Source: Oikopleura dioica (taxonomy: Eukaryota; Animalia; Chordata). Taken from it: a stretch of 64,000 nt of DNA. The translations under genes and the position numbers were made by a program. Below, piece by piece: positions 1 through 64,000 of this stretch. How positions within the stretch are numbered: position 1 is the first letter of the stretch; each line of letters begins with the position of its first letter. The DNA is taken from assembly GCA_907165135.1 (NCBI GenBank), contig OU015566.1, forward strand, positions 3,596,001 to 3,660,000, given 5' to 3'. The notes beneath the pieces were generated by a model, which saw only the letters and a list, made by a program, of their open reading frames with translations, had not been told where the DNA came from and searched no databases.

Positions 1-1334
1 GCATTTTCTAAAAAGAGTTTGAAGGGAGAAAAACTTGAGGCTTGCTTACTCTTGGCTCGCAGCAGTAGTTTGTGTATTTTGTTCCGTCAGGTCCGGTTTG
101 GATTCCAAACCAGCTTGGAGGAGAAGATCGAGCCACGGTGAATCTGTTCTCTTCTGCATCCAAAGACTGACAGATTGACGTTCTTGTTTCGCTTAATTTT
201 AAATAAAAAAAAATAAAATTGCAAAAATATCTTACTCAGTTGCAAGCATAAGATTGACGTTAGTACCATCGTTACTCTGAAAAGGGGTGAAGTAAGCTTC
301 CCAGACAGTGACAGGGAAATTGACAGCATCGATAAAAGTCGTGGCACGATCAAGAACGAACGCTGATTCGCAAACTGCGTCCTTGTCGACATCATATGGA
401 TCGATTGGCGCCTCAGTGGTAGGTTCCATAGTTGTGGGCACTTCAGGAGTGGTCGTAACAAAAAGTGAGGCGTCACAGCAGTAGCTTGTCTAAAGATCAT
501 TTTAAGATGGCTTTTTTGGATAGAATGAACGAACCTTGAATTTGACGCAGAAATTCTCATCATCTTCAGCATATTCATGACATTCAATCGTCACATATCC
601 TGGGAGGACCAAATCGTCATCTGTTGGCCCAGAAGCAGCGGCCTGCTTCTTTCGTCTTCTCGCGTTGATTCCGTCCATTTGGAAGAAGCACTCGTCGCGC
701 ATAGCATCTTCGCTGATGACATCCTGATCTGGCATACCATTGACTCCATCGCTGATAATCCAACCTGTCACAAATCCGTCGGTGCTGGGTTCACGGCTGT
801 CCGTGGAACAGACCATTTGGCTTCCTCCCTTCCAGTTGGTGTTGACGAGGTTATTCTCTCCGTCGAAAATAAAGTGCTGGCTCTCGCAGCAAATTGTCAA
901 TTCCCACTCGTTACAGCCAGTAATTGTGTCGTTGGCACCAAATTCGTAATCGTTGCACTGCACGCCAGCCCAGTCAGGAACGGTCTCAGAGGCACTTCGT
1001 TTTGCGGCAATGTCGGAGAATTCGCCAGCCCAGTGATCGTTGCACATGCTGGTTCGGGAGCTGCTGTTGAGGACGAATGGGATGATGGTGTTTGGGACCA
1101 AGGTTGAAGTTTTGTACTTCTGCCAGGGGGAGAAGTCCGAAGCGTCGTTGACTCGGAGTTGAGGGGAGGCACTAAAAATTGGAAAATTTATTTTTCCCTC
1201 CGTCAGTTTTTCGGTCTGTTTCGATTCATAGCGTCAAAAATTTTCTCAACTTACGCGCACATATTCATCTCCTTTCCCAACTCTGGGTCGACAATCGCCG
1301 TTGAGAGGCCAAAAAATCCGATGGAAAGTTTCAT
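1..1334 (-). CDS. Secreted Cys-rich protein with mucin CysD/WxxW-like repeats (oikosin-1-like); 3' end runs off window
   Basis: ATG at 1334 (MKLSIGFFGLSTAIV...). GT-AG introns join in frame, e.g. 534-490 gives FK|TSYCC. Modules end in CNEWELTICC, CVKFKTSYCC and KYTNYCC, with a Thr/Pro linker (TTTPEVPTTMEPTTE). Confidence 0.6.
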
Positions 1335-1661
1335 CTTCAAAAGTATTTGATAACTCTTCGATCTGCACACGAAATTCGGTACAAGATCTCAGGATGAAGT
1401 CAACGCACCGTGGAGCCTCGTTTTTATGGCGGTGGTGGCGGCGCTGCGAGCTCCGATTTTCGGATTAACGAAATCAACCGAAGCGAATTCGATTTATATA
1501 GTGTGCTTTTGAAATTGTCGGCTGAAAAGCGAAAACCTGCGATGATCGTCATAATTGGAGAGTGGAATAAATTCGTATTTTTCGTCAACCATGAAATTCA
1601 GGTTTTCTTGATTTAAAATTTACGCCGCTGTAAAATCAAAGTCACGTTTCTGCCGACCTCT

Positions 1662-1688
1662 CTTCTTCTTCTTCTTCTTCTTCTTCTT
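1662..1688 (+). repeat. (CTT)n microsatellite
   Basis: About 9 perfect CTT units. Confidence 0.9.
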
Positions 1689-1698
1689 ATTTTCTTTA

Positions 1699-2390
1699 AG
1701 GGATCACCCCCCGATTTTTCAAACCTTTGGCGCGGATCATTATCGCCTATAATTAGATTCCTCGTGTTCTAAGGATCATTTTGATATATTATACTACTCT
1801 TTTACATGAATGCATCCCCAAAATTTCGCCTTGCAAAGTTCGGGAAAATGCATGTAAATTGTACTTAGCGTAAAAATCGCTAATTTTTTCTATTTTTCAA
1901 TGTCATCAAAAGAGGACAGATAAGGGGTTTATCGAAAGCTTAGAATCTGTAGATTAAGAATATAAGAACCGCATTAGAATTTTTGGCCATTTGCTGGCGC
2001 TGAAGAGCAATTGAATACCAAAAAATGCCGAAAATCGCTTCAAAAAGTATTACAACTATCTAAATTTTGTTTCGCTCATCAGATTATGCTGGTTCTACCA
2101 GAATAATAAGTTTAGGGTCCAAACTTGCTTCTCCAGCTAAAAGATCTGTAATTAAAAAGGCCACAAAAAAGTAGATACGATTTGAAAATGACCTAAAATG
2201 GCCATTTTTCAAAATGTTAATCACTTTGACGGCCTGTAATGCATAAGCGAATCTTTTGTTAGCAAGCTGATTCTACCAGAGTTTGCTCATTTCGATGCGG
2301 GCTTTCTAATGCGCCCAAAACCAGCCTCCTACGTAAGCTCAAAAAAAAGTAGATAGAGGTCAAAGTTGGCGAAATCGGGGGGGGATCCCT
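1699..2390. mobile_element. Non-autonomous DNA transposon/MITE with TA target duplication (Tc1/mariner-type ends)
   Basis: TIR AGGGATC(A/C)CCCCCCGATTT, 18/19 match between ends, flanked by TA at 1697-1698 and 2391-2392. No ORF. Confidence 0.8.
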
Positions 2391-3135
2391 TAATCTAAAT
2401 TTTTGTGATAAAAATTTGATTCATTGTCGAGGAAATTGAAACAGCGCCACATATCGGCGACGATTTGCCCACTCAGAAACCTGATTTTTTGTTGGAAATT
2501 TTATCGTTAGCCTGACCATATTCAGAATAGGTTTCTCTATTTTTTGCCTCTCTCAAAGAGCTCAACTGAGTTCTTTTTTCACACTCTGAATTTCTTCCTG
2601 GTATTCTGTTCTACCAAAATTTGCGGCAATTTTCTCGACAAAATAATCGTTCTTTTTCGCAGGATAGATACGATAGTTTATCACAAGAAAGTAGATTTGT
2701 GAGCCAAGTGTTTTTTCAGCGCTGCTCGTATTTTTACGTACCTTACGTAAGAAAATAATGGAAAGTCAAATTTTCTAAGATAATCTTCCTCAGATTTTTT
2801 CCAGAAATGGCTTTGAAAGTCAAAGAATCTAAAATGAAATGATCTAATTCAGGAAAAAAACGGTTCACTCCAGTCATATCATTCATCCGGGAATAGGATA
2901 GGATTTCTCAATACGAGGATCATCTTGCGGAATCATCAAACCTCTTGAAGGTCAGACCTAATCCAAAAGATCGATTACACGTGCCCCCGTGTTCACTTTC
3001 TAATCGAACTTTCTAAAGCCCCTGTGTAAAATTGGGATAGGGGCTCAATGCCAGAATATTCACTTTTTTAAACGTTGTCAGATATAATTCTTTTCGGGAA
3101 GTTCTACTTTTATTTATTTAGCAAGATTTTGAAAA

Positions 3136-5568
3136 TTATGCATTTGGATCAGCTGGTGTTTTCCAGAATTTTTTGTTTTCAAAGACGCACATGGTGAGAT
3201 AGTATGGGTATGCATCGGCGGCCATGATTGCGTTGGCAGCGGTGAGGAGGCACCAGTCTTGTCCCTTGGCGTCCAAAAATTGGACCTTGTCGAGACCAGT
3301 CAAGACGATTTGGACATCATCGGAGCCCATGTTCTTTGTGGGAACACCTGAAAAATAAGGCAAAAATTAGTAAAAGAAAATCACCTTGCTTGAAGGCCCA
3401 TGGAGTATCCTTGGTGACAACTTGAGTCAATTCGAAAGAAAAGCCTCCCATGGTGTATTTTCCGTCGTTCTTGAAGTACGGGAAGTTCAATCTGTAAATA
3501 TCCTCAGTATCGACGAGTGAGACTCCAACTTCGCCAGATCGAATCTTCTTGAGGAAGTCAGCACCACAGACATCCTTGGTCCAGACGATGAAACCTTGGT
3601 AGCGGTCGGTTCGGGGATTGACAGGGGCGTTCTTGACTCGGAACTTGGTGGAGAGAATGACGGAGTCTTCACCTTTGTAGACGTATTTGGTGGTTTTTCG
3701 CTTAAATTATAGAATAAATTTGAAAAAAAAATTAGTAAAACTTACCCCCTTCCACTGAGGAGTCCAGTTTTCACACATTGCAAGCTGATTGTCGTCGGGA
3801 TCACATCGGAAGTTGCCGTTGGTGTTGACGCAGACTTCGAAGCTGTGGCAGTTGTGGGCGCCGGCATCGCACTCGTCGAAATCAACACACTCTCCATCGA
3901 TGCAGGTGAATCCGTCTGTGCAGGCGGGATCACAGCCGCAAACTGGAGGAACCGTTGGGGGCTCCGTTGGTGGTTCAGTTGGTGGTTCAGTTGGAGGCTC
4001 AGTTGGTGGCTCAGTTGGAGGATCCGTTGGTGGCTCAGTTGGTGGTTCGGTTGGATCACAAGTTCCCTCGACTCGGCAGATGCACTCGAAGCCCTGGAGG
4101 TCTGCGGTATTCTGGCAATAGTAATTGTCCTCGCAGTTGTGATTGGCGCAAGGAGTTGGAACAGCTGGCCCAACACCAGGCTGGCATGAAAGGTCTAACT
4201 GGTAGTTGTTCCAGACGTAGTCACTCTGGAATTCGCCAAAGTCACCGAGACATGTGCCATCATGAGCCGAGTTACCATTAGCGTAGTAAGCGCCACCACC
4301 GACTTCAGTTGCCAGGAACCAACCGTAGTTGTTAGTCCATCGGAGTTCTGCACCCCAGCCTCCCTCGCAAAGGTATTGATCCTTGCCATTGACGATTTCT
4401 CCGGAAGCAGTGCAAGTTGAACCGCCCCAGCCCATGTTAATCACTTTGCAACAGCCAAGGTCGGTTGTTTCGCCAGTGGAGCAAGTAGCAAGTCGACCGT
4501 CTTCGTCCTCACCGTCCAAGCAATCCTTGAATCCGTCACAGAACTTGTGCTGGAAGACAGGTCGGAGGACATCGACGTGATCGTATTGGAGGCACATCGA
4601 TCTTGGCTCCATTGGATGAGTATCTCGCTTGGCGTCGCAGTAGAGCTCGTAACCTTGCTCAGCATCGGTTGTGGTGAGAAGTGGGTGGGGATTGTAGCTT
4701 CGGCCGTTGACGAGGGTGAATCCGCTGTACATGACGTTCGATGCTGGTTCAAAGGGATGTCCAGTGTTAATCCAGCTGGCGGCGTCGATGTCACCGACTT
4801 CGCCTCCAGTGATCCAGTCGGCCCAGTCGGGTCGATCCTGCTCGTGCATGTATCCAACAGCGTGGAGGAACTCGTGATGAATGCCGCCAACACCGATGCA
4901 CCAGTTGGGAAGTCGGAGTGCTTGCCATCCAGCCTGGATTCCGCTGAGACCATTGGTGCAACCATTGCATCGACCAACGTAGGACCAGCAGCCGCTGCCT
5001 CCTGATGTCTCACCGGCGATGTGAACACCGTGGGGGTAGGTGAAGTTGGGATCGTAGACGAATCGGACGCATCCCATAGCCTTGGTGAAGTCATCGAGCT
5101 CATCGTGGATTTGCTGCCAGTGCTCGGCGGGAACGGTGTCCTGGATGGCGTAGGGGACGACGTATCTGCCAGTGTCATCCTCAGCATATCGCCAGAGACT
5201 AGCCCAGGTCACAAGACCTCGAGAATTGGGGGCATTGGTCGGTGTTCCCTGATCAATCATCATTTCGTCCTAGTTTTGGCTCTTCATATCATATATTTTA
5301 ATCTAAAATTGACCTTCTTTCCGCATAATTACACGAAAAAGCACGGATTTCAGAGCCCTGTCCTTATTGTAGCCGAGCTTTTCAAACTCAGCGACCTGCC
5401 AAGTCTGGACGACCATATCACCATGTCTACCACCATGCCAGTCTGGCACAGTAACGGGAACCTTCGGCTCCCAGTTTCCTTTTCTAGCGGCGACCTAAAT
5501 GAAAGTTTATTCTCTTTTTTTCGCTCTCTGAATCTTACAGCAGCAGCGGTTGCGGCGAAAAGCTTCAT
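3136..5568 (-). CDS. Secreted astacin-family (M12A) metalloprotease with LDLa-like, EGF, PTEPP-repeat, EGF-Ca and unknown C-terminal domain
   Basis: ATG 5568 MKLFAATAAA|VAARKG. Zn motif HEFLHAVGYMHEQDRPD, LDLa-like CDGFKDCLDGEDE, cbEGF DFDECDAGAHNC. In-frame spliced exons run to the stop at 3136. The donor of the intron ending at about 5270 is ambiguous. Confidence 0.85.
3953..4060 (-). repeat. 12-nt coding tandem repeat encoding (PTEP/PTDP)n linker
   Basis: EPPTEPPTDPPTEPPTEPPTEPPTEPPTEPPTVPP in the astacin ORF. Confidence 0.9.
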
Positions 5569-6114
5569 TATTCGAAGTTTTTCGATATGCAATGATCAAT
5601 GATTTCCAATTCGTCAGATATAAATGAAGGGACACGTATCTCCGAAATCGTGTTCCGCGGTTATCAAATGTCGGAGCCTCCGAGAGTCTCGCGAAGAGAG
5701 GCCGATAAATTTCGCATATTAGAACGCAAAATAATTGAACCCCCAAAGGGGCGAGGCTTTTCGATGTTCGAGTTCGCATGTGGACAATGAAATTGAAACC
5801 CATATTCTTGACGTCCAAGATTGCCCATTGAACCGAGGAAATGGGGTCCGAAATTGTCGATTTCCCAATTGTCCAATCAGAATCGATTTTGAACTTTCTA
5901 CAAATTTTTTCACAAAATTTCATTTTTGAGACCACCAACTTGAAGTTGGCAATTTTTACATGCGGGCACCATAATCATCCATTTTCCGGAAAATCCCTTT
6001 TGTTCAAAATGCGCGGGCTGATTGGATGCGCGCGCTGTGGCTCAATCGCGGTGAATAAAAAAGAGAGATGAGTGATCGACAGCTGTAAAATCGAGAAAGA
6101 CGGAGAAACGGGCA

Positions 6115-9100
6115 ATGAGAAAGAAAAGAAGTACCAGAAGTAAAGAAGACATGGCTGAACTCAAGACTGCGTGTGAAAGTTGCGATATTGGATCGCCGTC
6201 TGTTCGTAAGTTAAATTTCTCAAGTTTGAGCCTTTCCGGAGGGTACTTATTTATTTGAAAAAACTCACACTTATTGTTTTTACTTCAAAAAAGGTGAAAT
6301 TTAGATACATTTTACGAAAGCGCCAAATGCGATTCAGAAGAAAACTACGAGCTCTTCTCCCAAGTCAGTTGCAATTGCGCCGAGCGAAAATTCACGGAAT
6401 CGGATGTCGCCAAAATCGGCCCAAGCTGCCAGGATATCACCGATTTGTACCTGGACTCGAATAATATTGAAGAAATTACAGAATATACGTTCAAAGAAAA
6501 AGGTAAATTGAATTTTCTTGCGGGTTGTTGAGAAGTTTTTCAGGCTATTTGCGATTTTTATCAATGCAAAACAATGGTCTAAAGAAAATTCACGAAAAAG
6601 CCTTTCTTCACCTAAATGTAAGTTTCAATGTCTTTGGATGTCCCTAGATGTCTCGGATGTCGAGCACAATGGCCCGACCTACTGCCGCATGAGGGCGCAG
6701 GGTGCGCGGAGGACACTGAGTCCTCCGAACTTCGCGAGTCCAGGGAGAACTGATGAGTTGGCGATAAACCCTAAATACACTAAGCGAGCGTTACACCTGG
6801 GAGTGAGCGCAGCAGGGGCGGACGGGATATTTTTGTTCTACCTATGCTAGTATCAACTTTAGTATCAATTCTAGAGGTGAGTAGGAGTGATGGTGCTGTT
6901 TCTATGGGACATATATATTATATATATATCATATATTATATATAGACAAAGTTGATCGTATTCCTGAAGATGCGGGAACAGGGTTCAAAATGTAGCAATA
7001 TAATGCTGCTACATGCTACACGTGCTACATCCCTCAAAAAAATTCCCTGCTACATGCTACATGTGCTACATCCCCTCAGAAAAATCGCTGCTACATGCTA
7101 CACTTGCTACATAAAAAATATTTTTTCGCGAAATTTTTAAAGTCAAACTAGATTACTTCTTAGCTACTAAACACTGTTAGGTATCAAAAGAGACGTTGAA
7201 AATAGTATGAGGCTGATAAATCGTCTCTTACGACAGATATTACTGTAAAATGTATTCTTGTCATGTTTTTTTTTTGAAATATTGCATTCTAGAACAAAAT
7301 TGTTGCTTTCTCACGAAAATTTTCTGCTGAATTTCGGAGTCGATAATAAGAAATCTGCTCTAGAATTTTCTTTAAGCGAACAAAAATCTTCACCCCCAGA
7401 AAAATGTAGCAATGTAGCAAGCTACCCTTTGCTACACGTTTTTCGAACGCTGCTACATGCTACACCTGCTACATCAGCATGTAGCAAAAATGTAGCAATT
7501 GCTACATTGCTACATTACTACACTGCTACATTTCGAACCCTGTGCGGGAACCAAAGATAAACCTATCATTTCTCACATCGGCCCAGGAGCGAAACCAGAA
7601 AGCTACGCTTTTTATCTGCAGTACGGAGAGAAGATTAAAGGAAAATACCAAAGGTTCCGGATGCGAATAAGGCAAGCAAACTCCGAGGGCTGCATTCTCG
7701 AGTGCAATCATTCAAGAAACAAGGGCACTAAATGTAAAGGAAGAGTTAAACTTCAAGTCCTTGATCCAAAGAAGATGCTCAACTGCAAGTTTGTGACGCA
7801 AGGAGTATTATTCGGTCGCTCATAAAATCCAAAATTCCGCAAATTATGTTGCAAATTATGAATTTTATCATCGAAAGTAATCGTTTTTGACTCTTTATTT
7901 AGATTCAGCGCAAAATTTCACTCTAGAAAAGTTTTTCTAGTTTATAAATAGTTTCATAAAAATGTGCGCGAAAAATCAGTCTAGCGAAATTTAGCTCCTA
8001 CGGGGGTACTACGCAGTCAGAAATGATGGCGGTGTTTGAATAGAAATTGACACACTTCACGCTGGGATTAGGCGGCTTCGCGCTCCCTTCCTTACTTGCC
8101 CACCCGCTGAGTAATTCATGGAGGTTCTCCCTCTGCGCTCCTCTGCGCACTCTCCTCCGGCGCCATGCTCAGAGCGCTCTTCAACCTCTTTTCCGCTCTT
8201 CCACCTCTTTTTCCGCGCGCCCTCTTGCGGATGTAGGTCGGGCCATTATGCTTTTACCCCGATGTCTCCAGTTGTCCCTAGATGTCTCAAGATGTTTGCG
8301 AATGTCCCTAGATGTATCCAGATGTCCCTCGATGTTCCTCGACGTTTTGGTAGTTAACTTTTTCCTTCAGAAACTTCAACAAATTCGTCTCGAAAACAAC
8401 GAGCTAGAATCGCTGCCCGGAAAACTGTTCGAACAAAATGTCGATTTGCAAACTATTTACCTCATGAACAACAAAATCCACTCGCTGGGCGATGGCATTT
8501 TCTACAATCTTCTCAACCTCGTCGATTTGAGACTCTCGCACAATTATATTCAGAATTTGCATCAGCAAGCTTTCAAAGGTGAGCCTTGATATTGATTTCA
8601 GGGCCTTACTCATAATTCTCTCTTTCAGATGTTGGCAAGCTCTCGATGTTATACCTGGACCACAATAACCTGACGACGATCCACAAAGAATGGTTCGAAA
8701 ACTTCCACACTCGCTGGACGAGAGAAGAGCACGGCCAAATCTTCCTCGATCCCAATCCGTGGGTCTGCGATTGCTCCTCTACCGATTTCCACAACTTTCA
8801 AATCGACAATGAGTTCTTCCACGACAAATACAGCCGCGACGAAGGATACGTGTCTCTTGGCTCTTGTCAGTATCCGCACACGCTGAGGGGGAAGAAGTTC
8901 GAAGACCTGACGACGACTGATGTTGAAGGGTTCATTTGTCAGCCGCCTAGGATTCTAGCGAAATCGGAAGGGAAAGTGAAGGTGGAAAAGGGCGAGGAAG
9001 AAATGGTCTGGGTGACGGTAGATGGTGCTCCCCGCCGATGGTTGAATTTATTGTTCGAGATGCATCGGTAAGTTGGAATAAGAAGACATCTTTATCGAGC

Positions 9101-9937
9101 GATGCACTTATTTTTCAGAATCACAGTGTCCAAATCGACGATTTCGAGCAAACACCCCTTCTGATGGAAAACCTGGACGAAGCTCACAACGGCCCTGCAA
9201 TCAAACATTCCATTCGTGTCCTCGACCACACTATCCAGCAACTTACTGTTATTGTTACAGTCACTTCAACGCTCGCGCAGTTTTCTGATCCGATCCACGA
9301 TCAATTCTCGGTAAGGAAGGCTCTTTACGCCTTTATTTAAGGCGGCTTCAAGAAAAAATATGTCAAAACCCGCGCACAAAGTCATAGAAACGAAAGGCCG
9401 CGGCTTCTTGGCCATTTTTGCAAAAAGCCGCAAGCGGCTTCCTAATCCACTCAAATATTAAGCTTAGGTTAGCTAGTAGCTACGTGATGTTTTTTCTCCT
9501 TGAGCACTTTAACTCGTGATTTGAATTATCGATCCTTTCGTAAGCGGTATCTGCTCAAGCGCGTCTTTTCTCATTTTTTTATTCTTTACTAAATGGGATC
9601 CATCAACATAAACCAGCTTCAGCCGCTACAAATGCCTCCCAAATCTTATTTCACCGACCATTTTCAGGTCGAAATTGATAACGCCAACGAGAGCGGCTAC
9701 TTTGCGAAACTCTTCTGGCTCTTCATCTTCTCCGCGCTTTTCTACGCGATCTATACGAATCGCGAAATGATTCTACGAAAACTCCGTTCTTTCGTTCCAG
9801 TCCAAGCGCCTTCTTCGCCCGCTCAAGATCAAACAGTCAACTACAGTCACTTGCCAGAGCATGACAATGCGGCCCTCGTTTCCAATGAACAGCTTTATGA
9901 GCCAGAGACGCCACAAGAACTCAAAATCAACGTCTAA
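6115..9937 (+). CDS. LRR + LRRCT + Ig-like + TM type-I membrane protein (apparent 1-nt frameshift at about 9030)
   Basis: Exons at about 6115-6205, 6305-6501, 6544-6617, 8371-8579, 8629-9067, 9119-9309 and 9669-9937. LRRs (LYLDSNNIEEI, IRLENNELESL, LRLSHNYIQNL), LRRCT NPWVCDC...CQYP, TM FAKLFWLFIFSALFYAIY. No signal peptide found. Confidence 0.75.
6663..8252. mobile_element. TIR element (possibly MULE-related) in an intron of the LRR gene
   Basis: 36-bp TIRs (6663-6698 and 8217-8252, 32/36 match, AGCA(C/T)AATGGCCCGACCTAC...). Contains an interrupted ORF with a C-x9-C motif. No TSD recognised. Confidence 0.6.
6979..7542. mobile_element. hAT-type MITE with GCTACAT subterminal repeats
   Basis: TIR CAGGGTTC(A/G)AAATGTAGCA. 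Perfect 8-bp TSD TGCGGGAA at 6971-6978 and 7543-7550. Confidence 0.9.
8261..8345 (+). repeat. 10-bp-period GATGTC minisatellite (continuation of 6627-6660)
   Basis: Units such as agatgtccct, agatgtctca, aatgtcccta. The same family occurs in the opposite orientation at 51108-51247. Confidence 0.75.
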
Positions 9938-10674
9938 AGTGAATGAATTCGTTCGTTTTTTAATGCAATCAAGCCTAAAAAATGAAACCAACGCTCAAAA
10001 TCCCTTTTGTCAACGAACAAAATTGTCAAAGTAAAAACAGCCGACATTTTCACCCGATCTACCGTTGAAACAACAAGAGTAATCCTATAATAACTGTTTA
10101 TTTTCGATAGAACAGACATTCGTGCGTGATATTTTGAGCATTTTATATCTTTTCAAGGACACATGACCCCAAACGACTTGTCAAAATCACTAAGTGAGGC
10201 TAAAAATGACCTCAGCGTTCTTTTGTGAGTCATTTGAAGTTATGCGGCCTTGTAAAATGGCATAAAACTCTCAAAATATCGAAAATAAGGCTTGATCTAC
10301 CGGAAAATATACAGTTGTATGCCGTCAACTCTTTCGGTTTTCCGGTAGAAAGGGTAAATGTTGAGTACACCCTGTAAAATACTTCGAAAGGGGATAATCC
10401 TCTGCTGAAATATCACCTTGCCTACTGACATTCTATAGAATCTGCTTCTCTGCCTTGTAGTTCCATTTATCACTTCTCTGTCTATATTTACCTTCGTTCG
10501 ATTCTTGCAATTCCCAGTTACTTCTTTCAGATAGCAATAACTTGTAATCACCCAGCCTCAACTAACCCTTCCTTCAAAAAACATGTAATTCAAGAAAAAA
10601 TAAAACGCTTCATTTAATTTCAAGAATTTTCGCTCGTCAATTTTATTTTACTTGTAATTTATTAGATGCTGGTT

Positions 10675-11001
10675 CTACTTCTTGTAGTCCGGGATATCAA
10701 GGTAATTTGGCGAGGCACCAAGCGCCCAGAAAGCTTCTGGATCGGATGCGTAGTTCGCGAAATCGTGAGCTGGGAAGCCCCGTTGACTTCGCATAAAGAA
10801 CGGGTGGGTCCATGTGTGCCCTAGAAAATGAAATTGTAACCTCTTCTTTATTCGTTATTGATAATAAAGAAAAATGAGCTTCACGGATTTGGGCCCGAAT
10901 TTTCTCTATAAAAAACTTCGATAGAACTTACTGCCTTCCACAAGACAAGTTGAAGAAACGATAAAAGCAAACAAAAATGTTGTATTCATCAAAGATCTCA
11001 T
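10675..11001 (-). CDS. 71-aa secreted peptide precursor (not in ORF track)
   Basis: Exon 11001-10932 (MRSLMNTTFLFAFIVSSTCLVEG), GTAAGT...TTTCTAG intron, then exon 10820-10675 in the matching phase. AATAAA lies just after the stop, and a pyrimidine-rich AG acceptor lies at about 11046. Confidence 0.65.
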
Positions 11002-11412
11002 TTCAAAAGTGAAGCTTCTTGGATTGTCGAAGTAACGTTCCGTAGCTATGAAATTAAAAATTAATTAGTATCTCGGTCTCCTTCAACTGATCACTGATCA
11101 ATTAAATCTTCCATTTGACCTTCGCCAAGAAGTTAATTCCGATGGAATGAATTCTGTATGAATCCAACAGCTTTTAGATAAAGAAATAGGTCAATTTTCT
11201 GAAAGGGAGCTTTGAAAAGCTGTAATAGATTATTGAAGACATCTGACTGACCGAGTTTTATACTTTTCAAAAGTCAATAAACTGCGGCTCATTTTATATA
11301 AAGAACGATGCTCGATATTAACTCGTATTTTTGAGACATGATCACAGATTGCGCGACTCTTTTATTGACGCAGTTTTTAGGCTCTCCTTGAATAGCCGTT
11401 GATTTCTGTTGT

Positions 11413-12124
11413 TTAAACACTCATACAGAAACTCCCGTCATCGCTTCGGCAAACTTGTTCGGGATCGAAGGTTTCCCCGTTGAAGGCGATTCTCACTTGG
11501 GCTGGGCACTTTGAGGGCGAGGCTTGAGCGTAGCCGATTGCAAATCCAAGGTTGAAATCTGCATCGGAATCCTGAATCATTTGAGTTACAAATTCTGAAA
11601 GGGACTGTACCTTGAAGACTTCAGGAAGTTTCGCGCCAATGAGAACGATAGTTCCAGAAGGAACATGTTTCTTCAAGAATTGAGCAGTTTCAATGAGTGT
11701 ATCGGTCCCATGAGTGATGACAAAGTTAGTGTTTTCTGACTGAAGAATCTTTGACAAGAGAATTTCTCGCTCAGAATCGGTCACGTCCTGTGAGTCCAGG
11801 GCGCAGACTTTTTCTACGTTGAGTTTTGCTTTTGCTCGTTTCGCGATTCTCTCGGCAGCGGTTTCAATCCCGAATTCGAAGGCTAGAATAATTTTAGCGT
11901 AATTTGGGCTTTGAAGACTGTGTAGAAACCTGAGTCAGGGTCACCAAATAGCTTCAAGAAAAAGGTGGGTATTCTTGTCGTCTTGCATTGTGTGAACCCT
12001 GACTCAGGTTTCTACAGAGTTACCGAGCCCACATCTGCATCAATTTACCGTATCCACCCAAAGAACGAGGGTATTCCTTGTCGATTGTCCCACCAGTTGT
12101 GAGCACAACGACTTTTGACGACAT
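11413..12124 (-). CDS. Short single-domain L-asparaginase (168 aa)
   Basis: Motifs TGGTIDKEY and THGTDTLIETA, plus SDADFNLGFA. Exons 12124-12049, 11882-11611 and 11571-11413, joined by GT-AG introns. Confidence 0.85.
11918..12019. mobile_element. Short palindromic MITE with TGAGTCA/TGACTCA cores (intronic)
   Basis: TIR TGTAGAAACCTGAGTCAGGG / CCCTGACTCAGGTTTCTACA. Relatives at about 15141-15199, 24873-24930, 53645-53925 and 55800-56050. Confidence 0.75.
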
Positions 12125-12481
12125 TTTCAAATTGAAGTTCTTTGGTTTATTTTTTTTCGAATTCGATTCTCTCCGAGAATGAAAGCAATTTAACGCACTC
12201 TTGTGACTTTTTCTTAATAAAATATTGATTCGCAAAATAGTAGCTCCACATCCAATTATGCGCATTTTTTGTACTCTCAAAGGAAACTTTCTAAGCCAAA
12301 GAATCTAAGGGCTGGCCTCAGTAACCTTTGTTTAACCCTGAGTACAGTCCCAATAAGAAAAATTTTCAGGAAAGCTCTTTTAGGACCCTGACTCAGGTGT
12401 TTACTCAGGCCCACGAAGGGAGAAACCCATTAAAACCGCTAGGATATCTTATCAAAAGTAACAATATCTTTCTTCATAGAA

Positions 12482-14275
12482 ATGTTGTCGAAGCGAACTT
12501 TGGACAATCCTGAAGAATCCTCTCCAAATCGAAGCAAACGACCTCGCCCTCCAAAACGCATAGAAGAGGAGCTCGACGACGATCTTCCTCTTGTCGGTTT
12601 ACTGGGCCAAGTTGACGATGATGAGGAGGAGGCTATTAAAGTCGAGGTCATCGAGAACGAAAATGAGCTGGAAATAAAAGAAGAGGCCGTCGACGAATTC
12701 GAAGACGAAGATGACTTTTACCTCGGGGAAAATAACGACGACGATTTTATTGAAGAAATAGGAAAATGGATTGATTGATGATTAACTAAAAAAGATTCTA
12801 GCGACATCCTTTCGAATCCCACAAAAGACATAAAAGAAGAAATAACCGGTGACGAGCCTGATGTGCAACCTGAAATTGACCGCCGTAAATCAACGAGAAT
12901 TCCAGCAGCCAGCAGTAGCAGTGGTCACGCGACTTCTTCAAAATCGACGGAAGGAAACGGAGAAAAGGGGTATTCTCAGCGGTTTTTGAAGAGAGAAACG
13001 CTTCTCAGTAAGTTTTCGGGACCGAAAACGGGATATACTCGCGGCTCATTTCATATTGAAAATTATTCTAAGTCGAGAAGTCGCGTGCAAGAAAAAAGCT
13101 CAAGTTTTTTTAACTCTGTTATCTGACCATTGGAAACCCCTTCTTTTAGATCTGCCAGACGAAACAATCATCACATTCCAAATGTCAAAGTTGAACACCC
13201 TTTTCGAGCTGGTCAAGTGCGGCCGCTGCCAAGTCGGCCATTTCAAGATGCACATCCGCGAGAATGAAGACCGCTTCGAAATCAAATGCAACAAGTGTGC
13301 GCTCAAAGTCGCCAGCAAGAAGATCATCCATTCCAGAGTCGCGCCAAAAGATGCAACTTCTCAAATGCCTGAGAAGGAGAATAAGAAGCCAAAAGGTACT
13401 GAAAGGATTTCCTTTCGAAGGTCCTTAAAACCCTTCATTCCACCGATTATTTATTGAAACTTGTTCACATGTTCTATCGAGTTAGTTTTGCAAGTCGTTG
13501 AGTCTGAATTTCGCTTAGAAAGTCTGATTCTTTTGAAAATTTCAAGACGTTATCCTGTTCTTTCAAGAACTCAGGGTCAAAATAAGGCTCTTTTAATTAG
13601 AACAGGGTCCTAGATCCTTAATCAATCCTGTTAAAAGCTTCTTTGAGACCTTTTTGTAATTTCAAGGCCCCGATTTTGACACTTATTCATCTTAAACTGG
13701 ATGTTTTGACCTTTTTTCAAGATTCTTACCGGAACGGGTAGCAAAAAAAGAAGGAAAATTTCTCCCCACTAAAAATTGTTAACCTTGATTAGTAAAATAA
13801 TTTTTAGCAATAAAGACGAAAGTTGATGGATCAAAAACAGGATTTGCAATCTTCAAGGAAGAGAAAATAGCTGAACTGAATCCAGGAAAGGGCTAATCAT
13901 TCGCTTGAACAGAATGTCAACGGATCGCTAGTTCAATTGTAGAAAGGAGAAATCATCAGCCCTCGAAGAAAATCATCATCTGATCGAGCAAATCTGGTTC
14001 GGCTTGAACAAAGAAGAGCGCGAGCAGTACAGAAAAACCACTGATGAGTACAACGCAAAGCACGTTCCAGAAACAACTCAGTCCTCGAGCTCCATGATTG
14101 AGGTACTTGACTTTAGAGTAAGGAGAGAGCACCTTAGGTTAACATAGAAAATTAATACAGTCATCAGGGCTACACGCGATCCGCGCTTCCCTCTCAATCT
14201 TTTATTCTTTGATCTTATCTCGCATTACTTTTTCAGACCGACGGGGATATGAAACTGGGGAGCCAAGCTGGCTAA
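12482..14275 (+). CDS. Nuclear protein with acidic N-terminus, CxxC...CxxC Zn-ribbon and HMG-box-like domain
   Basis: NLS-like KRPRPPKR. CGRC...CNKC exon at 13147-13394. KKPKGFAIFKEEKI...IEQIWFGLNKEEREQYRK fits an HMG box. Stop at 14273-14275. One intron needs a non-GT donor. Head-to-head with the asparaginase gene. Confidence 0.6.
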
Positions 14276-15104
14276 TTTGAGGTAAAGACCTTTTTCCTGT
14301 TTGAATGATCAGTCTGAATGACCATTTAATGATAACCTCATTAAAAATCAGATCCTATTCGACATTTCAAATGTCACATTTGTCAATCAGAATCGACAAT
14401 TATTAATATACACAGTACATTCTATAGCTAGTGGAGTGAACTCTAGATAGAAAATTGTCATTGAATAGAGTTCATTGTTTCACTTGTACTTTCTTGAAGG
14501 TAGGTTAGTCTCTAGGCTTGATAAGATTCCAACTTACTGTCTGTTCAACGGACTCTGTTGATGTCATGGACACGATGGCAGCTTACCGACAAGTTGTTGA
14601 AACAACTCGTTCTATAGCTATCCAGAAATCTTCTCTTTCAACAGTCAATTCTGACAACTCAGTCTCTGACGAAAGTTAGCTTGAAATTTAGTTCCAGAAG
14701 TTCGAAGTTTCCCGCTGAGGAAGAATCGATTCCAACACTGCTACCGTCTCACAAATTTTCTTCAAACCTATCCAACACAAGACTTTCCTTTTCGCCTGTA
14801 TTAACAGTCTACTTACAGGTTCTGTAATACAGAGCAAGGCTTATTGTAGTTTAAAAGCTAAAAAACGTATTGAAAATTAACCCATTCCAGTTTCAAAAAT
14901 AGTAGCTATTGTTACTACATCCAAAATGAATTTTCCAATTCACGCGTTAGCTAAAGCCAGCGCACTCTTCAAAAGGTTAATAATTCAGCGCAGGACAGTT
15001 AAAAAGGACATCGGGCATGTAATTTCAAGTATAAGAAATTGTACTGGGAAGCAGTTAGTAGAGACCTTCTTTTGAATTCGCAGGAAATAGAAAAGAGTTG
15101 AAAG

Positions 15105-15444
15105 ATGAATTTTAAAAGGTTAAGATCTGGGCTCAACAGACTGTGTAGAAAACCTGAGTCAGGGTCCCAGCTTCAGGATACTGACTCAGGTTTTATACAC
15201 AAGTTCGTGAGGCTGATATTGTACCTTCCTTTTGGAGCAAAACGTTAAAATAAATTTCAGTGGCGCAGTTGTCCTTGCAACCTTAATTCTTAACGCTTCC
15301 GCCGCCTCGCTATTTCCCCAATTTCACAAACCTCACAATGTGATGAACAAGCGCGAAATGACCGTCCTTGGTGGTGTCGGGCCACAGTGGTATAGCGAGT
15401 ATTATGGAGAAGATGCTCCGGCCGCTTCTGATTACTTTTTCTAG
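15105..15444 (+). CDS. 65-aa prepropeptide with KR cleavage site
   Basis: Exon 15105-15118 (MNFK|S), GT-AG intron 15119-15260, exon 15261-15444. Hydrophobic GAVVLATLILNASA, internal KR, AATAAA at about 15472, upstream TTCGCAG acceptor at about 15083. Confidence 0.7.
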
Positions 15445-15585
15445 TTCTGTCTTTTTTTCCTTCGACTCATGAATAAATATGCTTTTTAAAGGAGACTCTT
15501 CCTTGATTTCAATCTTAGGCGCTGCTACTGGTAATTTATTTAGTAAAGCAAAGTTGGACAAGAAGTGAAATGAAGGAAATTAAGT

Positions 15586-18500
15586 TTAAGGCAGATACTC
15601 GACAGGATCGCAGGCGGCACCCTTTCTACCGTCTTGGTTGTTAGCGAGAAGGTAGTTCATCATGTCACCGTATTTGCGCTCCCAGGCCATGTTACAGTTC
15701 GCAGCGACATCCTCGTAGATCGCCGCGAGTCGCTGGACGAGCTGACATCTAAATAATTACCCACGATTATTCTCAAGCTTCTTTCGGACAGAGCAATTAC
15801 CTGTGTTCAGTGTGGGGGAAGTACAGAAGTGAGCATTTGACAGCGCCAGCCTTGTTGAGGTCGCATTGAGCGCTGTTACGGGCGAGGACTTGTTGACCGA
15901 GATATTGGAATTCTTGAAAAGAGTTAAAATGACAATCTTTCAATATTCATCCTACCGGTGACGATCTGAGACATGTAGTTCTGGGCGACACCTGGATTTG
16001 AAGTCCATTGCTGTTGGGACATGAGCCTTTCAAGGTTACCCCACTCGAATCCCATCAACGAGCATTCGCCATCGCCGAGGCTTGTGTAGAGACTGGTGTC
16101 CGTTCCTTGGTAGTTGTAGAAGGAACTAGGATTGTGTTAAAATGGTTTATTTTTGTTATAAAAATCTAACCTCTCGACTGGCTCTCGATGGCTAGTGTAG
16201 CTGCTGGTTCCAGACTCGGAGTAAGCGGAATTGCCGCCACCGCCCTGTTTCTGGCAAGTGACACCGTCTCCAAAGTAGCCGTCATTGCAAGTGCACTTGA
16301 AGCCGCCGTTGGTGTTTTTGCATGAAGCCTGTGGGTTGCAGTTGTTCTTGGTCTCGCCCTTCTTGTTTGGACTGCACTCGTCAACGTCGACGCACTTCTT
16401 GGTTCGTGTATCGTACCAGAAGCCGACTGGGCAGACGCACACACCTCCTCGGCATTCGGCTCCTTGTGCGCAGTAGGTGTTACATTTGGCGGCTTCCTTG
16501 CAGTAGAATCCGTCACCTTCGTAGCCCTTGGCGCAAGCGCATTTGTGAGTGTCTAGAAAATAATAAGCAAAAAAATTCATTTTCATTGAAAAAGTGAAAG
16601 TGTGTGAGAAAAAGAAAAATCAACTTACTGGTATAAGTATTTGTGATACAGTAGGCGTGCTTGTGACAGTTTCCACATGGGTTCTCAATAACGGTATTGT
16701 CACTGCAGATTCCATTGTAACAGCTTTGACCCTCACCGCATTGGACATTGTAGCACTTATCAGTAGATTCGCACTTGTCGCCAACCATCTTGAAGCCGTT
16801 CTTGCACTTGCACTGGCACTGCTCGTTTCTGAAAAACACATTTTAGTTTTTATTATCCAATTTCTTTAATTACCCGTAAGCATCCTGGTAGGCGAATTTC
16901 TCAGCGTTTTCGGGGCAAGTGATATCAACACATGGATCGACGTAGACGTCACATCGGAAACCATTACCAGTGAAACCCTCTTGAGAATCAAATTGAAAAT
17001 TCGTAAATTGTAATTTTTATTTTACCGTTGCAAACGCAGTCGTAATCTTGTTCGCTGGTGACTTGCTTGTATGGAACACAGGAAGCATTATCATCGCAGT
17101 TGTGCTCGGCGCAAGCATCAATAGGGGTACATTCGAAGCCATTACCAGTGTATCCAGCCTTGCACTTGCAGACGTGGTTGTAGACGGAGCCGACGAGGGT
17201 GGAGTGGCAAGTAGCATGGTCGTGGCAACCTCCTCGGTTGATGGTGCAGGGGTCGACTTGGACGCATTTGCTCTAGAAAATGAATTCACATACTACTCTA
17301 GAATCGAAATAATGTCACTTACGCCTCTCTTAATGTATCCGTCCATGCAGCTGCATTCGTATCCTGGGCTGAGGTTGGTGCAAGTAGAGTAAGCTGGGCA
17401 AAGTCCTGAATCAGAGCAATAGTCGATCATCTCGCAGCTGTCTTTTCCATCGCCGTAGTAGTGTTTGTTACAGACGCATTCGTATCCAACAGCTCGATCG
17501 ACGCAAGTGGCGTGTTCGTGACATTCGTAAAGGTTGGGGTCCTTGCATTCGTTGACTGGGCAGATAAGAGCCTAAAAAATGATAAGTTTTTTTTGCCAAA
17601 AATATGGAACGTTTTTCAAGATATATTTGGTAAGTGTCAATATATTTCTTACGTTATGGTAGTAAGCGAGCCACTGCTCCCACTTGGCCTTGTAAACGGG
17701 ATCGCATTGGTCGAACACGTGGTTGAAAAGTCTCTCGACTCGGTTGTACAGGTCCTGTGCGTCAACAATGTCGTTGAAGTTGAGGAGTTCACATGGGACA
17801 GCACCGGCCTCAACAGCGCATTCAGCGCCGTATCGTTCAGAAGTTGGGAAGTGGCTGGTAGCAGAACCGAATTTTTTCTCGTACGCCTTACCGAGGGCGA
17901 ACATTTCCTTGGAGAACTGGGCGAATCGAGTAGCAGCATCGTTCTTCTTGCAGACCTTGACACCAGCGGCGTAGATGGTGGAGTACAAATCGGCCCAGCA
18001 TGGTTTAGTGTATTTCATTGAGCACAATCCGTTGTCGAAGTCTCCAGGGTAGGTATCATCGAAGAATCCATCTGGACAGGTAAGTGGTGGCCAGCACATT
18101 TTCATTGCGTCGCCGCTGTAGCCATCCTTGCATTTGCAGGTGAATCCAGCGTAGGTGTTGACGCAGATAGTGGTTTCTTCGTGGCAAGTGTGAGTTCCAG
18201 TGGCGCACTCGTCTTCAGGTCCCGTGCATTGTTTTCCGTCGCCGACGTATCCTTCTTTACCACGGCACTTGCAGTAGTAGCCATTGTCAGTGTCAAAGCA
18301 ATCGGCGTAGTCGTGGCACTCGTGAGTTCCTTCAACGCACTCGTTGACTGGGATTGAGCATTTGTATCCGTTTCCGACGTAGTCATCCTTGCAGACGCAC
18401 TTGTAACCAGCCTGGATATCGACACAATCAGCGTGTTGGTGGCACTTGTGCATACCCTCGTCACATTCGTTGATTTCTGGCTCGCACTTTTTACCATTTC

Positions 18501-21500
18501 CGTAGAAGCCTTCCTTGCACTTGCACTTGAATCCGGAGTAAGTCTGACCGTAGACGGCAGCCTTGGCGATGCAGTCAGCGTTAGGGTGGCAGTTGTGGTT
18601 GCCATCCTCACAGTCGTTTGGCTCGTCGCAAGTTGCTTCTCGAAGTTTGTCAAGTTTGCCAAGGTAGAACTCGGACCATTCGTTGTTGCAGTTGGGCTTG
18701 ACTTGATCGATGACAGTTTCGAGTGTGTGGACCCATTCGCAAGCAGTGGCATCCTTGGTGTAATCGATCCACTTGCATCCGATGATACCAGCTTCTGGTG
18801 CGCAGCTGATGGCTCGAGCAGCTTCACCAAGCTTGGAAAGCTGAGCGGTGATCTCATTCCAGTAATGGATGGCAGTTTGATGATCGTACGAAGTCTTGAA
18901 GGAAACAGCTTCAAATTTCTTGTCGGTAAAGGCGGAGTACTCGGCGAGGTTGCATTCTCCGGTCTCGGTGTAGTAAGGATGGGTACATTCGGTACCGTCT
19001 CCGTTCACATCAACGTATCCATCGGCACAATGGCACTCGTAACCGTCAAGGGTGTCGACGCAGTTGGCATAGTCACCACAGTTGTCCGTGTTGAGCATAC
19101 ATTCGTTCTCCTTTTTCTGGCAGTTGCCGTAGGCGTCGATGTACCAACCGCCCTTGAGTGTACACTCGCCGTTGTTGCATCTTTCGCAAGATTTGCAGTT
19201 TGGCTTGTAGTACGAATCGCAAAGGTCATCTGGAGTGCAGTCCTCACCGGAGTAGCCGTTTTTGCAGGTGCATTCGTATCCCTTGCATTGAGCGTTGCAC
19301 TTGGCATTGGCTCCGCAGGGGTTTCCGGCGCAAGGATCAACATCGCATTCTTCGACGCACTCGCCATAGGCGTCCTTAACGTAGCCGTCATCGCAGACGC
19401 ACTTGTACTTGGTGCATCCATTATTCTGGCAGGATGAGTTAGCTGGGCACTCGACGGTGGCGCATCGATCATCGTGGCAGCACTTGCCGTCGTGATTGTG
19501 GTAGCCCTCCTCGCAAGTGCACTCGTAGCCTTCGCACAAATCAGTGCAGATGGAGTTGTTGGGGCAAGCGTTGTCAGCAGCACACTGGTCTTCATCACAA
19601 GGAGTGTAGCAGCCATCTTCGCCATATTCCTCGCCGTCGGCGCAGATGTTTTCGCAATATTGACCGTTGTACTGCTGGCCATAATCGCACTCTGGCTCTG
19701 GAGCCTCGGTAACGACATTGTATGGTTCATAGCTGCCGCCGTCGCCCATCAATCCTTGGAGGAGACCGAGCTTGCTGTACCAGTCGGAGCAGATTCCGTT
19801 GGCAGAGCAGTCAGCGCATTGGGCATCGATGATGGCTTCGACGCTTTTGAGGAGGGGCTTCTCGGAGTTGCCCCATTTGGTGTGATGGCATTGGACTTTG
19901 ACGGGAGAGGAGCCACCGCATTCGCTTCTGAATTTATCGAAGTAGCAGTTGAACTCGTACATGCTCTCGGTGAGATCAGCATAGACAGCCATAGCTTGTT
20001 CTGGATCAGAAGCTTGATCCTTGATAGCGTAAAAGGCAGAGTTGGAGGCCTTGATGTTCTTCCAGCCGCAAAGTCCACTGCCAGCAGTAGGAAGACCGGG
20101 AAGGAGCTCAAAGTTGAAATTGAAGCCAAATGAGAACTTGATGCGCTGGCCGTTCTTCATGACCATATCGACTTCGGAGGAGTCGTAAGATGATCCCTCG
20201 AGCATGGACGCATCTGAATTGGAGAATTCGAAGGTGCTAGGGGTTCCTGGATCGACATTAGAAGTGGTTTCCTCTTCTGGTTCTTGTCAAAGTTTAAAAC
20301 AGCTATTCACCAAATCGAAGCAAAAAGAGTTAAACCACAGGGCCTCCCACAATCTGCATCCCGCAAAATATGAGTGTCAACCCGACAAAAGAATTTGGTC
20401 AGTGCTAAAGTGATGAAAGCTGAGTGACTTCGCTCACTACATATAATGTGAGAAAGTTTCAAACTCTGCCTTCATTATCCACTTGGGCTTGTGTTGTCGC
20501 CTTAGTGGTTTGTGGCTGAGGTGCCCTAGTTGTTCGTCTAGTCGTGGTTCTTCTCGTCGTGGTTGGTCGACGAGTAGTTGTTCGTTTAGTCGTCTGGGGG
20601 GTAAAGGTATTGTCAAAATTACCGTGCTCGTGGATAGATCGTCGCTTTCGCTTGCTGTCGTTACAGAAGGGTCCCATCTGTTCATTGTCAGTAAAGAGCC
20701 ACATCTCACCAGCGTCACAGTCGACATCCAACTGCAGCTTGATGATCTCGAGAAGATGTTCGTTGTCGGCCTTGAATCGGAAGATGCAAGTTTCTTCTGG
20801 CCCAAGTTCGACGGTTTCGGCAATAGTTCCGTTGTGCATCGATCGGTACGATCCACATACTCGATCGCGCCCACCGGCGAATGAGGCGGCACGTTGAAGA
20901 GCTGGACTAGAAAAGAGCAATTTTAGGATCGAGTTGCAAATTTTGCTAAGCGCGACAAAATTTCAACAAGAAAAACCCTTCCTTTCGAAATTGACTTGCG
21001 TCGTCCTTACTGTATGGAAAATAAAAGAATGTTCCATTACTCCGGATCTCGTAAGTTCCACGGAGCAACAACGCGTTCTATTTACTGTCAAATAAATGGC
21101 TGACAATTACTGCCCGGTCCTCCAACTTCTATTATGCCAAAAACACCAAAACCCTATTTTGTCCAAAAACAAGTTCGAAACGAAGCATCGATTCTTCAAG
21201 TTCTAGTGCTGCGTATCTGTGCAGCGTCAGTCCATCATAGAAGAGGAAGTCGAGGATCGGCGGATCAAAGAGAGGGCTTTTGGAGAGAGGCTCTGACCGC
21301 GGGCGCTCTCGCACGTTGTACTTTACCAATTTTAACAACCCTCTAATATCGCCAGCACGTGTTGCGTCAAGGTTTTTACTGATCGAATGACTTCGCGAAA
21401 TTTTTTGATCAGAAAATTTTGAATTCAAAATTTAAAAAATTGACGATTACCGACGATTTTTCAGTAAAATGAGTCATCAAATTTTTTTTTATCCTTTTTA

Positions 21501-21755
21501 TTTTTGAAATATTATTATTATATAATATTATATATAATATGATAGTCTTATATAATATAATTAATAAATAATAAGAATAATAAAATTTCAGAAATAAGAA
21601 AAAAATGGACTAATAAACGAAAAAATAAGCAAAAACTATAAATTTAAAATAAGGATGTCACGAGAAATGCCTAAAAAATATCATCAGAAAACGTACCTAT
21701 CGTCCATCTCTTGATTGCCGAGCGTCACCCCAAGGAGCGGCGCAAAAATCTTCAT
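15586..21755 (-). CDS. Large secreted multi-EGF protein with CUB-like domain, Thr/Arg-rich linker and 4 copies of a helical Cys module (candidate house/oikosin protein)
   Basis: ATG 21755 MKIFAPLLGVTLG. Intron 21696-20907 joins in phase to the CUB-like exon, followed by RKRR and TTRRPTTTRR. Probable GC-AG intron 20469-20283, big exon 20282-17653 with cbEGF repeats, then further in-phase EGF exons to the stop at 15586. Confidence 0.8.
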
Positions 21756-22156
21756 TTTGGGTTTCTCTTACGAAAAGCTTATTTCTTTTCGTTGGGAGAG
21801 TTGAGAGGGAACTGAGCGGGCGGTTGGTAATCGCCAGGATGGTTGGTGGCGGCGGTGGTGCTCTCTACCGCGTGCCTACGTTTGCGCTGCTCAGACTCCA
21901 CGTCGAGGAATCTGCGATTATTCAAATCCACATTTGCCACAAAAAGTCGGTGGAAGACGAAGGTGAACGTTCGAAAGCAGAAAGAAAAATGTTTATTAGT
22001 CGTATCAAAAAGCTTTGTACAGAATGATGGTGTTTTCATACAGTCAAACTGATTTTCTCATATCGATTTTCTTCGCGAAGTTATTAAAATTTTTGCCCTG
22101 GATGATTTTGAAGAATTCTGATATTGGGGAAACAAGAGGCATTGGTTTGATTAGGG

Positions 22157-23252
22157 CAGGGTTCCAATTTTGGCCGAAAAATTTTGGAGTGGAGTGGAGA
22201 GATGAGTGGATAGCCCAAAAAATTTTTTGAGCGGAGTGGAGCGGTGAGTGGATGAAAAAAATGGTTGAGCGAGTGGAGTGGGTGAGCGGAGTGGATTTTG
22301 AGTGGATTTTGAGCGGATTTTTAGGGAAGTTTGAGCGATTAAAAAAAAAATTTTTTTTTGCATTTCATGCACCTTACAATACACTCAAAAAAGGGTCGAG
22401 AGGCCGTTTTTTTTAAACGATTTTATTCTCATATTTTTAGGCAATTTACAATTATATTCTCGGAAGCATTGACTAATGGAAGATATATTCTTAGCAACCT
22501 TGAAGTTCATGAGGTACTGAGGAACAAACAGGGTCGTTTCATTCTTAAATCGATTATAATGGGTCGTTGGGGGGGAGGGTTTAGTTATCAAAAAGGTTTA
22601 AAGAGAGCAGGGGAACAAAAAGGTTCGACCCCCACGAGCAGACAGAAACCGAAGTCATCTTTGCACGCCGTGAGCAAGCCTTTCCTTTTCTGAAAAATAG
22701 GGGTTTTCAGAAAATGGGGGTGAAGAGAAGAGAAAGAGGGGGTAAAGAAGAGAGGTTGAAAAAGGTTCGACCCCCACGAGCAGACAGAAACCAAAGTCTT
22801 CTTTGCACGCCGTGAGCAAGCCTTTCATTTTTCGAGATAAAAAGGGTTTTAGAGGGGGTCTGATCATCAAACTTTTATCAAGAAGTTGGTCCTAAATTAA
22901 AGGTTGATCCTGATATTATGTCAGTGATTTATTCTCTTGATTATCCCCTTAGAGAATTTGATTCTTCATTTAAAAATAGACCAAACTCGCTCTCCAATCA
23001 GAATACGAGAAAAGCGGCGCTAAAGACAAAAATCCACTCCATCCGCTCAAAATCCACTCCATCCACTCAAAATCCACTCCATCCACTCAAAATCCACTCC
23101 AAAGTAGATTTTACAGGTTGGAGTGGAGTGGAGCGAATGAGTGGATACTAAAAATATAGGCTGAGCGAGTGGAGTGGAGTGGATCCACTCCGCTCACGCT
23201 CCACTCCACTCCGCTCAAAATCCACTCCATCGCTCAGCAAAATTGGAACCCT
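22157..23252. mobile_element. hAT-type MITE with (GAGTG)n subterminal arrays
   Basis: TIR CAGGGTTCCAATTTT. Perfect 8-bp TSD GATTAGGG at 22149-22156 and 23253-23260. Internal duplication of about 100 bp (22619-22720 and 22760-22860). Confidence 0.9.
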
Positions 23253-23569
23253 GGATTAGGGTTAGGGTTAGAGCTCTTCCAAGAATCATTTGGAAATAGA
23301 AATTCTCTAAAAGAAAAGACTGCTCCTCAAAATGCAAAGTATTTCCTAAATACCCGAGATAACGCTCTTATCAGTACCACTCAGTACCTTCTTAGTGCTT
23401 CGAATTATGTTATGGAAAAAACAGGGGAAAATAGACTGTTACATAGAACTGTAAACATCACTTTTGACCTAAAAGCCAAAGAGTACTTTATCATCACCAA
23501 AAAATATAATGACGCCATGAAAAAGAACCTGTGTCCTCTGTTTTCACTCGAAGATAATGAGTTTTAATT

Positions 23570-25063
23570 TGAAGTTGGCTTGTAGACTTGCTTATTTTTC
23601 AAACAGAACAGAATCGCTGTTTCCACCTGCTGCCTAAGTACGTCAGATAATCGCTTCCGTTGTGGGTTTCCACTTGAATCATGTTGGCAGCATCTTCTGA
23701 AGAAATCTCAAAGCCGAGTTTTGCCAGTGCGATTCTAAAAAGATGGGTCTCAAACCGCGGAATTTAGTGAGAAAACGAAAATTGTCTCACCGCCAAATAT
23801 GACATGGTAAAAGTAATTTTAGGCACGCTCGACTGTAGTATTAAAATATCAAACAGACATCGTTTAAAAAAAGCTTTCGCAAAAAAGAATGTCTGGAAGA
23901 CAGAACAGGTAATGCAGTTTGTACTCAAAAACTAATGAAGACAGATTGACCAATAAGGTGTTCTTTTACAAAAAATTCCGTTAATTTTGACCAAAATTTT
24001 GGTCGAATTTTTGACCAACCAGATGAACGAGTTCGGCCAGATGGCCAATCAGATTTCAGAAAAAAACTTTCTCAAAAATTCAGGTGATTTTTCGTCCTTT
24101 TTGTTTATATAATACATCTATCAAGAAATCTTCCATTATGAACTTTCTACAGAGTAAATCGACTGAATTGGATACCTTAAATCGCATGCCGAGATGAGCC
24201 CATCCTTATCCGCATCAAAGATTGAAAATACCTCGCTGAAATTAGACGCTTCGAACTCCTGTAAATTCGTTGAGCTTTTAAGGGTTCACCACTGTATATT
24301 TTCATTAAAAAGTCCTGTTTTGAACCCGTTTTCCCTTTCGACCAAAAACGTGATAAACTCTATCATATCAATAGTACCATCGCCGTCCAAATCTATCGCG
24401 TTTCTATAATTATTTTGAATTATTCCCAAAAACAAGACCGCTAGTAGCAAACATGAATTGTTGAGCGCTCTCGCGCGATTCGCCCAATTGTTTGAAAACG
24501 TTGTCGACTTCTTTGACAGTTATGGTCCCGTCTGAATGAAAAAAAATGTCAAGAATTTTCAAACAACACGTCACTTTTCTAGGGCGTTTAAAAATATAGA
24601 AATAAAGACCGAAGTTTTTCTAAAAGAAGGTTACCTTATATTGTTTTAGTTTACCAAGTGATACCCTTATTTACCGCCTGAGCTCGGCATCCAGGGAAAA
24701 AAACCTGAGTCAGAGTTCTTAAAACATTTGAAGAAAAAACCCTGACTCAAGCTTTTTACTCTGGATGCCGAGCTCAGGCGGTAAATAAGGGTATCACTTG
24801 GTAAACTAGGAAAACATAAGGTAATCTTTTTTTAGAAAAAAATCGGTCTATATTTTTAAACGCCCTAGAAAACCTGAGTCAGGGTTCTGATAACATTTTA
24901 AGAAAAACCCTGACTCAGGTTTTCTACACATGTTACCGAGCAAAGCTCTTAGTTAACAAAGAGTGATACTAGTGTAGTATAAACTTGCTATTTTAATTAT
25001 TTTCTTACCTCCATCTTGATCAAACATAAAAAACGCCTCTATAAGCATTTTAATGTCTTTCAT
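23570..25063 (-). CDS. Calmodulin-like EF-hand protein
   Basis: Spliced EF-hands EAFFMFDQDG|DGTITVKE, DLDGDGTIDMIEF and DADKDGLISACDL, then R|IALAKLGFEISSEDAANMI. The 4th loop is degenerate. Exact 3' end uncertain. Confidence 0.65.
24575..24872. mobile_element. Foldback-type MITE with arms of about 130 bp (intronic)
   Basis: TTTTCTAGGGCGTTTAAAAATATAGA...GTGATACCCTTATTTACCGCCTGAGCTCGGCATCCAG is mirrored on the right. TGAGTCA/TGACTCA cores lie near the centre. Confidence 0.8.
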
Positions 25064-25307
25064 CCTTCTTTCTTTTTGCTCGAAATCTCAAATCCAGACT
25101 GCGACAGAGTGTTGTCTTGGAAGTTTTAAGAAACTAAAACACGCATATAAAACGAAAATAAGTGTCGAGCCGCCCACAAAAGAAGACGAATCGCGACCCT
25201 GAAATCCCGGACCGACGAGGGCTCATCCCCGCCAGCGACGAGGGTAATCCAGGAGAGGAAACAGGTGAATCGCCACTGAGATCTCCTTCTGTAGGGGTTG
25301 TCTGTAC

Positions 25308-25715
25308 CAGAGTTGCAAATTTGGCTATATTTTCGTTGAGCTGAGCTGCCCTATGTGAGAAATTCTCTGAGCTGAGCTGAGCTGACCTATTTCGGAGCTC
25401 ACTGAGCTGAGCTGGCCATTGAGCTGAGCAGACCTCATTTTAAGGTATTTGAGCTGAGCTGAGCTGAGCAGAGCAGACCCTAATTTGAGCTGAGCTGAGC
25501 TGAGTGAGCTGGGTTGAGCTGTTTTTTACTGTTTTTTAGTAGTGAAACTGGGTTAGAATCATTGAGCTGAGCTGAGCTGAGTGATTATTGTCTGAGCTGA
25601 GCTGAGCTGAGCAGATAAATTCATTTTCGAAAATCAGTGAGCTGAGCTGAGCTGAGCGACTGCTCAGCTCACTCAGCCAGCTCAGCTCACTCAGCTCACT
25701 AAATTTGCAACTCTG
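25308..25715. mobile_element. hAT-type MITE with (GAGCT)n arrays, copy 1
   Basis: TIR CAGAGTTGCAAA / TTTGCAACTCTG. 8-bp TSD GTCTGTAC at 25300-25307, repeated at 28873-28880 beyond the nested LTR element. Confidence 0.9.
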
Positions 25716-26054
25716 TGTAGTGTTTATATACTGTATTGCACTATGTATATATTTGTCCTTTCCTATCAATCAATCCTGACAGCTCAGCGCTAGCTGTTCT
25801 AGTGCTCATTATTTTCATTTTCGTGAACTCCAAATTCTCGTGCTCGTGAACTCGTAAAATCCGAGTCCACGGAATCAGTCCATGAACACGAAACCAACTA
25901 TAAAAACGAGTGCACCTTTTCTACTGCATCATTCTACTTTTCATTTTTCTGGAATAAACATCTCAGATAAAAATCACTTTGTAGTGTATAATCACTACAA
26001 ATTGGTGACTGAGTATTTTAATTTCCCTACCCCCGAAAGAGATATCCACTAAAA

Positions 26055-26795
26055 ATGTCAAACAGACATATCAGAGACAACAAAACACAAAAACCCAAGA
26101 ATGATCACGTCGAAAATGATCCTGCAATAAAAGAGCTTGCAATATTTGTTGATTCCGGAGAAATAAGCGTCAGTGAAATCAAAATGTTGCTGGCTGCATT
26201 TCGAGAAAGCGACAAGGATGTAAACATCCCTAAGCTTGAAAACCAGAATCCAGCACCGCCAACTACTCGAGTTATTCCGACGCGCGCTATGAAAAACGTG
26301 AATGTCAAAACTCCAAAATATGACTCGACTCTACCCATCAGCTCATGGATCAAAAGCCTGGAAATTTTCGGCAAAGTCTCTGCCCTTAATGATGAAGAGC
26401 TAATCACTGTAGCTTTGACCAGCTTGCTAGCAAATGACGATGGCAGCCACATTGCGTCATCACTTTCACTTAGTGAATTGAAAGATTGGAACTCCTTCAA
26501 AACAAAAATGCTCGACTGCCTTGGAAAAACGAGAGACTACTACAAGTTTCAGTTCGAGAACTACGAAAAAGGATCCGATGCTTTTGGTGTCGCGATGGCT
26601 AAACTCTGTTCCTACTTCAAGCAAGGTTATAATGTCGCAGATCTTCGTAAAATTGACGAAGAACTGCTTGTCGAGAGATTCTGTCAGTGTCAAAATGGTA
26701 AAATGAAAGAACTTCTTCTGCGGGAAAAAGACAAGCTGAATATCAAAACGATCATCAAGAGAGCAAACGAGCTAGAAAGATCAATTCGAAAATGA
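26055..26795 (+). CDS. Gag/capsid-like protein (246 aa), no CCHC knuckle
   Basis: Only long ORF in the LTR element, starting just after the PBS. PKYDSTLPISSWIKSLE resembles Ty3/gypsy capsid N-termini. Confidence 0.7.
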   Translation: MSNRHIRDNKTQKPKNDHVENDPAIKELAIFVDSGEISVSEIKMLLAAFRESDKDVNIPKLENQNPAPPTTRVIPTRAMKNVNVKTPKYDSTLPISSWIKSLEIFGKVSALNDEELITVALTSLLANDDGSHIASSLSLSELKDWNSFKTKMLDCLGKTRDYYKFQFENYEKGSDAFGVAMAKLCSYFKQGYNVADLRKIDEELLVERFCQCQNGKMKELLLREKDKLNIKTIIKRANELERSIRK

Positions 26796-27635
26796 ACACC
26801 TGCATTACAAACCGTTCTTTTCTTGCTCCAAAATGGATACCGAATATACGCACTGAAACGAAAACGACGCTTGCCTCACCAAATGGCTAATCCTAGCCAG
26901 ATCAGCGATCAAATCCAAAATTTTGTCCATTAAAAAGAATGATAACAAAAAACTGGTTTGCAGCGCGACCAGTCTAAAATGCGACCCGTTAACTTCTGAC
27001 ATGCCTTTAAACAAATGGTCTTGCGGACATCGAACTCAGCAGAGCTTCATTCAACCATTAATCACAGAGATCTTCCAATATGATATGTTATCATTATACA
27101 AAATTGTACCGCAATTCAAACAATGCAAAATCTTCTAGCAGAAGAAATCAGCCGATTCCCACAATGCGTGAATGATGTCGCCGGAGACAACGTTCAACTA
27201 CGACGTAAACTAAATGCAAAATAAAGCATTTGCATCTGCGAAAGCGATAAAATAAATAAAAAGGGGGAGGATGGATCTTCACAACCCTTGTCTTAAATCC
27301 GCATACAGCGTATGTGGTTGCCAATATTTAAAGACCATGGACGTCCGACTTACACAAAATTCAATGGTAGCTCACAGAGAAGGGACCTCAACATAAACTG
27401 ATAAATCGTCGTTAAAAACCCCATTGAATGACCGCCGCAAAACCAACAAGTCAAAGATGGCCAGCCTTTGAGATGTTCCGCTATCTTTTCTTACGTCAGC
27501 TGTTCACGTGGCCACAATCGAACAGAAGACCTTAAGTTCTGATATGTTCATTTCGAGCACGGCTGTGGAAACAACAAAATGCTACCTTTCCAATTGGCAC
27601 ATATCATTAACCTTTCTAAAATCGAAAACTTCGAA

Positions 27636-28081
27636 TATTCTTAGCGAGAATAGCGGCATTTGCACTGATATCTTCAGCGAAGGAAATATCAGCTCAACTT
27701 AAACACGTCATGCGACAGTATCAACTCAAACTTCAGCGAAGTTAAATTCAAAATCAACTAACAAGAAATCAACGACAACTCGACAAATCTTCAGCGAAGA
27801 TTTTCACCAATAATTGAAACCGCCTCCAGCTCGTTAGGAGCGGTTTATGTGATAGTCTTCAGCGAAAACATCACAGCTTACTGAAAACGCCGTCAACTTC
27901 TCCAAAAGCGCCGCACGCAAATTGATCTAGCAATGAATTGTGCGTTTTATAAATCTGCGCGTATTTTGTCAAAAATCAAAGAATTATTATCTTCAGCGAA
28001 GATAAACAAGCAAAATTATTTGGAGGATGACTCTTTGTCATGCGACTTAATGATGTATCGATTCATTCTTCAGCGAAGAAT
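27636..28081 (+). other. Array of 7 AGC-triloop hairpins within the LTR element
   Basis: Loops at 27643, 27676, 27735, 27793, 27861, 27995 and 28072. Stems differ in sequence but stay complementary. Confidence 0.8.
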
Positions 28082-29074
28082 CAAAATAATGCCTTATTAT
28101 GCCCGAGAAAAATTCCAGCACAAAATTCGCCTCGCGTTGGAACAGAATTGGAGCGCGTCACGGCTGAGCGCCCTCAGCAATTATCCCGGTCGCGCCCGAG
28201 TCCCGACTGGTACCTGGCTAGCAGCGCTAGAATCGTAAAAACGAGAAAAATCCAAAAATGAAAAATCTTGAAAATGATATCTTTATTTTTCCCCGCTCGC
28301 CCGAAAAGGATCGTGCAACGCTTTTTAGTACCAGCGATCTTCAACATCATCATTCCAGTTGATTTTCTACCCATCGCTTACATAGAGAATTTGAAGAGAA
28401 CACGCGAAATGATCTAAAACGAGCAAGCAGAAGCAGAATCAATCAAGGCGAAATACGAAAAAACTCGCCGATCAACTACGACCAATCATCTTTCCCTGAA
28501 AATCTCAGTGAAATTTTTAATTGATATATCTGTTAGAAATTTCTATTTTCCCTACGCTTCGCTTCAAATAATGAGGGAGGAATATGTAGTGTTTATATAC
28601 TGTATTGCACTATGTATATATTTGTCCTTTCCTATCAATCAATCCTGACAGCTCAGCGCTAGCTGTTCTAGTGCTCATTATTTTCATTTTCGTGAACTCC
28701 AAATTCTCGTGCTCGTGAACTCGTAAAATCCGAGTCCACGGAATCAGTCCATGAACACGAAACCAACTATAAAAACGAGTGCACCTTTTCTACTGCATCA
28801 TTCTACTTTTCATTTTTCTGGAATAAACATCTCAGATAAAAATCACTTTGTAGTGTATAATCACTACATCTGGTCTGTACTACGGTACTCAAGTAACGGA
28901 AGAATGAATAATACGTTTCAATGCTCTTCAATTTATTTTTTAGAATAAGGTCAACAGGATCATGCACAATTTTATTGTTAAAATTAGGGAAATGGATGTT
29001 TAGCCATTAATTCTTCAAGGAAGACCTAAAATACTTGAGTAGAAAATTAGAATTTCTTTATTTAAACCTGATAG

Positions 29075-29272
29075 TCATGGCCATTGGAAGTGTTGTCCGT
29101 TTTCTTCTTTCGGTTGCATGGTCGTTTGGATGCCTGAATCTTCAGCAGCCTTTGATCTCTCTTCATTCATCTCGTTGACAATCGACTGTATCAATTCATC
29201 GAGGCGTTGAACTTCTCTCATTTGCTTTTCTTGATTGCTGATCCCTTCTTTTGCTTTGTTACAGTTTTCCAT
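29075..29272 (-). CDS. Small hypothetical coiled-coil protein
   Basis: MENCNKAKEGISNQEKQMREVQRLDELIQSIVNEM..., preceded by a TTTTCTCAG acceptor and an AAGATG start context. Confidence 0.35.
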   Translation of the reverse strand: MENCNKAKEGISNQEKQMREVQRLDELIQSIVNEMNEERSKAAEDSGIQTTMQPKEENGQHFQWP

Positions 29273-29508
29273 CTTCAAATTATTCTTCGCTCGACTGAGA
29301 AAATAGGGGAGGAGAGTTCTTTATAAACCAAATTTTGATCATTCCGAAATCTTCCCCCTCAGTCACGATTCTTATGAGTGTTTCACGAGTGACAATCTTC
29401 TTTTTTGAAAGATCACAGGAAAATTCGTCGATATTTATCATCGATAAATTAAATTTATGGTTTTAAGTGCGCCAGGGGGTTAAAATTATTTGAAAACTTG
29501 TCCAGAGT

Positions 29509-29965
29509 CAGAGTTGCAATTTCGGCTTTATTTTTGTTGAGCTGAGCTGAGCTGCCCTGTGTGAGAAATTCTATGAGCTGAGCTGAGCTGAGCTGGCCAT
29601 TTTCGGAGTTCAATGAGCTGATCTGAGCTGAGCAGACCTTCTTTTAAGGTAGTTGAGCTGAGCTGAGAAGACCCTAATTTGAGCTGAGCTGAGCTGAGTG
29701 AGCTGGGTTGAGCTGTTTTTTACTGTTTTTTAGTAGTGAAATTGTGTTAGAATTATTGAGCTGAGCTGAGCTCAGCTGAATGATACTTGTCTGAGCTGGG
29801 CTGAGCAGAACAGATCATGTTCGAGAATAATTGAGCTGAGCTGAGCTGAATGATTATTGTCTGAGCTGAGCAGATAAATTCATTTTCGAAAATCAGTGAG
29901 CTGAGCTGAGCTGAGCGACTGCTCAGCTCACTCAGCCAGCTCAGCTCACCATATTTGCAACTCTG
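29509..29965. mobile_element. hAT-type (GAGCT)n MITE, copy 2
   Basis: Same TIRs as copy 1. TSD TCCAGAGT/TCCTGAGT (7/8). Inserted in a CCTGAGTCAGG motif. Confidence 0.85.
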
Positions 29966-30265
29966 TCCTGAGTCAGGAGTCCTGACCAAAAATGAAAAAT
30001 TTTGAAAATCGCGCGCTCCATCGCTGAGTCATTCTCTCCACCGCTGGATCACTTTTTTGCAAGAAAAAATGGGCGCGTCTCTTTGTTTTTTGACCCTTTT
30101 CCAGAGTTCATGAATTTATGAGTTTCGGCCAATGAGAGAAGAATTCTAGAAGCCTTTGCAAAGAACTTTTAAAATTGCGTTTGCCAAGTGCAAATAATTT
30201 GCCCAAAAAACCCGCCCCGTGGCCGGTTCCTAAAATCAAAACAGTTTCAGAGAATCGAATTGAAG

Positions 30266-31515
30266 ATGAGTAAAGTCGCGAATATCGGAAAATTGAAGAA
30301 TTATACTGTCTTCATTACAGGAGCTTCGAGGGGCATTGGTCTATCCATGGCGAAGAAAATTGCTGCCGATGGGTGAGTTGCTGTTTGATGGTTCGGGTTA
30401 GGGCTCTATAAATCGAAATTTCCGTAAATAAATCCGTAAATTGAGAAACTTTGGCGTAAAATTTCAATCAAAATCTTATTGGTCCTTCAAAATATTCGAA
30501 TTTTCGAAATTTTCGAATCTGAATTTATACCTGATATATCTCGAATTCTAGCGCAAACATCGTCGTCGCCGCCAAAACTGCCGAGCCTCATCCAAAACTG
30601 CCAGGAACAATCTACACCGCCGCGGAAGAAATCGAAGCCGCAGGTGGCCGAGCTCTTCCCATGGTCGTCGACGTTCGCGATGAAAAATCAGTGGATCAAG
30701 CAGTAGCAGCCGCTGTTGGAGAATTTGGAGGAATCGACATTTTGATCAACAATGCTTCCGCCATTTCGCTGACTGATACTCAGAGTACTGGCATGAAAAG
30801 GTTCTCAAATCATTCTTACCCCGGAATAACCTCGCTTTAGGTACGATTTGATGCATTCAATCAACGGCCGCGGAACCTACATGCTCTCCCACAAATGTGT
30901 TCCTCATCTGCTCGAGTCTAAAGATGCCGGTCGCGAGCCACATATTCTCAACAACTCTCCTGTAAGTACTCCCTCCCTCTTCGTCCCTTCAACCTCTCTC
31001 CTAGCCCTTGGATATGCGACGAAAGTGGTTCGAAAACCATGTTGCTTACACGATCGCAAAAATGAACATGTCTCTCTGCGCGCACGGAATGGCCGGTGAA
31101 TTCGAAGGCGACATTGCTGTCAATTGCATTTGGCCACGAACTGCTATTTGGGTACGTTTCTTTCAATATTCTTTTTAAAAAGGGGGTAATTTAGACGGCT
31201 GCTATGAAAATGCTTGGAGGCGATCAAGCTTCTGCTGGCTGCAGATTAGATACGATTATGTCCGACTGTGCTTATGGAATCCTCACAAAAGGTACCCTCA
31301 TCCTCTTCTCCCATCCCCGTGACAGTCCCCTAGGAACCGATTTCACGGGCAACTTCGTCGTCGACCAAGAATTCCTCGAGCAAGAATACGGCATCACCGA
31401 CTTCTCGTCCTACCGCGCCAACCCTGACCAGGCAGAAGAATCGCTCATCAACGACTTTTTCCTTCCAGAAAGATTCGACAAGTACAACAGCGAAAACGCC
31501 TTCGACAAGCTTTGA
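30266..31515 (+). CDS. HSDL2: Hydroxysteroid dehydrogenase-like protein 2 (SDR domain only)
   Basis: TVFITGASRGIG, AAKTAEPHPKLPGTIYTAAEEIEAAGG, ILINNASAISLT, YTIAK and WPRTAIW across in-phase exons. Ends at AFDKL with no SCP2 domain. Confidence 0.9.
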
Positions 31516-31708
31516 AGTTTTAAGAAGCTGTTTCTTGATGCATTAATTTATACATGAAGTAGTCCTTACGATTGTTCAGTCACTGTTTTTAATTCAAAAA
31601 AATTCAAATGAAATATGTATTCAGATTTTATTGCTCGAAGAAAAATATAATTTCATTTTTCAGAGGATTTTATTTGACATGGTGATTTGAACGGATTCAA
31701 GCTTACTT

Positions 31709-34080
31709 TTAGACGGAATTATATGAATCATATTCTTCTCCTGTTTCGTGATCTTGATGGAACTCGTCTTTGTGCATATCAATGAAGGCATCAGCAAATC
31801 CGGGTTGGTTGATTTCTTCGACGGAGTGGTAGTAGATCCTTTTTAATTTCTTATCAGAAATTTTAAAGAAAAGTAATTACCATTTTTGGCTAGTCCATTC
31901 TTCAAAATGATTGATTGGAATGGCCACATATCCGAATTTCGAGTTCATAGCTAAGAAAAACTGAATTTAGTTCGAAAAAGAAAAGTCTCACTGTTGACAT
32001 AAGTTTCGTAGTACGTAATAATGTTCCATTTCATCATATCAAAGCTCTCGTATGGCATAGAAAGAAGGCTAAGAACTCCTTGAAGATCAAATCCGAAAGC
32101 ACCGGCAAAAGCTTCCGAACCACTCATGTTGATGAAATCGGCGTAGTCGAAGGAGTAGTTTGAGTTGAGGAGGTATTTTGCTTTGTCTTCACCCAACTTC
32201 ATGTACAGCTCTAGAATTTTGATAAAGGGACAGTAAAGAGCGAGAATTTTACCTTTTGCGAAAACACCGCGGAATTCTTCTGGATCATCGTGGCCAAGAG
32301 CTTTGATTTTGTATTTGTAAAGTTGGGAAAGATCATCGGAATAGATGAACGCATTGGCAATTTCAGTGGCTATAAAAAAAATCGGCAAAAAGAAAGGGAA
32401 AAACGGATACCGTTGGTATTGCCTGCTTTGGAAAGGTACTCAATTGACCAAGGAAATCCTGCGGCGAATTCTTGCATCTGCTGTTCTTCTTCAAACCACC
32501 AGCTCAGAAAATACGTGGCATTCGCTGAATCATTTTTTTACACGAAAAGAGGACATTCTACTAACGGAATTGGTCGATAGTCGTGTTGTACATCCACTCT
32601 GGTACCGTCGAGTTGACATATCCGCCGCTGATATCGGGATATTCCATTGAATACATGTCGAACTCATTCACCGCTTGGGCGATTTCAGCGATGCAGGTTA
32701 GGGCAGACATTGGGCTCAAATCATCAGAGACTAAAAATTGATTATTTCCGAGTCCGGTAGACCGAAACAATGGATAATTAACTTCTCCCAAGTTAAAAGG
32801 CAGGTCAATTCTCAGCGGCTTTAACCTGCTGAATTCCCTTTTTGTTTCGTAAAACACCTTGAGCTTTACGAACAAAAGTGCAACAATGACTACTTCGCAG
32901 GTTTTAATTCTGACGTTTTTCACTTTCTGCTCATCGATGAACTTACACAAGTTGATGATGTTCTTCACCGCGCATTTGCACGAGCCTTCGAAGTGTTTCA
33001 AAATCGGCGAAGCGTACATCATAAAATCGGGCTCATTTTTATGCATGTATTCGACTTCGCCAGCTATCAGGCCACAGATTCCAGACGAGGCCTCAGAGGG
33101 GGAGATCATCCCAGCCATCAATTCATTGATCAAATTATTGTACGCCATTTGCCTTTAAAAAAACCATAACCACATTTAACTCCTCCCCATATTCTCACGT
33201 TTTTTGTTGATACAAGCACTGATCCCTCCACATTTCCGGCTCCAAATAGTCCGGAACAGCCAGTGGCAGCAGATGACAGAACTCTTAAAATACCCAATCA
33301 ACCGGATCCATTTTTGGCACGGTAATTACCCTCAGTGCCAAGGAATTCTAAGAACTCGCCCATTTGAGACCAGAAGCCTGAGTCATCGCCGTAATCCATG
33401 CCCATATCTCCCGATCCGCCGTAGTAGTCGTCTCCTGATCCGTAGTAGTTGTCGTCGTGGTCGTAGTTATCGTTAGAACCTGAATGATTTGGTTGACTAC
33501 GACAAAAAACCATTTCGGAAACGTACCTGATCCAATTCCCCAGTCGCCCATCCAGTCAAACCAGCCAGATCCTTCTCCATCCGGCTTGTAAGATCCGCCC
33601 ATATCGTGCTTATGATGCTCCATCATCTCTTCCCAATCTGTTTCTGTGATTATTTCGTTCTTTTTACGATTCTTACCTTTGTAGCTCTTTTGCCACTTCT
33701 CCATCGCATGCCTCCAGTCTTTCATTGCTTCCCTACTGCATTCGCCTTCCGCGGGTTTTTCGAAGTCATCATGATGATCGTCATGATGATCGTCATCTTC
33801 GTAGTCTGGTTTGTCAGTGTAGTTGAAGTCGCCCATGTCTTCCTCATACTCTCCACTTGGTTCCATGTCGAATGGGGTGGTTGTCATTGGCGGTTTTGTT
33901 GGTCTTCGAGTCGTTGTTTTCGTTGAAGGCATTGCTAAAAAACGGTTTTGAAAAAAATCCGCTAAGGGTGTCATCTTGTTAAATTCATACTGAAAATCAA
34001 TAGATTTTACCTGATGTGGTAGTAGTACCATCATTCTTTTGACTCAAAACGCCAACTCCAAGTGCTGCTAAAATCTTCAT
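31709..34080 (-). CDS. Secreted proteoglycan-like protein (Thr-rich, acidic/His-rich, Ser-Gly motifs) with unknown C-terminal domain
   Basis: ATG 34080 MKILAALGVGVLS. Motifs EGSG, GIGSG, YYGSGDDYYGGSGD and DDSG. Splices in frame (YQQKT|QMAYNN) into the 33148 ORF. Last exon ...EEYDSYNSV*. Internal exon boundaries are partly uncertain. Confidence 0.6.
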
Positions 34081-35155
34081 TCTCTTTTATGTCTCCCAAA
34101 TCACTTAAAATTTCCCGTTTTCAATTTTTTCCTAGAAGCAGTTTTGAGTTAAACTCTTCGCTCTCTGAAGCTAAAAGAGAGAACTTTATATCTCAGTCTC
34201 GTTCATGGATGAATGCGCCGTAAATATATCCATTAGTGGTTGCAAAGCATAACGTCTTCGTCACAGCGGATTCAGACCAGAGCATTTTCATAAATGAGGA
34301 AATTAGGCCCATTGACAATGAAAGCCGCAAAGAACTTTCTAGTCTCTCAAGGGAGAGGGTCTTAATTTACCGGCAGAAAAGTACCAGGGCATGAACTCTA
34401 AGATTATTCTAGAAAAAGATCAGATTCTCTCCTTCAAAAACCGTCTCTAAAGATCGGCGACCTGTGTTAAACCCTGACTCAGGTTTTGACACAGGTTATC
34501 ATGGATCTGAAGGCTTCCCGATAAAGAAATTTGGTTACTTACCTCTTTATATATATTTCTATCTTTGGATTTCTTCGAAAAGAGCAAAAACGAGTGACAA
34601 CTCAAGAGTGCTGCTGAGTGTTTTCTTTTCGGCGACGGGAGCAGCTCTGGCAAAGAATGAGCAGCAAGCATCACAGGCATTGTTCCGCCAAGTTTAATGA
34701 AAACGAGCCTCTACTCATGCCATCTTTTTTATTTTGTCTATTCAGCAAATTTTCTTTATAAATAATCGAGTTTACATAATCATTTTTAAGAATAAGCGCT
34801 TTTCTAAGAATTGGAATCTAATTTATTTGATAAAATTAAAGATATAGAAAATGATTATAAAGTTAGTTGTCAAAGAAAACGGATTCATTATAGGAAATCA
34901 GAGACTGATTTTCACGATTTTCATTTGTTACTGATAGACCGGCGCTGTTCTTCAAGTCAGCATGATTTCCCTTCAAAAGGGAAAGCTAATAGACGCGGAC
35001 GTCATTGATTCGTGGAAAAAAAATTGGCCAAGCGACGTCTCTATGTATTTTGACTGGTTTTTGGCATAGAAACGGACTTTTTTAACGCTTAGTTTTCTTT
35101 CTTTTACATTACATTATTTTAAAAAAAGAAATATTGGTATTTTAAGAGCAGAATT

Positions 35156-35643
35156 ATGAGATTTTCTTCTTCGAATCCCCGTGAGAGACTAAACACAGGT
35201 AATTTTAAAAAATATAAATTCACAGAAAAACCTCTTTTCAGCGAGAATTATGCAGCGAAATGTCATCAATACAACCTACTCGTCGAGAATCGCTCAAAAT
35301 CCAACAGATCGGCCGAAAGTCAACGATTCTGACATCGAATATTCTCAAGACTTAAAAGTCCATCACTTGAAAGAATACCTCAGAGATTATGGAAGGACGG
35401 CGCAGGATCAAGCGAACAACATGAAAGTCATCGGAAAACTTATCAAGCAGGACAAATTCTATGAAGAGTCGGAGCAGAAAAAAACGCAAAAATACATCAT
35501 TCAGGTAAAAATTAAAGAATTGATTCGGTTAAGAATTTTATAAATAGAACATGTTTGATGGGACAAGGTACTCAGCTGCTCTTCTCAAAAATCTGACGGG
35601 GATCAAAATGGAAGTTGTGGATTCTGATGCCCGCCTTTTTTAA
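35156..35643 (+). CDS. Hypothetical protein of about 133 aa, tandem paralog A
   Basis: 3 exons with GT-AG introns: MRFSSSNPRERLNT|ARIMQRNV...KYIIQ|NMFDGTRYSAALLKNL...LF*. Confidence 0.6.
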
Positions 35644-36421
35644 AAATGGTCTTGAAACGGAAAACAGAAGTAAAAACATTTCGTTTTTGAAACAAGACCA
35701 AGAATCTGACCGTGGTTTGTTAAAATATATCGTTTTTCCACTCGATGACTGCAACTTACAGTATTTACTTGTATTTGTTTCTGTGTCTTTACAAGTTAAT
35801 TAATGAAAAAAATAAAATTACTGTTTTCCATGAAATATAAAAATTCGGGGGTACTGAATAGCGCCGCCTTGCGCCGCCTTGCGCCGCCTTGCGCCGCCCG
35901 GTAAGGTACAAACCGGGTCTCGTCTGACCAAATCCTGACCAAACTAAGTGATCGGAACAAGAGCGAGAGTTGGGCCCCGCCAACCACATGAGTTCTCTAC
36001 CAGATAATGCGCGCGTAAGGACCTCTGGCCCGTCGCGTGCTTAATAAATTGATGATTTTATGCCAAAATCTGGAGATAATTTAGACTCCCACTACTAACA
36101 CCCTAAATTATGAGTTTTCATTTTTCTGGTGGTCATATACGAGAATAAACATTTTGATTCGATAACAAAAAAATCATCATTAAAATGCCAAAAATCTTCG
36201 AGATGAGCAATATCAAGCGGAACTGGGCGGCGCAAAGCGGCGCTATTAACTGAACTCCCAAAAATTCAGTTATTTTTTATTGAGGTTTTCGTGTTTTCGG
36301 CAACACTAATAAAATACTTTCTCAAGTCGTTATAATCTACCGGGCCAACTAAGAGTCGTATAAACTTTCAAGATTCCGCTGATTTCATTAGTGTTTGTTA
36401 CAAACTGAGAATATCTTCATT

Positions 36422-37400
36422 ATGCTACCTTTTTCAAGTTCGAATCCCCGTGAGAGACTCAAAACAGGTTTGAAAAGAAACCCCTAATATGACAGAAAAT
36501 AATTTTTCAGCGAGAATCATGCAGCTAAACATTATCAATACAACTCATTCCTCGAGAATCGCCCAAAACCCAACGGATCCAGAGTTGCAAATTTTGATTA
36601 ATTTTTCTGAGCTGAGCTGAGCTGAGCTGAGCTGGCCTATTTTGGAGGTTTCTGAGCTGAGCTGGCCTTTTTCAGAGGTCATTGAGCGGAACTTAGCTGA
36701 GCAGACCTTATGTCTAAAAGAGTTGAGCTGAGCTGAGCTGAGCGGACTCTAATGAGAGCTTAGCTGAGCTGAGCTGATTGAGCTGAGCTGTTTTTTACTG
36801 TTTTTCGTAGTAAAATTGTATTCAAATCATCGAGCTGAGCTGAGCTGAGCTAAGTGATAATTGTCTGAGCTGAGCTTAGCAGAACAGATCATGTTCGAAA
36901 ATAATTAAGCTGAGCTGAGCTGAGCTGAGCTGAGCTGAGCTGAGCTGAGTGAAAATTTTCTGAGCTGAGCTGAGTAGATCAAATAATTTTCCAAAATCAC
37001 TCAGCCAGCTCAGCTCACTCAGCTCAGCAAATTTGCAACTTTGAGCGGATCGGCCAAAAGTCAATGACTCCGACCTTTCAGTTTCTCAACAACCAAGAGT
37101 ACACCACTTTCAAGAATTCTTAAGAGACTACGGAGTCACAGTCGTGGATCAAGCAAACAACATGAAAGTTATCGGAAAACTCATTCAACAGGACTTGTTT
37201 TATGAAGATACAAATGACAAGAAAACGCAAAAATTCATCGTCCAGGTTTGAAAGTCCTCAATAAATTATTGACAATAATAATTATTCACAAGAGTTTTTT
37301 TCAGAATATGTTTGATGGAACAAGATACGCTGCTGCTCTTCTGAAGAATCTGACAGCGATCAAGATGCAAGAACTCGACTCAAATGCTTATCTTTTTTAA
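36422..37400 (+). pseudogene. Tandem paralog B, exon 2 interrupted by a MITE
   Basis: Same exon structure as paralog A, with conservative substitutions. A (GAGCT)n MITE is inserted between NPTD and RPKVND. Confidence 0.6.
36580..37043. mobile_element. hAT-type (GAGCT)n MITE, copy 3
   Basis: TIR CAGAGTTGCAAA / TTTGCAACTTTG. TSD AACGGATC/AGCGGATC (7/8). Confidence 0.85.
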
Positions 37401-37551
37401 AAATATATTTTGAAATAAATGGAAACGGAAAATTTTGATAATCACTGGAAACTTTCTAGAGCAGCGCTTTTGTTGTTCCTTCTTTTGTAGAATTTGCTCA
37501 GATCAGAAAACTGGGCTCCAAAGAGATTTTCAACTTCAGAAAAGACAAAAG

Positions 37552-38126
37552 ATGAAGCTTCTTACTTCAATCCTCGCATTTTTCGTCGCTTCAGCTTGCG
37601 CCTTAGCTGTCTCAGAGACCGGTAAGAACTCTAGTAGACCGATATTTGTTCAAAAATCAAATGATTTTGAGCTTTGATCTCTAGAAATTGCGCAAGAAAT
37701 AAATATAAGAACTTCTTATTAAGGAGCTGTTGAAGCAAAAACTCGAGCTCGACGAGACATTGACGACTACGACGACGACGATTATGATGCTGACGACGAC
37801 GAGGACTACGATGACATCTTCGACATGGATTTGATCGAAGACGATGAAGATGACTACGACGATTATGAAGACTACGACGATATCGACGACATCGACGACT
37901 ATGATGACGAAGAAGACGATGATGATGATGACTACGGTAAGATTTTCTTTGAAAAAACTCTTCATTCATGTCTTCAGATGACGATTACGAAGAAATGCTC
38001 GACGAGTTCTTCGACATCGACGACAAACGTAAGAACTCTCGCATCAAAAAATTGTTAAAAATGAATTTAGCCAACCTCGACGACGTTGAATTCGTCTTCG
38101 GAAAAGCCATCGAGAACGAGGACTAA
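37552..38126 (+). CDS. 129-aa secreted, extremely Asp/Tyr-rich protein with furin site
   Basis: Exons 37552-37621, 37724-37936, 37978-38028 and 38071-38126, all with phase-1 GT-AG introns. Signal peptide MKLLTSILAFFVASACA, then RARR followed by poly-Asp/DY. Confidence 0.85.
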
Positions 38127-38440
38127 TAAGTCGAAAGAAGAATAATATGATTTCACTGTCATTTACTGCCATTTATCCGAGTCTTCAAATATATATTCTC
38201 TCTATCACAAATCAGAAGCATCAATTTGACGAGTTAATTTTTATATTTCTTGACTTACTGATGTCCTAGTTTGTTTATTTTTCGGGCATTAACTTTGAAT
38301 TACAACAAAGAAAATAAACTGTATTGAAGAAAAAATGAAAGAAGTTGAGACAGCGTCATTTTTGAAGATTCAGAATAAAGCATCGAATTCGTCATTTCTT
38401 CGGTCAGCTGATTGATGAACAGGGTCAATGGGTTCATAAA

Positions 38441-39455
38441 TTACGTTTGATGTTTAACGATGAAGGCAATTGCGACGCCCATGCCAATTAGGCCAATCAC
38501 GATCGCCGTCAGAGTTATGTAGATCTACACACAAGTTAAGAAAAATGAAAATGATCACATGTTTCCCGACCTCTTTTTTGCATTGATTCACGAAAGGCGT
38601 CATCATATCATCCATGAACTCTCTCGTATCGTTTTTGGTTTTGGACTGGTTGTGGTGAGGAATTGGACCGGCGATTTTTGGGATCCCCATAAACTCGCAA
38701 AGTGGTCCCCAGCCTTGTTTGACGTTGTAGATGAGGAAGCGCTCGTCGGCTTCGGATTTGACGTATGCATTGTGGGCTTCGTATCGTGCTCTAAATTGGA
38801 TAAAAGAAAACCCTAACCCTAACCCTAACCCTAGTCATTTATCGACCAATCTCTTTGGAAACTTACATCATGATGTTCATAACAGACGGATTGTCCAAAT
38901 CCGCGTGCTGGACGTACATCTTCAGCGTTCCATGAATCATCAACATCATCGGATAAGTAAGACCCACCAGCGTAGAGTAGGCAGTCGGAGAAAGATAGTT
39001 GAAAAACCAGCCGTATTTGCAGGGCGCCCATTGATTCAAATTGTTGAAAAAGCTCTTTGCGCTCCTCCACCAAATTTCAGTACTATCTCGCTCCGTCAAA
39101 ATCACTTTTGCCTTCGGCCAAATTCTGTGGAACTCTTTCCAGAAGAAGAAGCCGGGAGAGTCGACAATGACATCGACGTTTTGGTTCTCGTACTCGTCTG
39201 CTACATCTTCAATGGTGATTTTTCCCGCGAGGAAGTCGATCCAAGTCGTTCTCATGTACAGATGAATTTCTAGGGAGAAAGTTGAGGGGGAAAAGGGAGG
39301 GGAGTTACCGGGAGCATCGTAGACCCGAAGACCGAGGGAGCGGAAAGCGGCAGAGAGTGATTTTGTTCCTGTCTTGTGATAGCCAGCGACAATGTACTGA
39401 AAATTGCGTTGAATAAGGGGGACACCCTTAATTGGGGGGAACTTACTTTGACCAT
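38441..39455 (-). CDS. Sulfotransferase (Sulfotransfer_4-like) with C-terminal TM anchor
   Basis: IVAGYHKTGTKSL P-loop-like motif, DSPGFFFW, PKAKVILTERD and GWGPLCEFMG. Terminal hydrophobic IYITLTAIVIGLIGMGVAIAFIV. Confidence 0.8.
38809..38832 (+). repeat. Interstitial (AACCCT)4 telomere-type repeat in an intron
   Basis: Four perfect units. Degenerate copies at 23253-23270 and about 55140-55240. Confidence 0.8.
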
Positions 39456-40720
39456 ATCTTGATTAGCGCCTTTTTTGATCAAAAAATTCTTGTTTTTCTT
39501 TTTTTTCTTCCTTTTTTCTCTCTTTTTCTCTGTCGATTTTTTAAGTAATGAATAGTATTTGACCTTCCTCTGGAATTTTTAAGGTAAAAGGTTATTCACG
39601 ATTCTTGAGAGTCGTGCTGAATAATGAGCGCGAGGAATCGACGTCAACAATCTTCTAATTTGGCGCTAGTCGCTAGTAACTCGTCGTAAATAAAAATCGG
39701 CCGCGCTTTTTACGCATCGTCCAAACTTATCCCCTCCGACTAGAATCACAATACAACCCATCTAATCACATGATCCCTCGACGAGAAAAGTTTTGTCTCG
39801 AAACGGTCTCATGGCTTTTTCGATATTTTTCTTCATTTATGCCAGTTTTTCATTGAAGCTTTATTTTCATAATTACATAAAAAAGCCCTTTTTGAAGACT
39901 TATAAATTCGTAAAAATGAAGATATAGAAGAGAAATTTTCATATATTTATTTATTTTTGTAAATTTGCTTTGTCGTGGGAAAAATGGAAAATAGATCATC
40001 TAAATTGCTCATTCTCCGATTTTTTATTACGGCTCATGTCCAGATTTTACGTTCTGACGCACAACGTAAATCTTCATTTATGGCGATTTGTCATTCTTCA
40101 GATAATAATGAATAATGCTCTGAAAATTTTATTTATTCTTTTATGACAAATTGCATTAAAAAGGTAGGAAAGGTAGGATAATGATGAAATGACGACTGAA
40201 AGTTCCGTATCTTGGCAGCTCAAAATGTCGCTATGGAAATTTCAAATAACAAATGATTTTTCGGGAATTGTGAATTTGTAGGAATGTTTCCGGAAGCAGA
40301 CTCGCGCTTGGCTGATTTTTATAAGATTCAATATCGACACATGATAAAAACGAAAATGTCTAGGTTTTGGGGCTCTAAAAAGATCATTTATTACCCCAAA
40401 TAATCGTCTCTCCCGTATTGAACGATGAAAAACAGTATTTAATTCGACGTAAATGAGGCTAGTTACAATGAACTCTATTTACAAATGTTTAGCCCACAGG
40501 TACCGATTTTCTTAGCTTTGCGGTTCACGAGCGCATGCTTGCTAGTCATCCATACAAAGTGGACTTATCCGGCTTGAGAAAGTTCCCTTCGTGATTTGCA
40601 ATTCCTTCCAAATTTTCTTTTTAGAAAGTTTTTTATTTTTCAAAAAATTTGTTTCAGAAAAAAACTTTTCAGTGAACAAAAAATTTTGTCAGGAAATAAA
40701 TAAAAAATAAAATATTAAAT

Positions 40721-42900
40721 TCAAGTGCAAACGAAATGAAGGCCAGGTGTTTTGATTGTTTCGAGGTGAACCTCATCTTCCGAGTCAAAGACGAGCTTGA
40801 AGGAATCTTCCTCTGAATTGCCAAATATCATGATGTCGCCATTTAATTCTCTCATTGGTTTTCAAAGTATTCAAATTTCGGGCAGAACCGAAAAATGGAA
40901 GTGATTTTCCAGATCAGGGTTTTGATTGGCTGATTGTCCAAATACAGCGATCTTATTGGTTATCCAAAAATGCACTTCCATTTGGGATGGTGTCTGGAAC
41001 CGACAAAAAAATTTTGACAAATTTTGCGTGGGGGCTACTCGGCTGCTGATTGGCCGGTTTGCCGAATACAGGCTTCTGATTGGTTGAAACTTTGTCGAAA
41101 TTTTTTGTCGGTTCTAGAAACCTCCCCTTCCATTTTTTGGTTTAGTCCGAAATTTCTTTGTTTTTTTTAATATATTTTTTCGAAACCCGTTTCAAAGGCA
41201 TTAATATCCTTGTAAAAAGGAAAAAATAGATTTCCCCCATTTCTGAAGTTCGTTTCAACATTCGCCACACGGATAAACCGTCCAGATAAATGTCTGTACA
41301 AAATGATGAAGTATTCAGCTTTTGTGAAAAGTAAATTATCGACGAATCCAAACATCGAAGAAGGCGCAAAAGGAAGATTTTTGAACTCTCGCCGGCGAAA
41401 TGTTGCGACGAAAAGGACTCCCTTTCTGTCTGGAAGAGGATAAAAGTCTTGAATTTTCGTATCATAAGGGACTTCAATCAGTGGGCTATTTGCATACAAC
41501 CCTCCAAAAGAGTCGTTTTTAAAGTCTTTATTCCAGCGCGGATCTTCGTAATGAATCATGCTCCAATCTTCATTTTTATTGTTCATTGTTTGAATTCTGA
41601 TATTATGCGCCATAAGAGAATTCACACCGACAATATGCAATTTGCCATCAGCCACAAATGAGTGTCGACGATTTATTGCCGTCACATCAGTTTTTATTCT
41701 CCCACGAGCTTCTAAGATTTCCTTCTTGCCTTTTTTCTCTGGGTCGAAATAAAAGCAATAACCCCAGTATTTCACTTGAATTTGGTTGAAAATAAAAAGA
41801 TTCACCTAAAAACTCAAGGATTTTCAACCCTTCTGTAGAGCAAAGATAAAACCTCTCCTCAAAAACCGCGGCAACACTAAAATATCCGTTGAACAACAAA
41901 TAATTTGTCTTTCCATAACGAGATTCTAGCAATTTCGCATCGACGCCAATATCCGTTACTTCGTTGCTCTCATCGTCCAGAACATAAGTCGTGAATTCCG
42001 GGGATACAAGATAGTGCCTCCCCTTAAAATAAAGCGGTGCCATCGGTTTTCCATTGTAATATTTGATGAAATCTGAACGGAAGCTTTTCAAAGCTTCTGG
42101 CAGCAGTTCTTTGTTCATATATTGAATCTTCAAGAAGACTATTCTGTTGTAAACAGTTTGAACTTCGAGGCTTGTCGAATTTATAGATGCAATTCTTGAA
42201 AAAGTTTTTCTTGCTTTCGGCGCGGGAAAATCAGAACTCGCGGTAAGAAAATTCATCGACGGATCACTGTATTCTCCCTCTGTTTCGAACAAGAAATTTC
42301 CTTCTTCAAAGAACCAGGCAAGTGGGGATTTCTTAGTGTCGACATTCTCGCAGTGATAAAAAGGACATGGGCATCCGAACGGACATTGTTTTTGAAAAGG
42401 ACAGATGTCGTCGAGTTCTCCTTCGTCGCTCAAATGCGATTCGCAAATTTTTCGACACAAAAGATGATCCTCTTCGTGAATTTTTGGGCAAAGTCCCTTG
42501 CAGATTTCACGATCTAAAAGACATCAAGAAAGCTCTCTTTCTGAATTTTTACCGAAGAAATTCAGCCTTTTGCAGCGTTTCAAATTAATTTCTTGCTCTT
42601 TTCTCGTAAAAAATTGTTCCTTTCGAGGCTTTTTCTGTTCTTCAACAACATTGATAATTTTCTTTGGAAAATAAAATTTTCCCTCTTCGCGCAAACAAGT
42701 CGAGAAACTCTTGTAACAATCTTCGTAAGGAAAGTCTCGTAGACAGAGCTTAAAATTCCGACCGCAGTTAAGCGTCTTGAAAGTGTATTTTGGAGCAAGA
42801 TCTTTGAGCCCTTCGTAATTGGCGATCAGAACTATTGTCATCCAAAAAGTAAAACCAATGGAGAGGTAGCCATACTTTTGTTTTGTTGTTCCGAAACCAC
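40721..42900 (-). CDS. Multi-exon protein with Cys-rich CPxxxxCPxGCPC motif and probable beta-rich C-terminal region
   Basis: CYKSFSTCLREE and ICPFQKQCPFGCPCPFYHCE in linked ORFs 42524-42841, 41687-42460 and 41167-41805. Last exon ...PGLHFVCT*. 5' end uncertain. Confidence 0.55.
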
Positions 42901-43427
42901 TGAAAAATTTCCAAAGCAGTTTTATTTTTAAATGTCCTACTGTTTTTTCAATCCAAAAAAATTATTTTTTTTCGGGCGCTAGAATTCTCGAGCTCCGTGG
43001 CACAAGAAAAACTTTTCCATCAACAATTCTCAGCAGCCCGATACAATTGCAGTCCATGCACTAAAATCAAAATTAATTCGACCCTCTTTTCTAGTGTTTT
43101 TCACTTTTACGCTCGAGTTTCTGACTTTCATTTTCCAAAAAAAAAACGATTTTGCAAAAAAACTCTAAATAGTCAAACGCCCTCATGAGTTCTTTTCGTA
43201 AGTTTTTTTTTTTGGCATTTTGGCATTTCCGTTTTTGAAAGATTGATATTTCAGAGGGTGAAAGAAGGTCGTTATTCTTAGAAAATATTTTCCCATCTGA
43301 AGTGAAATTCTTTATTTAAAAGATCTTATTAATAGGCTAAATTTTAAAAAATACTTTTTCTTTTGTTCATAATCATTTATATTAAACCAATTTGATAGAA
43401 CATTAGTAAGCATGACGAGAAAAAAAG

Positions 43428-46240
43428 CTTATCAGTAGACACAAAAAAAGAAGAATCTTGAAAGCTCGGAGGGCGCTCCTGAGTCGTGCGCCGCGGCCTT
43501 CTGAGACGAGGACACGGTTGGAATCTCCGCCTCCGCTACGCTCTTCAACCTCGAGAAGGAACTTGCTCTTGATTGTAACTAAAAAATTACTTTTTATTGT
43601 ACTTTTTTAATAGAAGAAAGAAGGGAAATAAAGAGATTTTTCGGAGAAAAAGAAAAAAGAATTATTCTTTGTACGTGAGTTTCAATAATCAAATGTTATG
43701 ATTCATAAATAGTTCTTAGGAATTTTTATCATTTTAAAAATATAGCTTCAAAATTGACTTTTAAAAAAACATAAAATTTTATTGTTTTTAATTATATTTT
43801 TTTATTTAAAAAATCAAAGTAAAAAATATTATGGCTTCTTATTATTATTGTGATTCTTATCAGTGGATCTTATCAGTAAATCTTATCAGTAATTAATAAC
43901 TAGCGATCGGTTAGTATTGTCTGGCAGACATTTTGTTATTGGAAAAAAATGACCAAATATTCTATTTTGAAATGGTCTATTTTCACGAAAGCGCCAGTAA
44001 AGTCTACTAGAAGCCCAATTTTTTCGACGAATAAGAGCTCATCTTTTTCACTCTTCTTCTATAAATATTTTAAGGTGTCAATTTTTGAGTTTAAAAATAT
44101 TATGATTATTGACGAAAACGTTAACCCCGTTCTACGTGGAGGGACCTTGTTGACACCCGGCATTCTATTGATGGCTAATTAGAGGTGTCTCTTCCGGAAA
44201 TAGCGTGAAGTGATGTTTTGGTTCAAAACGAACAAAAATACTTTTTCTGAAAAAAATGAAAAGAGCAAAAAACATAATTCGATCTTGTTTGATATTTGAT
44301 CAAACGATTGTCCTCGCTATATTTAGCGTTAAAATTGACTTGCTCGAAGAATGAAGCAATCGCTTCGGGGAAATATGTGTTCTGTTATGATTTGAGTACA
44401 AGAATAAGGAGCTACGGGTTGTATTCAAAACACTGTTTTTTCTCTTCGTTTGAAACTTCAAATTTTCCTCTTGAAATCTAGGTTTTATATCTAAGTTATT
44501 ATTTATACTTATTTGCTTTCGATATATATAATTATTATTATAATATAATATTTAATAAAGAATAATTAAATGACAAACATAATATATAATAATGATATAT
44601 ACGTTATATTTATATAAAAATTTGATAAATTCCGAGTATGACTTTGATACAACAAAATAATCAGATATTGGCTAACTCAAAAAATCTAGAAACCAAAAAA
44701 ATTTTCTTAATCATATGGTGCTCATTGATCAATTTTCTAAAGACGAAAGCTCGTGCGTTTTTGAGATTGAATGTAAATTTGTCATCTCCTTATCTTCTTC
44801 TTTAATTGAATATTTTTCGTGGCAAAGATTAATTTCGAACATCTCAATTTACAACGAGGCCAGCCCAAAAAAATGTCAGCGATTACGTTCGTTCAGGCTT
44901 GATTTAACTCGTTTCGGGCAGGTGGCGATAAACCGGACGGTTTCGTCTTCCACCGCAGTAAAAGGTCCGTTCAAACCCAGCTTCATCAGAAAACGGCCGA
45001 GGTGATTCAATTTCGGAACGAGACATTTGCTCAAAAGATTCATAGCTCCCGATAATTCGGTAAACTTTCAGCGAGATTTTTCTTGAAACTCAGAGCAAAA
45101 TACAAAAGTGCCTAAATCCGGGATCGCATCCTTTTATAATCTCCGAAGTTTGAGATACTCCAAGATGGCAATCTCTCTTTCGAGTTCAGTGAAAATTTCG
45201 ATAAGAGCGCAGAAGCCACTCATTTGGCAGGCAGTGATAAGGAGCGACACCGCTAGAAAAATTACGAAACGGAATTTTCGAAAGTTTTAGAAGAGGAATG
45301 CGGAATTTGATCGATTAGCCGATTGAACCTGACGTGGTTTTTTTATCAAAGAATTTTTTTACCTGAAAAAAAGGGTCTTTATTTTACGGTTTTTTAATGA
45401 AAAAACAGGAATTAACTGAAGAAGAAGGTTCTTTTATAATTCTCATTGATTATTTTCGCGAACGTGGATTCGAATTTTAGTGCTTATTTTTACTTCGGAA
45501 GAATTTTTTCCGCCCCTGTCATCATAAATCCTCCTTTTCATTTCCCCATTCTTTCATCATAACAATTTCCGAAAGCCAACGTGAGGCCAAAAAATGATCA
45601 TTTTTCGTAACAAAAATTCAAAAATGAGACAAGCATCTATCTTCCAATTCCCCAACTCCCAAATTCCAAAATTTCATTTTCAGCGAAAATTTAAAAATTC
45701 GCGATTATACGCTTCCCGCGAAAATGTTCCCGCGCTTTGCTGTTTTAAAAATGGCAGTCTTGTCCAGATTTTTCTTGCTATTTCGAGGATTTTTTTTATT
45801 TTGAATTTATTTTTTTTTCTAAAAACTGGCGCTACAAATTGAATTTTTCAACTCTCTACTATTTAGAGCATTTCTTGGAGACTGAGGTTAATTTTTACAA
45901 GAAGGTTTTTTTCTCAAATTTAATTCGAAAATCATTTTTTTGAGAAATCTTATTTGGCAATTTTTTTCCAATAGTGGACAAATAGGCTATTTGAAAAAGC
46001 CCATTGAGAAATTGGAATTGTGTAATTTGGCGAAAGCGAATTGTCGCGAAATTCGATACACTTTGTTATTCAAGGGCTCAGGTCGGGCTTATCCAATTCC
46101 TGTTATTGCAATTGCTGAGCACCGGTACAACACAATCATCACGTTCCAGCTAATCAGCGAAAAGGGATGATCATTCCTGCTCAGCGCACTTTTGAGTGAC
46201 TAGGCGACAGATTTTCGAACCATCGCGATATTACCCGCTG
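43428..46240 (-). CDS. Possible multi-exon gene with hydrophobic segments (unresolved)
   Basis: Several acceptor-bounded open segments, e.g. WNVMIVLYRCSAIAITGI, VSLLITACQMSGFCALIEIF, FTELSGAMNLLSKCLVPKL and KSKFLLEVEERSGGG...Y*. Not assembled into one frame. Confidence 0.25.
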
Positions 46241-49199
46241 TGATAAGTTTTTTCTGCAAAAAATTTGAAAAAAATTCCTTTTTATAGGTGATCTTTCAGA
46301 TCTTGATTCGGGATTTCTACAAAGGTTGCCGAGCCAAGGCCCTAAATACATGGTCAATTCAGTAAAACATCGACACTGTCAAAGTGGCAGAGAGTTAATA
46401 AGGGTCCAGGTGACCGAGATAGGAAGCGATCGCGGGGACGGGCCACTGTCACAATGCTTCACTCTGATAAGAAGAAAGGGACTTCACGGCCACCTGCCCG
46501 AGCTCGCGCAGAAGCGATTGCATAATGACCTCCTTATCGGCCCTTTTCTTGCTTAAAGTTTCGCGGGGAATTTTATTCAAGAAATAACTGCCATCAAGAA
46601 AGAATTATGGCCATAGTTTCTGACTTCGCTGCATTTCCGAGTGGCCGGAAACGCGTTACGAAGCGGGATTATCATTTAAACAGAAAGAGACAAGAAGGAT
46701 TAAGGGTGTAGCACTCGATTTGCTGAAAAGACACAGCTTAAAGCTAGTAAATTACTATATTGATAAATTGATAATTATTTCGCGCGATGAAGAATTGAGT
46801 AATCTGAAATCCCTGATTTCGACATGTCCCAAAACCAAAACCACTAATCAACTAGTATTTTCGCTAATTAGCAGTTCTGAACATAAATGCGTTGGTTTAT
46901 CTGTTGTGAGCAAATAAACGACTCATCTTCTTGGTATATTCGCCAGGCGTCACCTTGTTTGTAGCAAAACTTTTTCACTAGAAGTACGTAACTAACTGCT
47001 TAGAAATTTGGAAAATTAGGCAAATCCGCGTCAAGAAAATACTTTTACGAATTTTTTCTTTAAATTTGGTTAGAAAATTTTTTCGTCAATTTTTGTCTCA
47101 AATTTTTTTTTCAATTTTTTTTTCAAAATTTTCAGACGAAAATAAATGGAAAAAACTGTCACGTGGTCAAAAGCCACTGTAAATTTCGTTTCGAGAAAAC
47201 CCCAAAAAATTACATGGATACTCGTTTTTTGTGGTTTTGAATTTAATCATCTCGGTTTCAAAAAGTAAATTCTACAAAATCCTGTTAAAAAACGACGATA
47301 AGTAATATCTACGGTTGAACGTAACTTGAGGAAGTGAAAATGTGTAAACGGCGATTTCGTTTGATTAGATATTATGTAACCTAGCTGTGTTAGGATCATA
47401 GAAAGCAGCGCGTATTTGGTACTAAACTCGCCGTATCACTTGCTTCCCGATGCATATGCAAAAATAAAATGTGCGCAACACTTTGGATTACAGATTTGCT
47501 TTGCATTTTAATCGATAGGTCATTCGCTTCCGCGATATTCAGGAAATTAAGTGTAATGAATAAATTTGTAAAAAGAAAAATAAACAAAAAATGCTTTTTA
47601 TAAGTCGAAAATGGTGTGAAAATCGAAGAAATGATTGTTATTTCATTTTTTGTAGATGGTTGGATAATTTTTAATTGAAAACTGGGCGGCGATGAAAACT
47701 AAAACAAGGCCACGGTGGCGGACTAATATTTTGAGTCCAGCGCATTCTCAACCTCGCCACTCATTATTGCGGTCGGCAAGGTGACGCTCAAGAATTTACC
47801 TTTTACTTATTTTTATCAAAAATGACGACTATTTTTGCTAAAAATAATTTTATAAAATTTTTTTTAAAATTGATGTTTAATTAAAAAAACATATTAAATT
47901 TTCATTTTAATTAAAATATTTTTTTATTAAAAAATTTGTTTAAAGATAATTAAAATAAAAATAAAATATTCTTTTCTTTGATATTCAAAAACTAATCTGT
48001 TTTATTTCAGTTAAAAATTCGCAACGAAAAAAAGAACGTGACCGCTGTTTCCAACAATTTTCGCCCGCTGCCAAACCAAGCGTCTCCAAATCTCCGGCAA
48101 AGCCACGTGAGTAAAATCATTACAATCCTTTTATCTTTAGTTCCACAATCTTCTTCTCTATCGCGAAAAGCCAATTATCCGCTGCCCAAAGAACTGCCAA
48201 TAATTTCGTCAGCGAAGAACAAAAAATAGGTAAGCTTTCCAAAGTGATTTTTTCAAGATGAAAATCTGAAGAACGGGAAAATTAAGGGTATCAACAATGA
48301 TTTCAATTATATCATTTAAGGGCGTCCTCAAATGATTAAGAATATCAAAGAGCGACTTGAATTGATTAAACTGAATTGAAAAATTCTGGAAAAATAGTTT
48401 CAAAAAATCAAAAATCTTAAATGAGAATTTCTGTCGGAAATTGTCAAAATAACATTCCGCTTAGCGGAAATGGCGACACGCGTAGGGTTTGAAGGAGAGT
48501 CGGAAATGGCGCAGAAGATGTTCTACATTCTAATAGGAAATTATCATAGTAGAATCAACCGTTCAGAACAGTTTTATCGAATTCGCCTTAGAAAATTATT
48601 CACCGTTTTTTTCGCATAAAATCGCAAAAAATAGGCTCTAACGAAAAATCGCTGTTTATTGGCCGGAGAGCTAAATTAAGGCTTCTTATTGGCTGAAATT
48701 TTTCTTGAGAATATTTTTTTATAAAATGTTTTTACGGTAAAATGAACTTTTTCTGGGTCATTGAAGAAGGAAATATTATTTTCTACTTGTTTAATTATTT
48801 TTAATCATTTATAAAAACGTGTTAACAAGAAGCTTCTTTTGAAGATCCTTTAATATTCAGTCAATTATCGATCCATAAAAACTATGTTAAAATCGACTCG
48901 TTCTGAATCAAAAAGTACAGAAACAAAAATAAAGTAAAAAGCTGGTCGTCTGATTTTTTTCTCGGGAGTCAGGTGCACTCTTCCTGAACATGTCCCAGAG
49001 CGTGTCACTTTGCGGCGAGAAAAAATTACCAGTTGCAGCTTCGATTTCGCAAATCTAAAACTGCTCATCTTTTTCGTCATTTTAATTTTCAGTTCAATCT
49101 TTTTCAAATTAATTTCCCACGGCCGAATGCGTCAAATTTTCTTTTTGGAAAAAAATATCCAAAATGAGCTCGGCAACCTGTGCGAAAACCGGAGTCTGG

Positions 49200-50640
49200 A
49201 AGATCTCCAATTTAAAGCCGCAACGCGGCTCTTTTAAAAAAAGTAGCCGCGGAGCGGCTTCAACAGTATTCGCAAAAGGATTGAAAAAACCTGACTCAGA
49301 CCCTGACTCAGGTTTTCTACACAGGTTGCCGAGTTCATCATTTCAAAAAAATTGGTGGTCAATTCGAAGATCATGCAATTTGAAATGTCTCAATAATTGG
49401 CCCTCGCCTCGGAAAAACGTCGTCGCTGGCCACAAATGTTCATCCCAAAAGTGCATTTCTGGCGGTTACCCTCTCAGCGTTCAAATAATTTTAAGCTTTT
49501 TAAAATTCTTCTGCATTAGAAATTCAGCTAATCGGATTGCGCGCTCAGAAGCTTGTTTGTCTTGTTGAGCATTTCGACCACGTTGACACTTGTCGAAAAA
49601 AAGGGATGAAAATAAGTGACGATCAAGAAAGACCACTAAATGGACCAATAAAAGCGCTAAAAACGCGTCTAACCCTAATCCTAACTCAGGAGGCCAAGCT
49701 TTGCTACCTGAGTCAGGTTTTTGAATTGACTTCAAAGAAAGCCGCGTAGCGGCTTTTTTAGAAACGAAGCCGCTTTACATTTATTTGAAGCTCATTTTTA
49801 AATTCGGGGAAGCCGCTGCGCGGCTTTGTTTCTAGAAAAGCCGCTGCGCGGCTTTCATTAAAGTCCTTTCAAAAACCTGACTCAGGTATCCAAGATCGGT
49901 TTCCTTTTTTCTGCGAAAAATAATAACTCCTCCGTGGTGGAAAAATCCGGTTTTGTATAGCGGGGAAAATGTGACACTAATGAAGTTGCGTCTCGAATAA
50001 CCGACCAGTTCAATTTGCGGTTCTGCGACGGGCCACATGCCAGTTTCGAAAACCGCTGATTTTAACGCTGATTTTAATATAAAAACTTAAGATTTTAATT
50101 TATTCAGAATTCTTAAAGACCCGCGCGGAATTGGCGGGAAAATTATTGTCGAGTGAAAACGAAAGAAAAAGAATAAGGGAGAATAATGCGGGCTAATCCA
50201 CTTGAATCGCGCATTTCCCTCGCGCTCCAAAAAGAAAGGGATTCAACTGAACGCCACCATCAGCCATCGAGAGCGGCTTTAAAAGTTGAGCAAGGGCCCA
50301 CTCGAGTTTCTTTTCTTTCATCCATTATTTCTTCAATTATTCGCTGTCGTCTGTTGTTTCAAATCTAAAAAACCATAATTTTTTAAGTCAGCAGGAAATT
50401 TGTTTTTTGTGTAGAAAACTTTAGTCAGGCTCTGAAGAGCTGAAGTTTAAAGCCGCGTAGCGGCTTTTTCAAAAATGAAGCCGCGACGCGGCTTCGCGAC
50501 TATCGCAATAATTTTCTGTTTTTCATTTTTCGTAAAGCCGCTTTGCGGCTTCGTTTTAAAAAAAAGCCGCTACGCGGCTTTTCATTTTATCTCTTCAAAC
50601 CCTGACTCAGGTTATCTACACAGGTTGCCGAGCCCAGCTC
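49200..50640. repeat. Cluster of AAGCCGC-N3-GCGGCTT palindromes and CCTGACTCAGG MITE ends
   Basis: Multiple hairpin motifs at about 49740, 49810-49855 and 50450-50580, interleaved with CCTGA(C/G)TCAGG. Confidence 0.7.
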
Positions 50641-51107
50641 TTTTTTTCAAAAGGAACCTGCTCACGTTATCTCATGATCGTCGAATTAAATTATACACGT
50701 GTCTTCGGACATCCTTTTCAGAAGCAAAAGAACTTGTGTCCCGCTAAAATTAGGTTCTAAAGCGAGCTCCCTAAAAACGTGTCGCGCCAGTTGTGTTTAA
50801 TTGTTTTTATTACGTCTTACGGTGGATAATCACATTTGCGAATTGAGGGAAAATAAGCGAAGCTTTCACGCCTGCAAATTGCGAAAGGGTTGATTTTCGA
50901 TTGGTGCAAATCATGTTACAGAAATTATTAAAACAAATTACTCTCTGAAAGGAGCACTTTGCTCTTAATTATTTAATAATTACCAGTAATAATGTTGTCA
51001 TCGGAAATATTTTACACAATATTTACAAAGGTCATTATAAAAGAGACTCCCTTATTTTATCTCTGATGTAAATTAAAGGCCTGGCAACTCGAATCGAAAA
51101 AAAAATT

Positions 51108-51247
51108 CTGAGACATTCAGGACATTCACAGACATTTACAGACATTTACAGACATTCACAGACATTCGGAGACATTTGGAGACATTTGGGGACACTCGGG
51201 ACACTCGGGACATTCAGAGACATTCGTAGACATTCGAGGACATTCGT
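51108..51247 (+). repeat. 10-bp-period (AGACATT) minisatellite
   Basis: Units gacattcaca, gacatttaca, gacattcgga and similar. Confidence 0.85.
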
Positions 51248-53644
51248 TCGACAATATTTTTTTCTGAAATTTGATTGGCCTGCCTGCCGAATACCGGTAA
51301 TTACCGGTACAGAAATATGATGGGTCAAATTCAAGTCTGAAGCGTTTTTTCTTCAAAATGGTTATGTATGTTTGTCACCAATTGAAGATAAAAACGAAAT
51401 GAGTTGAATTTTAAAATGCTCGACAAGCGACATGTAAGCGATAAAGTTACCACGTCGGTAACACGGCCTTATCACTGATAAAGACGTTCTCTTGTTAGAA
51501 CGTGCTGGCAACAAATTAAACGTTCTGTTGTCACTTTCTCATTTCGTCGTTTTTCCGTTTTGTTTTTCGGAAGAATTGCTTTTAGACAGTCGCTGGAATC
51601 TGGCTGATTTGGGGCTTCGTAAAGAGTGGTCGAGATATTTGAGTAGCTCCCGTGGGGAAATTCTTTCTGACAATAAAGAAGGGGATGATTAGCGAGTGAT
51701 GAGAAAGCGGGGAATGTAAGCGGATTCGGTTGAACGACGGAAACGGCCAATTATTGCCACTAGGTTAAAAAACGGTACTGCCACTTTGTTGCAAATTCAA
51801 CTCCGGGGTTCGAAGAGTTTTCAGTTCAATGAACTTTTTTTTTCAAATTTTTTCTAGGATTTCGATCTTTAAATAAATCAAAAAAAAATTATAGAAAAAA
51901 TTCTAAAAAAATAAAAAAAAAAATTTAGAAAAAATTCTAAAAAAAAAAAAAATTTAACTTCAAAAATTTTTAAAATTAAAGAAAAATTTTATTCAAAAAT
52001 CAAAAATAAAAATCAAATTCGTTTAACAATCATGAATTATAACTACAGTTTATTTTAAAATATTGAATTCGCCAGAACAGACCACGCCCATCGGAAAAAA
52101 GTCCCTAAGTCCGGATTTTTCCTGCTGGGATGAGCATAAACGAATGTTTATCTAAGTGATCTAAAAATATCAAGAAGGCGAAAGGAACTCGGAAGTTTGT
52201 CTAACAACAGAATCAATCACGGGCTTGAGGTTTTCTAAAGCAGCTAAGATAGGCAAAGAAAAACAAGAAATCGACGATAGTGAAAATATCTAGCGCTGAG
52301 ATTTTTTAGTCTTAGCCAGACTTGAGAAAACTCAGCTTCAAATAATAATATGCGACTCAGATTTTTCGTCAAAAAATCTCTATCAAAAGAGCCTTATTTT
52401 ACTCAAACTTGATAAATTCAATCGTCAATGAATTCATTTATCACAAAATTATCTTCAGACCGCCTTCTGAAAAATAACCCATTCTGACAAATGACTCCCA
52501 GTCGATCCCTTTCCAATACTTTCATCCTCTCTTTCTCCCTCAAACCAAATTTTGCTCCGGCGATATTTACCGATTTGAAATTTTCCAACCCTTGCAAATA
52601 TTTGCTCCCTCTTCTCCTGCTGCTGATGCTGGTGGCGATATTTATACGAGGCCCCATATAATATCGGAGTCGATATTTGAAAGTGCGTCTGTGTGTTTAT
52701 CGATTTAATTTGGCCCCGTCCTCGGAGAGCAGCTAATTTGGCGAGAAGTCGGAGAATCAGAGGTGTCAAAAAGGTTAAACAACAGAAAGAAAATAGAGAG
52801 AGAAAGTAAGAAAAAAGGGATTTTGGAAGATTTTGGTGAGTTTTTTCAAAAAACCATAATTTTTGAATTTTCTTGTTCTTTCTCATATTTTTTAAACTTT
52901 TACATGTCGAGACCCTAGATATAAAAATCAGATGTCTAAACGCAAAAAAACCTCTATTCATTCATTAAAATGATTTTGATTACAAAAAAATAAAAGGTCG
53001 AAAACCTGAGAATTTCAGAAAAAGCGGATTTATTAATCTTTTAGAAAAAAAGATGAAAAGAAACGTATTTTCGTTATTTAGAAAGAAATAATGAGCACTG
53101 TCATTTTCGTTCGAAAGTAACAATTAACGACCGCGAATAAGATGTAATCATCAGATTGAAGCGGCCCAGTGCTCGTAATTTTCGCGAGCTATGAGCATTT
53201 TCGAGGTCGACTGGTTAAAGACCCAGATCATGTGCATTTTGTCCGTTTCTTCGAAAAAAGGTTTCGGTGGAGAAAAATTTTGAGGTCGAAAAAAATCGGG
53301 TTTATTCATTTCCGCCAAATCTTTGGAATTCCGAATTCGTTTTTTGCGGAGTCGAGAACGCCCGGTTCAATCAGTTTGGGAATGGGCTTTCTGGTCAGGC
53401 AAAAATAGGGATTGCGGCGCGCCACCGGCCGTGAAGGTCATGTGACCGAGCAAGGACACGTTTGAAGAGGCAAATTCGATTCTGTGGCTACTAATTATTC
53501 AAAAGCCATTGCGTGAGCACTTCAGACGCTGACGCACCCCCGTTCCTCTAAGCATACATAAGTCAGGGGATGGGTTAATAATTGAGACGCGTTTTGAAAA
53601 AATGATGATTCATTCGAAAATTAAATAAGATATTCTTGGGCTCA

Positions 53645-53925
53645 GAAACCTGTGTAAAAACCTGAGTCACATTCTAGAGGGCTCAAATAAAAAGCCGCCT
53701 AGCGGCTTCTTTAAGAATAAAGCCGCTTTGCGGCTTTTCATTTGAGCCCTCTAGAACCTGACTCAGGTTTTTTACAAAGGTTTCTGATCCCTAAAAAACC
53801 TGAGTCAGGTTCTAGAGGGCAACAATGAAAAGCCGCAAAGCGGCTCTATTCTTAAAGAAGCCGCTACGCGACTTTTTATTTGAGTCCTCTAGAATCTGAC
53901 TCAGGTTTTTCACACAGGTTTTCGA
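53645..53925. mobile_element. Two inverted copies of a palindromic MITE of about 135 bp
   Basis: Each copy reads AAACCTGAGTCA..CTAGAGG..[two GCCGC-N3-GCGGC hairpins]..CCTCTAGA..TGACTCAGGTTT. Confidence 0.75.
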
Positions 53926-56900
53926 GCCGAGGAAATACTATTTAAAAAAATTTGTTGTCCTAAATTTCTCCCGAAAAAAAAAGCAAAAAGTTCAGACCTC
54001 AAAAATTAAAAATAAAACCGCGGAAGCTGGAAATTGGGGTGGTTAATTAGTCGACTTTGTAAAAATGCATTTTATGGTATGTTCCCAGCGCCCGGGCGTT
54101 CTGACAGAGTACCGTTGGCTTTCCAGACCAAGTATTTTCGAGTCGAGGAATTTCTGAGCTGGAAGTTCCTTTGGTCGATTAACTCAATTCAAGCCGGAGC
54201 GTTTTTCGACTGAATTTTGAATACGGGCGTTGTTTATTGTTGCTAAACGGAAAATTAAATTTCCGGATCTGCGGATGGCTTAAATTGCATATTATCGAAG
54301 AGCTAGAAAATGGACATCATCTTTTTTCCTCGATTTTTTTTCGCGTCAAGTTCTTTTTAGAACTGTTTGTTTAATCCGTTCTTTCTAAAGTATTTTGCTA
54401 ATGAGCTTGAAATCACGCGCTGGCGTGAAATTTTGCTCCTGCTCAAGTCGCTCGGGCCCATCTGGGAATTAAGAATGCAAAATATCGATTCAGTAAAATT
54501 GAGGTCACTGACTGACCGAAGATAATTTTATCGAATCCGCCCGAAACCGTGGAAAATAATATCCAAAGAGAGAAATTTTGGCTTCTAAAATATCAAACGC
54601 TGATCGAATTTGAGTCAAAAAGGTGCTTCAAAATACAGTTTCTTTGGAAAGAAAGGCAGTTGTATTGATCTACCGGTAGATGAGGAGGTTTTGTTAATTT
54701 AAAATATTTTGGTTTCATACTTTGAGTATTTTGAGGATGCTAACACGTAGTTCCGCGTAGCCCAGCTATTTTCATGGTTGTTCTATTTCTGGATTCGTTT
54801 CCAATTTTGATAGAGAAGAATGATAATGGACAAAAACAAAGTTTATTTGGGAGAATTATTTTTCGGAAACTGTCAATAAAACAATCGCTAACTTCGAAGA
54901 TTGGGAGAATCTTGGATCGGCAATTTCTGTAGAAAACATAACTCAAGGTCTCGAAAAGAGCTTCCTGAGTCAGGAATCCTGATTTAGGTTTTCTGCATGA
55001 ATTGCCGATATCAAGGGGCCATCCTTCGGGACAGGTTCAACCAATTAATGAAAGTGATTTTATGTATCAGGGTTTTGCTTGGCCGGTAGGCGCAATACAG
55101 CGATCTTATTGGTTATCCGAAAATGCACTTCCATATATTAGTTAAGTCCTTCGGGCCCACCCTAATCTCAACCCTAACCCTGACGCTCCAAGGAAATTCC
55201 TTTTGCATAACCCTAACCGTAGCCCTAACCCTAACCCCAAATTCTAGAAAAATCGGTTGCCTCGAAGGGTAGCAATTCTCATCGCTCAGATCTGATGAAA
55301 ATAATCTCGATATAATCAAGCTGGAATTATACAGTAACTATCGCCCCTCTCAGCCAGTGCCCATTGATGATCGCCCCAGGGGCCATCCCAATTTCAAGTT
55401 TTCTTCTTTTTCAATTTATATTTTTTCAATCAAGCGCTCAAAATAGAGAGTAATCACCATTTCGTTTTTTTCAAAAGATTCGTGTTTAGAGAAGCAGCGA
55501 GAATAAAGAAGAATGCTCCGGAAGGATTTAATCGTCAAGATTTTTCTTCTAGCGAAGCTGGGAAACGCGCAAAGTGGAGATTTTCAAGGTAAGTGTTCAC
55601 CTGATGACTTTAGAAAATTGCGAGCTCTCGAGGAGAAGAGCTAGCTCAAGAAAATACGATAACGTAACACCACGAGCACTTTTTAAACAAACACAAATTG
55701 ACGGCTTTAGTTCACGATAAAATGCACTTGACTTTCTAACTTAGCAATTTTCAAGATCTCAGAGATCCGAAAAAACTTCACTCAGGTTCCTGTTTTAAAA
55801 ACCTGAGTCAGGATTTTCTACAAATTATTTTGAAAGTGACGATTTTAAAACGAAATCGCCTAAATATTCCATCTTTTTTGAATTTTATTTTTTCAGGGCC
55901 CTGACTCAGGAATTCAACACAGGTTCTGGATTCCTGAGTATTGAAAAAATCTGAGATGGTAAGTTTGGCGAAGCCGAATCGCGGCTTTATTGAAAAAAAA
56001 GCCGCGTTGTTAAAACATTTTCAGAACCCTGACTCAGGTTTTTACACAGGTTCCTGTGCTTGGGAAAATTTTATCAGAAGCTTTATTTTTGAAGAAAACA
56101 GCTGTTTTTCGCTTTATCCCTGCTTCTGTCCCTCAATTACGGAACAAAAGAAGAGTCCTCATTTTTTTCTTTTTCATTTTCTGCCAATTTCAAACTCGAC
56201 TTCAAATTATTCTTCGCGTTGAATTTACCGCATTTTCTCGTCAGAAGTTCACGGTTCGCTTGTCCGTTGAGCCCGTTAAATCGCTCAGATTGAAATAATT
56301 AGCTCATTTTGAGTCTTTCAAGTGTCCCGTGGTAATTGAGGAGAGATATCAGATATTTTGAGAAAAGGGGAGGGAGAAAGATTTGCAAATACACGTAAGA
56401 ATAGGTATTAATTCGCAAAAAAAAAGCTCAATCAACAAATATATTTTCTCATTTACGCGGAAAATTTGGGCATTTTTATTTTTTCAATTTTTTAATAAAA
56501 ATACTTTCTGAATTTTAAATTTTTTCCTATGAAAAATTAAATGAGCAATCCAGCTTTCTTCTGATAAAAATTAAGGGTGTCAACTTGTTATTTCTTTTGT
56601 AAAAATCTCAACCCGCCCTCATTTTTCGCTTTTCAATTTTCAACCCCTCTTTTCCTAAAAGCCGAGCGATCAAATTAAAACCGGATCATCTCCGGATCCT
56701 TTCGAGGAATCGCAGGAAAAATTGATGCTTTATTAAGACGAGACGATCTTCGACAATATCGAGGTGGATTACAAAGGCGACACCTTCAACACACAAAGGC
56801 TCGGATCGACAAAAACTAAACATGCGCCCCAATTTTTAGCCCCGCGCTGACATGAGTGATAGACACGACCGTCATAAATTTTTACTTTCTTTTCACAGCT

Positions 56901-57099
56901 CGCAGTGAAATTTTTGGACATTGAAAAAGAGAAAAAATTTTTAAGAAATATTTTTCATTCCTGCTTCAAAAATCCGCGATTCGGTCAAAAAATGGAACAA
57001 AAAAATTAAAAAATTATTTTTGAATGAATTTTTATCTTTTAAAAAAATTACCCTAACCCTTAAAATTTTCAAAAAAAAATTTTTTGATCCAATAAAAAG

Positions 57100-57442
57100 A
57101 TCTTCGTCGAAAAACATCTTTCCTGAAAGCTCCTCTCCTGAAGTTACAGAAGAAATTTCAGAGCTAACTGAAACGATTATTTTAACAGAAGAATCTTCAT
57201 CGGGCGTCGAGGTCTTCGACAAAATCATCAAAATCGAAGAAACGAGTGCAATCATGGAAGAGAGCTCCTTGGAACGAGAGCCAAACGAAATGCTCGTGAT
57301 CGGCCTGGGAGTGGGAATTGCAGCGCTTATGCTTTGTTTGATGCTGATTGGAGCCTGTGTGTATATTAGAAAGGTAACAGTAGCTAAGAACAAAAACGGG
57401 GCTCGTAATCGGCTTAATGATGCAGCAGTAACAATTTCGTGA
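57100..57442 (+). CDS. Last exon of a type-I membrane protein (Ser/Thr/Glu-rich stalk, TM, short tail)
   Basis: PESSSPEVTEEISELTE..., then LVIGLGVGIAALMLCLMLIGACVYI, then RK. Upstream exons not resolved. Confidence 0.55.
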
Positions 57443-57597
57443 GTGACGCTAATTGCGCCTCTTGAAGATAACAAAAGGGATTCAAAAACCCAAAGCGAGA
57501 AATCTTTTCGAAGATTCGGGAAAAAATCGCGTTAATTTTCGGAGAATCAAGGTTCCTTTCGAGAATCAAGAACTCACGTAAAAGAACAAGGACTTTA

Positions 57598-58355
57598 GGC
57601 TATAACCTCTCTTTTGGCCTCTTCGGAAAACCGACTTCCCTTGGTCGATTTCAAAAATTAAAAAGGCTCATATACTCAAAATCTATCGCAGATTTCAGAA
57701 ATGCGATCAAAAATTATTTTTCTTTCGAAATTTTGAGTTTACGATCATTCAAAAACGCCATTCGGTTTTCCGAAGAATTTTACCATTACAGAGGTAGATT
57801 TTTTCGATCAATTAATACATTAAAGCCTTCTCTACAATCCTCACGGAGAAAATCTTCGATATCTCCTCAAATTTTCATTCTAGGGCCATGTTAGTGCTGG
57901 CACTTGAGGTTAAAAATGCGCGTGGACGCGCTGAGCGGAGTGCTATCCTCCAGGCCAGAAAGAGAGCGCTGTTGGCGAGCGTGTGAGTCAAGCGATTCAT
58001 CGCGCTGTGATTGGCTGTGCGGATCTCAAGCGTCAGTCTATAAACAAAAGAGTTTTAAAAGAAGAGAGAACTATAATCATAATTTGGACAATTCTTTGAA
58101 ATTTTTCGGTAGGAATCATAGAATATGCTCTATTCAATATTATTATCGGGTTAATTCTACCTCAGAACTTCCAGTTTTCTCGGAAAACCGAATGGCGATT
58201 TTTAAATGATTCTAGAGCAAAAAATTACCAAAGAAAAGTATTTTTGATGGCATTTTTGAATTCTTTAGGGGAAAACAAATATGTTCGCTTTTAAATTTTT
58301 GAAATGGATCAAGGGAAGTCCGTTTTCCAGAGCGGCCAAAAGAGAGGTTATAGCC
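57598..58355. mobile_element. MITE with imperfect TIRs of about 65 bp
   Basis: GGCTATAACCTCTCTTTTGGCC... mirrored at both ends, with TTTA at 57594-57597 and 58356-58359. Confidence 0.75.
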
Positions 58356-59249
58356 TTTAATTAACGAAAAATTCGCCCAATCAGGTTTTTCTTTTCATTT
58401 TTTCAGAAATTCAGCGGTTTTTGAAGAAGAGCAGAGCTAAGATAGTGACACCCTTATTTCAAATAAGTTATTTGACCTTAAATTTAGATGAAAATTTGAG
58501 TTTTGTTTCGATGGAAAAATAAGGGTATCACTATCTTAAAATTTTTTATCAAAAACTTTCTAAATCTGAGATTTGACAAAATAAGGGTATCACTTTCTTA
58601 ATTAAAAAACTTTCTTTTTTCCCTAAGAATTTATTTCACCTGTATTTCGAAAAAACCGCCAAGAACTTGAGCACTCTTTTTATCATTTCGCAGCGGGGAT
58701 CAAAGCAGCGCCAGCGCGAATATTATCACGGCGCCACATTCTGTAGCTTAGTTTTGAATTTCACGGGGAGGCGATAAGCGCGAAGAAGGGACTTTTAGGA
58801 GGTTTTTAAAAACCGAGTCAGCGGGGCGCCGAAATACCATAGAGTTGAGCTCTAAGTGGAGAAAGCCCCCGGGTCCCCTTTCCCGTTTCCCGCGCAGATC
58901 ACTTGCGGGGAAGTCTAGAAATTTTCCTTAGCGCGTGGTGGGCGCTTCAGAAGAATCTCGAAACTCATTTCTGCGGAAATGAAGGGATTCAGCCAATCAA
59001 AGAATCGAGAAGGCGAAGTCCAGGTTTTGGCGCTGAATTAGGCGCGCTCCACATTGAGCGACGCTCAGGGCCAGCGTCGCTCAGATTCTCCTATCTCCAC
59101 TTAGAGCTCAACTCCATGGTATGATTTATCGGCAGGGCAGGAGCTCAAGGATCAGATTATTGTTTTAAACGATGTTCTTTGAGCATCTGAGCCCAGAAAT
59201 TTAGCGTTTAGAGATGATGCATTCAGCCTATTTTTCTAAAATATATTCA

Positions 59250-60731
59250 GCGGCGAAATCAGCCCAACATCCTTTCCTCCCAAAACCGCCCCAAAACCTC
59301 CACGAAGTCCAAGCAGACACATTCGAGCGAATCGACATTACTCGCGGCACTCTTCCAAGAAAATCCAAAAACACGAGGAACAGTTCGATTTCGAAGAAGA
59401 GCTCAAAAAGCAGCTGCAAAACAGGGCCGGAACTGCCGACCTCGGATTTGGGCGCCAGCTCGATGGGAACAATGAAGACTTTTGTCAACACAACGAACCA
59501 GGCGAATTCAGCGGCGAATGCAGTAAAAGCGGCGAGTGAGAAAATTGGAATACGTCGAGCGATGTTGATTCGATCGAGTCAAAAGAGAAGACGAAGCAGT
59601 CGGAAATGACGAGCAATAGGCATGCGAAAGTCATCACTTACGGCTATCAGGAACTGCCGACGAGGGATGGAAGCTCGTTTACAACTTCAAACAGGTAAGA
59701 AAGCTGACATTTAATCCTCATAATAACTTTTTCAAAAGCTCGCGAGCTGCTCTAGAACAGAAGAATCCAGCTTCGCCGCGTCAAGACGATTCTGTCGTGG
59801 ATCTCTAGAATCATACAATAGTAATTGCAACTCGTTCAAGTAACTTCCTTTTTTGTACACTGCTATTTCTCATGCTAATAAACGATACAAGAAGAAATTT
59901 TCGTCAATGCGATAATGATGATTTTGGGATGTAGTTATGGTAGTTGTGTAATGGAAAATTTTAATTTTCTATAAATGGGAGTCGACATTTTACTACATTT
60001 ACGACTCTGGCGCAGACGATTACTTTCAGATTTTTGGCAGCTAAGCTTAGCCTTTTCGGAAAGATTCTTATTTGACTCAGAAAGTCTAGTTGGCAATAAC
60101 GCCATCGTAAAAAGACTGTTGCTGTTAGAAACTAAGAAGAGCGCCCTTTACTCAGGACTCTTTAGCACCAATTTTCGGTATAAAAGCGCATCTCTCTTCC
60201 ATGATTGCAGCATTCAAAAAACTGTTTTCAATCAAGAAAATGAAAGTATAATTTGTCTCGATATCATCTGCCCTTGCTTATTCTTCAAACTACGTTGGAG
60301 TTCCTTTGTCTCGATTCGAAAAACTGGTCGGATTGGAAGTCGATTTGGCTTATCCATTCGCTGTCGACTCGAAAGCTGACTGTACTTCTCTCTGCCGTAC
60401 TGCATCGCTGTTCCAAAGCCCGACAAGGCAGAATGACGCCTTTTGCGACACAGGAAGGATCCACAAGGATGGCAAATGTGATCTCTCTCAAATTCCGACT
60501 CTCCAGAACTTCATATTCGAGAAAACCGGCTTCAGCGCTTTGGACTGCAACTATCTCTGCGCTTTCATGTCTGACTGTGCGCTGGTTCAAACAGAAACGA
60601 AGTTCACAAGCAGGAGGACTTACAAAACTTGCTCATTTCTCCGTGGAGGCGTTTCAATACAACGAACAAGGCTGTCCGTTGATGTTCAAATGAAGAGGAG
60701 AGTTTACGACGAATACTCGAAACTGCGATAA
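59250..60731 (+). CDS. Multi-exon hypothetical protein ending in PAN/Apple-like Cys motifs
   Basis: Last exon contains DSKADCTSLC and SALDCNYLCAFMSDC. An upstream exon reads GEISPTSFPPKTAPK...FEEELKKQLQ with a GTGAG donor. Linkage is uncertain. Confidence 0.4.
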
Positions 60732-62428
60732 TTTTTGACTTTTTTCCTGATTTTTTATATCTGTCATTCTGTCCTTCTCCTCAATCTCTTTCTGTCAAAA
60801 TCTTGAGTAATGGCTTCAACTAAAAAGATCGTCATTGCCAAATTTCGTACTCTCTTCTTTTTCTTTCACTTGATTTTTTGTAATAAATTATGTGCACTTA
60901 TATATGGTTACGGTATGTGGCATACAGTATGTCGATTCTTCAGTCAGGGTTCAAATTCTGCTGAAAAAGATGTTGAACTAAGCGAGCGGCTGAGCGGTCG
61001 ACGGCGTTAAGGTGTTAGAAACAGCTTTTTCGAAAAAAGGCGATTTTTGACCGGCGCTACTGATAAGAGTACTTTAGATTACCACATTTTCTCGACATGT
61101 ATCTATAGATCCATGTTAGATCTAAGAACATCTCCCTTGAAATTTGTTTTAGTCAACAGATTATTGAGTAAGTTGGCTCAGAAGCAACTCATCTCTTGAA
61201 AACTACCGATTTTAGCCAATTTTCAACCTCGAATATGTCCAGTCCCGTGATAGCTAAACAAAATCCATTTAAATTTTTGTAAAGTTCAACCCCTATTCTA
61301 GGAGCATTTTTAAGGAAATTTAATTATCATAAATAAATCTATGATTTTCTTGTTAATACCGACAGTCGAAAATCGAGAAAGCTGTTTCTTCCCCCATTCC
61401 TGATCGGAGCGGAGATTGAGCGGATAGTCAAAAATGAGCCCGGAGCTGAGCTAGCGGACTTTGAGCGAGCGGACTCTAAGCAGTGCTTTCTTTCTTCAAA
61501 TATATTTTATGATGATTTTTCTATAATTTTCTTCATTTGCCCACTCAAGCGACCAAAAACACGAGAGAAAATGTTGATTCACCGCTCAATGATCTCAAGA
61601 TGAGCGAGCGAGCGGCTAAGCGGTCTTGAAAAGGACGGTTGCGAATACGGTACGCTAAAGGCGTATTCGCTTTTCTTCGCTTTCGGTAAGTAACTTCCTC
61701 GTTATATCCCGAAACAACGATTGATAATCGTCGATAATGTTACATAAAAATCACGAAGGCAGAACACTTTGACGATCTTCTCCGATTATGCCCTGTCAAC
61801 TTGACAGTGTCAAGTTTTCAACTAACAAAGCAGCTCTCTGCTATCCATATCTGTCTCAAAATCTGTCAAGATGACATCTCAATATTCTCCATCGATATCA
61901 CGAAAAGTTTTCGTCGAAAACCGTATTAGTAATACGGTATTACCGTAAAACCGTATTACTAATACGTAATACTTTTACGTCGAAAATGTCAAAATTCTTA
62001 CGTAAACTAACTAAAAATAATAAAAAATATCAGACAGGGTCGGTTACTCATTATTCTTCGCTTTGAAAGAAGTCCTCTTGAGAATGGACGGAAAAAATCC
62101 AAATTTGAAAAAACTTTTGGAATTTCAATTTTTATTGCTACCATCGAATTCCCCATATTTGAAAACCTAGAAAAAATTATTTGTTTAGACAGGGGTCTTC
62201 TAAATCTTTTCTAACTATCATCTAAAATAGCAAAAATGCCCTTTAGGAAAAGCTTCTTTTGAGAGGGTTGCCGGATTTTTCTTTTGATTTCTTTATAGGA
62301 TCATCAAGAGACAAGTCTGAGACAGTCGGCGAACCAAAGAAAATAAGAAAGTTTCAATGTCTTCATGCTTAAAATAGGCATTTAAAAACGTGAAATTCGT
62401 CAAAAACAACGAGAAACGTGAAAAAACG

Positions 62429-64000
62429 CTGCACGGTCAGTAATCGGCATTCTATTGAGCAAAAAAGTCGAACAAGTCAAAGGGAAGATATTTCGATATA
62501 AATGCCTATCGAAATATATTTATATATATTAATCTTTCAGATCTCCTCTTTAAATACACACAGATTCGACTATTTCGCTTTTTTCAATCAAATGAATTAT
62601 CTAGGCTTCTTCGAAACGCAGCACGACTAATTTTTACGCAAATTATTATTTTTGAATGCTTAAAAATAACCATTTATTTTAAAGATGGTCGAAATCTTCG
62701 AGCCTCCAGTCTGATTTTTCTCGTGCTGGTTCAAATAGAGTCACTTATCATGTGCACAAAATTTCATGCGTTTTGAAGTGCAGCGCGACCATTTAAAGTA
62801 TAAATTATTAGATAAGCTTTTATCAGCTCTAGAATCTGATTTTTCGAGCCTCCAAGCTAATTCCTCTTAACAAAAGTTCGGTTACTATTAGGTACCCGCA
62901 TGCAAAATTTCATACAATTTCAGACGCAGCGCGACCCTTTTGACTGAATTGTATCGAAATTTTATAAAAATAGCCATTTATAAGTAAGTTTTGGCCCTAG
63001 AATCCGATTTTCGAGGGCCTCCAATCTAATTTTTCGAGAGCGAAGTAAACCGAGTGCATTCTATCATATTGCAAAATTTCAATCGATTTGAGGCGCAGCG
63101 CGACCATTTTTTAAATAAATTAAAGAAATAGGCATTTATTATTTAATTTTGGCCTTAGAGTCAAAATTTGAGGGGCCTCCAACCCAATTTCTCTCAAGCG
63201 TGGTAAAATGCGTGTTTTCTATCTGTCTACAAAATTTCAATCGATTTGAGACGCAGCGCGACCAATTTTCTTTGACAACTTACTTTATAGTGGTTATAAT
63301 TATTATTTTTGTAAAAAATGGTCGCGCTGCGCCTCAAATCGATTGAAATTTTGCAATATGATAGAATGCACTCGGTTTACTTCGCTTTCGAAAAATTAGA
63401 TTGGAGGCCCTCGAAAATCGGATTCTAGGGCCAAAACTTACTTATAAATGGCTATTTTTATAAAATTTCGATACAATTCAGTCAAAAAGGGTCGCGCTGC
63501 GTCTGAAATTGTATGAAATTTTGCATGCGGGTACCTAATAGTAACCGAACTTTTGTTAAGAGGAATTAGCTTGGAGGCTCGAAAAATCAGATTCTAGAGC
63601 TGATAAAAGCTTATCTAATAATTTATACTTTAAATGGTCGCGCTGCACTTCAAAACGCATGAAATTTTGTGCACATGATAAGTGACTCTATTTGAACCAG
63701 CACGAGAAAAATCAGACTGGAGGCTCGAAGATTTCGACCATCTTTAAAATAAATGGTTATTTTTAAGCATTCAAAAATAATAATTTGCGTAAAAAATTAG
63801 TCGTGCTGCGTTTCGAAGAAGCCTAGATAATTCATTTGATTGAAAAAACGCGAAATAGTCGAATCTGTGTGTATTTAAAGAGGAGATCTGAAAGATTAAT
63901 ATATATAAATATATTTCGATAGGCATTTATATCGAAATATCTTCCCTTTGACTTGTTCGACTTTTTTTGCTCAATAGAATGCCGATTACTGACCGTGCAG
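62429..64000. mobile_element. Long inverted repeat / foldback-like element (extends past window end)
   Basis: 62429-63113 is the near-perfect reverse complement of 63312-64000. Internal GCAGCGCGACC subrepeats occur every 146-168 bp. Confidence 0.85.

What the first reader, a model, noticed from the sequence alone, without database searches (positions are those of the whole stretch)
27636..28081. Array of seven covarying AGC-triloop hairpins in the non-coding body of the gag-only element
Seen: TATTCTT-AGC-GAGAATA (27636, closing U.G), CTGATAT.CTTC-AGC-GAAG.GAA.ATATCAG (27665), AACTTC-AGC-GAAGTT (27729), AAATCTTC-AGC-GAAGATTT (27785), TGTGAT..TTC-AGC-GAA..ATCACA (27848), TTATCTTC-AGC-GAAGATAA (27987) and ATTCTTC-AGC-GAAGAAT (28065). 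The loop is invariant, the outer stems change compensatorily, and the spacers are unrelated. Loop-to-loop spacing is 33, 59, 58, 68, 134 and 77 nt, and a stemless AGC sits at the midpoint of the 134 gap (27929). The U.G pair favours a plus-strand RNA structure. This is not a simple tandem repeat, so it implies selection on structure. Inference: a multivalent cis-acting RNA signal, such as a packaging/Gag-capsid or trans-Pol recruitment site, or a localisation or export element, that lets a pol-less element with a knuckle-less Gag propagate. I know of no description of it.
Basis: partly seen in the sequence, partly recalled or inferred. Interest (0 to 1): 0.85.

Follow-up and report, generated by a model that had tools for sequence, protein, structure and literature searches.

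The report
Hairpin array in a gag-only retroelement
A young, pol-less LTR retroelement carries at least eleven small sense-strand hairpins in its non-coding body, all with the same AGC loop on different stems, which looks like a selected multi-site RNA tag (most plausibly for being packaged by a helper element), although no second copy could be found to test this.

Summary
All seven hairpins fold as described. Four more AGC-triloop hairpins lie in the same non-coding body, giving 11 between 26952 and 28230.

- **Not chance:** 27100-28250 holds 8 perfect triloop palindromes, 7 with an AGC loop. In 2000 shuffles the AGC count had a mean of 0.024 and a maximum of 1.
- **Covariation:** stems covary while the loop stays invariant.
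- **Origin:** spacers are unalignable apart from one paralogous unit pair, and TRF finds no tandem repeat.
- **Host element:** a 3153-bp LTR element with identical LTRs, a TCTG target duplication, a PBS and PPT, and one capsid-like Gag ORF. It has no detectable pol remnant.
- **Gag family:** relatives in marine metagenomes are autonomous. Their Gag ends in a CCCH zinc finger, and the window's Gag stops before it.

Three limits apply. No other copy of this lineage exists in any searchable collection. The array is absent from the held parts of relatives. The wobble-pair argument for the plus strand is weak (-56.1 against -54.0 kcal/mol).

Two other fingerless gag-only relatives carry their own repeated hairpins. 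My best reading is a multivalent RNA protein-binding platform, probably for encapsidation by a helper. That function is inferred, not shown.

The parts
25712..25715 (+). Target-site duplication TCTG, left copy
   Evidence: Read; the same 4 nt follow the 3' LTR at 28869-28872.
25716..25999 (+). 5' LTR, 284 bp, with TG...CA ends (TGTAGTG...CACTACA)
   Evidence: 100% identical to 28585-28868 (family D3). The end CACTACA is conserved in relatives L003, L133 and L136.
26003..26015 (+). Primer-binding-site-like TGGTGACTGAGTA, 3 nt after the LTR
   Evidence: Read. TGGTGACTGA is conserved after the LTR end in L003, L133 and L138.
26055..26795 (+). gag ORF of 246 aa. It has a capsid-like fold and ends before the CCCH finger that relatives carry.
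   Evidence: ORF. 54-60% identity to P0001-P0003. Alignment. Model pLDDT 85, with best fold matches Arc, PEG10, PNMA2, Ty3 and HIV capsids. No Pfam hit.
26952..26973 (+). Hairpin 0: ACTGGTT.GC-AGC-GCGACCAGT, with one U.G pair
   Evidence: Local MFE listing. dG -8.3 on plus, -6.4 on minus.
27131..27145 (+). Hairpin A: TCTTCT-AGC-AGAAGA, the only one closed by U-A
   Evidence: Pair probability 0.8-0.99.
27240..27300 (+). Conserved block with an internal polypurine run (AAAAAGGGGGAGGA at 27258-27271)
   Evidence: 79% identical over 62 nt to L131 733-789, and the only non-gag similarity found to any relative.
27299..27317 (+). Hairpin B: CCGCATAC-AGC-GTATGTGG, with one G.U pair
   Evidence: dG -8.5 on plus, -5.0 on minus. 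Pair probability about 0.99.
27636..27652 (+). Hairpin 1: TATTCTT-AGC-GAGAATA, with a closing U.G pair
27665..27692 (+). Hairpin 2: CTGATAT.CTTC-AGC-GAAG.GAA.ATATCAG. The inner part is ambiguous (AGC triloop or AGCGAA hexaloop).
27729..27743 (+). Hairpin 3: AACTTC-AGC-GAAGTT
   Evidence: Its unit is paralogous to that of hairpin 7.
27785..27803 (+). Hairpin 4: AAATCTTC-AGC-GAAGATTT
27848..27875 (+). Hairpin 5: TGTGAT.GT.CTTC-AGC-GAAA.AC.ATCACA. It has a C/A mismatch on plus, which would be G.U on minus.
   Evidence: dG -5.9 on plus, -9.7 on minus.
27987..28005 (+). Hairpin 6: TTATCTTC-AGC-GAAGATAA
   Evidence: (z -7.8).
28065..28081 (+). Hairpin 7: ATTCTTC-AGC-GAAGAAT
28218..28230 (+). Hairpin C: CTAGC-AGC-GCTAG
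   Evidence: Lower local pair probability, 0.32.
28573..28582 (+). 3' polypurine tract GAGGGAGGAA, 2 nt before the 3' LTR
   Evidence: Read. A similar tract sits before the LTR start in L133 and L138.
28585..28868 (+). 3' LTR
   Evidence: family D3.
28869..28872 (+). Target-site duplication TCTG, right copy
   Evidence: Read.

Best explanation
The non-coding body of this gag-only LTR retroelement is transcribed as part of its genomic RNA, where it also serves as the 3' UTR of gag. It displays at least 11 short hairpins. Each presents the same three-base loop AGC, usually on a C-G closing pair, on stems of differing sequence.

I read this as a multivalent platform for an RNA-binding protein that recognises both the loop sequence and the hairpin shape. 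The most likely partner is the Gag of the autonomous helper element. That Gag, unlike this element's own, carries a C-terminal CCCH zinc finger. Many weak sites would let the parasitic RNA compete for encapsidation into the helper's particles.

The array probably grew by duplication of a hairpin-bearing unit. It was then kept by selection on pairing and loop identity while the spacers decayed.

Shown: the hairpins, their excess over chance, the invariant loop, the compensatory stem changes, the element's anatomy and youth, and the missing finger.

Inferred: that RNA rather than DNA is the active form, that a protein binds it, that the protein is helper Gag, and that the outcome is packaging.

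My confidence that it is a selected RNA protein-binding platform of some kind is about 0.6. My confidence that it serves packaging by helper Gag specifically is about 0.4.
For: - **Excess and loop identity.** 7 AGC-loop perfect palindromes in 1.15 kb, against a shuffle mean of 0.024 and a maximum of 1 in 2000. 7 of 9 triloop palindromes in the body have AGC, P = 3e-12. A covariance model finds 10 hits in the element and only 2 comparable ones in the other 61 kb on both strands.
- **Structure kept through sequence change.** All 8 stem positions show changes on both sides, with 82.5% paired against 59% shuffled and 41-50% slid. Hairpins 0, A, B, C and 1 lack the CTTC/GAAG core yet keep a stem and the AGC loop. 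The paralogous units of hairpins 3 and 7 differ by an AA/TT to TT/AA flip. The two hairpins with inner defects (2 and 5) have the longest outer stems.
- **Spacers have decayed.** They can no longer be aligned, and TRF finds no repeat.
- **Orientation.** All 11 loops read AGC on the sense strand. Local folding gives pair probability above 0.5 for 8 of 10 hairpins on plus, against 4 of 10 on minus.
- **Recently mobile and dependent on a helper.** Identical LTRs and a TSD. No pol remnant. Relatives have a protease and RT downstream of gag.
- **The finger.** The family's Gag carries a CCCH finger with weak similarity to RNA-binding CCCH fingers of MBNL1 and RBM22. The window's Gag ends before it.
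- **Room for a packaging signal.** The 5' UTR is only about 55 nt, so there is little space for a classical leader signal.
- **Recurrence in relatives.** Two other fingerless gag-only relatives carry repeated hairpins of their own. L138 has an 86-nt repeat of 2.7 copies whose invariant 22-nt block is a hairpin. L131 has two TAG-triloop hairpins 54 nt apart.
Against: - Only one copy exists in all the data I could reach, so every covariation count is among paralogous hairpins within one sequence, not across copies or species.
- The AGC array is absent from the held parts of every relative: gag, leader, LTR, start of pol, one 3' ORF end, and the two other gag-only bodies. The true helper was not found, so whether it carries AGC hairpins is unknown.
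- Energies give no real strand preference, -56.1 against -54.0 kcal/mol, and hairpin 5 is better on the minus strand. DNA-level or antisense readings are therefore not excluded.
- Individual hairpins are marginally stable, -2.6 to -8.5 kcal/mol. In a global fold several pair with each other instead of locally.
- The link between a CCCH finger and a triloop rests on analogy only.
- Tandem repeats in non-coding parts of LTR elements are common and often have no known function.
Confidence: 0.4

Rival explanations
1. The same RNA hairpin array, but bound by a host RNA-binding protein rather than helper Gag. It would serve nuclear export of an unspliced RNA, localisation, or stability. One specific option is shielding a gag mRNA with a 1.8-kb 3' UTR from nonsense-mediated decay.
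For: All the structural evidence above applies. The array starts about 157 nt after the gag stop and fills what is formally a very long 3' UTR. The AGC array is not seen in relatives, which fits a lineage-specific capture of a host factor. From established knowledge, retroviruses use the CTE and RTE export elements, and Rous sarcoma virus has an RNA stability element downstream of gag.
Against: No known host-factor motif matches a C-AGC-G triloop, and there is no Rfam hit. Known export and stability elements are not arrays of minimal triloop hairpins. Nothing in the data points to a particular host protein.
Confidence: 0.2
2. A neutral remnant. A tandem repeat of about 60-90 nt, whose unit happened to contain a palindrome, arose by reverse-transcriptase template switching in a hypervariable non-coding region and is decaying. 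Palindromes persist through mutational mechanisms such as intrastrand template-switch correction of quasi-palindromes, not through selection.
For: Spacings of 58-77 nt in the central part. The units of hairpins 3 and 7 are demonstrably paralogous. A relative, L138, shows a young 86-nt tandem repeat at the equivalent place. The genome as a whole has more small palindromes than shuffles predict, 3.3 per kb outside the element. From my own knowledge, tandem repeats in the 3' non-coding region of plant LTR retrotransposons are well known.
Against: Under neutral decay, stems and loops should erode as fast as spacers. Here the spacers are unalignable, yet the loop is invariant in 11 of 11 and the stems stay paired through changes on both sides. 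A palindrome-correcting mechanism would not hold the unpaired loop constant. Five hairpins share only loop and shape with the rest, not the core. The outer four hairpins do not fit a regular period.
Confidence: 0.15
3. A DNA-level array. The palindromic core CTTCAGCGAAG (TTC-N3-GAA) would be a binding site for a dimeric transcription factor, and the cluster an internal enhancer, promoter or insulator. A known example of such an array is the 12 Su(Hw) sites in the gypsy leader.
For: The core is a TTC-N3-GAA palindrome in 6 of 11 sites. Energies are strand-neutral. Tissue-specific expression of Oikopleura Tor elements is reported to be driven by internal regulators and an internal promoter (PMC4402516).
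Against: Five hairpins lack the TTC/GAA core altogether yet keep stem and loop. Palindromy extends 2-8 bp beyond the core with different sequences, which a sequence-reading dimer does not require. The asymmetric centre AGC points the same way in 11 of 11, although duplication could explain that.
Confidence: 0.12
4. Structures that act in the single-stranded cDNA or template during reverse transcription. They would be pause sites that promote template switching or recombination, or modulate strand synthesis near the internal polypurine block.
For: Hairpins form equally well on either strand. A conserved internal polypurine run lies inside the array at 27258-27271. Repeated 11-15-nt cores are natural substrates for template jumps and could explain how the array expands.
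Against: There is no reason for an invariant loop in a mere pause site. The hairpins are weak. No precedent known to me requires 11 of them.
Confidence: 0.05

Closest known systems
TR-GAG non-autonomous LTR retrotransposons (plants; PMC4350172)
   Same: Short (under 4 kb) LTR element with PBS, PPT and TSD, a single ORF for Gag and no pol, presumed to be mobilised in trans. The window element is 3153 bp with exactly this layout.
   Different: TR-GAG was described in plants. This element's relatives come from marine metagenomes, and the window's genes (astacin and EGF domains) point to an animal host. Its Gag belongs to a CCCH-finger family and has lost the finger. As far as I know, no hairpin array is described for TR-GAG.
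Alphavirus genomic RNA packaging signal (PMC6283419 and the work it cites)
   Same: A stretch of about 400 nt with a series of stem-loops that share a short conserved loop motif (GGG) on non-conserved stems. It is needed for selective encapsidation. This is the best functional analogue.
   Different: It lies in a coding region of a plus-strand RNA virus and has larger loops and a different motif. There is no homology, and here the function is only inferred.
Gammaretroviral Psi and VL30 (PMC4859993; my own knowledge for the GACG stem-loops)
   Same: VL30 is a non-coding LTR retrotransposon packaged by a helper's Gag through structured RNA signals. Psi contains paired stem-loops with a conserved tetraloop.
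   Different: Psi sits in the 5' leader and has two such loops, not eleven. Recognition is by a CCHC nucleocapsid. Here the leader is about 55 nt, and the array lies downstream of gag.
Dispersed coat-protein-binding hairpins of small RNA viruses and engineered MS2/PP7 arrays (PMC6475782 for the concept)
   Same: Many weak hairpins with a shared loop motif act cooperatively on a multimeric capsid protein.
   Different: A different virus class, and the concept is itself debated for some viruses (PMC6475782). There is no sequence relation.
Su(Hw) binding-site array of Drosophila gypsy (my own knowledge)
   Same: A dozen copies of a short motif, separated by unrelated spacers, in the non-coding part of an LTR retroelement.
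   Different: Those sites are read as double-stranded DNA and need no palindromic flanks. Here the pairing covaries, and the core sequence is dispensable in 5 of 11 sites.
Tandem repeats in the non-coding 3' region of LTR retrotransposons (my own knowledge; a live example is L138)
   Same: Same position in the element, same likely origin by unit duplication.
   Different: The window array is no longer a detectable tandem repeat. Only the hairpins have survived.

Membership tests
LTR retroelement, gag-only non-autonomous type (TR-GAG-like) | Two direct long terminal repeats with TG...CA ends, flanked by a short target-site duplication | tested here: met
   284-bp LTRs, 100% identical (D3). Ends TGTAGTG...CACTACA and a TCTG duplication on both sides.
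LTR retroelement, gag-only non-autonomous type (TR-GAG-like) | PBS next to the 5' LTR and a polypurine tract next to the 3' LTR | tested here: met
   TGGTGACTGA follows the LTR and is conserved in L003, L133 and L138. GAGGGAGGAA precedes the 3' LTR. The primer tRNA was not identified, and there is no tRNA gene in the window.
LTR retroelement, gag-only non-autonomous type (TR-GAG-like) | A single ORF that encodes Gag | tested here: met
   246-aa ORF. Homologous to proteins that sit upstream of a retroviral protease ORF. Its predicted fold best matches Arc, PEG10, PNMA2, Ty3 and HIV capsids, though with weak E-values of 0.02 or more. No Pfam hit.
LTR retroelement, gag-only non-autonomous type (TR-GAG-like) | No protease, RT, RNase H or integrase | tested here: met
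   No other ORF has a Pfam hit. tblastn with PR and PR-RT fragments of relatives finds nothing in the body.
   No Tor reference sequence and no eukaryote genome collection was available. Relatives come from marine metagenomes including Tara Oceans PRJEB4352, which is compatible but is not a test. PMC4402516 does not mention a zinc finger, hairpins or non-autonomous copies.
Any described RNA family (Rfam 15) | A match at or near a family's gathering score | tested here: not met
   No match at gathering thresholds in the window. In 25500-29100 there are only sub-threshold chance-level hits, none on the array apart from two with E above 8.
Tandem repeat / satellite | Head-to-tail units that align with each other | tested here: not met
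   TRF finds nothing in 26800-28600 except a 7-nt microrepeat. Spacer-against-spacer alignments are at chance level apart from one 10-nt match.
CRISPR array (considered because the metagenome scan returned some) | Near-identical repeats of 23 nt or more, separated by unique spacers of similar length | tested here: not met
   Only an 11-15-nt core is shared. Spacings run from 33 to 336 nt. The array lies inside a eukaryote-type LTR element. The true CRISPR arrays L043 and L059 have 37-nt repeats.
Dimeric transcription-factor site cluster of TTC-N3-GAA type | Every site keeps the half-site sequence; the flanks are free | tested here: not met
   Five of 11 hairpins lack TTC/GAA, and the flanks are constrained to pair.
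Multi-hairpin encapsidation signal (functional class, not a homology family) | Several hairpins with a shared loop motif on variable stems | tested here: met
Multi-hairpin encapsidation signal (functional class, not a homology family) | Specific binding by the capsid or nucleocapsid protein, and dependence of packaging on the hairpins | not testable with these tools
   This needs binding and packaging experiments, and the helper element was not found.

The most novel reading that the evidence does not exclude
A lineage of LTR retroelements uses a single CCCH zinc finger at the end of Gag, instead of CCHC knuckles, to read a three-base hairpin loop. Their pol-less, finger-less parasites have repeatedly evolved natural 'MS2-like' arrays of such hairpins to hijack the helper's particles. 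The window has 11 AGC triloops, L131 has two UAG triloops, and L138 has three copies of a 22-nt hairpin. Hairpin identity would co-evolve with the helper's finger.
Probability: 0.2. Interest if true: 0.8.

Novelty: new variant of a known kind. Interest (0 to 1): 0.6.

Why it matters
How LTR retrotransposons, and especially their non-autonomous parasites, get their RNA chosen for packaging is known in detail for very few elements.

This array offers a compact, readable candidate signal with a clear grammar: an invariant AGC loop, a C-G closing pair and a free stem. That grammar predicts which changes should kill function and which should rescue it. The array also sits in an element that has evidently moved recently.

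If it is a Gag-binding array, it would show a parasite amplifying a packaging signal. It would also tie an unusual CCCH-finger Gag to a defined RNA target, and give a natural multivalent RNA tag.

If instead it is a decayed repeat, it is still a clean case for measuring how far palindromes can outlive their surroundings without selection.

Tried and rejected
- **Other copies in the window:** none, neither LTR nor body.
- **Other copies by protein:** the window's Gag is not on record. The closest proteins among 5.8 billion clusters and 1.84 billion representatives are about 60% identical.
- **Pattern scans for two cores 40-70 nt apart:**
  - The viral collection gave 7 loci, all unrelated coding repeats.
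None is homologous to the element. The only multi-hairpin loci were CRISPR arrays or short tandem repeats.
- **Gag profile against viral contigs:** nothing.
- **Contigs of eight Gag relatives (L001-L003, L131-L139):**
  - All are short, 0.9-4.3 kb.
  - None contains an AGC-hairpin array.
  - One longer contig (2866 nt) of the L131 type could not be read.
- **Last protein search:** I ran no further search on the spurious ORFs over the array. A species whose real Gag is absent from the collection will not have those ORFs either.
- **Known RNA families:** none match.
- **Degenerate pol in the body:** none found.
- **Is the internal polypurine block the real PPT of a shorter ancestral element, followed by an old LTR?** Rejected, because neither here nor in L131 does the following sequence resemble the family's conserved LTR start.
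- **'Stemless AGC at the gap midpoint':** rejected as chance.
- **Wobble pairs as a strand indicator:** rejected as too weak.
- **Host organism:** not identified. The window has no rRNA, tRNA or other Rfam gene. I do not take it for human. Its element's relatives occur only in marine metagenomes, and it shows compact genes with introns of about 45 nt.
Full report
**What is there**

The finding lies inside a compact LTR retroelement at window 25716-28868.
- Its two 284-bp LTRs are identical (family D3). They begin TGTAGTG and end CACTACA, and are flanked by a 4-bp duplication, TCTG.
- Three bases after the 5' LTR comes TGGTGACTGA, which is conserved after the LTR end in three metagenomic relatives. 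A purine run, GAGGGAGGAA, precedes the 3' LTR.
- The only sizeable sense ORF, 26055-26795 (246 aa), has no Pfam match. It is 54-60% identical to proteins from marine metagenome contigs. In those contigs the protein is followed by an ORF with a retroviral aspartyl protease, and further on by RT motifs.
- An AlphaFold model made with 40 family members has pLDDT 85. Its best PDB matches are all capsid proteins (Arc, PEG10, PNMA2, dArc1, Ty3, HIV, BLV), though with weak E-values.
- So the ORF is a Gag capsid. The 1.8 kb between its stop and the 3' LTR shows no trace of pol.
- No second copy, and no solo LTR, is in the window.

**The observation**

The array is larger than reported. Using the same rule (AGC triloop, sense strand), four more hairpins lie at 26952-26973, 27131-27145, 27299-27317 and 28218-28230. 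That gives eleven between 26952 and 28230.
- Ten of the eleven have G after the loop.
- Nine are closed by C-G, one by U.G and one by U-A.
- Five of them lack the CTTC/GAAG core and share only loop and shape with the rest.

The excess over chance is large.
- In 27100-28250 there are 8 perfect triloop palindromes with stems of at least 5 bp, 7 of them with AGC. In 2000 dinucleotide shuffles the total had a mean of 1.39 (maximum 6) and the AGC count a mean of 0.024 (maximum 1).
- In an unbiased list of all such palindromes in the body, 7 of 9 have AGC (P = 3e-12).
- The rest of the window (61 kb) has three AGC-loop palindromes and one GCT-loop palindrome.
- A covariance model built from ten hairpins finds only two comparable matches elsewhere in the window, on either strand.

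**Covariation and origin**

On the loop-anchored alignment of ten hairpins, 82.5% of cells pair, against 59% after shuffling (0 of 500) and 41-50% when the partner is slid. All eight stem positions show changes on both sides. These rows were partly chosen for being palindromes, so I treat this as descriptive and rest significance.

Spacers do not align with each other beyond chance, and TRF sees no repeat. The exception is the pair of units around hairpins 3 and 7. They share a 10-nt exact match and further flanking similarity. Within that clearly paralogous pair the stem differs by AA/TT against TT/AA, a double compensated flip.

The array therefore grew at least partly by unit duplication. 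Since then the spacers have decayed, the stems have changed while staying paired, and the loop has not changed at all. The two hairpins with inner defects (2 and 5) have the longest outer stems. This pattern is what selection on shape plus loop identity produces. Neutral decay of a repeat does not predict it, and a palindrome-correcting mutational mechanism would not hold an unpaired loop constant.

**Strand**

- Wobble pairs favour the plus strand in three hairpins (26952, 27299, 27636).
- The C/A mismatch of hairpin 5 becomes G.U on the minus strand.
- Summed energies are -56.1 (plus) and -54.0 (minus) kcal/mol.
- What does point to the sense transcript: all eleven loops have the same orientation, and local pair probabilities in context are higher on plus (8 of 10 hairpins above 0.5, against 4 of 10 on minus).
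- In an unconstrained global fold, several hairpins pair with one another because their arms are alike. That is expected for repeated palindromes.

**Relatives**

A profile search of 1.84 billion representatives found 99 family members. Nearly all complete ones end in a C-x8-C-x5-C-x3-H finger. In a PDB profile search this finger resembles RNA-binding CCCH fingers of MBNL1 and RBM22, though weakly. The window's Gag stops just before the position of the finger.

I fetched contigs for eight relatives.
- The autonomous ones (L001-L003, L133-L137, L139) have no AGC hairpins in the parts held.
- **L131**, a fingerless relative, shares a 62-nt block with the window's body, 27240-27300, containing an internal polypurine run. 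Downstream it has two strong hairpins 54 nt apart, both with a TAG triloop on different stems.
- **L138**, also fingerless, holds the complete internal part of a gag-only element (PBS, gag, 1.45 kb non-coding, PPT, LTR start). Its body carries an 86-nt tandem repeat of 2.7 copies at 83% identity. The one invariant 22-nt block of that repeat is itself a hairpin.

So loss of the finger together with repeated hairpins in the non-coding body recurs in this family, with a different hairpin in each lineage. The sample is small, and the L131 case rests on two hairpins.

No copy of the window's own lineage exists in any collection I could query.

**Mechanism**

An invariant short loop on free but paired stems, repeated many times on one RNA, is the signature of a hairpin recognised by a protein that assembles into multimers. 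The element cannot make its own particles' enzymes, its Gag has lost the family's only nucleic-acid-binding module, and its leader is about 55 nt. Yet it has moved recently.

The reading I commit to is an array that recruits the helper's finger-bearing Gag, so that the parasite's RNA is encapsidated. The alphavirus packaging signal, a series of stem-loops with repeated GGG loop motifs (PMC6283419), is the nearest functional precedent. VL30 and TR-GAG elements (PMC4859993, PMC4350172) are the nearest precedents for the parasitic lifestyle.

I put about 0.6 on 'selected RNA protein-binding platform' and about 0.4 on 'helper-Gag packaging signal'. The rivals and my weights:

| Rival | Weight |
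|---|---|
| Host-factor platform for export, localisation or protection of a long-3'-UTR RNA | 0.20 |
| Neutral remnant of a repeat | 0.15 |
| DNA-level array of transcription-factor sites, as internal regulators are reported for Tor elements (PMC4402516) | 0.12 |
| cDNA-level role in reverse transcription | 0.05 |

**Comparison and novelty**

The element as a whole is a TR-GAG-like non-autonomous LTR retrotransposon, and all structural criteria tested were met. I could not test whether it is a 'Tor' element.

The array matches no Rfam family. It is not a tandem repeat, not a CRISPR array, and not a simple transcription-factor site cluster (five sites lack the core). My literature searches returned no paper describing such an array, or a CCCH-finger Gag, in a retrotransposon. 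That is only as good as the library searched.

I rate it a new variant of a known kind, namely multi-hairpin cis-acting RNA signals of retroelements and RNA viruses.

**Verdict**

Interest is 0.6. This is a clean, testable and apparently undescribed feature, held back by resting on a single copy.

**Handling notes**

I do not take the window for human (see Tried and rejected). I describe where Gag ends but not how it could be extended.

Noticed in passing
window 25308-25716 and 29509-29966: Two copies, 4194 bp apart, of a repeat of about 420-460 bp built of GAGCT runs separated by short unique stretches. It ends in an inverted GAGCT/AGCTC segment that draws faint miRNA-precursor-like Rfam hits. 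The LTR element is inserted exactly at the end of the first copy.
   Followed up: partly
P0001-P0101; L001-L003, L131-L139: A family of LTR-retroelement Gag proteins (99 representatives at E up to 1e-3, from marine and other metagenomes). Its C-terminus carries a CCCH (C-x8-C-x5-C-x3-H) finger instead of the usual CCHC knuckle. My literature search found no description of this.
   Followed up: partly
window 27240-27300; L131 733-789: An internal polypurine run (AAAAAGGGGGAGGA) with about 40 nt downstream is the only non-gag sequence conserved between the window element and a relative. It resembles the 3' PPT, so it may be a central PPT. In both sequences a hairpin follows directly.
   Followed up: partly
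L138 2024-2256: An 86-nt tandem repeat (2.7 copies, 83% matches) in the non-coding body of another fingerless gag-only element. Its invariant block ATTGCAGCAGATCCGACTGCAA forms a 6-bp hairpin with a 9-nt loop.
   Followed up: partly
L131 1117-1133 and 1170-1188: Two hairpins with the same TAG triloop on unrelated 7- and 8-bp stems, 54 nt apart, downstream of a fingerless gag. A longer contig of the same element (2866 nt, JGI sample 3300072015) could not be read.
   Followed up: partly
L137 1500-2761: Downstream of a truncated gag-protease, the 7-mer AGCGAAG (the 3' half of the window's core) occurs 4 times and AGCGAAGC 3 times. It is partly inside perfect palindromes, with no consistent hairpin context. 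Whether this stretch belongs to the element is unknown.
   Followed up: no
L043 (3360 nt) and L059 (1311 nt), minus strand: Prokaryotic CRISPR arrays whose 37-nt repeat contains the very hairpin AATCTTC-AGC-GAAGATT. This is a coincidence turned up by the pattern scan, with no relation to the element.
   Followed up: partly
L003 329-349: A perfect 9-bp palindrome with an AGA triloop (ATTCTTTCG-AGA-CGAAAGAAT, dG -8.3) in the 5' part of gag, in the autonomous relative closest to the window's Gag. Its outer stem resembles that of window hairpin 7.
   Followed up: no
window 27817-27846: The strongest local hairpin of the body (dG -11.7 to -12.8 kcal/mol). It has a 9-nt loop that begins AGC and sits between hairpins 4 and 5.
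   Followed up: no
window 45672-45694 (+) and 47827-47849 (-): Isolated AGC-triloop palindromes in AT-rich intergenic DNA (ATTTTC-AGC-GAAAAT and TATTTTT-AGC-AAAAATA). These are the only non-element matches above 20 bits to the hairpin model and are probably chance.
   Followed up: partly
L133 337-1260 (same ORF partly present in L134; not called in L135): These contigs run ORF, PPT, LTR, PBS, gag, pol, which looks like an assembly through the LTR. The 307-aa ORF just upstream of the PPT sits where an env would, and has no Pfam match.
   Followed up: no
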